64,000 nucleotides of DNA from an uncultured bacterium (GTDB lineage Bacteria; Babelota; Babeliae; Babelales; Vermiphilaceae): positions 96,001 to 160,000 of the forward strand of contig OY968764.1 in the NCBI GenBank assembly GCA_963695335.1, given 5' to 3'. The translations under genes and the position numbers were made by a program. This document shows, one piece after another, positions 1 through 64,000 of this stretch. The notes under the pieces were generated by a model. That model had not been told where the DNA came from. It made no database searches and was given only the letters and a program-made list of their open reading frames with translations. How positions within the stretch are numbered: the stretch's first letter is position 1; each line of letters opens with the position of its first letter.

Positions 1-2
1 CT

Positions 3-1007
3 GATCAAAACACTATCGATGCTTGGCATCGATACCTACAAGTAATAAAAAATGAAATGGATGTAATAAAACCCATACAATCAATGCAATCAATGGGTAC
101 CCCCCTGAGAGATCAAGGAATCTTCAAATTAAGCAACTCTCTTATCAGAGAACTGATAGAAATTACTGAAAAAACTACATCTGCCAAATCACCTGATTTC
201 TACTCACCGTTAAATAACTTAAAATTATTACAGAAATTAATATCCCAAGGAGTTGATATTACATTCAATAATGAAGATCTTACATGTTTGTTTAGTCAGA
301 ATTCAGATATATTCAAAAAAGCTATATATAATAATTTTTTCCTTTTTTTAACCTACGATAAAAGTACTTGCCAAGCTGCCGTGTATAATACATCTTTGGA
401 GAAACCAAAAGGATTCATAGCTGCCATATCACTCAATAATTCTTTGCTATGCATGATTGGTTCAAAACGTCTTACATTGAACATCTCACAGGAATTAGAA
501 AATTTTCTACACACATATCATAATGAACCTCAATCTAATACAGAAAACAAATATGAAAATATCTTACAATTAAACGCACCATTACTCGAACAACTTACAG
601 TAATCAATACAAAAAATGAATTTCATAAACCTTATTGTCACGCCCGAACAAAAAGATTAGCATTATTACAAGAATTGATGGCCCAAGGAACTGATATTGT
701 TTTTGAGAATGAAAGCTATGATTCCACATTTTGGATACATAAAGAAGAACCTGATATCTACCAAAACGCTTTATACGATACACTATTGTCTTTATTAAGT
801 TATAGACCAAAATACCAGACAATAGGTAATATACACTGTACTTTTTCTGAAACTCCAAGAAGCTTCATCTATACTTTATGGTGTAATCCTTCTTTCCTAC
901 ATATTGTTATCACAAAACAATTAGCATCCAAGACACAAAAAACATTACAACAATTCTTATCTTCATATACATTGAAACACAACTATGAACATAACACTCA
1001 TATATAA
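3..1007 (+). CDS. Hypothetical protein with a repeated ~120-aa module (5'-partial); paralog of the next two genes
   Basis: Frame is open from nt 3 (DQNTIDAWHRYLQVIKNEM matches DQNIIDAWHRYLQVIKNEM in 1018..2304); its second module matches 2325..2963. Confidence 0.8.
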   Translation, partial: DQNTIDAWHRYLQVIKNEMDVIKPIQSMQSMGTPLRDQGIFKLSNSLIRELIEITEKTTSAKSPDFYSPLNNLKLLQKLISQGVDITFNNEDLTCLFSQNSDIFKKAIYNNFFLFLTYDKSTCQAAVYNTSLEKPKGFIAAISLNNSLLCMIGSKRLTLNISQELENFLHTYHNEPQSNTENKYENILQLNAPLLEQLTVINTKNEFHKPYCHARTKRLALLQELMAQGTDIVFENESYDSTFWIHKEEPDIYQNALYDTLLSLLSYRPKYQTIGNIHCTFSETPRSFIYTLWCNPSFLHIVITKQLASKTQKTLQQFLSSYTLKHNYEHNTHI

Positions 1008-1017
1008 GAGCTATAAA

Positions 1018-2304
1018 ATGAATATATCAATCGTAGGATATACATTAATTTTACTTGTTTTCTCTTGTGCTCAATCCATGGAACCAGAAGTTTTGACATT
1101 AAATAGCCGCGTCATCAGGAAAATTATAAAAGTTAATACAGAAAAAAGATTTTATATACCTGGTTTTAGCAGACAAAGAGATAGAACAATATTATTGCAA
1201 CAGTTGGTAGACCAAGGTGCTCATATTACTTTTAGTAGTAAAGATACAGAGATTCCATCTTGGTTACATCAAGATATTGATACAACTCAAAAAACTCTCT
1301 ATAAATTTTTTTCATTTTTAAGATACAACAAAAATACCAATCAAATTGTCGCAAAATGCACCTGCTCTAAAGAACCAGAAAATTCCACTCACATTTTATG
1401 CCTTAACAATGATGCGTTATGGATTACTGCTAAAAAAAATATAAAAAATATGCAACACATTCTATCAGATCTATGCGACGGATATGCATATAATAATGAA
1501 ACAACACATATCGCCCAACTTGATCCTGATCAAAATATTATTGATGCTTGGCACCGATACCTACAAGTAATAAAAAATGAAATGGAATCAATAAAGCCTA
1601 TAAAACCACTCATATCTGGTACTGTCCTGCGAGATCAAGGAATTTTTAAATTAAGTCGAGGCCTCATTGAAAAACTCATAAAAATCACTAAAGAAACCAC
1701 ACATATCGAATCCACCCCTTCCAGCAGACAGTTAAAAACATTAAGATTATTAGAGAAATTGACAAAAGAAGACGTTGATATAACGTTTAATGACGAAGAT
1801 CTTATATGTTTAATTAATATGGAAACTTTCAATAAAGCTTTTTATAATTCATTTTTTCTTTTCTTAAACTATGATAACAGTACCTATCAAGCTGCCACAT
1901 ATAATACATCTTTGCAGAAACCAAGAGGATTCATGACTACCATAAGCCTCAACAATTCTCTATTGTATATGGTTGGTTCAAAAGGTCTTCCATCCAAAAT
2001 CGAAAAAAGATTAACAAATTTTCTAGACAAATATCGCAATGCTAAAACAGAAAAAATAGCTCAAACTCCTGACATACTCAAAACTGAAGGACAATCAACA
2101 CAATCAATTGTCGAGACTCAAGAAAAACCCCAAACGGAAATACAAGATAATGAAACAAAAAATCCCACCATTGAAGGTGAGATTATAGAACTCAATGATT
2201 TTCAACTGGCCTGCATTGTTTTACACCATAAAGAAAACAATATTCTACAAAAATTAAGCGCTCTTGCAGAGTTGCATAGATTTGCCCAAAAATTAAAACT
2301 ATAA
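1018..2304 (+). CDS. Putative secreted protein with two copies of the same module
   Basis: Signal-like N-terminus MNISIVGYTLILLVFSCAQS-MEPE; alternative start at 985. Confidence 0.8.
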   Translation: MNISIVGYTLILLVFSCAQSMEPEVLTLNSRVIRKIIKVNTEKRFYIPGFSRQRDRTILLQQLVDQGAHITFSSKDTEIPSWLHQDIDTTQKTLYKFFSFLRYNKNTNQIVAKCTCSKEPENSTHILCLNNDALWITAKKNIKNMQHILSDLCDGYAYNNETTHIAQLDPDQNIIDAWHRYLQVIKNEMESIKPIKPLISGTVLRDQGIFKLSRGLIEKLIKITKETTHIESTPSSRQLKTLRLLEKLTKEDVDITFNDEDLICLINMETFNKAFYNSFFLFLNYDNSTYQAATYNTSLQKPRGFMTTISLNNSLLYMVGSKGLPSKIEKRLTNFLDKYRNAKTEKIAQTPDILKTEGQSTQSIVETQEKPQTEIQDNETKNPTIEGEIIELNDFQLACIVLHHKENNILQKLSALAELHRFAQKLKL

Positions 2305-2324
2305 TTTAAAGTCGAAGAATAGAC

Positions 2325-2963
2325 ATGAATATACAAACAACAATACATATATTTACTTTATTTTCCTTCTTTTCTATGCAAGGTATGGAATTAACTAAGC
2401 TAAATAACAGATCGCTCTATCCAAAAACCATACATTTAGACGCATCTCTCATCGAAACACTGATAACAATTAATGCAAAAAATGAGTTCCATAGACCTTT
2501 TGTTAATACACGAGAAAAAAGATTACGATTATTACAAGAACTGATACATGAAAACGTTCACGTTACTTTTGAAAACAATGATCCAGGATGTAGATTGTGG
2601 ATCAGCAGACAAGAACCAGATATATACTTAGATGTTTTCTATGATACGATTTTTTCTTTTTTTTCTCAAAAAAAATTTAAAACACAGCGTGCTTTTTCCA
2701 AAAAACCAAAAACGTACGTTCATACTTTATGGAGTAATAATTCTTTTTTATACATAATTCTCACAAAACCTGTAACATTTGAAGCTGAATATGCATTAGA
2801 ACAGCTTTTATGTGATTACAGAAAAAACAACCAAAAAAAAACTATCTCTTATCAAGAGATTTCTGATGATGAAGATGATAAAAATGATCTTCTTACAACA
2901 TTACCAGAAACTGTACAGGAATTATTAACAGACATGCTTTCTTTTAAAGCCGATCGTATTTAG
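2325..2963 (+). CDS. Putative secreted protein, single-module paralog with acidic tail
   Basis: Signal-like N-terminus ending SMQG-MEL; INAKNEFHRP..KRLRLLQEL matches INTKNEFHKP..KRLALLQEL of ORF 3..1007. Confidence 0.8.
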   Translation: MNIQTTIHIFTLFSFFSMQGMELTKLNNRSLYPKTIHLDASLIETLITINAKNEFHRPFVNTREKRLRLLQELIHENVHVTFENNDPGCRLWISRQEPDIYLDVFYDTIFSFFSQKKFKTQRAFSKKPKTYVHTLWSNNSFLYIILTKPVTFEAEYALEQLLCDYRKNNQKKTISYQEISDDEDDKNDLLTTLPETVQELLTDMLSFKADRI

Positions 2964-3303
2964 TCCATTTACCTTTACATTTTTCAATCGGATATTTGCG
3001 TGCAGCTTCAATCCGTTTATGCGCAATTGCTTTACTTAAATCAATATTATGCCGCACACAAAAAGCTAATAATACAACGGCAACATCTGCAATTTCATCT
3101 TCCACATCTTGGCGACGATTTTCTAACTCTTGATATGATGCAGCATTATCACACCATAAAAAAAGATCCATTACTTCTGCTGCTTCTGACGCGATTGACA
3201 TGCTTAAATTTTTTGGACTGTGAAACTGTTGCCATTCACGATCTTCTACAAATTTTTTAACATCATTTTTTAATGATTCTATTGTTGTTGTTGCATCTGC
3301 CAT
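2944..3303 (-). CDS. MazG-like nucleotide pyrophosphohydrolase (dCTP pyrophosphatase type)
   Basis: FVEDREWQQFHSPKNLSMSIASEAAEV..EIADV..KYP motifs. Confidence 0.9.
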   Translation of the reverse strand: MADATTTIESLKNDVKKFVEDREWQQFHSPKNLSMSIASEAAEVMDLFLWCDNAASYQELENRRQDVEDEIADVAVVLLAFCVRHNIDLSKAIAHKRIEAARKYPIEKCKGKWTKYDRL

Positions 3304-3305
3304 AT

Positions 3306-3701
3306 TTATTCCTTTGCAATTATCATTGATGCTGCTTGAATCATCTGAGCAAGTTCTCTAGAAAATATCTCAAAAATGTCTACAATAGCTGTGAGATTTT
3401 CTTGTTCATATGTATGCGCTGTCAGATTTCTTTTTACCTGAAAATCAAACCATACTTCAGGGTCAGCAATCATTTTTATGAGCGCTGCTTGTCTAAATAT
3501 ATCTTTTGGCGATGTTGCTTCTAAACCCTGAGATGTCAAGATAGCCTTCATTACTCTTAATGCCAATTCATAACAAACTTTGAATGCTAAAACTGCTCCC
3601 ATCTGATCTCTATCATCTTGCATACCAGAACGAAAACGTTCAAACATTGCTTGCGCTTTAATAAGTTTGCTCAATTCTATTGCTGCTGTTCCATCCGCCA
3701 T
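3306..3701 (-). CDS. HI0074-family HEPN / nucleotidyltransferase substrate-binding protein
   Basis: CYELA..SPKDIFRQA..W..RNLTAHTY (RxxxxH motif). Confidence 0.85.
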   Translation of the reverse strand: MADGTAAIELSKLIKAQAMFERFRSGMQDDRDQMGAVLAFKVCYELALRVMKAILTSQGLEATSPKDIFRQAALIKMIADPEVWFDFQVKRNLTAHTYEQENLTAIVDIFEIFSRELAQMIQAASMIIAKE

Positions 3702-3736
3702 GTGCTATTCCTAACAATTGAAAATTATGTATTATA

Positions 3737-4351
3737 TTATAAAGCATCGACTACGAATTGACTCCAACTCTCCATACTCTCTTTTTGTATTTTGCAGTCA
3801 TGCAAAGAAACAAGCTCACCACATTTTAACTCTGATTTAACGCTAATTTCAGGTGAATCACCAATCAATAAAAATGCAAACCCAATATGCACTTTGCCAA
3901 CATCATTAGAATCATCATTAATAATTCCAAGCGGTTTTACTTTTAAATTACCTGCATAATGCACTTCTTCATGGAATTCACGCATTGCCCATGCAATCAA
4001 TGAATCCTCTTTTAAATCTTCCTCACGAATATGACCGCCTATACCAAGTGTTAGTTTATTACGCAAACGAGTTTCTGATGCATCTGATTTTCTTTGCATC
4101 AAAAAATATTTATTATCATGGGTAAAAATAAGATAGGGAATAATCTGTTTGTATGTTGGATTTATTTCCATCAATGAGCGTGGATGGAATTCTTTACGGT
4201 GATTTATGATATGCATGTAATGATCAAAATCAACTTTTTTTAATCCATGCCATGCTTCTTGAGTGGTAAAAAAATGTGCATGACGAACTACTAAAATATG
4301 TTCATCATGCAATAATTTATTTTGCGTATTTGACGTAACTATTTGTGACAT
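3737..4351 (-). CDS. NUDIX-family hydrolase (predicted phosphoesterase)
   Basis: YKQIIPY, LGIGGHI, REFHEEV Nudix box, VGKVHIG, ESWS. Confidence 0.88.
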   Translation of the reverse strand: MSQIVTSNTQNKLLHDEHILVVRHAHFFTTQEAWHGLKKVDFDHYMHIINHRKEFHPRSLMEINPTYKQIIPYLIFTHDNKYFLMQRKSDASETRLRNKLTLGIGGHIREEDLKEDSLIAWAMREFHEEVHYAGNLKVKPLGIINDDSNDVGKVHIGFAFLLIGDSPEISVKSELKCGELVSLHDCKIQKESMESWSQFVVDAL

Positions 4352-4406
4352 TGTTTTCCTTTAATTATACATTTCAGTATACGAGTTTATCCAAAAATTT
4401 CACCCC

Positions 4407-4556
4407 CCGTTCGTCCTGAGTGTTTTTTTGTCTTCAAAAAAATGTATCGAAAGATGCGGAATAATAAGAATGTTAAATTTAAAAAAATCTTTCTTATATC
4501 GCACCCTTCGATACATTTTACTACGTTTCACTACGTAAAACACTCAGGGCGAACCG
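4407..4556. repeat. REPIN-like doublet of palindromic repeats (family A')
   Basis: Two inverted units GTCCTGAGTGTTTT..ATGTATCGAA / TTCGATACAT..AAAACACTCAGGGCGA; near-copy including the spacer at 35962-36110. Confidence 0.9.
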
Positions 4557-4662
4557 TGTGAGATAATTAATTTTTTAATTTTCGGATATTAAGTAGCAAG
4601 ATTAGCAAATCATATGATATGACTAAAAAACAATCACTAAAAAAATAAAAAGGAGCCTCGTT

Positions 4663-5055
4663 ATGATGATGATCAATGAAAATAGGTTTAACCAGATATG
4701 GACCATTGCACGTTATATCTACGGCCTTGTTCCCATACTCATTGGCGCTGATAAATTCACTTTTTACATTGTTAACTGGAATATCTATGTCAGCCCATTT
4801 GTAGCATCATATTTTCCCATCATGTATTTTGTTCCTGCTATAGGCATCATAGAAATTGTTGCCGGACTGCTTATTTTGACTAAATTCCCACGTTTTGGTG
4901 CATACCTTGTTGCCGCTTGGATTGGACTCGTGATCATCAATTTATTCATGATCGGTGATATGTACGATATTATCCTGCGCGATGTGGCCATTGCCTTTGG
5001 GTACATCATGTTTGCATGGCTGACTGAACTGAAAGAAACCGCTCGTCAGCAATAA
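4663..5055 (+). CDS. DoxX-like membrane protein
   Basis: GADKF..W..Y, GIIEIVAG, YDIILRD; about four hydrophobic helices; AGGAG RBS. Confidence 0.75.
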   Translation: MMMINENRFNQIWTIARYIYGLVPILIGADKFTFYIVNWNIYVSPFVASYFPIMYFVPAIGIIEIVAGLLILTKFPRFGAYLVAAWIGLVIINLFMIGDMYDIILRDVAIAFGYIMFAWLTELKETARQQ

Positions 5056-5064
5056 AACCTTTAG

Positions 5065-5092
5065 AATCCTCGATTAATTTCGAGGATTTTTT
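5065..5092 (+). terminator. Intrinsic terminator
   Basis: AATCCTCGA-ttaatt-TCGAGGATT followed by a T run. Confidence 0.6.
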
Positions 5093-5133
5093 ATACAATT
5101 GACTTTGTGTTGCTTTTAAGCTACTGTCATAAT

Positions 5134-5460
5134 ATGAGTCTTTTAAAACTTATCACTTACACAACCAGTACCGGAAAACAGCCTTTCACCGAATGGATCA
5201 ATGATCTTGACACCAAAGAACAATCGATTGTTCTTGCTCGATTAACTCGTATACAACTTGGAAATTTTGGCGACTGTAAACTAATTAAAGACGGTGAAGG
5301 AATTTTAGAACTCCGAATAGATTATGGACCAGGTTATCGTGTTTATTTCGGAAAAAAAGGAATGACAATCATCGTGCTATTAATTGGTGGGGATAAAGGA
5401 AGCCAAAATAAAGACATAGCTAAAGCAAAACAATACTGGCATACATTTAAGGAATCATAA
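5134..5460 (+). CDS. Type II TA toxin, RelE/HigB family (addiction module killer)
   Basis: PFTEW..GNFGDCK..ELRIDYGPGYRVYF..GGDKGSQNKDI. Confidence 0.92.
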   Translation: MSLLKLITYTTSTGKQPFTEWINDLDTKEQSIVLARLTRIQLGNFGDCKLIKDGEGILELRIDYGPGYRVYFGKKGMTIIVLLIGGDKGSQNKDIAKAKQYWHTFKES

Positions 5461-5461
5461 T

Positions 5462-5764
5462 ATGAAAAAAAAACATAAAGACTTTCAAGAATATTTATTA
5501 CAAGCATTACAAGATCCAAAAACAGCCCTTGCATATCTCAATGAAGCATTACTTGATGAAGATCAACAAGTTTTTTTATTAGCACTAAAAAATGTCCTTG
5601 AAGCCCAAGGCGGTGACATGTCTGCTTTAGCTCGCGAAGCGCAACTTAATCGGGAAAATCTTTATCGAATGCTTTCCACTAAAGGCAACCCTAAAATAAC
5701 AAGTCTACGATCAGTCTTACATGTTCTAGGTATGGAACTTGCAATACAACCGTACAAGAAATAA
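5462..5764 (+). CDS. Addiction module antidote protein (HTH antitoxin)
   Basis: AYLNEAL..LAREAQLNRENLYRMLSTKGNP; starts 1 nt after the toxin stop. Confidence 0.92.
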   Translation: MKKKHKDFQEYLLQALQDPKTALAYLNEALLDEDQQVFLLALKNVLEAQGGDMSALAREAQLNRENLYRMLSTKGNPKITSLRSVLHVLGMELAIQPYKK

Positions 5765-5848
5765 TACCTCTCATCCTTACTTTTTTACCAAAAACCTCTA
5801 AAATTGTTATATATAACGATTTTTTCACAAGATCAAGAAAGATATAAC

Positions 5849-8303
<2,455 letters not shown>

Positions 8304-8383
8304 AAAAATCCCCCTACTTCGCCCAAGGCTTGCAAGGGCTGGTCGGGGGATCAATTTTTCACATCAAACTCAATATAAACACC

Positions 8384-9415
8384 ATGAACAAAAAAATAAT
8401 CACACTCTTTCTCGTCATCATTGCCGCTGCATCACATGGCATGGAAAAAATATCTGATGATAATGAAACTTCAGAAATATTGGCGCATGTACACAAACAT
8501 CTTCCCTCTACCAAAATTACTGATTATGAACAATTACAAAATATTATTAATAAGATTGGGGAAGATATTGTCTTATTCAGCAAAAATCACTCTTTTGATG
8601 AAAAAACAGCCCAGAAAATAACCCGTTGCATTGCACATCATGGAATAGATAATGAAACTTATATATCTCATTATTTGGGCCAATACAACAATCATTTCAT
8701 AACAATACGCGATAAAATAAAAAATTTACATATAATAGCGGTCAGACCCTATCAACAATTCAATAAAGAAGATCTCAGTGATGATTGGTATGTAAATGCA
8801 ACGCAGGGCGCAGAATCTAATACCTCACTATACTTGGCATACTTTATATTCCAACCACAAAAAATAGAAATCCTCCTTAATGCCAAAGCAAACGCCAGAC
8901 ATCATAGAAACAATAACATCTTAAACAGCATAGCTCGCAGCAGATCTAAACATCCTTCACCTCAAACTTCTCCTTCATATATACAACAGACAAGGTATTT
9001 AATTGCACAACTCTTATTAGAACATGGAGCTGATCCTGATTTTCGTCTCAATAATGATCCCACGCCATTAATGATCGCTGTTTGTGGAAATGATAAAGCT
9101 TATGCACATTTATTATTGTGGCATAAGGCAGATCTGTACAAAACAGGAATTTGGCTTGATAATTCTCTTAAAAACAGCTTTGAGATAGAAAAAGCATCTC
9201 ATGAATGCTGTGAAAAAAATGCTTTTGAAATGGAACCAACGGGCTGGCTACAGCACATGGTTAATGAAAGAAAAAATATACTTTCTAACTGCTTATTATT
9301 CACATGCTATGGTAATCAAGAAGAATGTATATTCCCCAAAGAACTCATACAATTAATCACATGCACTACATGGAATATCGGTAAAACATATAATAGATCT
9401 CTTTCGATTCTCTGA
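8384..9415 (+). CDS. Secreted ankyrin-repeat protein; C-terminal residues supplied by the IS5 end
   Basis: Signal peptide ASHG-MEK; LLLEHGADPD..TPLMIAV ankyrin consensus; paralog of 10319..11296. Confidence 0.85.
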   Translation: MNKKIITLFLVIIAAASHGMEKISDDNETSEILAHVHKHLPSTKITDYEQLQNIINKIGEDIVLFSKNHSFDEKTAQKITRCIAHHGIDNETYISHYLGQYNNHFITIRDKIKNLHIIAVRPYQQFNKEDLSDDWYVNATQGAESNTSLYLAYFIFQPQKIEILLNAKANARHHRNNNILNSIARSRSKHPSPQTSPSYIQQTRYLIAQLLLEHGADPDFRLNNDPTPLMIAVCGNDKAYAHLLLWHKADLYKTGIWLDNSLKNSFEIEKASHECCEKNAFEMEPTGWLQHMVNERKNILSNCLLFTCYGNQEECIFPKELIQLITCTTWNIGKTYNRSLSIL

Positions 9416-10298
9416 AAAATAGATATATTTAATGGCTAAACTAAAAAAGGGAGGCCATGAAAATAGATCATTTAAAAAAGTTATCTGATGAACAATTTCG
9501 CCGGGTAGTAGGTGTAAAGAGAAACACCTTTGTTTTAATGTCTTATACTTTACATAATGCGCATATAATTAAAAAAGCGAAAGGTGGTCGTCCGAATAAA
9601 TTAAGTTTAGATACCATGCTTTTAATGGCATTGGAGTATCTAAGAGAGTATCGAACTTATGCTGCTATTGGAGCTAGTTATGGGTTAAGTGAAAGTAATG
9701 CATATCAATCAATTCGATGGGTTGAAAATGTACTGATTCAATGTAATGAATTTAAATTGCCTGGCAAAAAAGCTCTTACCAAAAGCGATAATGAATTTGA
9801 AGTAATTTTAATCGATGTAGCTGAAAGTCCAATTGAACGCCCTAAAAAAAACAACGGCAATTTTATTCTGGAAAAAAGAAAAGACATACTGTAAAAACTC
9901 AAGTGATTGTTGATAAAGATACAGCAGCTATTATTTGTACTAGTTTTACAAATGGAAGAAAACATGACTTTCGTCTTTTCAAAGACTCAGGCGTTCATAT
10001 AAATCCTGCGATTAACGCATTAACTGATACTGGTTATTTAGGATTACAAAAAATTCATTTGAACACTTCTATGCCAAAAAAGAAAAGCAAAAAGCACCCT
10101 TTAACAAAGGCTGATAAAATTAAAAATCAGGAAATATCAAAAGAACGTGTTTTGAATGAAAATGTTATAGGTAAAATTAAACGTTTCAAAATTGTCGCTG
10201 ATCGATATCGCAACAGGAGAAAGCGATTTGGTTTACGTTTCAATTTGATAGCAGGAATATATAATTTTGAGTTAAAAAATTAGTTTCGAAAGAGGTCT
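9395..10298 (+). mobile_element. IS5-family insertion sequence (ISL2-like group)
   Basis: TIRs AGATCTCTTTCGA (9395) / TCGAAAGAGGTCT (10298); 3-bp target duplication AAT at 9392-9394 and 10299-10301. Confidence 0.9.
9457..10283 (+). CDS. IS5-family transposase, two ORFs joined by a probable programmed -1 frameshift
   Basis: FRRVVGVK, LEYLREYRT, ERPKK; A8C run at 9844-9852; continuation YSGKKKRHT, HDFRLF, DTGYLG, ENVIGKIKRF. Confidence 0.88.
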
Positions 10299-10318
10299 AA
10301 TGAAAAAGAAAAAACTTC

Positions 10319-11296
10319 ATGAATAAACAAATAATTTTTATCGTGCTGATTATCACCAGCACAGTATCACATGGTATGAAAAGACCTGCAAGCATTATTC
10401 AAAATAATAATGCAGCTCAGAGTGTAGGAATACTTTTGCAAGACGATCTTTTACCACAATTAACTGCTAATATGTGCAGCAATCACAACTACCAACCAAA
10501 AATAATAAAGAATGCTATTAAAATTTTCTCACTCACAAGCAAATATTTTCATGACTACTACGCACAAGAAAAAGTAAAACAAGAGATCATCGATCTCTGT
10601 TTACCTCATCATAATTCCAATTCCAAAGATATTGCACACAATTTGGGATGCCATGCAATACATGCAAAAATAGAACGTTTCACAAAAATTGCTCGCAAAA
10701 AAGACAAAGAATTCAGTGCAAATGATCTTAAAGACCCTTGGTATCTTGCTGTAACTACAACATATAAGCTTGATTATAATATCTATCAAGAACCGCTGAA
10801 CCAATCATTATTGTATGTAGCAATTGATCATTGGCAGCTGCAAAAAGCAATTACTATATTAGAAAAAACAAAAAACTTACATTTTAATTATGGTGATGCA
10901 CAAAACCCTTTACTTAAAATTGCGCAACATCGTCGTCACTACGTAAATGGTATTATAGCTTCTGTATCACCTCAAACGCAGGACCTCCAACAACTACTCA
11001 TTATTGCAGAAAAATTACTACAAAAAGGAATTCTCCCCGATAGCCGCAATACCATGAGACAATACACTTCTTTACTTTACTCAGTTGAACGTGATGATAA
11101 AGAATTTGTTCGATTATTATTAAAATATCATGCCGATCCTTCTCTAACACGCTATGATGCTTGGAAAAAAAAGATGGTAAATGCTTTTGATCTTGAACCT
11201 GAAGAAGGTTGGCTGCAGGCTATAATTGATGAAGTTAATGCAAACAAACAACTTAAAACAACTCATTCACCAGTTGATCAATCTGGGCAGAAGTAA
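10319..11296 (+). CDS. Secreted ankyrin-repeat protein
   Basis: Signal peptide VSHG-MKR; FVRLLLKYHADP; shares DL.D.WY and NAF.EP.GWLQ with 8384..9415. Confidence 0.85.
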   Translation: MNKQIIFIVLIITSTVSHGMKRPASIIQNNNAAQSVGILLQDDLLPQLTANMCSNHNYQPKIIKNAIKIFSLTSKYFHDYYAQEKVKQEIIDLCLPHHNSNSKDIAHNLGCHAIHAKIERFTKIARKKDKEFSANDLKDPWYLAVTTTYKLDYNIYQEPLNQSLLYVAIDHWQLQKAITILEKTKNLHFNYGDAQNPLLKIAQHRRHYVNGIIASVSPQTQDLQQLLIIAEKLLQKGILPDSRNTMRQYTSLLYSVERDDKEFVRLLLKYHADPSLTRYDAWKKKMVNAFDLEPEEGWLQAIIDEVNANKQLKTTHSPVDQSGQK

Positions 11297-12858
11297 CCGT
11301 ATCACCCATATCACGATAGAATTTTTCATCATATTCACGCGTTTGAACAACCACAGGCATTGTAATTGCATGACCAAGCAACAATGCCTGTTTTTTTGTA
11401 TCTAAAGATGCAAGAATTGATCGCAATGCCGTTGCGCCATTTACCCCAGTCAGCACCGCTTGAATATCTTTTTCATCATTTAATTGTGCAACAATTTTGG
11501 TACCAATCTGTGAAATAATTTCTTGATCAATACCAGAAGGCCGCTGATCAACAACAAGCAATGAAACATAATATTTACGCATTTCACGTGCAATTACCCC
11601 AAAAATAGTTTGCCGTGCTGCTTGTGGGTTCAAAAATTTATGCGCTTCTTCAATGGTGATTAACAATTTTTTTGGTTCATCTTCTTTGCGCTGAGATCCC
11701 AAGAATTTTTCTGTTTTTGCAACGTACTGGGAATGGATACGTCGAGAGATAATATTAGCGATTAATAAATAGACAAAGGTAGAAGTGTAATTACCAAATT
11801 CAACAATGATGTTAATTCCTTTATCAATAAATTCCATCATCTGATCAATCACTGTCTACATGCGCACCTTTATGCAGTGGCTTAAAAAATGGTAACCGTT
11901 CAATACGTTTTAATTTTCTGTATAATGCAGCAATTGATTCTGGATGCGCACCAATTGATTGTGCAAACTCTTTTAAATTTTCACCCTGATTGAGTAAAAC
12001 ATATAACCAATCTTGTTTGTATTGTGCAACAATCAAATACGCCGCTTCTATAGCAGTTGCATGCAAATTAAGTTCATCTTGCAGAGAAAGGATATCTTCC
12101 ACTTGAATTGAACTGTATGATAGTACAATTTCAACATCAGGACTGCCGCCACGTCTGCGCGTGGATTCTGGATCTAATGAAAATATTGCAACACGATCAG
12201 GGAACAATGTCTTAAGACCTTTTACAAATGATTGATGCTCTGACTCTTTGCGTGCTTGCAAACCATATTCACTATGCATATCAAAAATAAGGTTAATCGC
12301 TTTATCATTTTTAATAAGACCTGCAAGAACTAAGCGTGTGATAAATGTTTTACCCGTTCCAGTTTTGCCAAAAATACCATTGCTGCGCTCAGTTAGTTTT
12401 TCAAGATTGATGCACACTGGTGTATCCATATCAAGTGGGCAACCAATGCTAAAAAACTTTTTACTCGTGTGCGTTTCATCCCCAAAAATCAGTGCTACAT
12501 CTTTTTTGTCTGCTTCATGAACTGTGGCAAAATGTGATGGAATTGTTTTGACTGGCGATGGCGTATTATCTTTAGTTAGCATGAGCATTGGTTTTAACAC
12601 GGCCGTTGCATACATATCACGCTGCTTTAATAAAGAATTTAATAGCTTTTCTTCTGGAGTTGGTGGAAACAGTAAAATATCAGGATGAGTTACTTCTAAA
12701 CTTAAATCAGTTATTAAAGAAAAAAAGGTATGCTGTTTACCAAGAATGGAAACAAACTTACCTGTTTTAATCTCTTCGAGTGGCGTTTCTGGAGAAATCC
12801 GGATCACTAAGCCTTCTGTCAGTGATCCGGAAATTATATGGCCGATCGTTTTTTTCAT
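11253..12858 (-). CDS. HerA/FtsK-like ATPase (DUF87 type), one frameshift near 11850
   Basis: GKTGTGKT Walker A, DMHSEY, IEEAH Walker B, REMRK, DQRPS; a single extra base joins the two ORFs. Confidence 0.85.
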
Positions 12859-12867
12859 TACAACTCC

Positions 12868-12971
12868 CGCGCTCGTCCTGAGCATGTTAAACCCCATCTT
12901 CAGTTCCTTCCGACGGGGACCCCGGTTTGGAGTGAAACGAAAACTGGGGAAAAATGATATCTTTGAGCACG
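12868..12971. repeat. Family-A palindrome interrupted by a family-C (GGGGACCCC) element
   Basis: CGCGCTCGTCCTGAGC..[12891-12950]..GATATCTTTGAGCACG; compare the intact unit at 28330-28370. Confidence 0.8.
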
Positions 12972-12973
12972 TT

Positions 12974-13371
12974 TTATTTTTTCTTCGCTCGAATCACTCT
13001 CACATCACTATTCTCACGCCGCACCAGAGGTTTTTTAATAACTTTTGGTACAGATACAGTCACATGTGCAGTTCTTTTTGATCGAGCTTTGGGAGTAATA
13101 TTAATAATAATATCTTGCCCTAAAATAGTTAAGAAACGAAAAAGTCTTTCCAAAGAAAACCCTGCAAGTTTCCCGGTAGAAAGAGCCGATATTTTTGGTT
13201 GGTCTATATCAAGTAGTTCAGCAGCTTGTTTTTGAGTAAGTTTTTTACGCTTAATAAGAGTATTAATCTGCACAGCAAGATTTACCTTGGCCATTCTTTC
13301 TTCAGCATCAGCAAACCCAAGATCGGCATAAATATTACCGCTACTTATGGTATAATCTTTTTTTTATTCAT
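12974..13371 (-). CDS. XRE-family HTH antitoxin (HigA-like), frameshift in an A8 run near the start
   Basis: SSGNIYADLGF..LTQKQAAELLDIDQPKISAL..FSLERL; ATG overlaps the toxin TAA; 8-nt homopolymer at 13358-13365. Confidence 0.85.
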
Positions 13372-13721
13372 TATTTAAAACTTTCCTTATAAATTTCCTG
13401 AGCTCTTTTAAGTCTACTTTTTATAAGATCTATATCTTGTTTTGGTGTTGATATACCATGTTTAGATTTTTTTTGAAACACATGTAAAACAAATATAACA
13501 TTAGGCATCCGTACAGTATATACAGCACGATAGGTTCCATCAGCATCCCTATCTATAAGCTCAATAACGTCGGCACCACCAAACCCTTGAAGTACTTTAG
13601 CCTTAACAGCCTTGCCACCCTTTTGAGCAAGACTTAAACCATAAACAAAAGCATCTATGGTATCTTCCGGCAGCTTCTTTAAATCTTTCTCACTCGAACC
13701 TACATAATATAAAATCTTCAA
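13371..13721 (-). CDS. Type II TA toxin, RelE/HigB (Gp49-like)
   Basis: GTYRAVYTV..VLHVFQKKSKHGISTPKQDIDLIKSRLK. Confidence 0.9.
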   Translation of the reverse strand: MKILYYVGSSEKDLKKLPEDTIDAFVYGLSLAQKGGKAVKAKVLQGFGGADVIELIDRDADGTYRAVYTVRMPNVIFVLHVFQKKSKHGISTPKQDIDLIKSRLKRAQEIYKESFK

Positions 13722-13750
13722 TGTATAACTTCCCTTCTTTTTATAAAAAA

Positions 13751-13772
13751 ATTATGCCATATGTGGCATAAT
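13751..13772. promoter_or_regulatory. Probable TA autorepression operator
   Basis: Perfect 9-bp arms ATTATGCCA-tatg-TGGCATAAT about 30 nt upstream of the toxin start. Confidence 0.65.
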
Positions 13773-13800
13773 ATATCAAGGGTTATAAAAAAATAAGAAT

Positions 13801-13926
13801 CGCTCAATCTTTCGATACATTTTTTGAAGACAAAAAACACTCAGGACGAACAGGGAGAAAAAAACAATTTCTAAATCCGCTCGCCCTGAGTGTTTTACGA
13901 AGTAAAATGTATCGAAGGGTATGCGG
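13801..13926. repeat. Two divergent family-A' palindromic units downstream of atpC
   Basis: TTCGATACATTTTTT..ACACTCAGGACGAAC and CGCTCGCCCTGAGTGTTTT..ATGTATCGAAGGG. Confidence 0.85.
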
Positions 13927-13932
13927 GAAAAT

Positions 13933-15707
<1,775 letters not shown>

Positions 15708-15761
15708 CTAAACCATGTGGTTGGGTTTGTAAAGAAAGCCCTATAATTCAATAGTTATCAA

Positions 15762-16418
15762 CTAACTTATCGCCTGATATATACGTATTGCCGTCAAGAC
15801 AACAGCAGTACCCATAGGAAGCAAGGCAGATATACAACATCTTCCACAACCTTCCAAACATCTTTCATTGCATGGATCATCATCATAACTTTTTTGCTGA
15901 TCCAATCTGTCTGCCTCTTCTTTTTTAACAGCCTCAACTGAAATACTCTCAATATCAAGCCGTGCATTATATTGATTAGTCACAAAAACAGTCTTGTTAT
16001 CCTTACGCAACTCTATTACTCTTTTTACTTGCTCTTCAGTTAATTCTATCGGCACACAAAAATCAGACGTATTTAAACTTAATGGAGCATTGTTCGCCCT
16101 ACCTTCCCTTTGTATCGCAACATACGATGCATAATCAACCTTACCTTGTATATGATATTTCCAATCTTTCAACTGTGTAAGACTGCCACCTTTAAATCTT
16201 TTTGCTAATTTGAGCACGCTTATCGTTGTATCATCAAGATTATCAACACAACCGTGTTTATTAATGCTCTGATAAAAAATAGTACGACTGCCACGCTCTA
16301 CATAAAGATTCATTTGTGGAATATTAATTATTGTGTGCTCTTTTTGCATACCAAAATTGGTACTACAAAAAAATCCTGCACAGATAATTAGCTTTATTAC
16401 ATTGTTATTCATATACAT
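15762..16418 (-). CDS. Hypothetical exported protein with a Cys-rich segment before a C-terminal hydrophobic helix
   Basis: Signal-like N-terminus TNFG-MQK; CNERCLEGCGRCC followed by a hydrophobic tail. Confidence 0.7.
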   Translation of the reverse strand: MYMNNNVIKLIICAGFFCSTNFGMQKEHTIINIPQMNLYVERGSRTIFYQSINKHGCVDNLDDTTISVLKLAKRFKGGSLTQLKDWKYHIQGKVDYASYVAIQREGRANNAPLSLNTSDFCVPIELTEEQVKRVIELRKDNKTVFVTNQYNARLDIESISVEAVKKEEADRLDQQKSYDDDPCNERCLEGCGRCCISALLPMGTAVVLTAIRIYQAIS

Positions 16419-16600
16419 CTCTCACTTTGTAACACTTCTTTTTTTATCACGTCCAATACTGTTTTATTAAATAGTAATCAAGCTAAATCATATGAATTTG
16501 TTTGTAAAGAAGGGATGCTAAAAAGCCTATAATTGCCATTAAATCAAAATTCATTATAATAAAACTATTACTATAAAACATAAAAACGAATGAATTTCCT

Positions 16601-17350
16601 ATGCAAAAAACCTCTTTTCTTTCTATAGCAACAATGCTCTTAGCAACTACTAACATGCCAACTGTGTGCATGGAATTAGATAATAACAAACAACAATTGG
16701 TTCTTGAGTTGTATCTAAAAAAGGGATACAAAGATCCTAATAACGTTCAAACTATAAATGATAGATATCATTGCCAATTATTGGGTATTGGTTGGGAAGA
16801 AAACAATAATTCACACAGTGTTGAAAGTCACTTGTTTGCACCTAAGGAATCATTAACTCATTATGGGTTTGAATCTATTTGTACAGAACAAATTGAAAGG
16901 GAATTTAATATTACAATTCCAAAATCTTTGCCAAATTCCTTTGTTGAAAGATTAAAAAAAGACAAAACTATTGCCCTAAACAATCATTTACCTGTTCAAA
17001 TTATAGTGAATCTTAAAGGTATTTATAATAATCCAGATGATACAACTGATGCACCTTCTTATGTAAATAATCAAAGCACAGCTAATAACAACATTAAAGC
17101 TCAAATGAATGCTTTACACAAAAAGACCAACGAGTCTCTTGATATGGCAAAAAATGAAAGCACTATAGATGATCTTCAACAACCACAAACAAATTCAAAA
17201 TTCAAAACATATATCATTCCTGCTGCTGGCTTTACCATAGCTGGAATAATTGCATGGCTCAGTTATTTGCATATAAATAATCAACTTAATGCTCAACTTG
17301 CTCACATAACTGACTTTATTCACAGCTTAATAAGCAGTAAAAATAGTTAA
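16601..17350 (+). CDS. Hypothetical exported protein with a C-terminal TM helix
   Basis: Signal-like N-terminus PTVC-MEL; YIIPAAGFTIAGIIAWL. Confidence 0.75.
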   Translation: MQKTSFLSIATMLLATTNMPTVCMELDNNKQQLVLELYLKKGYKDPNNVQTINDRYHCQLLGIGWEENNNSHSVESHLFAPKESLTHYGFESICTEQIEREFNITIPKSLPNSFVERLKKDKTIALNNHLPVQIIVNLKGIYNNPDDTTDAPSYVNNQSTANNNIKAQMNALHKKTNESLDMAKNESTIDDLQQPQTNSKFKTYIIPAAGFTIAGIIAWLSYLHINNQLNAQLAHITDFIHSLISSKNS

Positions 17351-17354
17351 AAAT

Positions 17355-17385
17355 AAAAAGGCATTCTACAATTTTAGAATGCCTT
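17355..17385. terminator. Bidirectional terminator between convergent genes
   Basis: AAGGCATTCTA-caattt-TAGAATGCCTT. Confidence 0.65.
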
Positions 17386-17725
17386 ATCTCTTTGCATAAT
17401 CCCTCAACAACTGCCGATTATTTACCAACATTGGAACAATCACCAATCCAGCGCCACAAAACCTCAATGATCTTCCAGTAAACATATCAAGATGTGCCGC
17501 TTTTGATCGCTCACAACTAAAAAAACAGTGATTCAAGGTATCTTTTCCAGAAGAATAAATCGCTTGCCCCAAAATAAATACTGGAATACCGTATGCCGTT
17601 GATACTCCAGTAAAAAAGCCACCTTTATCAAAGCGTTTCTTTTTTTGCTCACAGGCTTGTGTTTGAGCAATTGTTAATAAACATACAGATAAAAACAATA
17701 TCTTAGATTTTGCTTTTTGTATCAT
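17384..17725 (-). CDS. Hypothetical membrane/exported protein
   Basis: Signal-like N-terminus plus two hydrophobic segments. Confidence 0.6.
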   Translation of the reverse strand: MIQKAKSKILFLSVCLLTIAQTQACEQKKKRFDKGGFFTGVSTAYGIPVFILGQAIYSSGKDTLNHCFFSCERSKAAHLDMFTGRSLRFCGAGLVIVPMLVNNRQLLRDYAKR

Positions 17726-17832
17726 AATACTATGCCCTTTTTAATACATTTCAAATATTCTAAGAATATCACAACAAAAAAAAAGAGCCTTGAAATTATT
17801 CAAAGCTCTCTTAAAAATCAATAACTATGGAA

Positions 17833-18558
17833 CTACTCTGTTTTTCTTAAATCAACATCAAAAGTAAGAGTATTTTTCTTATTATCTTTTTCATGCATAG
17901 TAACAGCGAATTGCGGCGTATAATCTGATGATTTTACAAACATAAGACCTTCGTAATGATCACCAGAATTAATGGTTACTTTTTTGTGTAATATTTTCTC
18001 TTTAAGATCTTTACTGACGCGTCTATTCATCACCATAGATTTAATAGATGAACCAAAAAACACAAAAGTCAGACCAGCTGCCATTGCACCCAAAGGAAGA
18101 CATACATACGCTATCATTATAGAGTCACAAAGCATAGACCCTGTTACTCCCCAACCAATTGCCCCTGCACCCGCTGCACCAGAAATAACACCTTTGCCAA
18201 AACTGCTCGCAGAACTTGTTTTCATTGTTTTAGCAACATCTTGGTGTGAGATTGTTGTAAGATCAACATCAGCAGGAGAAAGAATATATTTTACATCGCT
18301 CACATTATGAATAGAAAGGTGCATCGTTTGGATATCATTATTGCTCAATGATGCGCTACGATCACCAAAAAGAGTAATTGTATCTTCTTTGGATAACAAC
18401 TTTGTTTGCACAATCACATTTTTTTCAGTATCACGATGCGCACAATGATTGCTTACTGATTGCAATGATCGACTTGTATATGTTGGTACTCTCATACATC
18501 CCGGCAAAAGAACCAAAGCTGCTAAAAAGAGCCCCAAAAATGACTTACTACAATTCAT
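17833..18558 (-). CDS. Putative lipoprotein with a Gly-rich hydrophobic hairpin
   Basis: Lipobox-like LLPGC; GAAGAGAIGWG segment. Confidence 0.7.
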   Translation of the reverse strand: MNCSKSFLGLFLAALVLLPGCMRVPTYTSRSLQSVSNHCAHRDTEKNVIVQTKLLSKEDTITLFGDRSASLSNNDIQTMHLSIHNVSDVKYILSPADVDLTTISHQDVAKTMKTSSASSFGKGVISGAAGAGAIGWGVTGSMLCDSIMIAYVCLPLGAMAAGLTFVFFGSSIKSMVMNRRVSKDLKEKILHKKVTINSGDHYEGLMFVKSSDYTPQFAVTMHEKDNKKNTLTFDVDLRKTE

Positions 18559-18733
18559 GGTAAACCCCTATAGAATTATTTGTTGAATTTTAAGTAAACT
18601 TATACTTTAAGTATTATTCATTTATATAATACCATAAAGGGATAATTCGCTCAAAAGGGTCCATAAAATGGGGCTATTGCATATTTCCCTCAACCCTGTT
18701 TATATTTGAAGGAACCTCAAAAAAAGGACAGTC

Positions 18734-20050
18734 ATGAAACAAATCCATTTTGACTACGCACAAAGTTGCTTAGTGAACAAAGAAACCCTCGATCAACAGC
18801 AAGAAAAACTGCAGGATGAAATTGAACATATCAGCCAAGCTCGCACATACGGTTACGACAATGATTATGCATCAGTAAACCTGCCATATGATGAAAAATT
18901 GATCGCAACCATCCAGGCTACGGTTAAAGAAACAAAAAGACACCAACCAACAACGCTCGTTGCAATTGGCATTGGTGGGTCAAATTTAGGAACAATTGCC
19001 GTCTTGGAGGCTTTGCGGGGTAAATTTTACAACGAGCATCATGAGGTCAAAGTTTATTTTGTAGACACGGTCGATACCGATAACGTTGACGATATTGCAC
19101 AATTTGTTGAACGGGAGCTGGAAACAGGTAACAACATTATTATCAATGTCATCAGCAAATCCGGCACCACCACAGAAACAATTGCTAACTTTGAAATTTT
19201 CCTTGAAATACTCAAAAGCCATCGCCCATATAATTATCATGATTTTGTAGTAGCAACAACTGATGAAGGCTCTGCACTTTGGCAACTTGCAGAACACCAA
19301 GAATTTATACGACTTGCAATCCCGAAAAATGTTGGCGGACGCTATTCGGTGTTTTCTGCAGTTGGGTTATTCCCCCTCTGCTTTTTGGATATTGATATTG
19401 AAGATTTGTGTGCTGGGGCGCAAAGTGGATTTTTATTAAGTACGCACGAGAAATTAAGCAATAACCCTGCTGCAATGAGTGCAGCGCTGATCGATACACA
19501 GTATAAACATGGCAACATTATTCATGACACATTTCTTTTTTCTGTTGCACTGGGCAGCGTTGGTGCGTGGTACCGTCAGCTTTCTGCTGAAAGTGTGGGT
19601 AAAGCGCATAGTAGAAATGGAGAACTGATTAACACGGGTGTATTACCCACCGTTTCTATTGGCAGCACTGATTTGCATTCCGTTGCACAACTCTATTTAG
19701 CAGGGCCTTATAACAGATTCACTACATTTGTTTTTATTGGCAATTCAACAACTGATTTATATTTACCTGAATTTCCTGAATATGAATCGCTTGTTCCGCA
19801 TATTCAAGACAAACCACTCACCAGTATTATGGATGCAATTTTGGAAGGGACAAAACGAGCGTATCATAATGACAATCGCCCTTTTGTTTCTTGTATGATC
19901 CCTGAAAAATCTGCGTATTACATCGGACAGTTTATGCAAATTAAAATGATAGAGATTATGTATCTTGGGTATTTATTGAACGTTAACCCATTTGATCAGC
20001 CGCAGGTTGAGGATTATAAGAAGGAGACGAAGTTAATTTTGAGTGAGTAA
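18734..20050 (+). CDS. pgi: Glucose-6-phosphate isomerase
   Basis: IGIGGSNLG, SKSGTTTET, VGGRYSV, QLSAESVGK, NPFDQPQVE. Confidence 0.96.
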   Translation: MKQIHFDYAQSCLVNKETLDQQQEKLQDEIEHISQARTYGYDNDYASVNLPYDEKLIATIQATVKETKRHQPTTLVAIGIGGSNLGTIAVLEALRGKFYNEHHEVKVYFVDTVDTDNVDDIAQFVERELETGNNIIINVISKSGTTTETIANFEIFLEILKSHRPYNYHDFVVATTDEGSALWQLAEHQEFIRLAIPKNVGGRYSVFSAVGLFPLCFLDIDIEDLCAGAQSGFLLSTHEKLSNNPAAMSAALIDTQYKHGNIIHDTFLFSVALGSVGAWYRQLSAESVGKAHSRNGELINTGVLPTVSIGSTDLHSVAQLYLAGPYNRFTTFVFIGNSTTDLYLPEFPEYESLVPHIQDKPLTSIMDAILEGTKRAYHNDNRPFVSCMIPEKSAYYIGQFMQIKMIEIMYLGYLLNVNPFDQPQVEDYKKETKLILSE

Positions 20051-20068
20051 AGCATAAGAAACGGCCTG

Positions 20069-20095
20069 CCCTCCGAAGCTTTATGCGTAGGAGGG
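20069..20095. repeat. Family-B palindrome
   Basis: CCCTCCGAAGCTTTATGCGTAGGAGGG, similar to 39811-39837. Confidence 0.75.
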
Positions 20096-20128
20096 TCTAA
20101 GTTGGGGCGTCTTAATATTTTCTTAATC

Positions 20129-20234
20129 TGCGCTCATCCTGATAGTTCGACAGGCTCACTAGTAAACACCTGCCTTGAGAACTTGCCGTGCCTGCCATAG
20201 CCTTGACGAAGGCAGGTTAAAGGATTAAAGCGCA
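20129..20234. repeat. Nested composite repeat (family A carrying two inserted modules)
   Basis: Reverse complement closely matches 52078-52187. Confidence 0.88.
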
Positions 20235-20255
20235 CAAATTAAATCAAGAAAAGAC

Positions 20256-20532
20256 TAATCTCCAGCTTAACGCCGGAGACCTGAACCTTCACTCCGTTAC
20301 GGTTGATTTCGTGGGGGTATTTGTGTAAAACACCCCCACACCCCCGATACACAAACAGTTCCTTTTGATCCCTATCAAGTTAAACGCTCTTACGCCGCTA
20401 ACAAACCTCGCTATGCTCAGCTGTGTTATCGGGAAGCCCATGTCGCTCAGAAGCGCCAGAGCTTCGCTGTAACTTGACACATGTATTTATTTAATTAACG
20501 TTCGTATGTTTCGACAGGCTCAACACGAACGG
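20256..20532 (-). repeat. ~275-bp structured repeat (family D)
   Basis: Inverted near-copy at 24020-24289; first ~100 bp also repeated in inverted orientation at 20690-20791. Confidence 0.9.
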
Positions 20533-20689
20533 AAGAAAAGATTTTAATCCCGTTCGCATTGAGCTTGTCGAAATGAGCGAACGTAATTTATTTAGTGAAA
20601 AGTCCCATGAGCTACGTATGATGGTTTAGATTGTTCATTCTTATGGACAAGCTGTGGCCTGAATTCGGAGCGAAAGAGATCAAACAAGA

Positions 20690-20791
20690 TGTTTGTGTAT
20701 CGGGGGTGTGGGGGTGTTTTACACAAATACCCCCACGAAATCAACCGGAACGAAGTGAAGGTTCAGGTCTCCGGCGTTAAGCTGGAGATTA
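20690..20791 (+). repeat. Partial family-D copy forming a ~100-bp inverted repeat with 20256-20357
   Basis: TGTTTGTGTATCGGGGGTGTGGGGG..GGTCTCCGGCGTTAAGCTGGAGATTA. Confidence 0.88.
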
Positions 20792-20818
20792 ATTCTTCTC
20801 TTAATCTTCCATCAACAA

Positions 20819-21253
20819 TCAAAATGTAATCTTGATAAAAAAAGATGCCGCCCCTGCAGCCAATAAATTACTAATCAACGATAAGATAAAAAAATGCACC
20901 ACAGGAAATGGGCGCCAAATATTGATAATCAAATAAAACAAGCATTGTAAAACAGATAAAATGCCCCCCAAAATAAGTGAAGCATCAAGGGCATTATAAA
21001 CACTGGGCGTACCGCCTCCAACAAATTTCCATTCAAAAAAATTAATTAAAAGAATAGAAACAAATGCAAAATACACAACAATAGCAAATGCATATGAACC
21101 AACGGTTAAAAATAGTGCTGGCAACATACGCAAACGGCCCATAAGCATAAAAAAGAACCATGAAAAAATAAGACCTAACGCTAACTGATAAGAACCCCAT
21201 GTCATCATCCATAAAAGCTCATCAACAAAAAATGTCACCACTCTCATTATCAT
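20819..21253 (-). CDS. Hypothetical integral membrane protein
   Basis: About four hydrophobic helices; follows the nitroreductase gene. Confidence 0.7.
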   Translation of the reverse strand: MIMRVVTFFVDELLWMMTWGSYQLALGLIFSWFFFMLMGRLRMLPALFLTVGSYAFAIVVYFAFVSILLINFFEWKFVGGGTPSVYNALDASLILGGILSVLQCLFYLIINIWRPFPVVHFFILSLISNLLAAGAASFFIKITF

Positions 21254-21265
21254 AAAAGTATCCTA

Positions 21266-21838
21266 TTAAACCCTAAAAGTTCCTTCAAAAACTAACTCTT
21301 CAACTTTTTTGCGATCCGATGGCATTTCACTTTTTTGCAATTTTTCTGATAATACACTCACTGACCCATGATGACCAACCGCAATCATTGCCTCTACCAT
21401 ATAATCATCAGGTATCTGCAAATCTTTGCGGGCTTTATCATAATCAAAACCTTGCATAGCATGAGCAACCAAATTCATATACGTTGCTTGCAATGCCAAA
21501 GACATCCATGCAGACCCTGCATCAAAAGAATGCGTACGTGCTGGCTGATTATTATACTCAAAATTATTATGTGAAATTACCACAATCAATACTGCTGCAT
21601 TTTTTGTCCACTCTTGATTGCCCGGTACCATTAAATTATACAACAGATCCCAATCGGGTGTATTACGATGCGCATAAACAAATCGCCACGGTTGATTATT
21701 AAATGATGATGGTGCCCAACGAGCAGCCTCAAAAAGTGTCATTAACTCGTGCTGTGTTATATCTTTTCCTGACATTGCTCGCGGCGACCACCGTTTAATA
21801 AAAATATCATTAATGGGATACATCGCTTTTCTTGCCAT
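21266..21838 (-). CDS. Nitroreductase-family protein
   Basis: RWSPRAM, ARWAPSSFNNQPWRF, FDAGSAW, HAMQGFD. Confidence 0.93.
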   Translation of the reverse strand: MARKAMYPINDIFIKRWSPRAMSGKDITQHELMTLFEAARWAPSSFNNQPWRFVYAHRNTPDWDLLYNLMVPGNQEWTKNAAVLIVVISHNNFEYNNQPARTHSFDAGSAWMSLALQATYMNLVAHAMQGFDYDKARKDLQIPDDYMVEAMIAVGHHGSVSVLSEKLQKSEMPSDRKKVEELVFEGTFRV

Positions 21839-21980
21839 TTTATTCCTTTAAATTGGCTTTTAATGAGCCTTAATTGCTCTTTACAATAAAAAAAACCTGT
21901 TTTTTTATCAATAAATCACTATATTTTACTTATAATACTGCTTTTACAACCTCTTTTAGACATCTATATCCAGGAACAGC

Positions 21981-23075
21981 ATGAGACAATTACAACTATT
22001 AGCTTTCATGATATTATTCAACACGATGTGTTGCAATAATCAAATCTATACATATCAAGAACCATCTAATATAATCACCTCCCAAGTCAATGAGACTCAA
22101 GTTACATCCATACATAAAAATTTTATGTTACTTATAACAGCGGCACTCGGAGTAATCGCCCTATCATGGATATTCAAACGCTATATCAATAATCAAAACA
22201 GTTTTTCATCATCTCAAATAGTTATTGAGGGTAATGGTAAGAATGAAACACAAAAAATAAATATTAGCGGTGGTGGTGTTGTCATCGTCAACGGTCAAAC
22301 AATATATGCTCCAAATGGTGTTACTATCGTTAATGGTCAAATAATACATCCTACAAATATAACAGTCATTACAGATGCTGGTGAACCAGAAACAAAAGAA
22401 GTCGATATTTCTGATGTAAGAAATATCGATGCTTCAGGCTTTGGAAATCTCTCTATTGAACAATCTAGAACTTGCCCAGAAGTTCTTAGAATAACTGCTG
22501 GTAAACATATTATGCCTCATCTTAAACATGACATATCAGGTATACAACTTAATCTTGGATTTAAAGATGGTGTGGTTATTCAAAATCACACCATACCATC
22601 AATCACCTATCATGCTATCGTTCAAGATATAAATAAAATATCTATAAGCAGTTCTATTAAAGCTACAACAAACAACATACAAACCGATAATTTAGAACTT
22701 AACATGAGAAACTCTTCAACATTAAATAGTTCTATTAAAGCGAACAGATTAAAACTTGAAATGGCTAACTCTACAAAATACAATGCTTCTATTAAAGTAA
22801 AAGAGTTAAAAGCGAAGCTTACTAATTCTACTGCAGTCACATTAACTGGTGAAGCTCACGAACAAGATCTAACTGTATCAAGCTCTGCAACATATAATGC
22901 TGAAAATTTAACGAGTCAAAACACTCGCATCAATATAAAAAATTCTGCTTTAGCTCGATTAAACGTAATGAACAACTTATATTACAAAGCATCTAATTCA
23001 TCTAGAATTTTCTATCAAGGTAATGCAAAGGCAGAAGGTTCAACATCTAACTCTGCAAAAGTAAGACAAATCTAA
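21981..23075 (+). CDS. GIN/DUF2807 (adhesin-head-like) beta-helix protein
   Basis: Repeated L.l.M.NSS/ST..a.i units, VTLTGEAHEQDL, IFYQGN near the C-terminus. Confidence 0.8.
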   Translation: MRQLQLLAFMILFNTMCCNNQIYTYQEPSNIITSQVNETQVTSIHKNFMLLITAALGVIALSWIFKRYINNQNSFSSSQIVIEGNGKNETQKINISGGGVVIVNGQTIYAPNGVTIVNGQIIHPTNITVITDAGEPETKEVDISDVRNIDASGFGNLSIEQSRTCPEVLRITAGKHIMPHLKHDISGIQLNLGFKDGVVIQNHTIPSITYHAIVQDINKISISSSIKATTNNIQTDNLELNMRNSSTLNSSIKANRLKLEMANSTKYNASIKVKELKAKLTNSTAVTLTGEAHEQDLTVSSSATYNAENLTSQNTRINIKNSALARLNVMNNLYYKASNSSRIFYQGNAKAEGSTSNSAKVRQI

Positions 23076-23192
23076 TCAAAGCAATTTTTCAACATACGCT
23101 CATTTTTCTGCACAAGGAAAATGGGCGTATTTTTTGTACTTGTCAAAAAAGAAAAACTGTGAGTATCTTGGAAACTAAAAAAGGAGAACTTT

Positions 23193-23951
23193 GTGCAGAT
23201 ACTTCAGACAATTATTATCTTTTTTTCATTCCTATCTATACCATTATCATTCTGTGAAAATACAATCCCAACAACTCCAGCACCTATTTACAATACTACT
23301 ATCACCCCGCAAATTGAACTCCATCCGCAAATTGAACTCCATCCGCAAATTGAACTCCATCCGCAAATTTATGTCACCAACTCTTCTGCTTCCAGCATAA
23401 AGTTTGGCGACATAACAATGAACTTTATCCAAAAAATAAAAACTGTTGCAACACCAGAAAATTACCACTCACTTAAAAACAGCATCACAAACACACTCTG
23501 GAGTTATCGCTATCACATTACAGGTACAACACTTTTAGGGTCATACACAGCTATCAGCGCACTGTTATTCAGCGACTATTATCAAATGCTCCAAAGCACA
23601 ACATGGGCCCGCTGGAAGCAAGAATGTTCATTTGAAGACTTGTGCAACATTCCACAAAAAGATTTAACACATGATCTTTTATGTACAATTAATAAACAAT
23701 ATTATGATAAAGATAAACCTACCAATTTTGCACATCCGTTGATGATGTTTATTCATGCCATCGAAACAGAAATAAAAAGGTGTAAGCGGTATCTGATGAT
23801 TGCTGACGCAATCAAAAAATTGTGGTTAATCAAAATTTTTCCGACAAATGATGCGAAAATAAATGAGGTTACGCAATTGCTTGAACGTACACTTTTTATC
23901 AAACATCTTTTTTTATCATGGCTGGCGGAATATAATATAGCTAATAATTGA
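23193..23951 (+). CDS. Hypothetical exported protein; paralog of 24329..25117
   Basis: GTG start after AAGGAG; shared WA.WK....FE.LC.IP, HPL..FI..IE.EIK.CKRY, HLFLSWL. Confidence 0.8.
   Translation: MQILQTIIIFFSFLSIPLSFCENTIPTTPAPIYNTTITPQIELHPQIELHPQIELHPQIYVTNSSASSIKFGDITMNFIQKIKTVATPENYHSLKNSITNTLWSYRYHITGTTLLGSYTAISALLFSDYYQMLQSTTWARWKQECSFEDLCNIPQKDLTHDLLCTINKQYYDKDKPTNFAHPLMMFIHAIETEIKRCKRYLMIADAIKKLWLIKIFPTNDAKINEVTQLLERTLFIKHLFLSWLAEYNIANN
23307..23369 (+). repeat. Coding VNTR, 3.5 x 18 bp (PQIELH)
   Basis: CCGCAAATTGAACTCCAT x3 plus CCGCAAATT, all identical. Confidence 0.95.
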
Positions 23952-24011
23952 GCCCCGTTTCCATTTTTCATTCCAATGGGGACCCCGATTAGAACGAAAC
24001 GGAAATTGAAG
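23952..24011. repeat. Family-C palindrome (GGGGACCCC core)
   Basis: Similar to 12891-12950 and 41021-41079. Confidence 0.75.
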
Positions 24012-24019
24012 ATAAAATC

Positions 24020-24289
24020 CCGTTCGTGGTGAGCCTGTCGAACCATACGAACGTTAATTAAATAATACATGTGTCAAGTTATAGCGAAGCTCTGGCGCTT
24101 CTCAGCGACATGGGCTTCCCGATAACACAGCTGAGCAAAGCGAAGTTTGTTAGCGGCGTAAGAGCGTTTAACTTGATAGGAATCCAAGGGAACCATTGGT
24201 GTGCAGTGCAGAGGGTCACAAGACCCTTTGCGAAAAAAACAACCGTAACGAAGTGAAGGTTTAGGTCTCCGGCGTTAAGCTGGAGATTA
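24020..24289 (+). repeat. Family-D structured repeat
   Basis: Inverted copy of 20256-20532 with a different internal hairpin. Confidence 0.9.
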
Positions 24290-24328
24290 ATTCTTATCTT
24301 AAAAAGATCGCCACAAAGGAAAACTATC

Positions 24329-25117
24329 ATGCTCAACAAAAAAATTATACTACTCACTACACTCACCTTATCACCCCACATACACGCCACGCAGAGCCCC
24401 ACATACACCAACAATGCCAACCCAACATTTAATAACCCCATCAATGCCACAATTAGCCCACAATTTATCACCAATACAACATCAACAATCAATGCGGTTG
24501 GTGTACAAATGAAAGACTTTGCAATCAATGTTATGCAAAAAGTACAAGAAACATGCACCAAAGAAAACTATAATGCAGCAAAAGATCTTTTAAAAACCTT
24601 GTTGTGGGAATATCGTTACAAGATTGCAGCCGGCACAGTTGCAACAGCATATACCGGAACAAACATGTTATTATTACATGATTATTATTACCTTAAAGAT
24701 ACACAACGCTGGGCATGCTGGAAGTGCGACTCCACATTTGAAAATCTATGCGCAATACCACACACAGAACTAACACAGGAACTGATACGCTCGATTGGGG
24801 AATACCATTACAACAAAAAAAATCCCAATGATGCCACACATCCATTAATTACCTTTATTGCAACAATCGAACGCGAGATCAAAACCTGCAAAAGATATCT
24901 CTACATCGCAAAAACAATCAAAAAATTACATTTAACCAAGATATTCCCCATCAATGATGCAAAAATTGATGAAGTGAACATATTCCTCGAAAAGTGCCTA
25001 TTTATCAGGCATTTATTCCTTTCCTGGCTCACCGAACGGACCCTCATGAGCAAATCCAAGAAAATAGCCTATTTAGATCCCTATAAAACATCGATCAGAT
25101 CGCTTTATTGCCTCTAA
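24329..25117 (+). CDS. Hypothetical exported protein; paralog of 23193..23951
   Basis: Signal-like N-terminus ending HIHA; shares the motifs listed for 23193..23951. Confidence 0.8.
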   Translation: MLNKKIILLTTLTLSPHIHATQSPTYTNNANPTFNNPINATISPQFITNTTSTINAVGVQMKDFAINVMQKVQETCTKENYNAAKDLLKTLLWEYRYKIAAGTVATAYTGTNMLLLHDYYYLKDTQRWACWKCDSTFENLCAIPHTELTQELIRSIGEYHYNKKNPNDATHPLITFIATIEREIKTCKRYLYIAKTIKKLHLTKIFPINDAKIDEVNIFLEKCLFIRHLFLSWLTERTLMSKSKKIAYLDPYKTSIRSLYCL

Positions 25118-25138
25118 AATACCCACACAGCGCCAAAA

Positions 25139-25166
25139 TTGACAATTTGTCACAATCTGATATAAT
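25139..25166 (+). promoter_or_regulatory. Consensus sigma70 promoter with a palindrome overlapping the -35 box
   Basis: TTGACA-16 nt-TATAAT; TGACA-att-TGTCA at 25140-25152. Confidence 0.7.
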
Positions 25167-25222
25167 TATAGTGTAAATAAAGGCGTTTTACGCCTTATTT
25201 TTATATACTAATTACGGGGGTA

Positions 25223-26089
25223 ATGATGGACATTTTTTCAATAAAAAACCGATCAATTTTCGCATTTTTCATTACAATGCTCTTCTCACTTATTGCCGCA
25301 GAGCAAAATAATAAGTTTTTTACATCACCCTTAACAAAATCAAATACTCAAAACCATATAAGAAGAATTGATTTTGTACAAGATGCCAATGGTAAAAAAT
25401 TTATTTTAAAATATCCTCGACACACAGAACACGCTATTGCTGAAGCCCTAGCCGCAAAGATAGGGAAAGATGTTGGTGTTAATATTAATGATGTCAAAAT
25501 ATGTTCTCCTAGAGACCCTGCAATAAGCTCTGTTGATGAATATCCTTCATGTGCAAAAACTTTACACACTATAGTGCCCGGCAAAGAAGTTAATAACACT
25601 TCTTATGCAAATATAACTATTCAGAATCCCTTAGGTAAAAAAGCTCTACACAGCTTAACACTTCATAAAGATTTATGTAAAATTGTAGCCCTTGATATAT
25701 ATCTTGATAATTGGGATCGTCACAATAGTAATTTCTTCTATGATCAACAAAGCAATACATTTTATGCTATTGACATGGATATGATATTAGAGAATGACCG
25801 AAACAAATTCGAACGATGTGCTACTCAAACAATCAACTTTGTCAAAAGATTAAACAAAGATAATTTATCTGAAGCAGAGAAAAATGCTCTTAGACGAGTA
25901 AATAAAACATTGCATAAACTTACTTCACAATACCCTCCAGAAAAACTACAAAGTACTTGGATGGAGTTAGCACAAGAAGTTCATTATAAATGTCATCACT
26001 CAGAACAACAAAGATTTAACAATCTTACTGAATATAACTTTAAAGAAACTCAAAAATTACAAAAACTACTCAATTCATTGCTCTCGTAA
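25223..26089 (+). CDS. Secreted atypical kinase (PI3/4-kinase / HipA-like fold)
   Basis: FILK, EALAA, LDIYLDNWDRHNSN, AIDMD; signal peptide. Confidence 0.75.
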   Translation: MMDIFSIKNRSIFAFFITMLFSLIAAEQNNKFFTSPLTKSNTQNHIRRIDFVQDANGKKFILKYPRHTEHAIAEALAAKIGKDVGVNINDVKICSPRDPAISSVDEYPSCAKTLHTIVPGKEVNNTSYANITIQNPLGKKALHSLTLHKDLCKIVALDIYLDNWDRHNSNFFYDQQSNTFYAIDMDMILENDRNKFERCATQTINFVKRLNKDNLSEAEKNALRRVNKTLHKLTSQYPPEKLQSTWMELAQEVHYKCHHSEQQRFNNLTEYNFKETQKLQKLLNSLLS

Positions 26090-26122
26090 AAATGAGCACC
26101 TAAAAAGTGGGGAGGAAATAGT

Positions 26123-27196
26123 ATGAATTTTTTAATAAAAAAACAATCATTTTTTGCACTTTTCATTATAACGCTATTTTCAGCATTCTCTCTTTTTGCT
26201 GATGTCACTTTCAGCGGACCACTAACTCAGATAAAAGCATTTGGATATGATAGCAATGTGTTTTTAGTACAAGACGCACATAACAAACAATTCATCTTAA
26301 AATATAATACCAAAATCAATCACCTTATCCCAAATCAAGAACCATTGATTCATGAAATGCTTGGTGCAAAAATTGGCCTTGCTGCAAACATTAACATTAA
26401 CGATGTTACAATTGTTCCAGCGCATGACACATCTTTACAATCCGTTGACAGCCACCCTCATCTTGCTAAAACATTACACACCGTTGTACCAGGCAAAGAA
26501 GTTGCTGATTGTACAATGACTTATAACTTAAATCTTTGCGGTGCTTTAACAAGTAACAATAATCTACACAGCCTTACATTCCATAAAAATCTTTGTGAAA
26601 TTGCAGCACTTGATATATTCACATCAAATATTGATCGTCACAATTACAATCTTTCTTTTGACGCTCTCAAAAATGAATATCATGCATTTGATATGGATTA
26701 CAGTTTTTATGATGTCTATTATATCCCTAACAGTGGTAACATACCGTATATTCCCAGGAATCTGACTGCTTTTATCCAACTGCATAACAAACCTGTTGCT
26801 CTATTTCTTGCCACGAAAGTGTATAATTTTTTAAAAGAGATAGATCCAAAACAACTCTCTTATGCAGAAATTGAAGCTCTTAAAACAGTTAATACAACTC
26901 TAGAAAAACTCCAAGCTGCGTATCCACCAAAAAAACTGTATGTCGAGTGGATGAATATAGCGCAGCAAGCACAATACGCATATAGTTCTGAAAAAAAACA
27001 ATGCATTCGTTATCTTATTGCGTATAACCATCTTGAAATTACCAAAATACGCGCTCAACTTAATCGTATTATTTCTGACAATAGTTACACATCACAAATG
27101 CAACAACTTCAAAATACGGCTACTATTGCGTGGCAAAACACATCTCTAACATTATGTGCTTTCCGCATCATGCTCAAAAATTATCAACTCGCATAA
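26123..27196 (+). CDS. Secreted atypical kinase paralog
   Basis: FILK, HEMLGA, LDIFTSNIDRHNYN, AFDMD; signal peptide. Confidence 0.75.
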   Translation: MNFLIKKQSFFALFIITLFSAFSLFADVTFSGPLTQIKAFGYDSNVFLVQDAHNKQFILKYNTKINHLIPNQEPLIHEMLGAKIGLAANININDVTIVPAHDTSLQSVDSHPHLAKTLHTVVPGKEVADCTMTYNLNLCGALTSNNNLHSLTFHKNLCEIAALDIFTSNIDRHNYNLSFDALKNEYHAFDMDYSFYDVYYIPNSGNIPYIPRNLTAFIQLHNKPVALFLATKVYNFLKEIDPKQLSYAEIEALKTVNTTLEKLQAAYPPKKLYVEWMNIAQQAQYAYSSEKKQCIRYLIAYNHLEITKIRAQLNRIISDNSYTSQMQQLQNTATIAWQNTSLTLCAFRIMLKNYQLA

Positions 27197-27212
27197 AACA
27201 AAGGATTATTAA

Positions 27213-28283
27213 ATGAAAAAATATATACAACATAATCTCATTATTTTTGCATTAATCAACATATGCTTTCCTCTCTTAAGTTCTGAAAACAATTGGTCAT
27301 TAAAGCCAAAGAGCTCACATACAAACTGGTTCACCAGTAAAATTGATGCTTTTTCACAAAAAATGGTTACCAGACATTCATATACGCATAATTCATTTGA
27401 ACATATGCGTGACATGGCAATTTTACATTTATTACCAGCACCCATAGCACAAGCAACACTCTTTGCTCAACGCAACAATATGAAAAAGTTTTTATTAAAA
27501 AATGAAGAAAATGCCCTTGAAGGAGTCAGGCAATATTGGGGATTTGATCAAAAGGAATGGTCAAGAATAATGTCTCAAATAAGAAAAAACCGTGAATTTA
27601 ATCTCAGCGAAATGCGCAAAGATCAAGATTTCAATACCTATCATGACCCTTCTTTACCAACAATATGGATCGATACTCTAAAAAAAGAATGTAAAAGACA
27701 TGACATCAATCCCAAAAGTCTTAATTTTGGAACGATGGAAAAGCCTGGAATAGGTGCCCATGCATATGAATATTTACCGTCATGTAACAATTATAATCCT
27801 GGAGGAATTAACTTTAATACTAATGATTTCAATAAAGAAAATTATCCTAAAGACGAAATACGCTATATAGCGGCTCATGAATTAATGCATATAATACAAG
27901 GCCATAATAGCCGAGCATATTTTTTACGACCAATAAGGCCCGTAAAACCAAAATTGCCTATAGATGATAATTCTCTTCGTTCTAAAATATTAGAAAATTA
28001 TCATAAGTCACTAACAGATTACAAAAAAACAATGGAAATCTATAACCAATCCTCCGTATATAACAATCTTATCGCTGCTGACGAAAAAACGGCCGACACT
28101 CTTTTAGCGTGTTCTGATCGTGAATTCGCAAAAACAGCTGCTGCATTTTCAGGTTATATAGATAACCATAATGATCTACACGTACTGAATACCAACTGGG
28201 AAACATCTCAGCGAATTGAAAAATTACAAAATACGTTGAAATCAACCACAAAGAAAATACAGCAAATCACTCACCAGTTTTAA
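27213..28283 (+). CDS. Secreted putative zinc metalloprotease
   Basis: AAHELMH (HExxH) with downstream EKTAD; signal peptide. Confidence 0.6.
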   Translation: MKKYIQHNLIIFALINICFPLLSSENNWSLKPKSSHTNWFTSKIDAFSQKMVTRHSYTHNSFEHMRDMAILHLLPAPIAQATLFAQRNNMKKFLLKNEENALEGVRQYWGFDQKEWSRIMSQIRKNREFNLSEMRKDQDFNTYHDPSLPTIWIDTLKKECKRHDINPKSLNFGTMEKPGIGAHAYEYLPSCNNYNPGGINFNTNDFNKENYPKDEIRYIAAHELMHIIQGHNSRAYFLRPIRPVKPKLPIDDNSLRSKILENYHKSLTDYKKTMEIYNQSSVYNNLIAADEKTADTLLACSDREFAKTAAAFSGYIDNHNDLHVLNTNWETSQRIEKLQNTLKSTTKKIQQITHQF

Positions 28284-28329
28284 AATAATAATGAGTTCAA
28301 TCTAAGAAAAATTAAAAAGCATTTATCTT

Positions 28330-28494
28330 GCGCGCTCGTCCTGAACTTGTTGAAGGATATCTTTGAGCGCGTTCTTTTCTTTAGTAAAGAACATTTTTCT
28401 TTTGACTGTTGTTTAACAATATAAATTTTGTTGTATTTTTACTATTAAAAAAATGCGCTCAAGGATACCCTTCAACAAGTTCAGGGCGAGCGCA
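28330..28494. repeat. REPIN-like inverted pair of family-A palindromes
   Basis: GCGCTCGTCCTGAACTTGTTGAAGGATATCTTTGAGCGC and its reverse complement around an AT-rich spacer. Confidence 0.9.
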
Positions 28495-28602
28495 AGAAAG
28501 AATTAGTGAAAACGGGTTATATGCTATAAAACCTTGCAAACGTTACCTGAGCATTGCCAGAATAATAGCAAATCTCTCAAAAATATAGTTGCAAAGGGCA
28601 GC

Positions 28603-29433
28603 ATGAACGCTCTCAAAATAATAATAATCGTATTGCACATATTCTTTTTTGCTATACAACTGCATGCACATGATTTTTTTACCCCACCACTACGTCAAAT
28701 CAAATACATCAACAGAATTATGTTTGTAGAAGATGCGCAGGGCAACCAATTTATTTTAAAATATCCCAGAAATCCAAACTGTGCAGTTAACGATGCTCTG
28801 GGAGCCGCAGTAGGAAAATTTATTGGTACCAATATTAATGATGTAAAAATATTCCCACCACAAAGCACATCGGTGAGCTCTGTTGACAAATTCCCCAACA
28901 AAATAAAAACACTCCATACACTCGTCCCTGGCAATGAAGTGAGAAGAATGCGTGATGCGCTCGGTTATTTTAGTATAAAAACAGGACTTACTAAAAAAGC
29001 AAAGTTAAGACGCATCATCAAACACAAAGATCTCTGCAAAATTATCGCTCTTGATATATTCCTCAACAATGGCGATCGTCACAATGGTAATATTTTTTAT
29101 GATAAAGATAATGATCGTTTTTATGCCATTGATATGGATGCCATATTTCGTAAAAAACGTTTATTAGCTATTAAAGCAGCAAAGTTTATACAAGAATTAG
29201 ATAAGAAAAAATTATCTTCTCAAGAAAAAACTGCTCTGAAAAATCTCTCCAAAACATTGCGTGCCCTGATGACGCAATACACCCCTAAATCACTATGTGC
29301 ACTCAAACAAAGCTTAGCCACAACAGCTGGTCATGAATATTCCATATCAGAACAAAAAGCGTTCCGCAAACTTGTTGAGCTCAACTTTAAAAAACTGCAG
29401 CATCTGCAAAAATTGTTAAAAAAATTAATTTAA
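28603..29433 (+). CDS. Secreted atypical kinase paralog
   Basis: FILKYP, LDIFLNNGDRHNGN, AIDMD; signal peptide ending QLHA. Confidence 0.75.
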   Translation: MNALKIIIIVLHIFFFAIQLHAHDFFTPPLRQIKYINRIMFVEDAQGNQFILKYPRNPNCAVNDALGAAVGKFIGTNINDVKIFPPQSTSVSSVDKFPNKIKTLHTLVPGNEVRRMRDALGYFSIKTGLTKKAKLRRIIKHKDLCKIIALDIFLNNGDRHNGNIFYDKDNDRFYAIDMDAIFRKKRLLAIKAAKFIQELDKKKLSSQEKTALKNLSKTLRALMTQYTPKSLCALKQSLATTAGHEYSISEQKAFRKLVELNFKKLQHLQKLLKKLI

Positions 29434-29466
29434 AAAGGCGCCCCTTTTACAGAGCGCCTTTTTTTT
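29432..29466. terminator. Bidirectional intrinsic terminator
   Basis: AAAAAGGCGC..GCGCCTTTTTTTT between convergent genes. Confidence 0.7.
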
Positions 29467-29477
29467 AATCCAAATTA

Positions 29478-30350
29478 TTACTCATGCTTCCATACAACAC
29501 TGAACGCCTGTCCATTCAACATCAATGATGAAGGCACCGCTTTTGGTACACCAGCCGCTGTTACCATGGTCAACATATCATACGCCCAATGGCTATTATT
29601 TATCGCTCCATGAACACCATTAATTGTTGCAGTACAATTATTAAAATATGCTGTGCCAAAATGTGATAATGGTAAAATACTTCCTGAATATGGCGCTTCT
29701 AACACCCATTCAGCAGAACTGCGTAGCGCAGTTTTTGATTTTGTATACGATGTTGGAATTGTTGTATGAACTCCTGCAGTGCTATTAGCGATACTTAAAA
29801 CAAAAACGCCACTGCCTTGATACACAACCGATGCACTAATCACATCACCAGGTCTTACAGGAAAGCCAACAATTTCATATGAATAGTTTGGATACATTTC
29901 AAACCATGCATAATTTGATTGCTTACCGTTAGTCCAATCATGCTCAGTACCAAGTTGTTCAACACTGCTGCTGCTATACCCATCAATACCAACCCACAAT
30001 GAACACCATGTATTATGTGATGCTACTGAAAGTGTTGGAACAATCCAAGAACCATACACTGCAGTCACGGCATTTGATGCAGGGTGATGTAAATTGGTCA
30101 CTGCTGCATAACCAGCCCAATTCTGACTTGTACCTTCTTTAACAGGAATATGCGGATGCGTAAACGTTGCATCGGTAGAACTGTGTTCTTCAGTGAATTC
30201 AAAATCCTGATACTCATACCTATGCCCTCTTTCTCTCAGGCGCAACTCACATTCTATATACGTCAGACCATCTACATCATGTGCAACAAGCGTTACAGAA
30301 AACAGTAGCGCTATTGAAAACAATATGTTACGAAAATTCATCAACTTCAT
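29478..30350 (-). CDS. Glutamic peptidase, family G1 (eqolisin / Peptidase_A4)
   Basis: SQNWAGY, WVGIDG..EQLGT, AWFEMYP, SAEWVLEAP; signal peptide plus propeptide. Confidence 0.88.
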   Translation of the reverse strand: MKLMNFRNILFSIALLFSVTLVAHDVDGLTYIECELRLRERGHRYEYQDFEFTEEHSSTDATFTHPHIPVKEGTSQNWAGYAAVTNLHHPASNAVTAVYGSWIVPTLSVASHNTWCSLWVGIDGYSSSSVEQLGTEHDWTNGKQSNYAWFEMYPNYSYEIVGFPVRPGDVISASVVYQGSGVFVLSIANSTAGVHTTIPTSYTKSKTALRSSAEWVLEAPYSGSILPLSHFGTAYFNNCTATINGVHGAINNSHWAYDMLTMVTAAGVPKAVPSSLMLNGQAFSVVWKHE

Positions 30351-30364
30351 CAGGACTCCTTTAT

Positions 30365-31657
30365 TTATAAACTTCCAACAGATAACAAATTAGACAACGC
30401 AAAAGTCAAGCGTGTTCCCAAAACCCTTTGCATCATTGATCCAATTTTAAAAGATCGGTACGGAGAAAAATATTCATCAAATTCACTGTTATTGTTGATA
30501 ATGCGATCAGCACAATGTGCACCAAGTGCAGCAGCAAACGGCAAACCACACGCACCGGCTATGTAATATACTGATGGCATCTGTTTGTCAAAGCCTGCCA
30601 CGGGGAACACATCTTTACTAATTCCAATTAATCCTGGCCACATGTATTCAAATTCAATGTTCACTGTAGGGAATTTTGTCTGAAAATAATGCATTAATTG
30701 CTTTGCAACACGCATATTACCATGTGATTCATTCATGTATGTGTACAATAAATCAGAGCCACCCAGCATTAATCTGTTATCACCCGTCACGCGATAGTAC
30801 TGATAAATCATATCCGTATCCCACACCATAAAAGGTTGTTGTGGGAAAATCTGTGCAATCTGCTTATCAGAAAGCGGAGCAGACATCATGAGAAAAGTTT
30901 GTACATGGTAGACACTATCCCACAACAATGATGCTGCTGGTTCAAAACGGTCTGTACACACAATAATATGATCAGCTTTGATTGTTGCTCGTGGAGTTCT
31001 GACAACATTGTTTGCAATAGAAATTGCAGGCGTTTCTTCATACACGTGCACACCAGCATCTTGTAAAATCTTTTTCATCTCACAACAATATTGATACGCA
31101 CAGATACCAAACGTGCCACCATACGATATACCGCCTTTGTATGTATCAGAACCAATAACATCACGCACTCCATCATGTGAATATAATATACTTTCATATC
31201 CAGCATGCATGCGACTGTTGTACTCTTTTTGTATATCATTTTTAAATGCACGCGCACTGTTTGCAAGAATGAGTGTGTCTTGTTTTTGATAATCGCACTC
31301 AAGGTGATATTTTTTTATATTATTTTCGATAATATCAACCCCAGAACCGATCAACTTCCATAACTTTTTGCCAACATCTTCACCAAAACAACGCACCAAT
31401 TCAAACAACGATAATTCTGAATCTGGCGTAATAAAACCTGAACTTTTTCCTGATGCTCCTGCGCCGCAAAAGTTTTTTTCTATCACAACAACTTTGCAAC
31501 CTTTTTGCGCAAATTCTTGGGCTGCAGTTAATCCTGCCATGCCGCCGCCAACAACAACAATTTCTGTGACAATATCATCCATTAACGGCGTAGCAATGTT
31601 GTTACAATTAAGGTACCAAAACACCTGATCTTGCGGTGTAATATTTATTTTCTTCAC
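30365..31657 (-). CDS. FAD-dependent oxidoreductase (DadA/PuuB family)
   Basis: VVVGGGMAG, GASGKSSG, YYRVTGDNRLMLGG, WPGLIG. Confidence 0.88.
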   Translation of the reverse strand: MKKINITPQDQVFWYLNCNNIATPLMDDIVTEIVVVGGGMAGLTAAQEFAQKGCKVVVIEKNFCGAGASGKSSGFITPDSELSLFELVRCFGEDVGKKLWKLIGSGVDIIENNIKKYHLECDYQKQDTLILANSARAFKNDIQKEYNSRMHAGYESILYSHDGVRDVIGSDTYKGGISYGGTFGICAYQYCCEMKKILQDAGVHVYEETPAISIANNVVRTPRATIKADHIIVCTDRFEPAASLLWDSVYHVQTFLMMSAPLSDKQIAQIFPQQPFMVWDTDMIYQYYRVTGDNRLMLGGSDLLYTYMNESHGNMRVAKQLMHYFQTKFPTVNIEFEYMWPGLIGISKDVFPVAGFDKQMPSVYYIAGACGLPFAAALGAHCADRIINNNSEFDEYFSPYRSFKIGSMMQRVLGTRLTFALSNLLSVGSL

Positions 31658-31742
31658 TACTTTTTTCCTTTTTAATAGTATGATAGTGCCGATTATATCT
31701 TACTCAATTATTTCTTCATCCATACTAAAAAAAGGGTATTGA

Positions 31743-32636
31743 ATGCAAAAAAAGATTTTGTGTATATGCACACTGCTCATCACATCTCTTTCTGCAATGG
31801 AAAAAGAATTTAAAATTCCCCTCGAACTAACACATCAATCACCTGAAATTACCCGCGTGCATTCGCAGGAATATTTGCAGTGGCTCGAAAAAAAGACTCT
31901 TAATGAATCTTTAAAATTAGCTAGCGACGAATATAAATTTTTGAAACATGATTTAACATTTGTCAGAGCTGTGCTTAATGCAACTAACGATGTTATACAA
32001 GCCAAAAAAAAATCTTCCTTGCAACCACATTATGGCATATCTGTAATACCAGATAATTATTATGGCGCCGGAAATGCTCTGCCAAGAGAATATGCTGACA
32101 CTTATGCTATTATCCCTATCGCTGTTGCTCATGCATTACAATCTAATGTGTTCAAGCGTATTTTAATTATTAATGAATTTTTGAACAATGATAATTATAA
32201 TGATATAAAACACTATTATTCCAAAGGAAACGGGTCTCTTTTTTATCCCGATAAAAATAAAGATACCGAACTATTCAATCTTTTTAACGGTAAAATTATT
32301 ACCTCCGATAAGATCAAACAAAATATAGATACGTTTCTTGAAACTGATGGTAAAAATATCGATCTTATATTCTATAATCTTGATATAGACGAAGATACTC
32401 ATAATCCAAAAAAATATCTTTCTATTTTAAACAAATATATTCCTACCGTCTTTATACTTGCTGGCTGTCCTGGAGCAAAAGAATACGATCCTCAGCCGGC
32501 TCAGGTCACAATTCAACAAATTTCCACCAAAGCCCTCAATCAATCAAAACTACCTTCTTGTTCATTTGATGTTCACTATTGGAGCCATACAGAAACTGAA
32601 ATTGTAGAAAATCTAACAATTCAAGCAAAAAGCTAA
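31743..32636 (+). CDS. Secreted degenerate histone-deacetylase-like protein
   Basis: RVHSQEYL, YAIIPIAVA, KRILII..GNG, LIFYN, IPTVFI; catalytic His pair absent. Confidence 0.6.
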   Translation: MQKKILCICTLLITSLSAMEKEFKIPLELTHQSPEITRVHSQEYLQWLEKKTLNESLKLASDEYKFLKHDLTFVRAVLNATNDVIQAKKKSSLQPHYGISVIPDNYYGAGNALPREYADTYAIIPIAVAHALQSNVFKRILIINEFLNNDNYNDIKHYYSKGNGSLFYPDKNKDTELFNLFNGKIITSDKIKQNIDTFLETDGKNIDLIFYNLDIDEDTHNPKKYLSILNKYIPTVFILAGCPGAKEYDPQPAQVTIQQISTKALNQSKLPSCSFDVHYWSHTETEIVENLTIQAKS

Positions 32637-32645
32637 GAGGATCCC

Positions 32646-33788
32646 ATGCAAAAAAAGATTTTGTGTATATGCACACTACTCATCTCATCTCTTTCTGCAA
32701 TGGAAAAAGATTTCAAAATTCCTCTCGAACTGACACATCAATCACCTGAAATCACTCGTGTACATTCTCCAGAATATTTGCAATGGCTTGAAAAACAAGC
32801 AAAGTACAAGAATTTTATTGAATGTACTCCAAAGTATGCTAGTTCATGGAAACAATTGAAGTCAGAATTACGATCAGTTCGTACCACCCTTAAAGCAACT
32901 CGTGATATGGTAAAAGCAAAAGAATATGGAATTACATTACCTACTTTTGCCGTTTCCTTTGGCGACAGTAATTCATTTGCCGGAAACAGGCGCCTATTGA
33001 TAAATAATTTTCATAAGGGACGCTATGCTACCATTCCCATAGCTGCCGCATACGCCTTACAAACAAACTTATTCAAACGTATTTTAATTATTGATGAAAA
33101 TCTTAATGTTTTTAACAATGCAGATATTGATAAGTTAGAAGAGTATTACAGGTATGGTAATGGTGCCTTATTTTACTCGCCACATAATGAACAAACATCA
33201 TCTCTTTTTAAAGATAAAGTTGTGAATTACGACAAAGTAAATTATACAATGTTATGGAATTTTCTTAACAATGAAGGAAAAGATATAGATCTAGTATTTT
33301 ATAACATTGACCTCGACAATAATGATGATACAGATCAACGAAACCCAAACATATTTTCTCTTTTTCAAAAATGCATTCCTGTCGTATTTATTATCTCTGA
33401 CCACAAGTGGCATACAGAAGAACTCGATTACACACTGAGACACATCACACGAATAGCATCAAAACTAAAGCCTTTTTTTATTCCTGGATTACAACAAGAA
33501 TTGCATACATTAGTAGGCGGCGTATATAAACTTTATAATGATAATGGGGCGTCAGAAGAGATGTATCATAGCGATACAGAAAATGATGAACCAGAGCTTT
33601 ATAGATTATCAGAACCATATTGTTCAGAATCTGATGATAATGATTATGATGACGCATTATCCAATTTTCACCCATCAGAATCTGATGAGGAAGAAGATGA
33701 TGATAACAGTCTTGACAAGATCATAGCCAAGTATAAAAAAATTGCAGATGAGAAAGGTATTGTATGCAAAAACAAATTTTATATGTAA
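32646..33788 (+). CDS. Secreted degenerate HDAC-like protein with acidic tail
   Basis: RVHSPEYL, YATIPIAAAYAL, KRILIID..GNG, LVFYNID; D/E-rich C-terminus. Confidence 0.6.
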   Translation: MQKKILCICTLLISSLSAMEKDFKIPLELTHQSPEITRVHSPEYLQWLEKQAKYKNFIECTPKYASSWKQLKSELRSVRTTLKATRDMVKAKEYGITLPTFAVSFGDSNSFAGNRRLLINNFHKGRYATIPIAAAYALQTNLFKRILIIDENLNVFNNADIDKLEEYYRYGNGALFYSPHNEQTSSLFKDKVVNYDKVNYTMLWNFLNNEGKDIDLVFYNIDLDNNDDTDQRNPNIFSLFQKCIPVVFIISDHKWHTEELDYTLRHITRIASKLKPFFIPGLQQELHTLVGGVYKLYNDNGASEEMYHSDTENDEPELYRLSEPYCSESDDNDYDDALSNFHPSESDEEEDDDNSLDKIIAKYKKIADEKGIVCKNKFYM

Positions 33789-35152
33789 GCACTCTCTTGT
33801 GCACCATCACACTATGCGCAATGAGGCAAATCTCTCAACCCAAACCCATTCCCCATATTGTATATAACAGCAAAGACAAACTCCATGCCCTGGAAGCAAA
33901 ATTAACAGAAAAATTCAGTATCAACAGTAAATGCCCAAAAAATGAGATCGCACTCTCTCATAACTCCCCTCAAATTAGTCGCATACATTCAAATGATTAC
34001 TTAAACAACTTAGATCAAAACACCACCGCAACTCTTGCATCAATCGATAATACATTTGGGTCATGGTATCCCAATGCGTATAGTAGATCATATCTTCCAC
34101 CAATGCTTGATAATGTTCATACAACATTTGCAGCAACTGAATGCGTAGTTGCGGTAGAAAAAATGACAAACACTAAGCCAAACTATGCAATTTCATTAGC
34201 TGAAGGTTATTCATTTGCAGGGCACAATCAGGGCAGCAAAGGCCATGTATATGCTCCAATTCCAATAGCAGCGGCATATGCTTTGCAAGAGCACAATGAT
34301 ACTATTAAACGCATTCTTGTTATTGATGAAAGCATTACACCAAACACAGCAGAATATTATTTTAAAAGTGGTAATGGATCTATTTTTTTTCCAGAAAACA
34401 ACCCAGAACTTGCTGCGCTGTTTAATGATACAATTGTTACCAATAACCAAATTGCTGATGAACTATGGGATTTTCTGCATAAACCTGAAAATACAATCAA
34501 CCTCGCATTTTATAATATCAATATCGATGATGTTGAACCGATAGAAGGGATGCATCCTGCAGATGCAAAAGAACGAAATCTCAAAATTTGGTCACTTTTT
34601 TATCATTTCATTCCAACAGTCTTTATTTTTTCTGGGGATAAAAACAAACATGAAAAAGAAACCTATTCTACAATTAAATATATTGCCAATACCGCTCAAA
34701 AAATTGCATCTTTTAACAATTCGCGTGAAACGAGATATGCTTACACAGCAATCCCGCAAACAACACCTTCAGCATCTTCTACATCTTCTTCAAGTGAAGA
34801 CAATCTACATCAAAACAACAGTGCAAAACAGTGTGCTCAATCAATAGAAAAACTTCTCGCGTGTATGGCAAAATACCCCATACCTATCAATATAATAATA
34901 CATCGAACCAATAACATACTCAGTGAATCAACTGAATCAGAAACATCATCATTTTCATCATCGTCGTCATTATCATTAAGCGGTCTTGAGCAGAAACAGC
35001 ATAAACTTAAAAAAAGGCTTGGTCTTTCTTCTTCATCAATATCAACCAATGATTATGCAGCTGCAGAAACTTCCTCCACATATGATTATAGCAATGATGC
35101 ATTATCGTATGGGGATGAAGATAATGAGAAGTTTGAAAAAAAATATCAATAA
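33764..35152 (+). CDS. Secreted degenerate HDAC11-like protein with Ser-rich tail
   Basis: RIHSNDYL, YAISLAEGYSFAG..YAPIPIA, KRILVID..GNG, AFYNINID, IPTVFIFSG. Confidence 0.65.
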   Translation: MQKQILYVSTLLCTITLCAMRQISQPKPIPHIVYNSKDKLHALEAKLTEKFSINSKCPKNEIALSHNSPQISRIHSNDYLNNLDQNTTATLASIDNTFGSWYPNAYSRSYLPPMLDNVHTTFAATECVVAVEKMTNTKPNYAISLAEGYSFAGHNQGSKGHVYAPIPIAAAYALQEHNDTIKRILVIDESITPNTAEYYFKSGNGSIFFPENNPELAALFNDTIVTNNQIADELWDFLHKPENTINLAFYNINIDDVEPIEGMHPADAKERNLKIWSLFYHFIPTVFIFSGDKNKHEKETYSTIKYIANTAQKIASFNNSRETRYAYTAIPQTTPSASSTSSSSEDNLHQNNSAKQCAQSIEKLLACMAKYPIPINIIIHRTNNILSESTESETSSFSSSSSLSLSGLEQKQHKLKKRLGLSSSSISTNDYAAAETSSTYDYSNDALSYGDEDNEKFEKKYQ

Positions 35153-35183
35153 AAAAAAGCTGCGCATTTTTTTGCGCAGCTTT
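35151..35183. terminator. Bidirectional terminator
   Basis: AAAGCTGCGCA..TGCGCAGCTTT between convergent genes. Confidence 0.7.
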
Positions 35184-35210
35184 ATCTATTCTAATAATCT
35201 AGAATTTCAA

Positions 35211-35822
35211 TTAATGTCGTCCGTTAATATTATCGATAATAATTGAAGAAATAATATAATTACCGACCATATTTAATCCAAATGCAGTCCATGAATTTTG
35301 ATCTTCTACAAGACTTTTTACTGCAGGTGTAACAATAAATGTATTAATAGCATCACATCCAACTTGTACTGTGGCATCTTTACCAAATTTTTTAACATCC
35401 TTACAACTTATGTTATACATACCTTTTTTGGAATCAAGATGAATAGCTCTAACGATAGCTGAAGAAGTAATTAACTGAACATTTTCTGCTACAAAGTTTC
35501 TATTAAATCTTGAAATATCTTTGCTCCATTCATGAACAAATTCAGTATTATTCAATTTACTCATTCCCTGACCAACAAGAGTGTCTACAATAGGATAAAC
35601 AACATAATCAACACCATTTGCTCTGCCGAAAGGATCTTCTGCTCTATTTGATGAATAATAATGAGCGTGCCGCAAACCTCTTATTGCAGTTCTCATATCC
35701 AGACCATTAGCACTAAGAACGCCAAAAGTGACTGCCGCTTCTGCTGTTTTTCCAAAATCAGCAGCAACATTAACAGATAAACTTAACAGAGAAAAAATAG
35801 AAAGAACTATATATTTTTTCAT
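35211..35822 (-). CDS. Hypothetical exported protein
   Basis: Signal peptide MKKYIVLSIFSLLSLSVNVAA. Confidence 0.7.
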   Translation of the reverse strand: MKKYIVLSIFSLLSLSVNVAADFGKTAEAAVTFGVLSANGLDMRTAIRGLRHAHYYSSNRAEDPFGRANGVDYVVYPIVDTLVGQGMSKLNNTEFVHEWSKDISRFNRNFVAENVQLITSSAIVRAIHLDSKKGMYNISCKDVKKFGKDATVQVGCDAINTFIVTPAVKSLVEDQNSWTAFGLNMVGNYIISSIIIDNINGRH

Positions 35823-35961
35823 GAAACCCCTCATACATATGACACTATTTTATTTCAATTATAAGTTTACCACATAAACCTTAAACCGTAAAATAAGAAT
35901 GATAATAGCGATTGGATCGATATAGCACCAATTACTTAGATGACCCGATAATTAGTATTTT

Positions 35962-36177
35962 CGCGCTCGTCCTGAGTGTTTTTTTGTCCTCAAAAAAATG
36001 TATCGAAGGATGCGGATAAATAAGAATGTTACATTAAAAAATCTTTTTTATATTGCACCCTTCGATACATTTTACTTCGTTTCACTACGCAAAACACTCA
36101 GGGCGAGCGGGAGAGAGGTAAATCCTTTCTTCCGTTCATCCTGAGTGCTTTTTGTTTTCAAAAAATGTATCGAAGGA
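35962..36177. repeat. Three family-A' units (doublet plus single) abutting the MCE stop codon
   Basis: 35962-36110 is a near-copy of 4407-4556; extra unit at 36132-36177. Confidence 0.9.
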
Positions 36178-37884
36178 TTACGTTTTAACCAATCCACCAG
36201 CACCAGAAATGCTGCCAAGAACATATTTCACATCATCATCGCCAAATCGTAAACCAATACCCACAAACGCGTTAGCATTCTGCTTACTCACAAAGTCATC
36301 GGCACCAAACGTGAAGTAAATATTACGCATCAAGAACATTCTGTTTAACCATTTTAAATGTGGACGTTTATCTTGGTGGAATTTGTTTGGTCCTCGACGG
36401 TTAAAGCCACGGAAGTCAAAACCTTCAAACGTTGTTACCCAACGGAATTTATCAGTTTTAAACGGGAATTCATAATCAGCTCCCATTCCCGCAAAGCCAT
36501 CAATCATACCAACACGTAACGCCATATCGCCAAATATTTTACCAAATTGTAACCCAAGGCGTATTCCATTGCGTTCAAAACGTAACTCTTCTTGTCTATA
36601 GTTTGCTTTTAACTGATCATCAAATGGTAGGTTGTTTGAATAAAAAGAATTGGAAAATAGTATTGGTCGATCAATTTCTGTAATTGGTTGTGTTGGACCC
36701 ACTGCTACAGGATCATTCAGTTGTGCTGGATTAATATGTTCAAGCTCATCATTGGTGTAAGTAAGCTGTCTATCGGTACGGTATGCAAAACCTTTTTCAG
36801 AACTCGCTATTTGCACCACATAAAAATGTTCTTCATTGGGATGAATTCGTATATCAAAGTACCCTTTTGAATCTTCGTAACGATAGTTTTCCGCTGGGCG
36901 GTGCATGGTTTCAAAGTGAGTGTCGAATGTGATTTGCATGCGATCAAGTTTACTTACATAATTTTTGAATCCTGAAACTGCAACTTTAATATCGCGATAT
37001 GTTTCATCTTCATTAACCAATTTGCCAAGTAAACCTTTTCCTTCATCAATTTTTTCTGCAACTGAACTGACACTGCGTAACCCATCACGTGCTTGTGCTG
37101 CAGCATCTTCGAGCGCACTTGTTGTTGTTTCAACATGCGCTGCTATGCGTCCAAAATCACGGTCAAACACCGTTGCAATTTTTTCTATACTTTCTTGGAA
37201 TGAAGGGAACAGTTTATTTTCTAATCTATCGGATAACATGCGCACATTCGTGCCGATTTCTAAGAATGCATCAATATTATCTTCATTACGCGCAAATGAT
37301 TTCTCAATGATATTGGTTACACTTGAAAATTTTTCTGCAGCATTTTCCATGTTGCTTACAAATGATTTAATCTGATCCATTCCCTGCGGCCCACCTAAAG
37401 CATCTTTAAATGATTCACTCACTTCACGAACATTATGAGCAATCACTTTTACTTCACGGAATATATCATCAAGATCAACAGGTTCTGTACCAGATTTTTG
37501 TAACGATTCTCCTTCATGTAACGATCGTAACAGTTGATCACCAGGAAGAAGATCTATATATTTTGGCCCCAAAAGACCATCTTGACGGACAAGTGCATAG
37601 GCGTTTTGATATAAAGGATACTCAGACGAAACCATTATTTCAGCTTCAGCTTGCGTTTGAGGACCTTCAAGAAGTTTAATGCTTTCTACCCACCCTACTT
37701 TTACACCAGCAATTTTTACCGCTGCTTTGCGTGATAGTCCAGAAATATCACGGAAATACAACATGTATTTTGTATATTTTGAACGATCAAAACGGAATGC
37801 TCCAATTTTAAAACCCATGTACCCAAAAATGGCAAGTGCTATTAAAACAAAGATTCCAACGCGCGTCTCTATTTTAGCTTGCAA
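36178..37884 (-). CDS. MCE/MlaD-family protein with a long helical region and a beta-rich C-terminal domain
   Basis: ETRVGIFV TM, SGLSRKAAVKIAGVKVG, DGLLGPKYIDLLPG, GKGLLGKL. Confidence 0.88.
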   Translation of the reverse strand: MQAKIETRVGIFVLIALAIFGYMGFKIGAFRFDRSKYTKYMLYFRDISGLSRKAAVKIAGVKVGWVESIKLLEGPQTQAEAEIMVSSEYPLYQNAYALVRQDGLLGPKYIDLLPGDQLLRSLHEGESLQKSGTEPVDLDDIFREVKVIAHNVREVSESFKDALGGPQGMDQIKSFVSNMENAAEKFSSVTNIIEKSFARNEDNIDAFLEIGTNVRMLSDRLENKLFPSFQESIEKIATVFDRDFGRIAAHVETTTSALEDAAAQARDGLRSVSSVAEKIDEGKGLLGKLVNEDETYRDIKVAVSGFKNYVSKLDRMQITFDTHFETMHRPAENYRYEDSKGYFDIRIHPNEEHFYVVQIASSEKGFAYRTDRQLTYTNDELEHINPAQLNDPVAVGPTQPITEIDRPILFSNSFYSNNLPFDDQLKANYRQEELRFERNGIRLGLQFGKIFGDMALRVGMIDGFAGMGADYEFPFKTDKFRWVTTFEGFDFRGFNRRGPNKFHQDKRPHLKWLNRMFLMRNIYFTFGADDFVSKQNANAFVGIGLRFGDDDVKYVLGSISGAGGLVKT

Positions 37885-37905
37885 ACTGATTCCTTTTTTA
37901 CCCTA

Positions 37906-39021
37906 TCACAACCAATATAATTTTTTTATCGCAACGTCATACGTAGTTGTATCTCTCTGCGATTTTTTATTTCTTTCTAAAATTGCAAACACACATTGTG
38001 TTACATCACCAACTTTACCATGTACAAGAACAGAAAAATAACATGGCTCAAATTTGGTGCTCAGCATTGAGTCTATATGTTTAGGCAAAGTCCGCAACTC
38101 TTTCCCATACACTGGCATCAATATTGTTTTCCAATCTTGTTGCCAATTGGTTTGCTCTTTAAAATTTTTTACCCATGATGCTGATTGCTCTTTTCTTTGT
38201 TTTATATCATCAACTTCTACTCGTGGCAATCCCAACACACCATTTATTGAATCCGAAAAGAGCCATGGTTCAAGTTTATCGGAACTAGACCATACTGTAA
38301 AAATATCTGTTAAATAAACAGTATCCTGTTTTTTTTGTGTTGGAGGTTGATAGAAAAGTGTATCTTTAAATTGACTGAATTCTTTATGCGTAATTAACTC
38401 TGTTGCATCATTGAATGGAAACTTTAAATCTTTAACTATTTTTTCTAATGCTGGAAACAGATCAGATGCTTTGGTCGATTTTTCAATTGATTTGCATACT
38501 TCTTGCATGATTGCTTTCCAACCACTTTGATCAGTACCCAAAAACACACCTTTATTAAAATCAATAATCTGATTGAGATTAATTTTACCTTCTTCACACA
38601 TGAGGCACACTTCTATCTGACCATCAACACCATCAATTGTTTCTTTTAAATCAAACTGTTGCCAACGATTTAATGTTGGCAGAATACGTTGTAATAAATC
38701 CTGCTCATCAGAAACAGTTTGCTTATTTTTTTCACTGTCCGCCGTCTTGTCCTCCGTAGCCTTGGCAGAGGAGGAAGCTTTAGCGGAGGAGGATGATAAC
38801 TGGGCAATTGCAACTTGAACACCACCAAGCGCTAACATCTTTGCTTTTTCTCGTGCAGTGATCATGTATGAAAATGGTAAATAAAAAGAACCGCGATGAC
38901 CCACATACGTAACAATCATCATTGCTGCGCCAACCACCAGCAATGTGAAAATCATAATATATCCCGCCGTCGCTGAAGCTATGGCGGGCTGCGCCTGTCT
39001 TGGGTTTATTTTAATTTTCAT
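37906..39021 (-). CDS. gspK: Type II secretion minor pseudopilin K
   Basis: G-YIMIFTL hydrophobic N-terminus, EEGKINLN motif, last pseudopilin gene of the operon. Confidence 0.75.
   Translation of the reverse strand: MKIKINPRQAQPAIASATAGYIMIFTLLVVGAAMMIVTYVGHRGSFYLPFSYMITAREKAKMLALGGVQVAIAQLSSSSAKASSSAKATEDKTADSEKNKQTVSDEQDLLQRILPTLNRWQQFDLKETIDGVDGQIEVCLMCEEGKINLNQIIDFNKGVFLGTDQSGWKAIMQEVCKSIEKSTKASDLFPALEKIVKDLKFPFNDATELITHKEFSQFKDTLFYQPPTQKKQDTVYLTDIFTVWSSSDKLEPWLFSDSINGVLGLPRVEVDDIKQRKEQSASWVKNFKEQTNWQQDWKTILMPVYGKELRTLPKHIDSMLSTKFEPCYFSVLVHGKVGDVTQCVFAILERNKKSQRDTTTYDVAIKKLYWL
38737..38793. repeat. Nested family-B palindromes in frame in gspK
   Basis: GTCCGCCG[TCTTGTCCTCCGTAGCCTTGGCAGAGGAGG]AAGCTTTAGCGGAGGAGGA encodes SSSAKASSSAKATEDKTAD. 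Confidence 0.8.
38963..38988. repeat. Family-B palindrome in the GspK leader peptide
   Basis: CCCGCCGTCGCTGAAGCTATGGCGGG encodes PAIASATAG; similar to the insert at 52101-52125. Confidence 0.7.
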
Positions 39022-39024
39022 AAC

Positions 39025-40062
39025 CTACACTCGCATACCAAATCTTCTCTGCACTTCATTGATTGTATTTTCATTCTTTTCAGCTTGATAGAGAACTCTC
39101 CCTCTTTGATCAACAACTCTAATTATTTCTTTGGTATTAGAAGCAACTTTAGGAGCAAAAGGAACCTGATCCGCTGATTGCCCTGCTTCTTTATTTTCAT
39201 CTTGTTTTGGTTGCTCGGGTTCTTTTTTATCCTGTTTTTTAACTTTAACCGGAGAAAAATCAGTAGGAATTTCACACACGATTGTAAACTCTTTGTTTTT
39301 CTTCTCTTGCAAATCCCACAGCGTTAACTTCATTTCTACGCTATACGGAATACGCGGAAATTCTGATTTTTCCTTACCCTCTTCTTTTTTCTGCTCACTC
39401 ACCCATTCGTTTTGGGTTTTATACTCATACTCTTTTTTAGCTTTTTCAGCATTTTCAGATTTTTCATCTTTCTTTTTTTCAAGACGGGCAGTAAATGTAA
39501 CCGTACATTTTTTAATACCACCAATCACTTCATACGGCGTAACATTCTTATATTTTTCTAAATCAAGTTCCATGCTTTCTTGTCTGAACAGTGCGTATGA
39601 ATCTTTTTTATGCTCTTCTGGTTTGAGTGTATATTGCACCCGAACAACTTTTGGTTTTGCCACTCCAACATCTTTACCAACGTATACAACCAAAGGATTA
39701 TTGGTAATAAATGTAAGTGTATCTAATTGTCCATTTTTATTGGTGCTATAAAAAATTTTTTCTATAACCTTTGGTTTCTCTTTTGCGGGAACTTTCACGT
39801 CTTTAGACGTGTCCTCCGAAGCCTTAGCGAAGGAGGATGCTTCCTGTTTTTTTTCTTCAGCCTGCTTTGGAACAAAGCAACCAATCAAATCTTTCTCTAA
39901 CTGATTTGCAACCACCCCAACGCGAACTGAAAGATCAATAACATTATCAACTGATGTTTGAACGCGCGCACTTTGAAACAACATAGCAAACAAAACTCCT
40001 GCAATCAGTGATGCTATCAATGTTGCGATAATAAGTTCAATTAACATAAATCCTTGTTTCAT
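39025..40062 (-). CDS. gspJ: Type II secretion pseudopilin J-like
   Basis: QG-FMLIELII prepilin motif; LEKDL; position in operon. Confidence 0.7.
   Translation of the reverse strand: MKQGFMLIELIIATLIASLIAGVLFAMLFQSARVQTSVDNVIDLSVRVGVVANQLEKDLIGCFVPKQAEEKKQEASSFAKASEDTSKDVKVPAKEKPKVIEKIFYSTNKNGQLDTLTFITNNPLVVYVGKDVGVAKPKVVRVQYTLKPEEHKKDSYALFRQESMELDLEKYKNVTPYEVIGGIKKCTVTFTARLEKKKDEKSENAEKAKKEYEYKTQNEWVSEQKKEEGKEKSEFPRIPYSVEMKLTLWDLQEKKNKEFTIVCEIPTDFSPVKVKKQDKKEPEQPKQDENKEAGQSADQVPFAPKVASNTKEIIRVVDQRGRVLYQAEKNENTINEVQRRFGMRV
39811..39837. repeat. Family-B palindrome in frame in gspJ
   Basis: GTCCTCCGAAGCCTTAGCGAAGGAGGA encodes SSFAKASED. Confidence 0.8.
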
Positions 40063-40478
40063 TATTTTTTCTGCTCAGGTTGTTTATAAACAAATGTTAT
40101 TAATTGTTCATGTTTTTTTCTTTCTTGTTCTGTCCAAGAAATTTTTACTGATTCTCTATGCAATCCCTGCACTGATGCTAAAGATGATTTTGCATCTACA
40201 CCTTTTTCAAGAGAATAAGAAAGCGCAGGGCCAAAATCAACGGCTGGTTTATCAAGTGAAAATGTTTGTGCATCAGGATCCTGTTTTTGACGCGCTTCAT
40301 ACAATACGTTTTTGCCCAATAAAACATAACTAAATTCTTGAGCATATCGATTAACACGCTGAATCACCGTGCTCAATATAATAAGCATAGGTGTAAAAAC
40401 TAATGCGGCAATTGCCATTGCCAGCATTGTTTCAATTAACGTAAAGCCGCTACTGTTATGGTTTTTGAAATGTATCAT
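40062..40478 (-). CDS. gspI: Type II secretion pseudopilin I-like
   Basis: SG-FTLIETML prepilin motif; size and position. Confidence 0.65.
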   Translation of the reverse strand: MIHFKNHNSSGFTLIETMLAMAIAALVFTPMLIILSTVIQRVNRYAQEFSYVLLGKNVLYEARQKQDPDAQTFSLDKPAVDFGPALSYSLEKGVDAKSSLASVQGLHRESVKISWTEQERKKHEQLITFVYKQPEQKK

Positions 40479-41010
40479 ATGTTTTAAAAAGCGCAGTAAA
40501 AGGATTAAGCACTAATGAAAATTGCCGTGGTTGATCATCATGTAAATCTTGTGTATCCACACCATTAATCACCACATTTTGCACCATTCCTTCAGGAACA
40601 ATATAAAACCATGTTGTTGCTGTTTTGCTGCGTGCAAATTTTGTCATCATATCAAAACCTTCAATAAAAAATTGTTTGATCTGAATTTGAGGAGGAATAG
40701 TTATTTCTGTATCTTGCACTGCATGCTCAATCGGTTTAAAAATAATTTCTCCTGAACGGTCTTTTTCACCAGAATCAATAGCCAACGAAATTAATTTTTT
40801 GCCAATATCAACGGTGATGCGTTGTGTTTTATGTGTTACTAATGATTGCTGCCAACCATATTGCACCAAAGTGTTAAACCGCGCTATAAACGCTTCTCGT
40901 TCATAGCGCGGTGTTTTGCGACTAATATTGGGCATAATGACTGCACTGAGCACACCAATTATTGCAATCACTATCATCAGTTCTAAAAGAGAGAATCCAC
41001 TATTAGACAT
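40456..41010 (-). CDS. gspH: Type II secretion pseudopilin H-like
   Basis: MSNSG-FSLLELMIVIAII; start moved to ATG 41010 because the upstream extension crosses a repeat. Confidence 0.7.
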   Translation of the reverse strand: MSNSGFSLLELMIVIAIIGVLSAVIMPNISRKTPRYEREAFIARFNTLVQYGWQQSLVTHKTQRITVDIGKKLISLAIDSGEKDRSGEIIFKPIEHAVQDTEITIPPQIQIKQFFIEGFDMMTKFARSKTATTWFYIVPEGMVQNVVINGVDTQDLHDDQPRQFSLVLNPFTALFKTYDTFQKP

Positions 41011-41020
41011 CCGTTCATTT

Positions 41021-41079
41021 ACCCCATCTCCGTTACTCTTCAATGGGGACCCCAATTGAAACGACGTAGAAATTGGGGA
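41021..41079. repeat. Family-C palindrome between gspG and gspH
   Basis: ACCCCATCTCCG..ATGGGGACCCCAAT..AATTGGGGA. Confidence 0.75.
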
Positions 41080-41110
41080 ACAAAAGCCATGATAATTCTT
41101 ATTCAACGTG

Positions 41111-41560
41111 CTATTCCTTTTTCGCTTCCTCCCACACGTTAATCCATTCATCTTTTGGAGCACCCTGGCCATTAGGACCCCATGAATAGAGTTCGTATGG
41201 ATGTTTAGCACCTTGTGTTACTTTATACTTAAAATCGTTACCCCAAGGATCGGTAGGAACTTCTTCTTTTTCTATGTATGGTTCTTCCCAACCAGTAATA
41301 TTTGCTGGTTTTTTAATGAGATCTTTTAATTTTCCTGGTAATTGATGCGTATCACGTTGATATTCAGCAATTGCATTTTTTAAACCATTTAACGATATTT
41401 TTGCAGTTCTTCTTTGTGCTTTTTTATACGCGCTATTAACCGCGGGCACAACAAGCCCCATTAATAAACCAATAATTGCGATAGCAATCATTATTTCTAC
41501 CAATGTAAATCCTGCACGTGCAGAACGTGCATGTTGATCTTTATACGTCATAGTTATCAT
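41111..41560 (-). CDS. gspG: Type II secretion major pseudopilin G
   Basis: AG-FTLVEIM, W..PY, DPWGNDFKY, LYSWGPNG; AAGGAG RBS. Confidence 0.9.
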   Translation of the reverse strand: MITMTYKDQHARSARAGFTLVEIMIAIAIIGLLMGLVVPAVNSAYKKAQRRTAKISLNGLKNAIAEYQRDTHQLPGKLKDLIKKPANITGWEEPYIEKEEVPTDPWGNDFKYKVTQGAKHPYELYSWGPNGQGAPKDEWINVWEEAKKE

Positions 41561-41582
41561 AAAAACTCCTTTGTAATAAAAA

Positions 41583-42794
41583 TTATCCAATATTTTGAAT
41601 TTGCTGCGCCATCGGTAACGCAATTGCTACTACAATAAACCCAACAACAACTGCCATCACAATAAGCATAATCGGTGAAATTAAACCAGTCATTGTATCA
41701 ATAAGCTCAACATATTCTTTTTCATATGTATCAGCAACGGTCAATAACATTTTATCCAACTGACCACTCTGTTCACCTGTTTTAATCAGATAAATAGCAA
41801 TAGGTGGAAACATTTTTGTTTGCTGCAAATACTCTGCTATTTTACCTTCTTTTACAATATTATCACGTGCAGTACGCAACGCAGATGCTAAAATACGATT
41901 ATCAATAACACTCACCACAATATCAAGCGCTTCAGCAATATTTACACCACCTTCCAACAACAAACCAAGCGTATAACTGAATTGCACTACTGCATTCGTT
42001 TTTGAAAGATGTTTAATTAATGGAAGTTTTAGTTTAAGTTGATCCCATTGTCTACCACCGGCAGGTGTTGCTTTCCAAAATTTAAACAATACTATTATGG
42101 CAATTACTGCACCGATAATAATGAAAAAATAGCTAATCATAAAATCAGATAATGCCACGACAAACTGTGTTATACCGGGTAATTCCTGTTTTTGTGACGC
42201 AAAATTTTTTGCCATATCTGGCACAATTTTCATGATCATGAGTGCAGTTACAGCAATTGCAACAACAAGCTGTATAACTGGTTGCATCATTGCACTTTTT
42301 ACTGTTTTTGTTATCGTTTCACGCCGCTCCAAATAAACAGTTAACCGCTCAAGAATTGTTTCTAACTTACCTGTTGCTTCACCAGCACGAACAAGTTGAA
42401 TATAAATTTTTTCAAATACTTTGGGATATTTAGCGAGTGCATCAGCCAATGATGTGCCTTCTTTAACATCATCTTTAATGCGCACAAGCATTGTTTTAAC
42501 ACCACCTTCAAACTGCTCAATGAGCGTTTCAATTGCTTGTAAAATGGGCACACCTGATTTGAGTAAAATAGCGAGTTGTTTGGTGAGAAGAATTTTGTCT
42601 TTAACGGTGATTTTTTTCTCAAAAAGCCGTTTCAAAAAACCTCCGGCAGCAGTTCCACCGGATAGTTCAATTTTGATAGGAAATAGTCCCTGCTTTGTTA
42701 ATTGTTCTCGTAAGGCTTCTGCTGATGGCGCATCAATCACGCCACTGACCTTCTTTCCTGCTTTTGAAAACGCTTCATATGCATATAACGCCAT
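41583..42794 (-). CDS. gspF: Type II secretion inner-membrane platform protein F (PilC family)
   Basis: TKQLAILLKSGVP, AGEATGKL, TGEQSGQL. Confidence 0.92.
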   Translation of the reverse strand: MALYAYEAFSKAGKKVSGVIDAPSAEALREQLTKQGLFPIKIELSGGTAAGGFLKRLFEKKITVKDKILLTKQLAILLKSGVPILQAIETLIEQFEGGVKTMLVRIKDDVKEGTSLADALAKYPKVFEKIYIQLVRAGEATGKLETILERLTVYLERRETITKTVKSAMMQPVIQLVVAIAVTALMIMKIVPDMAKNFASQKQELPGITQFVVALSDFMISYFFIIIGAVIAIIVLFKFWKATPAGGRQWDQLKLKLPLIKHLSKTNAVVQFSYTLGLLLEGGVNIAEALDIVVSVIDNRILASALRTARDNIVKEGKIAEYLQQTKMFPPIAIYLIKTGEQSGQLDKMLLTVADTYEKEYVELIDTMTGLISPIMLIVMAVVVGFIVVAIALPMAQQIQNIG

Positions 42795-42900
42795 ATAAGA
42801 TTCCTTAAGAACAATTTTATTTATTGATCAGATAACAATTTTTATGATACCATTAAAACCTGATCCAAGGTTATTATTAATTTTTATACGGAGTCAAACC

Positions 42901-43869
42901 ATGATTCATTATTTTATCACACTTTTTATAATAACTGTTCTTTCCAGTCATAATATAAACACACATGCTTTTCAAGAAAAAGATAGTATGCTGCACAGCC
43001 AAGACCATCTTATTGTAGCAATACAAAAAGAATTGAGAACACCAGAATACAAAAAAGAAATCTTACCACACGATTTTTCACACCTTTCTCATCTGATTGC
43101 GTATGGTACCAAAGGCAATCAACCTCCTGCATATTTACGCTCTATCATAAAGCTGTTTTCTAATCTGATCAAAAGTTCTCACTATGTTAATGCATACGCT
43201 TTTTCCAGCTTACTTGAAACTGTTCCTGAACAGTTAGCTCCTTATTTTTCACTTTCTCAATCAGATGAATATATCTCTGATTCAGCATTTTACGATGCAA
43301 CCTTTGTTGACCGCTTCCAGTCAACCGTTAACAACATGCTCTATGCAAAATTCAGCAATGAATACGATTCATTCAGACAAAATCCTGATCTCTTTTTACA
43401 AAAAATAAGCAATAATATTACAATGATTGCTCAAGAAGAACTTATTCAAGAACAGCTACGCCAAGGCGTTATCAGATTTTGTGAAATTGCTTTAAGTAAA
43501 CTGGTGTGGGATCCTGCTACACAAGAAGAAACATGGTATATTACTAAAAAAATTGGTGAACAATTAGCAAGCTTCTTGGAGTACAACATTCTTGATGACG
43601 TTAATGATTTGGATGATTTATATTGGACATTATTAAACCGTTACTGCTACTTCATGGAACTTACAACTACTGATATGTCTGAATCATTCTACCAAACAAT
43701 TAGAAATGATCTACGCGCACATGCAGATGACATTATTCTTTTTGCGCTTAAAGAACAAGACTCTTTTGTTGAACCAAAACTTTCATACATGCAACGTACA
43801 TTGCTTGAAACTGAAACCGATGCGTATCGGCATAAAACAGGGGTTTTAACTCACCAAATATTAGCATAA
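42901..43869 (+). CDS. Hypothetical exported protein
   Basis: Long ORF with signal-like N-terminus; no recognised motif. Confidence 0.7.
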   Translation: MIHYFITLFIITVLSSHNINTHAFQEKDSMLHSQDHLIVAIQKELRTPEYKKEILPHDFSHLSHLIAYGTKGNQPPAYLRSIIKLFSNLIKSSHYVNAYAFSSLLETVPEQLAPYFSLSQSDEYISDSAFYDATFVDRFQSTVNNMLYAKFSNEYDSFRQNPDLFLQKISNNITMIAQEELIQEQLRQGVIRFCEIALSKLVWDPATQEETWYITKKIGEQLASFLEYNILDDVNDLDDLYWTLLNRYCYFMELTTTDMSESFYQTIRNDLRAHADDIILFALKEQDSFVEPKLSYMQRTLLETETDAYRHKTGVLTHQILA

Positions 43870-43948
43870 CCTAACAATACATTATAAAACATATGCAAAT
43901 TCGTGATTAATCATGGATTTGCATATGTTATTTAAATTCAGGAAATAT

Positions 43949-44410
43949 ATGGAATTAGAAGTACGACAATCACCACCGCAATCACCAAGAACAGTACAAG
44001 TTTCTCAAAAACCAGCTCAAGTAAATTTAGGCCCAGAATATGAAGCAATAAAAAATATGGTCGATGAAAAGTATAAACAAATCCAACAACAAAGAAATTC
44101 AGAAAATGCCAAAACACTCAATTCTGCTCTGAGTGAACATCGTGAAACAATCACAACAATATTCAATGAACAAATAACTGAACGTCTCAATCTACTCCTG
44201 ACCGACTTAGCATATGCAAAACAAAGTATAACAGCGCTACAAAAAGACAACTTAGAACTAAAACAAAAAATTGCATCTTTAGACTCAGGTGCAACTTTTC
44301 TAAAATATGCTGCTATAACGAGTTTTTTTGCTCTATTAATTGGAGCAGTTGCAACTTCAGGCAAAATAATGGCTATGATTAATCATGTGATCAATCAAAA
44401 TATCAAATAA
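43949..44410 (+). CDS. Coiled-coil protein with C-terminal TM helix
   Basis: Heptad-rich body; YAAITSFFALLIGAVA near the C-terminus. Confidence 0.7.
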   Translation: MELEVRQSPPQSPRTVQVSQKPAQVNLGPEYEAIKNMVDEKYKQIQQQRNSENAKTLNSALSEHRETITTIFNEQITERLNLLLTDLAYAKQSITALQKDNLELKQKIASLDSGATFLKYAAITSFFALLIGAVATSGKIMAMINHVINQNIK

Positions 44411-44427
44411 AAAAGAGGAGTGTTGTA

Positions 44428-44865
44428 ATGGAGATACAACAACATCAAAATCCACTCATAGAAATGGTGCACAAAGTTGAAAAAGACGTTAAAAAAATAG
44501 AACATCCTTTTGCAGAAATAGAACACAAAACTGGACATCTGGAAGAATCACTCGAGAAAAAAGCTGATGAAAAAGAATTATCCGTCGAAGAAAATGTTGT
44601 AGACCAAATACTCAAAAGTCCAAATACAGAAAAACTACTTGAATATATAGCAAATCACCCAAGAACAAAAAAAATATGTGAAGATATAGCAGAAGAAAAA
44701 GTAGAACAATTAAAAAAAGAACTTACTGAACAAATAAAAAATATAGAAAATAAATATTCACAAGATGCAGATAAAATGATATCTATTGGCAAGAACATAG
44801 CGTATGCTAGTGCTGTTCTAGGGATCATAATCATAGCACACATAGCTATGAAACTATATTCCTAA
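44428..44865 (+). CDS. Coiled-coil tail-anchored protein
   Basis: GAGGAG RBS; K/E-rich helix; AYASAVLGIIIIAHIAM at the C-terminus. Confidence 0.75.
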   Translation: MEIQQHQNPLIEMVHKVEKDVKKIEHPFAEIEHKTGHLEESLEKKADEKELSVEENVVDQILKSPNTEKLLEYIANHPRTKKICEDIAEEKVEQLKKELTEQIKNIENKYSQDADKMISIGKNIAYASAVLGIIIIAHIAMKLYS

Positions 44866-44913
44866 ATTACTGTAGTTACTCAGTCTATCAACACACAAAA
44901 AGATCGTAAAAAT

Positions 44914-45501
44914 ATGGAACAAACACCACCAGTACCACAAATAGTCATCACACAACCTGCTAAAACTAAGCACAATACAGTAAGCCGACAACAGATATTA
45001 GACACAGTAACAAAACACAAACATGAACATAACAATCAAATAAAAGAGATAAAAAAAATTATCTTTCAATCTACTAATCTTCTAAATGAGCAAGAAGAAG
45101 CTATTCTAAAGCAACAAGAAATAACTACAAAACATGAAAAATTAATTGATGGACTCAACTCAGAACAAATAAAACTTGATATGTCAATTTTAATGCTCGC
45201 TGAGACTGGCACAAGCTTACAAGAAAAATTAGAAAATAATGAAAAAATCACTCAATTATTATGCAAAGCTCGCGGCGATATTGAAACTGAATTTATCGCA
45301 CTCAAAAAAATAACCTCAAACCTAGAAACCAAAATAAGCAACAACGAAGAACAAATTTCATCGCTGCACAGAGAACTGATCCTACAAAATACGCTTCATG
45401 AAATCGAAGCGCAAGAACTCAAAACTACGGTTGAAAAACAAAAGCAGGCAATGTTCAACTTAACAGCGCTCATCTTACTATGGTACTATTCCAAAAAATG
45501 A
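44914..45501 (+). CDS. Coiled-coil protein with hydrophobic C-terminus
   Basis: Long heptad region ending FNLTALILLWYYSKK. Confidence 0.7.
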   Translation: MEQTPPVPQIVITQPAKTKHNTVSRQQILDTVTKHKHEHNNQIKEIKKIIFQSTNLLNEQEEAILKQQEITTKHEKLIDGLNSEQIKLDMSILMLAETGTSLQEKLENNEKITQLLCKARGDIETEFIALKKITSNLETKISNNEEQISSLHRELILQNTLHEIEAQELKTTVEKQKQAMFNLTALILLWYYSKK

Positions 45502-45505
45502 AATA

Positions 45506-46168
45506 TCACAAGTTAGATTCTTTAATCGCATCTAAATAAATATCAATACTATATTCAACTGCAGAAATGATAACTGCATAAAACTGATCAAAATCATCCG
45601 TTTGCCGTGCATGTTCAATTGCATCAATATATGCAGAACGCTGTTCTTTTTGAATAATTGCCAACGGATATCCCTGCTGTAACAGTAATAAATTCATCAA
45701 CAAACGGGCTGTTTTAACATTGTAAATTGTTGCCAATTTATAATGCGCCAGCGCTGCAATAATCACTGGATGATCTGTGACGGAATTTAACCATTGTATA
45801 AAAATAATAAGATCCAAAGATGGATCTATTTTTTCTGAACTGTATTTGTAAAGAGCACAAACGTCTTCAACAGAAATAGCATTTTGGCTACGTACAAGCG
45901 TTGCAATAAATTTCATTGCTCGCGCACAATCAATAAGTTCAATATGTTCTTGTAATGTTTTACCACCAATAGCAATGCCCTTTTCAACAACAATAGCTGT
46001 TTCCATATGGGATAGGCTATTGCCTTCAAGGGCATTTGTTTCATAAATAAAATTTATCGTAAGCCATTCTTGCAAATTTTTTTCTAATTCTGGCGGCAGA
46101 GGACGTACTGCATCTAATTGTTTCTTTTTTTCATCAATACGTTTGAGGGATTCTTGTATATTTTCCAT
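45506..46168 (-). CDS. Fic-family protein lacking the catalytic loop
   Basis: RPLP, ETNALEGNSL, IGGKTLQEH, AHYKLATI-YNVK-TARLLMN..GYP. Confidence 0.8.
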   Translation of the reverse strand: MENIQESLKRIDEKKKQLDAVRPLPPELEKNLQEWLTINFIYETNALEGNSLSHMETAIVVEKGIAIGGKTLQEHIELIDCARAMKFIATLVRSQNAISVEDVCALYKYSSEKIDPSLDLIIFIQWLNSVTDHPVIIAALAHYKLATIYNVKTARLLMNLLLLQQGYPLAIIQKEQRSAYIDAIEHARQTDDFDQFYAVIISAVEYSIDIYLDAIKESNL

Positions 46169-46243
46169 ACATTATCTTTCTGCTCATCTATCCAATAAGA
46201 TAGCAAGCTATTTAAGCTGCCCAACGCCCTTACCGCCACGCTT

Positions 46244-47395
46244 TGTCTAGGTTCAGAAACATATGAGACTAAAAAAAATAAAATCTTAAAGTAATAGATT
46301 AGAATTTAATACAATAGGGCCAGCCATAAAAATATCAAATTTAGGAGGCCCTATTATGATGCAGACGAGTATTCTGCAAAAACGACTATATCACATTAAT
46401 GCAGTAGATGAAACAGACTATTCCAAAATTGTATACGAACGCAGAGATAAGCTTGATAAAATGGTACTTTTGCTCAGTGAAGGATGCTCAGAAAGCGCGG
46501 CCTTAGAAGCTATCAATATCCCTCGTTCAACATATTATCGATGGAAGCGAAACTACAGATTATTTGGACTTGCCGGACTGGAAGATGAAAGCAGACGTCC
46601 CACTCATAGGCGTAAGCCAAATTGGTCAAAAGAAATTGAATTACGAGTATATGATTTACGTAAAAAATATCCTTTATGGGGCAAGCAAAAACTTGCCGTT
46701 ATGTATCAACGAAAATACAACATTAAAATATCGCAAAGCATGATTGGAAGAATACTTTCGAAATTATTGAAGCGTGGAAAAATTACACGAGTAAAAGTAC
46801 TTCTTTATGGAAAAAACGAAACAAAAAAACGTATTTTTGATAACCATGCCCAGCGATGGAAACATGGCATGAAAGCGCGACAAGCTGGTGAATTAGTTCA
46901 GATAGACCATATGACGGTAAATATTCCAGGATTTGGATATCTTAAACACTTTAGTGCGACTTGCCCTACCACAAAATACACTGCTTATCAGGTTTATCAG
47001 GAGGCGACAAGTAAAAATGCTGCCGATTTTCTTGAGCATATCAAACAGGAATTGCCTTTTCCGATCCGGTCAATCCAAGTGGATGGAGGAGCCGAATTTA
47101 TGGCATATTTTGAAAATGCCTGTAAAAAAGCCAAGATTCCCCTTTTTGTGCTACCTCCTCGATGCCCCGAACTTAATGGGAACGTCGAAAGAAATAATGG
47201 TACTGCAAAATATGAGTTTTATGCTCAATACAACGCATTTCCCAACTTTTATACAATTAGGCAAAATCTACAAAAATTTGGTTTATTCTACAATTTTGAG
47301 CGCCCTCACCAAGGAATAGGGCTTTTGACACCCAGTCAATTTTGCGAGAAAATAAATATAAGGCCCTGAAGTCTCATATGTACTGAACCAGGACA
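46244..47395 (+). mobile_element. IS481-family insertion sequence
   Basis: TIRs TGTCTAGGTTCAGAAACATATGAGACT / AGTCTCATATGTACTGAACCAGGACA; 5-bp target duplication CGCTT at 46239-46243 and 47396-47400. Confidence 0.9.
46356..47369 (+). CDS. IS481-family transposase (rve integrase core)
   Basis: STYYRW HTH, SRRP, WGKQKL, VQIDH, IQVDGGAEF, NGNVER, YNFERPH. Confidence 0.92.
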   Translation: MMQTSILQKRLYHINAVDETDYSKIVYERRDKLDKMVLLLSEGCSESAALEAINIPRSTYYRWKRNYRLFGLAGLEDESRRPTHRRKPNWSKEIELRVYDLRKKYPLWGKQKLAVMYQRKYNIKISQSMIGRILSKLLKRGKITRVKVLLYGKNETKKRIFDNHAQRWKHGMKARQAGELVQIDHMTVNIPGFGYLKHFSATCPTTKYTAYQVYQEATSKNAADFLEHIKQELPFPIRSIQVDGGAEFMAYFENACKKAKIPLFVLPPRCPELNGNVERNNGTAKYEFYAQYNAFPNFYTIRQNLQKFGLFYNFERPHQGIGLLTPSQFCEKINIRP

Positions 47396-47499
47396 CGCTT
47401 TTGACAAACTGAATTGTTTTTCGTAATATTATAGTAATAATCATAGTTTTATACATTATATCAATATTTCTATTATTTTTACCAAAAGGGACAATTCTT

Positions 47500-49059
47500 A
47501 TGAAAAAATATCAATTATATCACGTTTTAACGCTCTTAGTGGGCCTACAAGGTCCTATCGCTATCTTAGCTGAAGAAAGCTTCAATCTCCCTAAGCTAAC
47601 TGTTAACGTCCATTTGGATAACTTAGATAACTTAAGTGAAGCTATTGGAGATGGCACTAAAGATATTATCAAAGAAGTTGTTACAAGTGTTGCTGAAGGT
47701 ATTGCACAAGCAGGAACAGATAAATCTTTTGGCAAAAACTTAAAAGAAGGTCTTACTGGCATAACACATCAAACTGCCGATGCCTTTAAAGATGCAATGA
47801 ATGACAAACATATCGGAGATTCTCTTAGAGAAGGTCTTACAACTGGTGCTACACAAGCAACAGATGCTTTCAAAGATGCAATGAACGATCCAAATCTAAA
47901 AAATAGTATTAAAGATGGTGCTGATGCTTGGGCATCTAATGTCGGACAAGCAGCACAAGGAGCACAGCAAGGTCTTGAAAGAGAAGTTTGGCCATCTGTA
48001 ACAAAAATGAGTAATCAAGGTATTGCTTCAATTTTTAATCTACAAAACGCTATGCAAATAGTCGGACCATATGCATTTGGTGCCGTAGTCTCTATATCTG
48101 CAACATATGGAACAAAATTAGCATGGCAACTTCTTGAGAAAAAACTCTTAAATCCAAAACCAACAATTTTATTGCCAGGCGCAAAAGTTGGTCGCTGGGA
48201 TAGAGTAAGCCGTTGGAGATCTGGATACCAATCGCCTGCAATGATTTTTGATGAACAAGTTAAAGATCGTCTTATAGAAATTGAAGAAAAAACAAAAAAT
48301 ATTCGTGATCATATTTATAACGGTAAAAAAGCAACCTATGATAACTTGCTTCTTTACGGTAAACCAGGTACGGGTAAAACATTATTTGCACAAATCTTAG
48401 CAGATAAAACTAACATGGATTTCTTGCCTGTTACTGCAGGTTCATTATTGCAATCTGGTGTTGAAGGTATTAAATACGTCAACGAACTTGTTGATATAGC
48501 TAATAATAGTAGATATGGCGCAATTATTTTTGTTGATGAAGCCGATGCTCTCTTTGTAAATAGAGACAGCCTTGACCCTTCATCTGACCATTACAAAGTA
48601 CTCAACCACATCTTGGCTCTCACTGGTAATGGTAGCAATAAATTTATGTTAATTGCTGCAACAAACCACGCATACGTAATGGATGAAGCAATGGGTCGTC
48701 GTTTTCAAGACCGTGTATTAATGCCATTGCCGAACACAACAACACGTAAAGAACTATTCGATCTTTATAATAATAATGTTCTATTTAATACAAAAAATAA
48801 TGGCACAGAATTTGTTAAAACAGCTAAATCATTACTAACGCCACAACAGATCAATACCTTGGTAGAACAAACAGAAGGTTTATCACACGCTGAAATAAAA
48901 GATGCTGTGCATGCAATGCATAAAAAAGCGCTTGCAACCAAGACAGGCATCATCACTATGACACACATTAACAATGCTATTAAACAAGCTATTGAAAAAC
49001 GTGAAGCACTTGAAGCTGATAAACAAGAGCGTGAACAACATCACAAAGTAATCGCTTAA
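47500..49059 (+). CDS. AAA+ ATPase, ATAD3-like, with signal peptide and TM segment
   Basis: [43 protein letters not shown]. Confidence 0.8.
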   Translation: [519 protein letters not shown]

Positions 49060-49077
49060 TATTTTATACATAATAAA

Positions 49078-49123
49078 AGAAAAAGGTTTGCAGACCAATC
49101 ATGGCTTGCAAACCTTTTTCTTT
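49078..49123. terminator. Bidirectional terminator
   Basis: AAAAGGTTTGCA..TGCAAACCTTTT between convergent genes. Confidence 0.7.
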
Positions 49124-49153
49124 TATTAAATTTTACTCTTTAAATATCACCTA

Positions 49154-49969
49154 TCACGCTGCTGCATAAAATTTTTGGTACAAAACATATGCGATAATTC
49201 CAACAATTGAAGCGCCAAACAATTTTTTGATTCGAGAATAAAACAAAGCCGTTTTGATTGCTTTGTAATCTTGTCTTATTTCTTCTTTTACTTCTTTTCC
49301 AAAGTACCCATTAATTCCTTGAGCATATTCCTGCAAGTGCTCTTTGTGTGTACCAGCTTCACGTAACTCTCTTTTACATATAATACCAGCGTCGCACAGC
49401 TCTTTTTCAAGATCTTTGGTAGGCACAATTGTTAGTACTACACTACCCTCATTCTCTATATGTCCTGGTTCACAGCATGGCATTTCTTTAAATTGATTTA
49501 AAAAAACTTGAGGATCCATCTTATCAAAGCTCGTATTTAGTTGAATTTTAAACCCATTTTCCATACCTTCGAATTGCTTTGAACAAGATAAGAGTTCATC
49601 ATGACGCTCCTTAAAAGAAACATTTGATTTTCGTGGATCAATATTGTCTTTCATAAAATATCTATAAGGAACCAATGTAATAGGATCAAGAAATTTTTGT
49701 AAACTCTGTTCTTCTTCTGATGCCCATCTACTCTTTTCTCCTCGAGTCCACTGATAATATATCATTAAAAAAGGCTCATTCTGTTGACATTGTATGCCAT
49801 ACTCATTGTTCAAAAAATCGATATATTTTTTATCACAATACCGCAATGGATTATAAGTTAATCGGCCAACATGAGCATCAAAAATAACAATTTCATCATT
49901 TTTTTCACTACCAAAAACTTGTCCAACACAACCACTCAACACAAGCAACTTCAACAACACGTTTTTCAT
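49154..49969 (-). CDS. Hypothetical exported protein with C-terminal TM helix
   Basis: Signal peptide ending QVFG-SEK; LFGASIVGIIAYVLY. Confidence 0.72.
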   Translation of the reverse strand: MKNVLLKLLVLSGCVGQVFGSEKNDEIVIFDAHVGRLTYNPLRYCDKKYIDFLNNEYGIQCQQNEPFLMIYYQWTRGEKSRWASEEEQSLQKFLDPITLVPYRYFMKDNIDPRKSNVSFKERHDELLSCSKQFEGMENGFKIQLNTSFDKMDPQVFLNQFKEMPCCEPGHIENEGSVVLTIVPTKDLEKELCDAGIICKRELREAGTHKEHLQEYAQGINGYFGKEVKEEIRQDYKAIKTALFYSRIKKLFGASIVGIIAYVLYQKFYAAA

Positions 49970-50095
49970 AATTTTTATCCCCATCGAATACACAAATTGT
50001 AATAGATCATAATACAATCATATCCTGACAAACAAATTTGAGCAACTCAGCTATTTTCATTTACAACAACAATCTTTTTCCTGTATTCTTAAACC

Positions 50096-52075
50096 ATGTT
50101 TATTCGCGTCAAACTCCTTAATGGATTACCTGAACCTCTCTGGTACACTGTACCACAAAACCTTATCAATAAACCTTTATCAGGTCTTATTGTACAAGTA
50201 CCGGTACGCAATCGTATCATTCCTGCACTTGTTATTGACGAACACAAAACAAAACCTTACAACATTACTTTTGAATTAAAAGAAATTCATGGCCTTGAAC
50301 CACTGCCAGCAGATAAACATTATCACAGTTTTTTACACAAACTTGGTGATTATTACCAAGTTGAGCCAATTTATTTTATTAAACGGATTCATCAATTTTT
50401 AATCAATAAACCAGAAACCGAACTTATTATAAATAAAGAAGAAAAAAAACCTTATTCCACTTGTAACACGATAGTGTTAACAAGTGAACAAATAAAAGTA
50501 TGTGATTATACCGCACCCAATATTAGCAACAATAAATTTACACCCGTGCTCATGCACGGCGTAACTGGATCAGGAAAAACAGAGGTTTATAAACATCTGT
50601 TTCTTGAAGCGCTCCAACACAACAAAACAAGTTTATTACTGCTGCCAGAAGTTACCCTTGCAATTGCGTTTGAAAATCGTCTGAAACAAGAACTGCCAGA
50701 TATGCCAATTTATGGTTTCCATTCAGGCAAAACACCCAAAGAAAAAAACAGTGTCTGGAATAACCTTAACAATCAGACACCAATGATTTTAATTGGTGTG
50801 CATTTGCCAATACTGCTACCCATTGCCAACCTTGGTTTAATAGTCATTGATGAAGAACATGAAGTTGGGTATCAAGAAAAAAAACATCCCAAAATTAATA
50901 GTAAAGAAGCTGCAATTATTCGTGCTCAAACTGCAAACATTCCTATTCTGCTCGGTTCTGCAACACCATCGTTGCAAACATTACACAATGTTAAAACAAA
51001 AAAATGGGCATTTTTTCAACTCAAAAAAAGATTCTCTGGGACCTTGCCAACGGTAAAAGTTGTTTCTTTAACTGAAAACAAAAATAGAAAGCAGTTTTGG
51101 ATCAGTAAAGAATTAGAACATGAGATTAAAGATCGATTAACAAAAAATGAACAAACTATTATTTTCATCAATCGGCGTGGTTTTAGTTTTTTTGTGCAAT
51201 GCAAACAGTGCACATTTATTTTTACATGCACCGATTGCTCAGTCAGTTTAACCTTACATGAAGACCAACGCTTAGTGTGCCATTATTGCGGCATTCACCA
51301 CACCTTGCCTGCCTCATGCCCTGAATGCAAAGTTCATGCAGAAAATTTTATAAAAAAAGGAATTGGCACCCAACAAGTTGTTACACTGCTCCAAAAAATG
51401 TTCCCGCAAGCAAACATTGCACGCGCTGATTTGGATACAAGTACCAAGAAAAAAGTGTGGCAGCAAACCATCACCGATATGATGGAAAACAAAATTAATA
51501 TTTTGGTGGGTACACAAACAATTACCAAAGGTTTTCATTTTCCTCATGTAACTTTGGTTGGTGTTTTATGGGCAGATTTGCAACTCAGTTTCCCCATTTA
51601 TAATGCCTCTGAAACCGCACTGCAACAACTCATTCAAGTATCGGGGCGTGCTGGTAGAAATCACGAACAGAGCACTGTTATTATTCAATCAATGGCAGAT
51701 CATGAACTGTTTAAACATTTGAATGAAATAGATTATCTTAAATTTTATGCAGAAGAAATGAATACACGCACCGAACTGCAGTACCCGCCCGTTGCACGAT
51801 TTGCAGAACTTGAATTAAAGCATGTGAATGAACAAAAATTGGAACAAGATGCGTATCATATTGTTGACGTTTTTTACGCATATGCAAAAAATCATACATT
51901 AAATGTCACTATTCTTGGGCCTGCAAAGCCACCAGTTTCTAAAATTAAAGCTGTACACAGTCGTAAAATTTATATTAAAAGTGCGAATTTTGCTGATATT
52001 GTCACGCTATATAAAGTGATTGATAAAAAACGATATAGCAGTTCGATTTACTTTACGCCAAATCCATTGACCTAA
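50096..52075 (+). CDS. priA: Primosomal protein N' (replication restart helicase)
   Basis: HGVTGSGKTEVY, IDEEH, GSATPS, NRRG, four CxxC zinc motifs, QVSGRAGR. Confidence 0.96.
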   Translation: MFIRVKLLNGLPEPLWYTVPQNLINKPLSGLIVQVPVRNRIIPALVIDEHKTKPYNITFELKEIHGLEPLPADKHYHSFLHKLGDYYQVEPIYFIKRIHQFLINKPETELIINKEEKKPYSTCNTIVLTSEQIKVCDYTAPNISNNKFTPVLMHGVTGSGKTEVYKHLFLEALQHNKTSLLLLPEVTLAIAFENRLKQELPDMPIYGFHSGKTPKEKNSVWNNLNNQTPMILIGVHLPILLPIANLGLIVIDEEHEVGYQEKKHPKINSKEAAIIRAQTANIPILLGSATPSLQTLHNVKTKKWAFFQLKKRFSGTLPTVKVVSLTENKNRKQFWISKELEHEIKDRLTKNEQTIIFINRRGFSFFVQCKQCTFIFTCTDCSVSLTLHEDQRLVCHYCGIHHTLPASCPECKVHAENFIKKGIGTQQVVTLLQKMFPQANIARADLDTSTKKKVWQQTITDMMENKINILVGTQTITKGFHFPHVTLVGVLWADLQLSFPIYNASETALQQLIQVSGRAGRNHEQSTVIIQSMADHELFKHLNEIDYLKFYAEEMNTRTELQYPPVARFAELELKHVNEQKLEQDAYHIVDVFYAYAKNHTLNVTILGPAKPPVSKIKAVHSRKIYIKSANFADIVTLYKVIDKKRYSSSIYFTPNPLT

Positions 52076-52077
52076 TT

Positions 52078-52187
52078 CGCGCTCAAAGATACCCTTCAAC
52101 CTGCCGTCGCCAAGGCTATGGCAGGCACGGCAAGTTCTCAAGGCAGGTGTTTACTACTGAGCCTGACGAAGTATCAGGGCGAGCGCG
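52078..52187. repeat. Nested composite repeat
   Basis: Inverted near-copy of 20129-20234. Confidence 0.88.
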
Positions 52188-52240
52188 GAAAAACAAGATA
52201 AAACATATATATTATCTAACTCTTCATCTAAATCTTTTAT

Positions 52241-52279
52241 GTGCGCTCATCCTGAACTTGTTGAAGGATTAAAGCGCAC
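52241..52279. repeat. Family-A palindrome abutting the orn stop
   Basis: GTGCGCTCATCCTGAACTTGTTGAAGGATTAAAGCGCAC. Confidence 0.88.
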
Positions 52280-52830
52280 TATACAAAAAAATTCTTTCTA
52301 TAATGCTGCAACTCAGCAATCGATTCATACACATCACTCATTGCGCGATGCCGATCAGACTTTTTAAATTCAATATTTTTATTATCAGGATACCAACGCT
52401 TAATCAATTCTTTAACACTTGAAACATCAATAATGCGATAGTGTAAATAACTACTAATGAGAGGCATATATTTATCCAAAAAAACACGGTCTTGCCATAC
52501 CGTGTTACCTGCAAGAATACCAGTTCCTTGTGCACAATTCTGTTTAATAAATGCAAAAATTTGTTCTTCGGCTTGATGCAATGATGTCTGTGAATTGCGA
52601 ACTTCTTCTATCAATCCCGTTTTACCATGCTGATCCTGACACCATTTACCCATCGCAGCTAATTTTTCTTCAGGTTGGTTAATGACCAAACGAGGTCCTT
52701 GCGCAATCACATTCAAATTACCATCGGTAATCACCGTAGCTATTTCCAAAATAACATCAGTTGCTATCACTAATCCCGTCATTTCAAGATCAAGCCACAC
52801 AAGATTTCCAAGAACTTCATTCTTTGCCAT
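52279..52830 (-). CDS. orn: Oligoribonuclease
   Basis: LVWLDLEMTGL, LAGN...DR.FL, HYRIIDVSS, HRA..D..ESI. Confidence 0.96.
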   Translation of the reverse strand: MAKNEVLGNLVWLDLEMTGLVIATDVILEIATVITDGNLNVIAQGPRLVINQPEEKLAAMGKWCQDQHGKTGLIEEVRNSQTSLHQAEEQIFAFIKQNCAQGTGILAGNTVWQDRVFLDKYMPLISSYLHYRIIDVSSVKELIKRWYPDNKNIEFKKSDRHRAMSDVYESIAELQHYRKNFFV

Positions 52831-52996
52831 ATGTATTCACCTATATAAAGAAAAATTTATTCTTATTTCCCATCATACCAAGATAGATGATTCTTTACCA
52901 TAATCCCGCAAAACAGTAGAATATAAACGCAGTTTGATATTTGTATAAAACGTAAACCGCAATTGACGACAAACTTACATTAGAATCAATCTATTC

Positions 52997-53062
52997 TGCG
53001 ATCATCCTGAGCCTGTTGAAGGGTTAAGCGCTTAATTCTTCAACAAGTTCAGAATGAGCGCA
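52997..53062. repeat. Family-A doublet upstream of ddl
   Basis: TGCGATCATCCTGAGCCTGTTGAAG..CTTCAACAAGTTCAGAATGAGCGCA. Confidence 0.85.
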
Positions 53063-53092
53063 ATAAGAACAAAATTTAAGGCTAATAAAATC

Positions 53093-55516
53093 ATGAAAAA
53101 AATACGTATTGGCGTCCTGATGGGCGGCAAATCATTGGAAAAAGAAGTATCTTTTAACACCGGCAGAACGGTATGTGACTATATTGATACAACGCAATAT
53201 ACAACGGTTCCACTCTATCAAACAGGTTCAAAAATATATCTGTTACCGTGGCACTTTTTACATCGTGGCAAAACAACAGATTTTGAACATCGCTTACATA
53301 ACGAAGCAGAATATATTGCATGGGACGATCTTAAAAATTATGTAGATTTTATCTATATTGCTCAACATGGTCGCTATGCTGAAGATGGCACATTGCAAGG
53401 CTTTTTAAATATTCTTGGCATCCCTTATCTTGGTTCCAATGTTTTTGCAAGTGCATTGCGCACCGATAAAATTATGCACAAAACATTTTTAAATAACGCT
53501 GGCATTGCAACTCCAAAATTTGTTGCTGTTGAACCATATGAGATTGATAACTTTGAAAAATATAAAAATAATATTCTTAAGCAACTTGAAAATCTTTATC
53601 CACGCGCTCGCCCTGAACTTGTTGAAGAATTAAGCGCTCAAAGATATCCTTCGACAGGCTCAGGACGAGCGCACAAGAACAAAAATAACACACCTGATAT
53701 CAATGATCTTTTCGTTGTTAAACCATTTAACGAAGGCTCAAGCCTTGGTATTTCCATTGTTACCAAAGATAATCTAGAAAACGCACTCAAAAAAGCGTGC
53801 TACATTGAACCTGGCAAAAAAAAGCGTGTACTTATCGAAGAAAAAATTACCGGCATGGAATTCACCTGCATCATTTTAACTGATCATAAAACTGGCGAAC
53901 TTTTTGCGCTTCCTCCAACAGAAAGTGTTTCTGATGAAGAAGTTGGTTTTTTTGATTATGAACAAAAATACATGCCAGGAAGAGGTATAAAACGCACTCC
54001 AGCACGTTGCAGTGATGAAATAACAAAACATATTCAAGAAACATGCATACACGTCATGCAAACATTAGAATTTGATACAATGTGCCGCATTGATGGGTTT
54101 CTAACACATGATAACACAATTGTTATTATTGATCCCAATACACTTTCTGGGATGGCACCATCAAGTTACATTTTTAACCAAGCAGCAGAAATTAATATGA
54201 GCCCTGCGCAACTTGTTAACTATATTATTGAAACAGAACTACACCGCTATAACCTCATAACCACAGATATGAACAATACAACATCAGAAATATCATCACT
54301 CATTCAAAAAATTCGTGTTGCCATTTTACTCGGTGGTGCATCAAATGAAAAAGAAACATCACTCGATTCTGGCCGCAACGTCTTTTACAAATTATCGCCA
54401 CACAAATATGATCCTATCGCAGTTTTTGTGAGCGACGCATTAGAACTGTATATCTTGACACAATCACAACTGGTGCGTAATTCAACAAAAGAAATTATTG
54501 AACTGTTACAACCGTCACAAAAAATTAAATGGAGCGATTTATCTGCTATTGCAGACTTTGTATTTATTGGGCTCCATGGTGGTGAAGGTGAAGATGGTTC
54601 TGTGCAAGGTACATTAGAAATACTTGGCATGCCATATAACGGATCATCTGTGCTTGCGAGCGCGCTGTGTATGAATAAATATAAAGCGAATGAGCTGCTT
54701 GCTGCGCACGACTTTAATGTACCTAACAATATTTTGCTAACAAAACATCAATGGGATAATTCTTTATCTCAATCTAATTCTTACTGCGCTCGTCCTGAAC
54801 TTGTTGAAGGATATCCTCGAGCGCTCGAAAATATTTCCCCCGCTCCCCCTGAGTGCCACGATAGTGGTGTATCGAAGGGTTACGAGCGAATAAAAGAAAT
54901 CACAACAAAATTATCATATCCATTAATAGTCAAACCGCACGATGATGGCTGCAGCGTGATGGTGCAAAAAGTAACCAATGATGAAGAATTAATCGTGGCA
55001 ATAGAAAATGTATTACAAGAAAAAGATGCAGTGCTCATAGAAGAATGTATCACCGGCATGGAACTCACTGTTGGAGTTATGGGTAATCAACATCCCCGCG
55101 CATTGCCACCAAGCCAAGCAATTTCTTTAAGTGGTGTACTTTCTATAGAAGAAAAGTTTTTGCCAGGCGCTGGTGAAAATCAAACACCTGCACCACTACC
55201 ACAAAATGCATTAGAATTTGTGCAACGCACTATGGAACGTGCATTTACAACGTTGCAATGCAAAGGATATTCACGTATTGACTGTTTTTACCAAACAGCC
55301 GAGCAAAGCCCAACCAAAAAAGAACGGGTAATTATTTTAGAAAACAACTCATTGCCTGGATTAACACCTGCAACATGCTTGTTCCATCAAGCAGCTGAAA
55401 TTGGTTTAAAACCGATGGATTTTCTGGATCAAATAATTATGCTGGGATTTGAAGAACATAGACCTGCAGTCATCAATTCTTCCTTTCGCGCTCATTCTGA
55501 ACTTGTTGAAGAATAA
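53093..55516 (+). CDS. ddl: Tandem-fused D-alanine--D-alanine ligase (two Ddl modules) with in-frame repeat insertions
   Basis: Two sets of GG.S.EKE.S, HG..EDG..QG, VKP..G.S, EE.I.G.E, RID, N..(P/S)G; upstream ATG 53054 lies inside a repeat. Confidence 0.85.
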   Translation: MKKIRIGVLMGGKSLEKEVSFNTGRTVCDYIDTTQYTTVPLYQTGSKIYLLPWHFLHRGKTTDFEHRLHNEAEYIAWDDLKNYVDFIYIAQHGRYAEDGTLQGFLNILGIPYLGSNVFASALRTDKIMHKTFLNNAGIATPKFVAVEPYEIDNFEKYKNNILKQLENLYPRARPELVEELSAQRYPSTGSGRAHKNKNNTPDINDLFVVKPFNEGSSLGISIVTKDNLENALKKACYIEPGKKKRVLIEEKITGMEFTCIILTDHKTGELFALPPTESVSDEEVGFFDYEQKYMPGRGIKRTPARCSDEITKHIQETCIHVMQTLEFDTMCRIDGFLTHDNTIVIIDPNTLSGMAPSSYIFNQAAEINMSPAQLVNYIIETELHRYNLITTDMNNTTSEISSLIQKIRVAILLGGASNEKETSLDSGRNVFYKLSPHKYDPIAVFVSDALELYILTQSQLVRNSTKEIIELLQPSQKIKWSDLSAIADFVFIGLHGGEGEDGSVQGTLEILGMPYNGSSVLASALCMNKYKANELLAAHDFNVPNNILLTKHQWDNSLSQSNSYCARPELVEGYPRALENISPAPPECHDSGVSKGYERIKEITTKLSYPLIVKPHDDGCSVMVQKVTNDEELIVAIENVLQEKDAVLIEECITGMELTVGVMGNQHPRALPPSQAISLSGVLSIEEKFLPGAGENQTPAPLPQNALEFVQRTMERAFTTLQCKGYSRIDCFYQTAEQSPTKKERVIILENNSLPGLTPATCLFHQAAEIGLKPMDFLDQIIMLGFEEHRPAVINSSFRAHSELVEE
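53603..53673. repeat. Family-A doublet in frame in Ddl module 1
   Basis: Encodes RARPELVEELSAQRYPSTGSGRA. Confidence 0.9.
54785..54888. repeat. Family-A plus A' units in frame in Ddl module 2
   Basis: Encodes CARPELVEGYPRALENISPAPPECHDSGVSKGYER. Confidence 0.9.
55487..55516. repeat. Partial family-A unit forming the ddl C-terminus and stop codon
   Basis: CGCGCTCATTCTGAACTTGTTGAAGAATAA encodes RAHSELVEE*. Confidence 0.85.
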
Positions 55517-55532
55517 ATCCGCATATACGATA

Positions 55533-55574
55533 AAAAAGCAGCTACCTGTTTTAGTAACAGATCGCTGCTTTTTT
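55533..55574. terminator. Bidirectional terminator
   Basis: AAAAAAGCAGC..GCTGCTTTTTT between convergent genes. Confidence 0.65.
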
Positions 55575-55591
55575 TATTAAACTACTTTTTC

Positions 55592-56143
55592 TTATTGACC
55601 AGATACTGGTACGTTACTCAATACATATCTAATTTGTTCAAGTTCTTTTTGCTGCTTCTGCAAAGAAGTATATTTTCTATACATTCCATAAAAAGCAATT
55701 GCTGGAGCAATAGTATAAACCAATAAAGGAAGACCCCAATCAATATATTTATTTATATTTTTAGAAGGTCTTAGTAAAAAATTACCAATATCATAAGCTA
55801 AATCACCAACATGAGCATCCCTGCGAATGGTATATCCAGCCCATGTTGACGCCTCTATAACAGGATTTAATAAAGCAGCTATCCAATAAGGCCATGTTGA
55901 CGATTGATTAGTCGCTTGTATTTCCTGCGCAAGGAAAGCCTCTCTCTTCTGTAAAATGCCAGCCAATTCTTTGCTCATAAACGGACGCTTGGAAAAATCA
56001 ATATTCTCGACCTCTTCACGATACTTTTTCGCTTCTTCTGCTGTTAATCCTGTAAAATATTTAATAATATCTTTTTGAGCAGTAAATGCTACACTACTTA
56101 CGCAAACAAGCGCACTCATCAGCATTATCATCTTCTTATTCAT
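55592..56143 (-). CDS. Hypothetical exported/membrane protein
   Basis: Signal peptide; two further hydrophobic segments. Confidence 0.7.
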   Translation of the reverse strand: MNKKMIMLMSALVCVSSVAFTAQKDIIKYFTGLTAEEAKKYREEVENIDFSKRPFMSKELAGILQKREAFLAQEIQATNQSSTWPYWIAALLNPVIEASTWAGYTIRRDAHVGDLAYDIGNFLLRPSKNINKYIDWGLPLLVYTIAPAIAFYGMYRKYTSLQKQQKELEQIRYVLSNVPVSGQ

Positions 56144-56224
56144 ATAAACCCCCTTGTAAAAATCATTAATTTTATTTCTTATTGTAATAATACCATAAAA
56201 AATAAGGCCTGTACAAGAGTTATG

Positions 56225-57406
56225 TTACTCTATCTTTTTAATCAAATCCCCAGCAAATCGCCAACTTAATACATCCGCTTGCGGCCATTTTTGATTTTCT
56301 GACCCGCCATATATAACATAGCGCGGTGCTTGCGGGGTATCAGTAGTTTCCTGCCATAAACTGATTTCTTTAAAAAAATCGGTGACAACAGTTTTGCCTG
56401 CTTTAATTTCAATCGCGGTCGGATAACGTGATCCTTCAAAAACACAATCAATTTCTCGTCCAATATGATCACGCCAAAAGTACAGCGATGGTTGCTGTTC
56501 AAGATTATATTGTTGCTTGAACAAATCACTAATGATAAAAGATTCAACCAACCCACCACGTAAATAGTGATCTGACAGTTCCTCTGCAGAGCGTATCTTC
56601 AACAATGAACATGCCAATCCCGTATCCACAAAATAAAGCTTGGGGGACTTAATAAGCCGTCTTCCAAAATTTTTATAATAAGGATATAAAGAAAAGGCTA
56701 CATAGCTTGCTTCTAATAATCCAATCCACTCTTTGACTGTACTATGATTAATACCACAATCATTTCCCAAAGAACTTAAATTGATAACTTGGCCAATACG
56801 CCCTGCGCATAGTCGCATAAATTTTTGAAAAGTACCAAGGTCAGCAACCTTTTTAATTTGCCGCACATCACGTTCCACATATAAACGTATATAGTTGGCA
56901 TATAATCGCTCAATAGAAACATCTTGCGCATGTGCCTTGGGATAACACCCTTTATGCACAAGTGTTTCTATTCTTGCTGGTAATAGCTCTGCTTCTTTAA
57001 GCTCACTAATTGATAATGGTAACAACGTAAGAACCGCCATCCTTCCTGCCAATGTTTGCGTAATTGCTTCATCAACCAAAAAGTTCTGCGACCCAGTAAC
57101 AATAAAAAAACCATTCTTTTTTTCCCGATCAACAATGGTTTGCATGTAAGAAAGTAAGGATGGTGCATGCTGAATTTCATCCAAAATAATACCTGATGCT
57201 GTTGGAGACTCTGTCAAAAATTGCCTTGGATCTGATAAAGCCAAAGCAAGAACATCCTGATCTTCAAGGGATATATACGCATGATGTGGAAATAATGTTT
57301 GTGCTAGGGTTGTTTTTCCTGACTGACGAGGACCAACAATAGCAATTACTGGATATTCCATTGACGCTTCAAGCAACCGATCGGTTAAAGCTCGTTTTAT
57401 TAACAT
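56225..57406 (-). CDS. AAA_14 + DUF4143 ATP-binding protein
   Basis: GPRQSGKTT, LDEIQ, TGS, LAGR, YVERDV, KSPKLYFVDTG, EID..EIK. Confidence 0.92.
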   Translation of the reverse strand: MLIKRALTDRLLEASMEYPVIAIVGPRQSGKTTLAQTLFPHHAYISLEDQDVLALALSDPRQFLTESPTASGIILDEIQHAPSLLSYMQTIVDREKKNGFFIVTGSQNFLVDEAITQTLAGRMAVLTLLPLSISELKEAELLPARIETLVHKGCYPKAHAQDVSIERLYANYIRLYVERDVRQIKKVADLGTFQKFMRLCAGRIGQVINLSSLGNDCGINHSTVKEWIGLLEASYVAFSLYPYYKNFGRRLIKSPKLYFVDTGLACSLLKIRSAEELSDHYLRGGLVESFIISDLFKQQYNLEQQPSLYFWRDHIGREIDCVFEGSRYPTAIEIKAGKTVVTDFFKEISLWQETTDTPQAPRYVIYGGSENQKWPQADVLSWRFAGDLIKKIE

Positions 57407-57430
57407 TTTTTATCCTTTATTTTTTGGCAT

Positions 57431-57473
57431 ATTTTGTACAAATTGAGGATCAGATTCGCAATTTGTACAAAAT
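57431..57473. promoter_or_regulatory. Long inverted repeat upstream of the DUF4143 ATPase (probable operator)
   Basis: Perfect 15-bp arms ATTTTGTACAAATTG / CAATTTGTACAAAAT. Confidence 0.6.
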
Positions 57474-57557
57474 TATATCTGAAATTAACGATCCAATCAA
57501 TATCTTTAAAAAATGTGTCCGGGTTTGCTTATTTTAAACACTTTTACTTACAAATAC

Positions 57558-57573
57558 GTAACAATTTTGTTAC
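57558..57573. promoter_or_regulatory. Probable TA operator
   Basis: GTAACAA-tt-TTGTTAC palindrome upstream of the antitoxin. Confidence 0.55.
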
Positions 57574-57608
57574 AATAAAGTTACAAGGTTATAACTAAAG
57601 GAATTTTT

Positions 57609-57854
57609 ATGTCTAAAATATTAAGAGTAAGCGATGAGGCATACTCAAAGTTAGCACAAATAACTAAGAGTACTGGTTTATCAAACCAAGATGTCATCAA
57701 TAAAGCTTTAGAGAATCTCGAACGAGAAACTTTCTTAAAACAAGCAAATGAAGCCTATGCTGCTATGAAAAAAGATCCAAAACAATGGCAGGAGCATCTC
57801 GAAGAAATAGCAGTATGGGAAGCAACACTAGCAGATGGATTAGAAGATGAATAA
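57609..57854 (+). CDS. Antitoxin (RHH-like) of a MazF/PemK module
   Basis: ILRVSDEAYSKL..ANEAYAAM..WEATLADGL; overlaps the toxin start. Confidence 0.85.
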   Translation: MSKILRVSDEAYSKLAQITKSTGLSNQDVINKALENLERETFLKQANEAYAAMKKDPKQWQEHLEEIAVWEATLADGLEDE

Positions 57855-58209
57855 CCACAAACCTTCTCGAGGCGAAGTTTGGTTTGTTCATTTAGATCCT
57901 GTTGTTGGTCATGAACAGGCAAAAACGCGTCCATGTCTTGTTATATCAGATGATATTTTTAATCACGGCCCTGCCAACTTGCACATCATTGTACCCTTAA
58001 CCTCAAAAAACAAAAATAACCCTTTTCGTGTATCTTTAGAATGGCTTGAAGGCGGGTCAGATATTGAATCATTTATTCTATGCGATCAGATCCGCTCAGT
58101 ATCACGACAACGTTTTAAAAGGAATATCTTAGGTTCGGTCACTCTAAAAACTCTTGATCGAGTACAATATGCCTTAGGTATGTTATTACGCGGAAAAATT
58201 ACTCTATAA
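57847..58209 (+). CDS. MazF/PemK-family endoribonuclease toxin
   Basis: RGEVWFVHLDPVVGHEQAKTRPCLVIS..VPLTS..CDQIRSVS. Confidence 0.93.
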   Translation: MNNHKPSRGEVWFVHLDPVVGHEQAKTRPCLVISDDIFNHGPANLHIIVPLTSKNKNNPFRVSLEWLEGGSDIESFILCDQIRSVSRQRFKRNILGSVTLKTLDRVQYALGMLLRGKITL

Positions 58210-58222
58210 TGCTGTCTATTTA

Positions 58223-60766
58223 CTATTTCTGCACCCGATAATACAACAACTTAGCAATTTCAGTGGTGCCAAAATATGTTCCCACAATACAGAATATAAT
58301 CGCCATATCATGCAATGATGGTCGTACAAAAGAAAAAAGTGTGTGCCCTAACGCTGTAAACGGTAAAACTAAAACAATGCTTGTCGCAAACACACAAAGC
58401 CCTGATAACAGTAATGATGGATATGGCTTTTTTAAGAAAAAAGATTTTGTACGCAATGAAAAGATCAAAACAAATTGGAACAGTGAACTGGTGATAAACC
58501 AACTTGTTTGTAACAATTCAGGATGAGATTTAAAAAACATAAAAATTAAAAAATCAAATGGCAGACGAACAAATCCAAAAAAGAATGTTGCAAAGCCAAT
58601 CTCTTTCATTGAATACCGTAACGGCTTTCGCAACTCTTTTTCATTCACCGGATCAGTGGAAATAGAAATTAATGGAAAATCAGTAATCAGATCAAGAAAT
58701 GTTAACTGCAACGGCAACATCGGTAAATAATCAATCAACAGTGATGAAAAGATAAGTGCATAAAAAAGAGCAATATTACACGAAATAGTGATCTTTATAT
58801 ATTTGAGTGTATTGATAATGGTTTTTCTGCCTTCTTCTATCCCCAACAAAATATTGTGCAAACTTTTTTGTAGCAAAATAATTTCTGCAGCTTCACGCGC
58901 AACTCCTGCCGCTGTGTTAACTGCAATGCCAACCTGCGCACTTTTTAATGCTGGTGCATCGTTAATACCATCTCCCAAATACCCAACCGCATATTTTTCT
59001 TGGAGATACGTAATAATTTCATATTTTTGTTGCGGCGTTACGCGTGCAAAAATAGTGTGTTTATATGCTAGAGATTTTTTTTCTTTTTCCGAAAGTTTTG
59101 CAAAATCAGCACCAAGCACCACATTCTCTTTTTTATTCTCTAATCCCAACTGCTGCGCAATAGAAAAACAGACATCTGCACTGTCACCACTTAATATTTT
59201 AATCTGCACACCCAACTCTTGTGCTTTTTTGATTGCTTTTTCTGCTGTGTCTTTTAATGGATCAGCAAAAGCAATTAATCCTAAACTGTCATACGATTTT
59301 TCTTTATCTAATTCTTCTTTATTGAATTTTCCCGTTACCTGTTTGACTGCTATTGCAAGAACACGGCTTCCCTGCGTTTCATGTTCCTTAACCCATTTTG
59401 TAATAGCAGCAGTTTCATGCTGTTTGCTGCACACAGGTAAAATATATTCGATCGGGCCCTTTGTGATCAAAAGATGTGTAGCACCTTTGTGTACTAATGA
59501 AATGCTACGGTATCGTTCATACGTAAATGGAAGTTCTTCAACTATTTCATACTTTTGTAACTCTTTTTTTTGCGCATCATTCAATGCTTGTACAACAGCT
59601 AGATCAAAACCACTCAACACAGTTTTATGCGCCGGCATCACTATTGATTTCATGAGTGCTGCATACAGTAATAAATTTTTATCTTTGATATCATATACAT
59701 CTTTGACGGTTAATGCATTTTCTGTTAATGTTCCTGTTTTATCACTACAAAAAACTTCAAGCGATCCAAAATCTTCAAGTGCTGATAACCGTTTTACAAT
59801 AATTTTATGTTTATGTAAGGCCATTGCTCCCTGTGTTAAACAAAATGTAATAACCACGGGTAATGCTGAAGGAATCGCACTGATTGCAAGCGCACCTGCA
59901 AAGAGCAAAAATTGAACTAATGACATCTGCCCTGATTTAAAAAAAATATTCACTGCAAAAACTAATGCAAGACTGATACCAACAAGAACAAACACAATTT
60001 CTGCAAGTCGTGTTGTTCCTTGTGCTAAGACACTTTTAATAACTGTTTTTGTTGCTAATTGTGCAATGGATCCCATTTGTGTGTGCTGGCCTGTTGCAAA
60101 CACAACACCAATAGCATTACCATCCATGACAACTGTACCTGCATATCCTAATGTATACGCATCATAGATTGCAGTTATTTTTTTATCAGTCTGCTCATGC
60201 ATTTTTTTCACTGGCATTGATTCACCAGTCAACATAGATTCATCAACTGTGCAATTTTCTGTTGTAATAAAACGACAATCAGCAGGTATAATATCTCCTG
60301 CTTGCAGCTTTATGATATCACCAGGAACAAGCTGATTTGTTTGAATAACATCATCTTTATTATCACGATGCACAACTATATGTGATTGAAGATAAGATTT
60401 CAGCAGCTCCATGGCACGATTACTATGATATTCTTGATAAAAACCAATTGCTGTATTTGCAACCATGATGATAATCAAAATGGTGCATTCGGTATATTCT
60501 TGAGTAAAAAAATAAACTGCAGCAATGACTATGAAAATTAAAATGAATGGATTTTTTATCTGATTTTTTAAAACATCAAACCAGGTTACGGTTGTTTTTT
60601 CTAATTCATTAAGACCATATTGCGTGAGACGATTTTTGACTTCTGCTGATGTTAATCCTTTTTCAGATGACTCAAGTTTTTTAAGAATATCTTTTATGGT
60701 GCTGTTGGCAAAAAAAGAAATATCTTCATTCCATTCAGAAGCTATTTTTTTATTATGCTTTACCAT
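58223..60766 (-). CDS. P-type ATPase (MgtA/P2-P3-like), copy B with atypical M4 motif
   Basis: TGES, DKTGT, KG, GDGIND; M4 reads AIPSALP. Confidence 0.9.
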   Translation of the reverse strand: MVKHNKKIASEWNEDISFFANSTIKDILKKLESSEKGLTSAEVKNRLTQYGLNELEKTTVTWFDVLKNQIKNPFILIFIVIAAVYFFTQEYTECTILIIIMVANTAIGFYQEYHSNRAMELLKSYLQSHIVVHRDNKDDVIQTNQLVPGDIIKLQAGDIIPADCRFITTENCTVDESMLTGESMPVKKMHEQTDKKITAIYDAYTLGYAGTVVMDGNAIGVVFATGQHTQMGSIAQLATKTVIKSVLAQGTTRLAEIVFVLVGISLALVFAVNIFFKSGQMSLVQFLLFAGALAISAIPSALPVVITFCLTQGAMALHKHKIIVKRLSALEDFGSLEVFCSDKTGTLTENALTVKDVYDIKDKNLLLYAALMKSIVMPAHKTVLSGFDLAVVQALNDAQKKELQKYEIVEELPFTYERYRSISLVHKGATHLLITKGPIEYILPVCSKQHETAAITKWVKEHETQGSRVLAIAVKQVTGKFNKEELDKEKSYDSLGLIAFADPLKDTAEKAIKKAQELGVQIKILSGDSADVCFSIAQQLGLENKKENVVLGADFAKLSEKEKKSLAYKHTIFARVTPQQKYEIITYLQEKYAVGYLGDGINDAPALKSAQVGIAVNTAAGVAREAAEIILLQKSLHNILLGIEEGRKTIINTLKYIKITISCNIALFYALIFSSLLIDYLPMLPLQLTFLDLITDFPLISISTDPVNEKELRKPLRYSMKEIGFATFFFGFVRLPFDFLIFMFFKSHPELLQTSWFITSSLFQFVLIFSLRTKSFFLKKPYPSLLLSGLCVFATSIVLVLPFTALGHTLFSFVRPSLHDMAIIFCIVGTYFGTTEIAKLLYYRVQK

Positions 60767-63296
60767 ATTTTTTTCTCATGTAGTAATACGTCAACTTAAC
60801 TCCTTCAGCCACAACCAAATTAAATAGAACTACTCCAACCAACCATGGTACATGTTGCCACTCCGGTGTAGTAAATGAAAAAATTTTATTGCCAAAAGCC
60901 GTGCATGGTAAAATAATTGCAGTCAAAACAACAAACGTAGAAAGCAGTACCATTGTCATCGATGGATGATGTGCTCTGAAAAATAGTAATGGTGTGCGGA
61001 ATAAAAATATAAAAATAACTTCTGAAATAGTACTTGTTATAAACCAACTTGTTTGCAGCGTTTCAGGGAAATGTGATCTAAAAACAAAAAAAATCGTCAT
61101 ATCAGCAATGAACATAATAATACCAAACAATGTAATCAAAATAGCGGCATCAACCATATCATACGTCAGTGGCTTTTGAACCTCTTCAGGGCTCACGTTA
61201 TCAGTAGAAATTGCCATCATCGGCAAATCAGTCAGTAAATTTAAAAAAAGTAACTGCATCGGAAGCATTGGTGGATAACTCACCAATAATGATGCAACTG
61301 CAAGTGCATAAAAATGTCCAAAACTTGGAGCGTTTGTCATCTTTGTGTATTTCAAAGTATTCACAATAGTACGTCTGCCTTCCTCAATACCCAAAACAAC
61401 GCTGCGCAAACTTTTACGTAATAAAATAATTTCAGCAGCTTCGCGTGCAACAGGAGCTGCATCATTCACGGCAAAACTCACGTGTGCCATTTTAAGCGCA
61501 GGTGCATCATTAATTCCATCACCCATGTAACCAACGGAATATTTTTTCTTTAAGTGCCCAATAATTGCATATTTTTGTTCAGGATTAACGCGCGCAAACA
61601 CAGAACGGTTATTAGCAAGAAAATCTTTTTGTTCTTCTGAAGCTTTTTCAAAGTCCTCACCAAGCACAATATTTTCAACATTTTCTTCAAGTCCCAACTG
61701 CTTTGCGATGGTATAGCATACATTCTTACTATCCCCGCTCAGAATTTTTATCTGAATTCCAAGCTCTTTTGCTTTTTGTACGGTTGTTAATGCAGTTTCT
61801 TTTAGTGGATCTTGAAACCCAATTAAACCAATTGTTTCATAATCATGATCATCAGCTTCAATATCATAGGTGTCACCGTTGTATGTGGTTATATTTTTTG
61901 TTGCAATTGCAAGAATACGGTTTCCCTTGTGTTCTTCCGTTTCAATCCATGAATGAATCGTCTTTTTTTCGTCATCGCTTAAAAAAGGACATTTTTCAAT
62001 CACAATTTCAGGAGAACCTTTAAGAATAAGTGTATGTTCATTATCTTTTTGTACCAATGCCATACTTTGTCTTTTTTGCGGTGTAAAAGGAGATTCTTTA
62101 AGTAATGTGTGTTGTGCTATTTGCGCATCATGTTCATCAGTCAGTTTTTTTTGTAATGCTAAATCAAACCCTTTTGTCATACTTTCTTTGCCTGTTGTTT
62201 GCGCGGGAGAAGAGACTACTGCATACATCAATGTTGCATCAGGATTATTCCCATAAATATCCTGCACACTTAAAGCATTTTCTGTTAATGTTCCTGTTTT
62301 ATCAGTACAAAAAACTTCAACAGAACCCAAATCACCAATTGCAGATAAACGTTTTACAATAACATTGTTTTTTTTGAGTGTTGATGCGCCTTGCGATAAA
62401 CAAAATGTAATAACCATCGGCAATCCTTCTGGAATTGCCGTAATAGTAAGTGCTGCTGCAAAAAGAAAGAAATCAATAAAGCTGAATTCTCCTCCGCGCA
62501 TCACAATATGAATGAGTGCCATAATAAGCAAACTTGCAAACACCAAATAAATTGTAAGGCGTGCAATAGAAACAGAACCTTTTTCTAAGCTACTTTTGTT
62601 AACGGTTTTATTTGTTAAGGCTGCAATGGTACCCAGCGCTGTTGCAGCACCTGTTGCAATAACAACCGCTTTACCTTTGCCTTGTGTGATTGTGCTTCCC
62701 GTAAAACCAATATTCTCTGCTTTGTATGCATCAGTTGCAATATCTTGCATTGCTTCACTTTTTTTAGCAACAGCAATTGATTCTCCCGTCATACTTGATT
62801 CATCAACTGCAAGATTATCAACTTCTATAAATCTACAATCTGCAGGAATAACATCACCTGCATATAAAATAATAATATCACCAGGAACTAATTGATTGAG
62901 CGGAATATTAACTTCAGCATTATCACGCTTAACTGTTACTTGCGACATAAGACATTTTTTAAGCGCCTGCATTGCAGAATTACTGCGATATTCCTGAAAA
63001 AAACCAATACCAACATTAATAAAAACAATAATTCCAACGATTGCAGCTTCTGCTAATTGATGAGTTAATCCATATGCAAGGCCAATTACCAAAAAAACTA
63101 ACATGAACGGGCTCATGATTTGAGCTTTTAGAATCTGCCACCACGTAACATCAACTTCTTTAATTTCATTAAGACCATATTCTTGTAGACGTTGTTCTAC
63201 TGTTGACTGTGTCAACCCTGATGAAGATGAATTAAGATCTGTGAGCGCTTCTTCTACTGAAATATTGGTATAAAAAGAAAATTTTTTATTTTCCAT
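60753..63296 (-). CDS. P-type ATPase (MgtA/P2-P3-like), copy A
   Basis: TGES, AIPEGLP, DKTGT, KGSPE, GDGIND. Confidence 0.9.
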   Translation of the reverse strand: MENKKFSFYTNISVEEALTDLNSSSSGLTQSTVEQRLQEYGLNEIKEVDVTWWQILKAQIMSPFMLVFLVIGLAYGLTHQLAEAAIVGIIVFINVGIGFFQEYRSNSAMQALKKCLMSQVTVKRDNAEVNIPLNQLVPGDIIILYAGDVIPADCRFIEVDNLAVDESSMTGESIAVAKKSEAMQDIATDAYKAENIGFTGSTITQGKGKAVVIATGAATALGTIAALTNKTVNKSSLEKGSVSIARLTIYLVFASLLIMALIHIVMRGGEFSFIDFFLFAAALTITAIPEGLPMVITFCLSQGASTLKKNNVIVKRLSAIGDLGSVEVFCTDKTGTLTENALSVQDIYGNNPDATLMYAVVSSPAQTTGKESMTKGFDLALQKKLTDEHDAQIAQHTLLKESPFTPQKRQSMALVQKDNEHTLILKGSPEIVIEKCPFLSDDEKKTIHSWIETEEHKGNRILAIATKNITTYNGDTYDIEADDHDYETIGLIGFQDPLKETALTTVQKAKELGIQIKILSGDSKNVCYTIAKQLGLEENVENIVLGEDFEKASEEQKDFLANNRSVFARVNPEQKYAIIGHLKKKYSVGYMGDGINDAPALKMAHVSFAVNDAAPVAREAAEIILLRKSLRSVVLGIEEGRRTIVNTLKYTKMTNAPSFGHFYALAVASLLVSYPPMLPMQLLFLNLLTDLPMMAISTDNVSPEEVQKPLTYDMVDAAILITLFGIIMFIADMTIFFVFRSHFPETLQTSWFITSTISEVIFIFLFRTPLLFFRAHHPSMTMVLLSTFVVLTAIILPCTAFGNKIFSFTTPEWQHVPWLVGVVLFNLVVAEGVKLTYYYMRKKYGKA

Positions 63297-63441
63297 TTTA
63301 ATAAGCCCTTTGCAAGCTTTATGTAATTCCTTTTTTTTACCAATGTAAGGAATCTTACAGTCAGAATGCAATTATTTGTGCGTAGTGCTATTTTTCGTTA
63401 TAATTCATCCCAAAAAGACCAGAATTACTAAGGAGTACATA

Positions 63442-64000
63442 ATGAAACACATTTGTTTAATCATCTCATTTTTTTTATGCAGTTCTCATACAGCACATGC
63501 TATGGAAAAAGAAAAAGAAAAATTAAAACCTATAGCCAGCATATTACAATCAATAAAAACATTACCAAAAAAAGTTGCTGCACCATTTATTAAAAAACAA
63601 TCAAAAACACCTATACTTATCGTAGAGAAAACACACTCTGAAGGCCATGCATGCGTTCAAGCTATAAAAGATAATGATCCAGAACAATTAGAATTGGAAT
63701 TATCTATAATGGGAGCGGATGTTAATTACATCAGTAATGGAAAATCACTTTTTTATATAGCATGTGAAGAAAGAGCCACAAAACATACCAATACAAATAT
63801 TCTTGAAATATTGCTTACGCATGAAAATATAGATCTCACTTCTCGAAATGCACGAGGATCAATACCTTTAGATGTGGCATGCCAACTGGGTTTAGCCTCA
63901 ACAGTTGCATCTATGCTCAAAAAATCACCTGCAGCTGTATATTACAGAGATACACATGGTTTTACTCCATTACATACAGCAGTAGCTTGTGGAAAACAAG
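63442..64000 (+). CDS. Secreted ankyrin-repeat protein (3'-partial, absent from the ORF track)
   Basis: AAGGAG RBS; MKHICLIISFFLCSSHTAHA-MEKE; GADVN, GSIPLDVAC, GFTPLHTAV; open to the window end. Confidence 0.88.
   Translation, partial: MKHICLIISFFLCSSHTAHAMEKEKEKLKPIASILQSIKTLPKKVAAPFIKKQSKTPILIVEKTHSEGHACVQAIKDNDPEQLELELSIMGADVNYISNGKSLFYIACEERATKHTNTNILEILLTHENIDLTSRNARGSIPLDVACQLGLASTVASMLKKSPAAVYYRDTHGFTPLHTAVACGKQ

Follow-up and report, generated by a model that had tools for sequence, protein, structure and literature searches.

The open reading frame at positions 47500..49059 on the forward strand of the window (the whole stretch of 64,000 nucleotides that was analyzed) is intact, starts with ATG, and encodes a 519-amino-acid membrane AAA+ ATPase. 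Its transmembrane (TM), linker, motor, and lid module belongs to a family found mostly in Dependentiae and groups specifically with that of eukaryotic mitochondrial ATAD3. We think it probable, with some reserve, that the protein resides in the bacterial inner membrane with its motor in the cytoplasm and its N-terminal domain (N-domain) in the periplasm, and that it serves as a likely hexameric, ATP-driven organizer of the cell envelope rather than as an unfoldase that threads its substrates. ATAD3 (ATAD3A/B in animals, and found also in plants and apicomplexans) is an AAA+ protein of the mitochondrial inner membrane, located at contacts between the inner and outer membranes, with an N-terminus that reaches the latter. 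Animals cannot do without it, its mutation underlies neurological disease in humans, and its mechanism and origin are unclear. It is reported to be essential in Plasmodium as well. ATAD3 has been described as a eukaryotic protein that occurs in animals, plants, and protists but not in yeast (PMC3790746).

The protein consists of four parts: a signal-peptide-like N-terminus, a helical N-domain, a single TM segment, and a complete AAA module. Within the last of these, Pfam recognizes the AAA alpha/beta domain (PF00004, E=4e-23; residues 283–409, positions 48346..48726, on the forward strand like all parts of the gene). This domain contains the Walker A motif GKPGTGKT (residues 287–294; 48358..48381), where none of the residues G287, G290, G292, and K293 varies among 40 family sequences, and the Walker B motif IIFVDEAD (residues 342–349; 48523..48546), with an equally invariant D346 and with E347 at least 90% conserved in the same sequences. 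The stretch from sensor-1, ATN(389)HA, to the arginine-finger region GRRFQD (residues 387–404; 48658..48711) was located by conservation and by alignment with outgroups, with N389 and R401 likewise at least 90% conserved. The helical lid domain and C-terminal helix (residues 413–519; 48736..49056) align with the lid of ATAD3 and are modeled by AF2 as helices at 413–478 and 487–518; the pLDDT is above 90 for the AAA module, including its alpha/beta domain, and 96–98 for the lid. All of the classical AAA features (Walker A, Walker B, the sensor-1 Asn, the arginine finger, and the helical lid) are present, and with the ATPase residues of Walker A and B, N389, and R401 intact, the protein is predicted to be an active ATPase.

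For comparison with ATAD3 we used database proteins that carry the Pfam domain PF12037, among them P0270, P0297, and P0315. The preliminary description had proposed that the resemblance to ATAD3 extends beyond the Walker motifs, and the alignments bear this out. From the TM segment onward, the window protein can be aligned colinearly with ATAD3 as far as its C-terminus: juxtamembrane KP motif, linker, AAA domain, and lid all correspond, and 25 columns are invariant across 14 aligned sequences. The motifs that had been claimed are found in the database ATAD3 sequences, P0270 displaying motifs like those of the window protein, including RYIEARLGKPSLVRDTSR. The ATAD3-like motif that had been noted behind the TM segment is also present (residues 212–221; 48133..48162), as a degenerate form of the ATAD3 motif (R/K)YIEARLGKPSLVRETSR: the window protein has LNPKP where ATAD3 has LGKPSLVRETSR, and the GKPSLVRETSR-type position is kept together with P221, one of the invariant columns (14/14). 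When 5.8 billion database sequences were searched, ATAD3 proteins matched the window protein with E values between 1.5e-29 and 4e-23 and, by BLASTP, with 28–34% identity over 72–98% of a 324-residue query, a similarity that on these sequence comparisons is far beyond chance.

The scores also discriminate among AAA families. With residues 236–505 of the window protein as the phmmer query, the per-domain scores were 95–119 bits for ATAD3 (71–100 bits for five alveolate ATAD3 proteins), about twice those for any other AAA family compared: FtsH scored 54.6 bits, PAN 52–61, CdvC 56–61, and the Cdc48 domains 39–52. In the reciprocal search, the ATAD3 modules of P0270 and P0297 gave 123 and 110 bits with the window protein, 192 and 206 bits with the best bacterial relative, and 30–48 bits with FtsH, PAN, CdvC, and Cdc48; across both directions the ATAD3 scores were 2–5 times those of these other clades. 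Searched against the PDB, P0270 had its top whole-chain score of 85 bits with a two-domain Cdc48, and the one single-domain chain among the matches listed was an i-AAA at 54.7 bits.

These results bear on whether the protein is simply a generic bacterial AAA ATPase, such as a protease-less FtsH-like chaperone or an IteA-like defense ATPase, whose likeness to ATAD3 is that of classical AAA proteins at large. Domain and fold searches would agree with this: Pfam reports PF00004 alone, the best match among 23 NCBIfam families is to the anti-phage ATPase IteA (NF042959), and Foldseek assigns a probability of 1.00 to many AAA structures and ranks classical AAA folds about equally. Against the PDB, Foldseek found only generic classical AAA folds, with no ATAD3 entry among the matches listed, and fold search therefore cannot separate the families. 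The IteA match, however, reaches 87.3 bits against a cut-off of 510, and none of the NCBIfam families attained its cut-off; the M41 protease domain is absent; and homology to ATAD3 continues beyond the AAA domain into the TM and juxtamembrane segments. In addition to the reciprocal scores, the trees and shared derived motifs single out ATAD3. Pore loop 1 reads LQSG in the window protein and PLG in ATAD3, both without the aromatic residue of the outgroup form K[FWY]xG. Both proteins have TGxxSxK after Walker B, where the outgroups have (M/L)DG, and both lack the RPGRF form of the arginine-finger region, which occurs in FtsH, PAN, and Cdc48 and is absent from the ATAD3-like rows and from the CdvC outgroup; the ATAD3-type region is a single turn that lacks PG. 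On this comparison the generic explanation appears largely refuted, and we give it hardly any weight.

The main tree came from an IQ-TREE maximum-likelihood analysis (LG+C20; 58 rows, 272 columns) of 22 sequences of the window family, 8 other bacterial sequences, 12 eukaryotic ATAD3 sequences, and 16 outgroup sequences. The outgroups included the genome's own FtsH, three PAN, three CdvC (CdvC/Vps4-like), and Cdc48 D1 and D2, along with others, Bcs1, Msp1/ATAD1, and katanin being absent; the ATAD3 sampling covered animals, alveolates, one stramenopile, and two further sequences, without Amoebozoa, plants, and excavates. Within this sampling, the 30 bacterial and 12 ATAD3 rows formed one clade against the 16 outgroup rows with support of 100/100, and quick trees of 79 and 95 rows gave the same split (SH-aLRT 98 and 100). 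Grouping with generic bacterial AAA families, which the preliminary description had named as the outcome that would speak against its proposal, was not what we found; on the aligned sequences, and for the clades sampled, ATAD3 and the bacterial family group together to the exclusion of FtsH, PAN, CdvC, and Cdc48. The window family is itself a clade (96/91), and the sampled eukaryotic ATAD3 proteins are monophyletic (100/99), with no bacterial rows nested inside.

The proposal of a bacterial ATAD3 homolog can thus be kept for the specific kinship, through trees and scores. The ATAD3_N domain (PF12037), by which Pfam defines ATAD3, is absent. This domain had no match at E<=0.01 in the window protein or across the whole genome, the latter search having been run without a positive control, and was found in 0 of 87 relatives at E<=1e-10. 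An hhalign comparison of 51 family N-domains with 18 ATAD3 N regions gave a probability of 0.3%, compared to 0.2% for a reversed control. Lacking ATAD3_N, and with the eukaryotic proteins in a clade of their own, the window protein is best regarded as a specific relative of ATAD3 but no ATAD3 ortholog.

A host-derived origin, as had been suggested for the gene, finds no backing in the trees: the bacterial rows lie outside the sampled eukaryotic clade, the family is deeply diversified within Dependentiae, and the AU test did not reject a topology with all 30 bacterial rows in one clade (p=0.179), sister and nested arrangements not being distinguished by it. In the best tree, seven bacterial rows fall on the ATAD3 side with weak support (69/87). 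These rows, the existence of several deep bacterial subfamilies, and the retention in some of them of the ATAD3 juxtamembrane motif almost letter for letter make a bacterial origin of ATAD3 compatible with the data. We raise, as a tentative possibility, that the eukaryotic lineage obtained ATAD3, before the last eukaryotic common ancestor, from an intracellular bacterium resembling Dependentiae in which an envelope-spanning TM-AAA motor was already at work, the signal peptide and N-domain of the bacterial protein later giving way to the ATAD3_N coiled coil. The GC content around the gene is 0.34–0.37 against 0.31–0.40 across the window, and so does not point to a recent arrival from elsewhere. 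Transfer by viruses was considered and set aside. A relative is encoded by 141 of 601 candidate viral stretches, but the best is 34% identical and matches residues 248–423 only; these are therefore taken to be generic AAA genes. None of the stretches yielded a close relative, and the viral route is without support. Many of these viral-stretch relatives lie on contigs of giant-virus MAGs.

The source bacterium is protist-associated and belongs to the phylum Dependentiae. The family, which is mostly found in this phylum, was detected at E<=1e-30 in 49 of its 201 genomes, and in 6 of 9 genomes of the window's own genus (G000 excluded from the count); its distribution is patchy, often with multiple copies in tandem. 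The same superclade holds further ATAD3-like subfamilies, from Dependentiae and from a small number of other bacteria. Like the window protein, they are built from a signal-like N-terminus, an N-domain that varies, a TM segment, and an AAA module. Their members include L090 (666 aa), L084 (496 aa), L044 (498 aa, from a TM6 MAG), and L085 (416 aa, from an Oligoflexales MAG). These subfamilies keep an almost ATAD3-identical juxtamembrane motif, in L090 for example RYIEAKMGKPSLVRESSR, with GKPSLVRESSR and GKPRLVQETS among the bacterial forms, whereas the motif of the window protein is degenerate; the scores against ATAD3 are 192–206 bits for these subfamilies and 110–123 bits for the window protein. 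Since the sister subfamilies are nearer to ATAD3 in both motif and score, the window subfamily is a more derived branch. Full-text literature searches found no description of a bacterial ATAD3 relative.

The gene stands alone, in a setting of conserved synteny: the window and the locus L007 share the gene order c5, c6, c3(-), AAA, c7(-), priA. It is a whole gene, with a promoter-like site of its own and a terminator-like hairpin. The promoter-like site, TTGACA-17 nt-TAATAT (47401..47429, forward strand), matches the consensus at 10 of 12 positions, lies 71 bp upstream of the start codon, and falls in a stretch conserved with the syntenic relative L007; because such sites are no more numerous in the region than in shuffled sequence (8 compared with a mean of 7.2), the match alone is weak evidence. 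Downstream, a long perfect hairpin between convergent genes (49071..49128; −32.2 kcal/mol) is terminator-like on both strands, with z=−9.6 and 0 of 200 shuffles folding as well. The consensus scanner missed this hairpin. An operon partner for the window subfamily was rejected at BLAST sensitivity: no upstream family was common to more than 4 of 25 loci in BLASTP clustering, and the gene upstream (cluster c3) is transcribed in the opposite direction to the AAA gene in the window, L007, and L008. No outer-membrane barrel genes were recognized next to the AAA gene.

An IS lies upstream (46245–47394), inserted 106 bp from the start codon, with the promoter-like site directly downstream of it. This insertion, the occurrence of the family in only 49 of 201 genomes, and the in-frame stops that interrupt 2 of 57 matched places (G006, 90% identical, and G013) could be taken to mean that the gene is decaying or has become dispensable, an accessory gene without a role at present. 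We consider this very unlikely, as the open reading frame of the window is intact with all catalytic residues, the −35/−10-like site survives behind the IS because of the target-site duplication, and the C-terminal module is recovered by BLAST in 119 of 119 close relatives at a median identity of 63%, which indicates purifying selection.

The N-domain behaves differently, as BLAST with this domain recovers 33 of the same 119 relatives. It spans residues 25–186 (47572..48057), is predicted to be periplasmic, evolves fast, and is helical in the AF2 model, with a pLDDT of about 34–67 per 10-residue block. The internal repeat noticed earlier is present in two copies, residues 82–102 (47743..47805) and 110–130 (47827..47889), with a period of 28 residues. 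Pfam gave only sub-threshold matches to the N-domain at E<=1 (NNH2, 15.8 bits against a cut-off of 27), and an Atlas search with it gave no usable match. The signal peptide that had been described in front of it agrees with the features of residues 1–24 (47500..47571): an MKK start is followed by a hydrophobic core of 15–17 residues and by I-L-A before EE, and the Kyte-Doolittle maximum is 1.72 in a 19-residue window and 2.02 in a 12-residue window. By these hydropathy heuristics the N-terminus is signal-peptide-like, and an uncleaved anchor would be equally possible. A hydrophobic segment of this kind is found in 144 of 210 full-length family members, compared with 0 of 10 eukaryotic ATAD3 proteins.

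The TM segment (residues 187–212; 48058..48135) aligns with that of ATAD3 and lies within a helix predicted by AF2 at residues 181–217. Its maximal 19-residue hydropathy is a moderate 1.26, and stop-transfer is therefore not assured; the value at the same place in ATAD3 proteins (n=10) is 0.87–1.69, and a hydrophobic segment of at least 1.2 precedes the AAA domain in 169 of 210 family members. In the 20 residues flanking the TM segment, the window protein has a single Lys or Arg on the N-side and 4 such residues on the C-side. Among 211 family members, 150 have an excess on the C-side, 37 a deficit, and 24 equal numbers, and a C-side excess is found in 16 of 18 ATAD3 proteins, so the two groups are similar in both TM hydrophobicity and charge bias. 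Hydropathy and the positive-inside pattern are the grounds on which we predict an N-out/C-in topology, with the protein in the inner membrane, its motor in the bacterial cytoplasm, and its N-domain in the periplasm.

The same features bear on the suggestion that the protein manipulates host mitochondria, for which we found no direct support. It would have to be exported through Sec, released, for example in outer-membrane vesicles, and inserted in host mitochondrial membranes, where it would mimic or interfere with host ATAD3 and remodel the mitochondrion. Its signal-peptide-like N-terminus and only moderately hydrophobic TM segment would suit such a fate, and a patchy, multi-copy family with a fast-evolving N-domain is like many effector families. 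The biology of Chromulinavorax destructans, a member of Dependentiae, also favors it: its published description reports a putative signal peptide on 44% of CDS, cells that appear to shed outer-membrane vesicles, and replication inside invaginations of the host mitochondrion (PMC6561590). Signal peptides are so common in Dependentiae, however, that one says little. The positive-inside flanks (1 compared with 4 in the window protein; 150 of 211 members) fit an inner-membrane protein with its AAA side in the bacterial cytoplasm. Conservation of the TM segment and juxtamembrane motif, both within the family and with ATAD3, is what would be expected of a true membrane anchor, and the immediate surroundings of the gene showed neither a host-organelle targeting signal nor a secretion-system gene or chaperone. 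We consider export to the host unlikely.

As an inner-membrane envelope organizer, the protein would have its N-domain in the periplasm and its motor in the cytoplasm and, by what is generally known of AAA proteins, would form a hexamer. ATP hydrolysis may then drive scaffolding or remodeling of the envelope instead of substrate threading, because the aromatic pore-loop-1 residue is absent, as it is in ATAD3; the N-domain may contact the periplasm or the outer membrane. This role is likely by analogy with ATAD3, whose own mechanism is poorly defined. An accessory gene that faces the host would account for the patchiness, the variable copy number, and the fast evolution of the N-domain no less well than a housekeeping organizer of the envelope. 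A large bacterial sister family that shares the TM-motor module and the predicted orientation provides an outgroup by which the ancestral features of ATAD3 can be told from the derived ones, a small module free of introns for trial expression, structure, and ATPase work, and a test case for the exchange of genes between early eukaryotes and bacteria that depend on protists. The window gene alone is a modest gain, adding one more member from a derived branch.

Among known systems, Msp1/ATAD1 and Bcs1 are single-AAA proteins with one TM anchor and have structures in the PDB; the best 60 of the window protein's 271 PDB matches include neither. FtsH, an AAA protease of the bacterial inner membrane of which the genome has its own copy (L002) along with a second AAA+M41 protein (L006), resembles the window protein in predicted topology: in both, a hydrophobic segment at the N-terminus would lead into a periplasmic domain, and a TM segment would connect this to an AAA domain in the cytoplasm. 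Both are classical AAA folds. FtsH differs in having the M41 protease domain, which the window protein lacks (no PF01434; TIGR01241 at 66.2 bits against a cut-off of 600), and in its aromatic pore loop (FVG) and RPGRF, and it falls on the outgroup side of the tree with 54.6 bits per domain. Eukaryotic ATAD3 differs from the window protein in possessing ATAD3_N, in lacking the N-terminal signal-like segment (0/10), and in length (570–634 aa for the single-gene ATAD3 proteins compared, against 519 aa), and the window family is bacterial, patchy, often multi-copy, and outside the eukaryotic clade (100/99). The orientation of ATAD3 matches the predicted one when the matrix is taken to correspond to the cytoplasm and the intermembrane space to the periplasm, and relative to the energized membrane the window protein would thus be oriented as ATAD3 is.

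The ORF at 47500..49059 on the forward strand (C1:143500-145056 of the genome, a single contig of 1,366,684 bp) has an ATG start and is intact over 519 codons. The encoded protein has a hydrophobic N-terminus of 24 residues and an N-region of about 160 residues, in which two copies of a 21-residue unit lie 28 residues apart (82-102 and 110-130). Residues 187-212 form a moderately hydrophobic segment, with a juxtamembrane stretch directly after it; a linker then leads to the AAA domain (residues 283-409; Pfam, E=4e-23), with a helical lid C-terminal to it. AlphaFold2 with a 40-sequence alignment gave pLDDT >90 over residues about 230-510, a single long helix (181-217) covering the hydrophobic segment, and a helical N-domain at low confidence (pLDDT ~34-67). 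All of the sequence elements named in the preliminary description are present, as determined by ORF, Pfam, hydropathy and repeat inspection and by AlphaFold2.

A search for ATAD3 restricted to proteins >567 aa returned proteins bearing the Pfam domain ATAD3_N (PF12037), many named ATAD3 by their source and including those of fishes, insects, nematodes and the stramenopile Hondaea. These matched at 100-121 bits (E=1.5e-29 to 4e-23); identity was 28-34%, and the alignments covered 72-98% of the 324-residue query. Alveolate ATAD3 came from a further search, which contributed sequences of Perkinsus, Vitrella, Toxoplasma and Noctiluca. Beginning at the TM segment, seven bacterial and seven eukaryotic sequences align colinearly through to the C-terminus, with 25 invariant columns that include P221 of the juxtamembrane KP motif, and thus the fetched ATAD3 sequences bear out the resemblance beyond the Walker motifs that had been proposed. 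When residues 236-505 were used as a per-domain phmmer query, ATAD3 of animals, Hondaea and others scored 95-119 bits and that of five alveolates 71-100 bits, compared to 54.6 bits for the FtsH of the same genome, 52-61 for PAN, 56-61 for CdvC and 39-52 for Cdc48 domains. Taking ATAD3 modules as queries widened the gap: 110-123 bits for the window protein and up to 206 for other bacterial members, compared with 30-48 for FtsH, PAN, CdvC and Cdc48. The eukaryotic ATAD3 protein P0270 reached a maximum of 85 bits against all PDB chains, to two-domain Cdc48, and among the best 60 matches listed there was one single-domain chain, i-AAA, at 54.7 bits.

For phylogenetic analysis the AAA-plus-lid module was cut from all sequences, with outgroups taken from the window's own genome and three archaeal genomes. 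Two quick trees (79 and 95 rows) and one careful tree (58 rows, 272 columns; LG+C20+F+G4, with ultrafast bootstrap and SH-aLRT support) were built. After the first tree, a very long row from locus L003 was removed along with seven further outgroup rows; the careful tree kept 16 of the 39 rows labeled BAC and five of the eight labeled DEP, and dropped three labeled MID (two long-branched, one duplicate), two ATAD3 and six outgroup rows. The careful tree split 42 ATAD3-like rows from 16 outgroup rows at 100/100. Eukaryotic ATAD3 (12 rows) was monophyletic at 100/99 and the window's family (22 rows) was supported at 96/91, with seven other bacterial rows placed on the ATAD3 side at a support of only 69/87. 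A tree constrained to unite the 30 bacterial rows was 3.0 log-likelihood units worse and was not rejected (AU p=0.179), so that more than one branching order, and either direction of any transfer, is compatible with the data. Kinship of the family with ATAD3 is well supported because of the 100/100 split, and the phylogeny called for in the preliminary description thus favors ATAD3 over the outgroup AAA rows, with Bcs1, Msp1/ATAD1 and katanin lying outside the sampling. Within that sampling the window protein is very likely a relative of ATAD3, and against such a split it is extremely improbable that it is merely a generic AAA protein.

The alignments also identify motifs held in common. Pore loop 1 of FtsH, PAN, CdvC and Cdc48 has the aromatic-hydrophobic-Gly form K/V[FWY]xG, whereas the corresponding residues are LQSG (window protein) and PLG (ATAD3), both lacking the aromatic residue. 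After Walker B comes LNxFLxxTGxxSxK in both ATAD3 and the bacterial family, in place of the LLxE(M/L)DG of the outgroups. In their arginine-finger region the ATAD3-like rows do not have the RPGRF form seen in FtsH, PAN and Cdc48, a form also missing from the CdvC outgroup. The ATAD3 juxtamembrane motif is nearly unchanged in other bacterial subfamilies, as in RYIEAKMGKPSLVRESSR of a 666-aa ORF at locus L090 compared with RYIEARLGKPSLVRDTSR of P0270, and the window's subfamily, which carries LNPKP, is a derived branch. The L090 ORF comes from G205, a 1.4-Mb genome titled 'uncultured Pseudomonadota' that has seven matches to the window module at E<=1e-15; the six ORFs examined there, at four loci (L090, L084, L087 and L042), all fall within the ATAD3-like clade. 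Its juxtamembrane motif, GKPSLVRESSR, is near-identical to that of ATAD3, and it has the top score to ATAD3 among the bacterial sequences examined (192-206 bits).

The similarity does not extend to the front of the protein. The ATAD3_N domain, a feature of ATAD3, is absent from the window protein: PF12037 had no match there in a Pfam search, was not found in its genome by a profile search run without a positive control, and was not found in 87 relatives at E<=1e-10. Profile-profile comparison of the N-terminal regions of the window's family and ATAD3 gave a probability of 0.3%. The M41 protease domain of FtsH was likewise not found by Pfam search, and the protein reached no NCBIfam cut-off. 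The protein is therefore related to ATAD3 through its TM-motor module and does not qualify as an orthologue sharing the whole ATAD3 architecture. The available portion of one study reports ATAD3 in animals, plants and protists, with no orthologue known in yeast (PMC3790746), and that of a 2026 Plasmodium paper works with 'ATAD3-like proteins' from eukaryotes only, with AFG3-like outgroups. A full-text literature search found no description of a bacterial ATAD3 relative. Automatic annotation already points towards this connection, and PF12037-bearing clusters rank 3rd, 5th and 10th in the Atlas.

Named relatives of the window protein are Dependentiae, Babeliales or TM6 MAGs; among 20 representatives examined, two clusters carried an organism name, both Candidatus Dependentiae. 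Matches at E<=1e-30 were found in 49 of 201 genomes of the phylum sample (43 of the 177 of high quality), including six of nine in the window's own genus (G000 not counted), and all 49 belong to the order of the window's genome. Outside the phylum only long-branched members were seen, in an Oligoflexales MAG and a record titled Gammaproteobacteria, and viral contigs held generic AAA genes only. Loci L009, L018 and L023, from TPA assemblies titled 'uncultured Pseudomonadota bacterium', have coordinates identical to those of G021, G070 and G105, which fall in the genus, order and family of the window's genome; the Pseudomonadota label is probably wrong. Similarly, L011 and L013, recorded as 'Candidatus Dependentiae bacterium AWTP1-30', coincide in coordinates with G200, a member of the window's family group. 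Copies often occur in tandem (three in genome G160); the window's genome has one. That genome also encodes a 456-aa AAA protein with PF00004 only (L003, 940-2307, minus strand) and an 851-aa AAA and Peptidase_M41 protein (L006, 346-2898, plus strand), both with a signal-peptide-like start, the latter being a second, long FtsH-like protein beside the ordinary 610-aa FtsH of L002. An in-frame stop was present in two of 57 matched places: one TAA in a 90%-identical copy from the window's genus (G006:C4:5072-6037) and one TAG in a more distant copy (G013:C1:597699-598619). These stops possibly reflect gene decay or assembly error; for the window gene, with its uninterrupted frame, decay of a dispensable gene is very unlikely.

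GC content near the AAA gene (0.34-0.37) is inside the window range (0.31-0.40). The AAA gene appears to be a self-contained unit: the gene preceding it in L007, a syntenic relative without the IS interruption, lies on the opposite strand, and the gene following it is convergent. A promoter-like TTGACA-17-TAATAT lies 71 bp 5' of its start, with 10 of 12 consensus matches in a region whose count of such sites is not above shuffles, and the AAA gene and its convergent neighbor are separated by a perfect hairpin (-32.2 kcal/mol, z=-9.6). In the IS element (46245-47394, 1150 bp), missing from L007, the terminal inverted repeats are imperfect (GTCTAGGTTCAG... and ...CTGAACCAGGAC), the target duplication is 7 bp long (ACGCTTT), and the transposase ORF (46356-47369; Pfam HTH_32 and rve_3) encodes 337 aa. 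The insertion point of the element is directly before the -35-like TTGACA, a hexamer kept whole by the target duplication. The 220-aa ORF at 45506-46168 (minus strand) is a conserved divergent neighbor at three loci (window, L007 and L008; BLASTP cluster c3), its sole family hint being Fic/DOC at E=0.25 with a Fic motif region that looks degenerate by eye. A 287-aa ORF at 49154-50017 (minus strand; cluster c7) is hydrophobic both at its N-terminus and in its C-terminal tail and matched no family; it is single in the window and present as three tandem paralogues at L007 (4631-7124). A coiled-coil-looking 195-aa ORF at 44914-45501 (plus strand), ending in a hydrophobic tail (…LTALILLWYYSKK), is conserved with L007 (cluster c6) and has only a sub-threshold Filament match. 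BLASTP clustering of 25 loci gave no conserved upstream partner for the AAA gene at this locus, with no upstream family recurring at more than four loci, and no barrel proteins were recognized beside it.

Among 210 full-length family members, 144 have an N-terminal hydrophobic segment, unlike ATAD3 (0 of 10), and 169 have one before the AAA domain. In the window protein the 20 residues N-terminal to the TM segment hold one Lys or Arg, and the 20 residues on its C-side hold four; among 211 members the C-side is higher in 150, lower in 37 and equal in 24, and it is likewise higher in 16 of 18 ATAD3 proteins. The hydrophobic segments and C-side charge bias argue for a topology in which the N-domain is probably periplasmic and the ATPase cytoplasmic, where ATP is available. 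ATPase residues are conserved across the family and ATAD3 alignments, and an active hexameric AAA ring would therefore be expected; the absence of the pore-loop aromatic, shared with ATAD3, speaks against a threading unfoldase of the classical kind and points to a putative scaffolding or remodelling motor. A BLAST search with residues 25-180 matched 33 of 119 close relatives (median identity 27%), compared to 119 of 119 at 63% identity with the C-terminal module. Judged by these matches the N-domain is fast-evolving, which suits a part facing envelope or host. The N-terminus that resembles a signal peptide, the weak TM segment and the patchy distribution, often in several copies, would suit an exported effector acting in the host, as would the published biology of Chromulinavorax destructans, for which the available portion of PMC6561590 reports putative signal peptides in 44% of CDS and replication in invaginations of the host mitochondrion; however, the charge bias, the conserved membrane anchor and the finding of neither a targeting signal nor a secretion gene near the AAA gene make such an effector unlikely. 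The reading of an ATAD3 relative with a cytoplasmic motor and a periplasmic N-domain, serving as an envelope organizer, is on balance favored as a whole, the organizer role being held with much less confidence than the kinship or the topology.

This topology is the same as that of FtsH. ATAD3 has its motor in the matrix and its N-terminus towards the outer membrane, and the orientation proposed here would be the bacterial equivalent. The window protein belongs to an ATAD3-type branch in bacteria whose front part differs from that of ATAD3.
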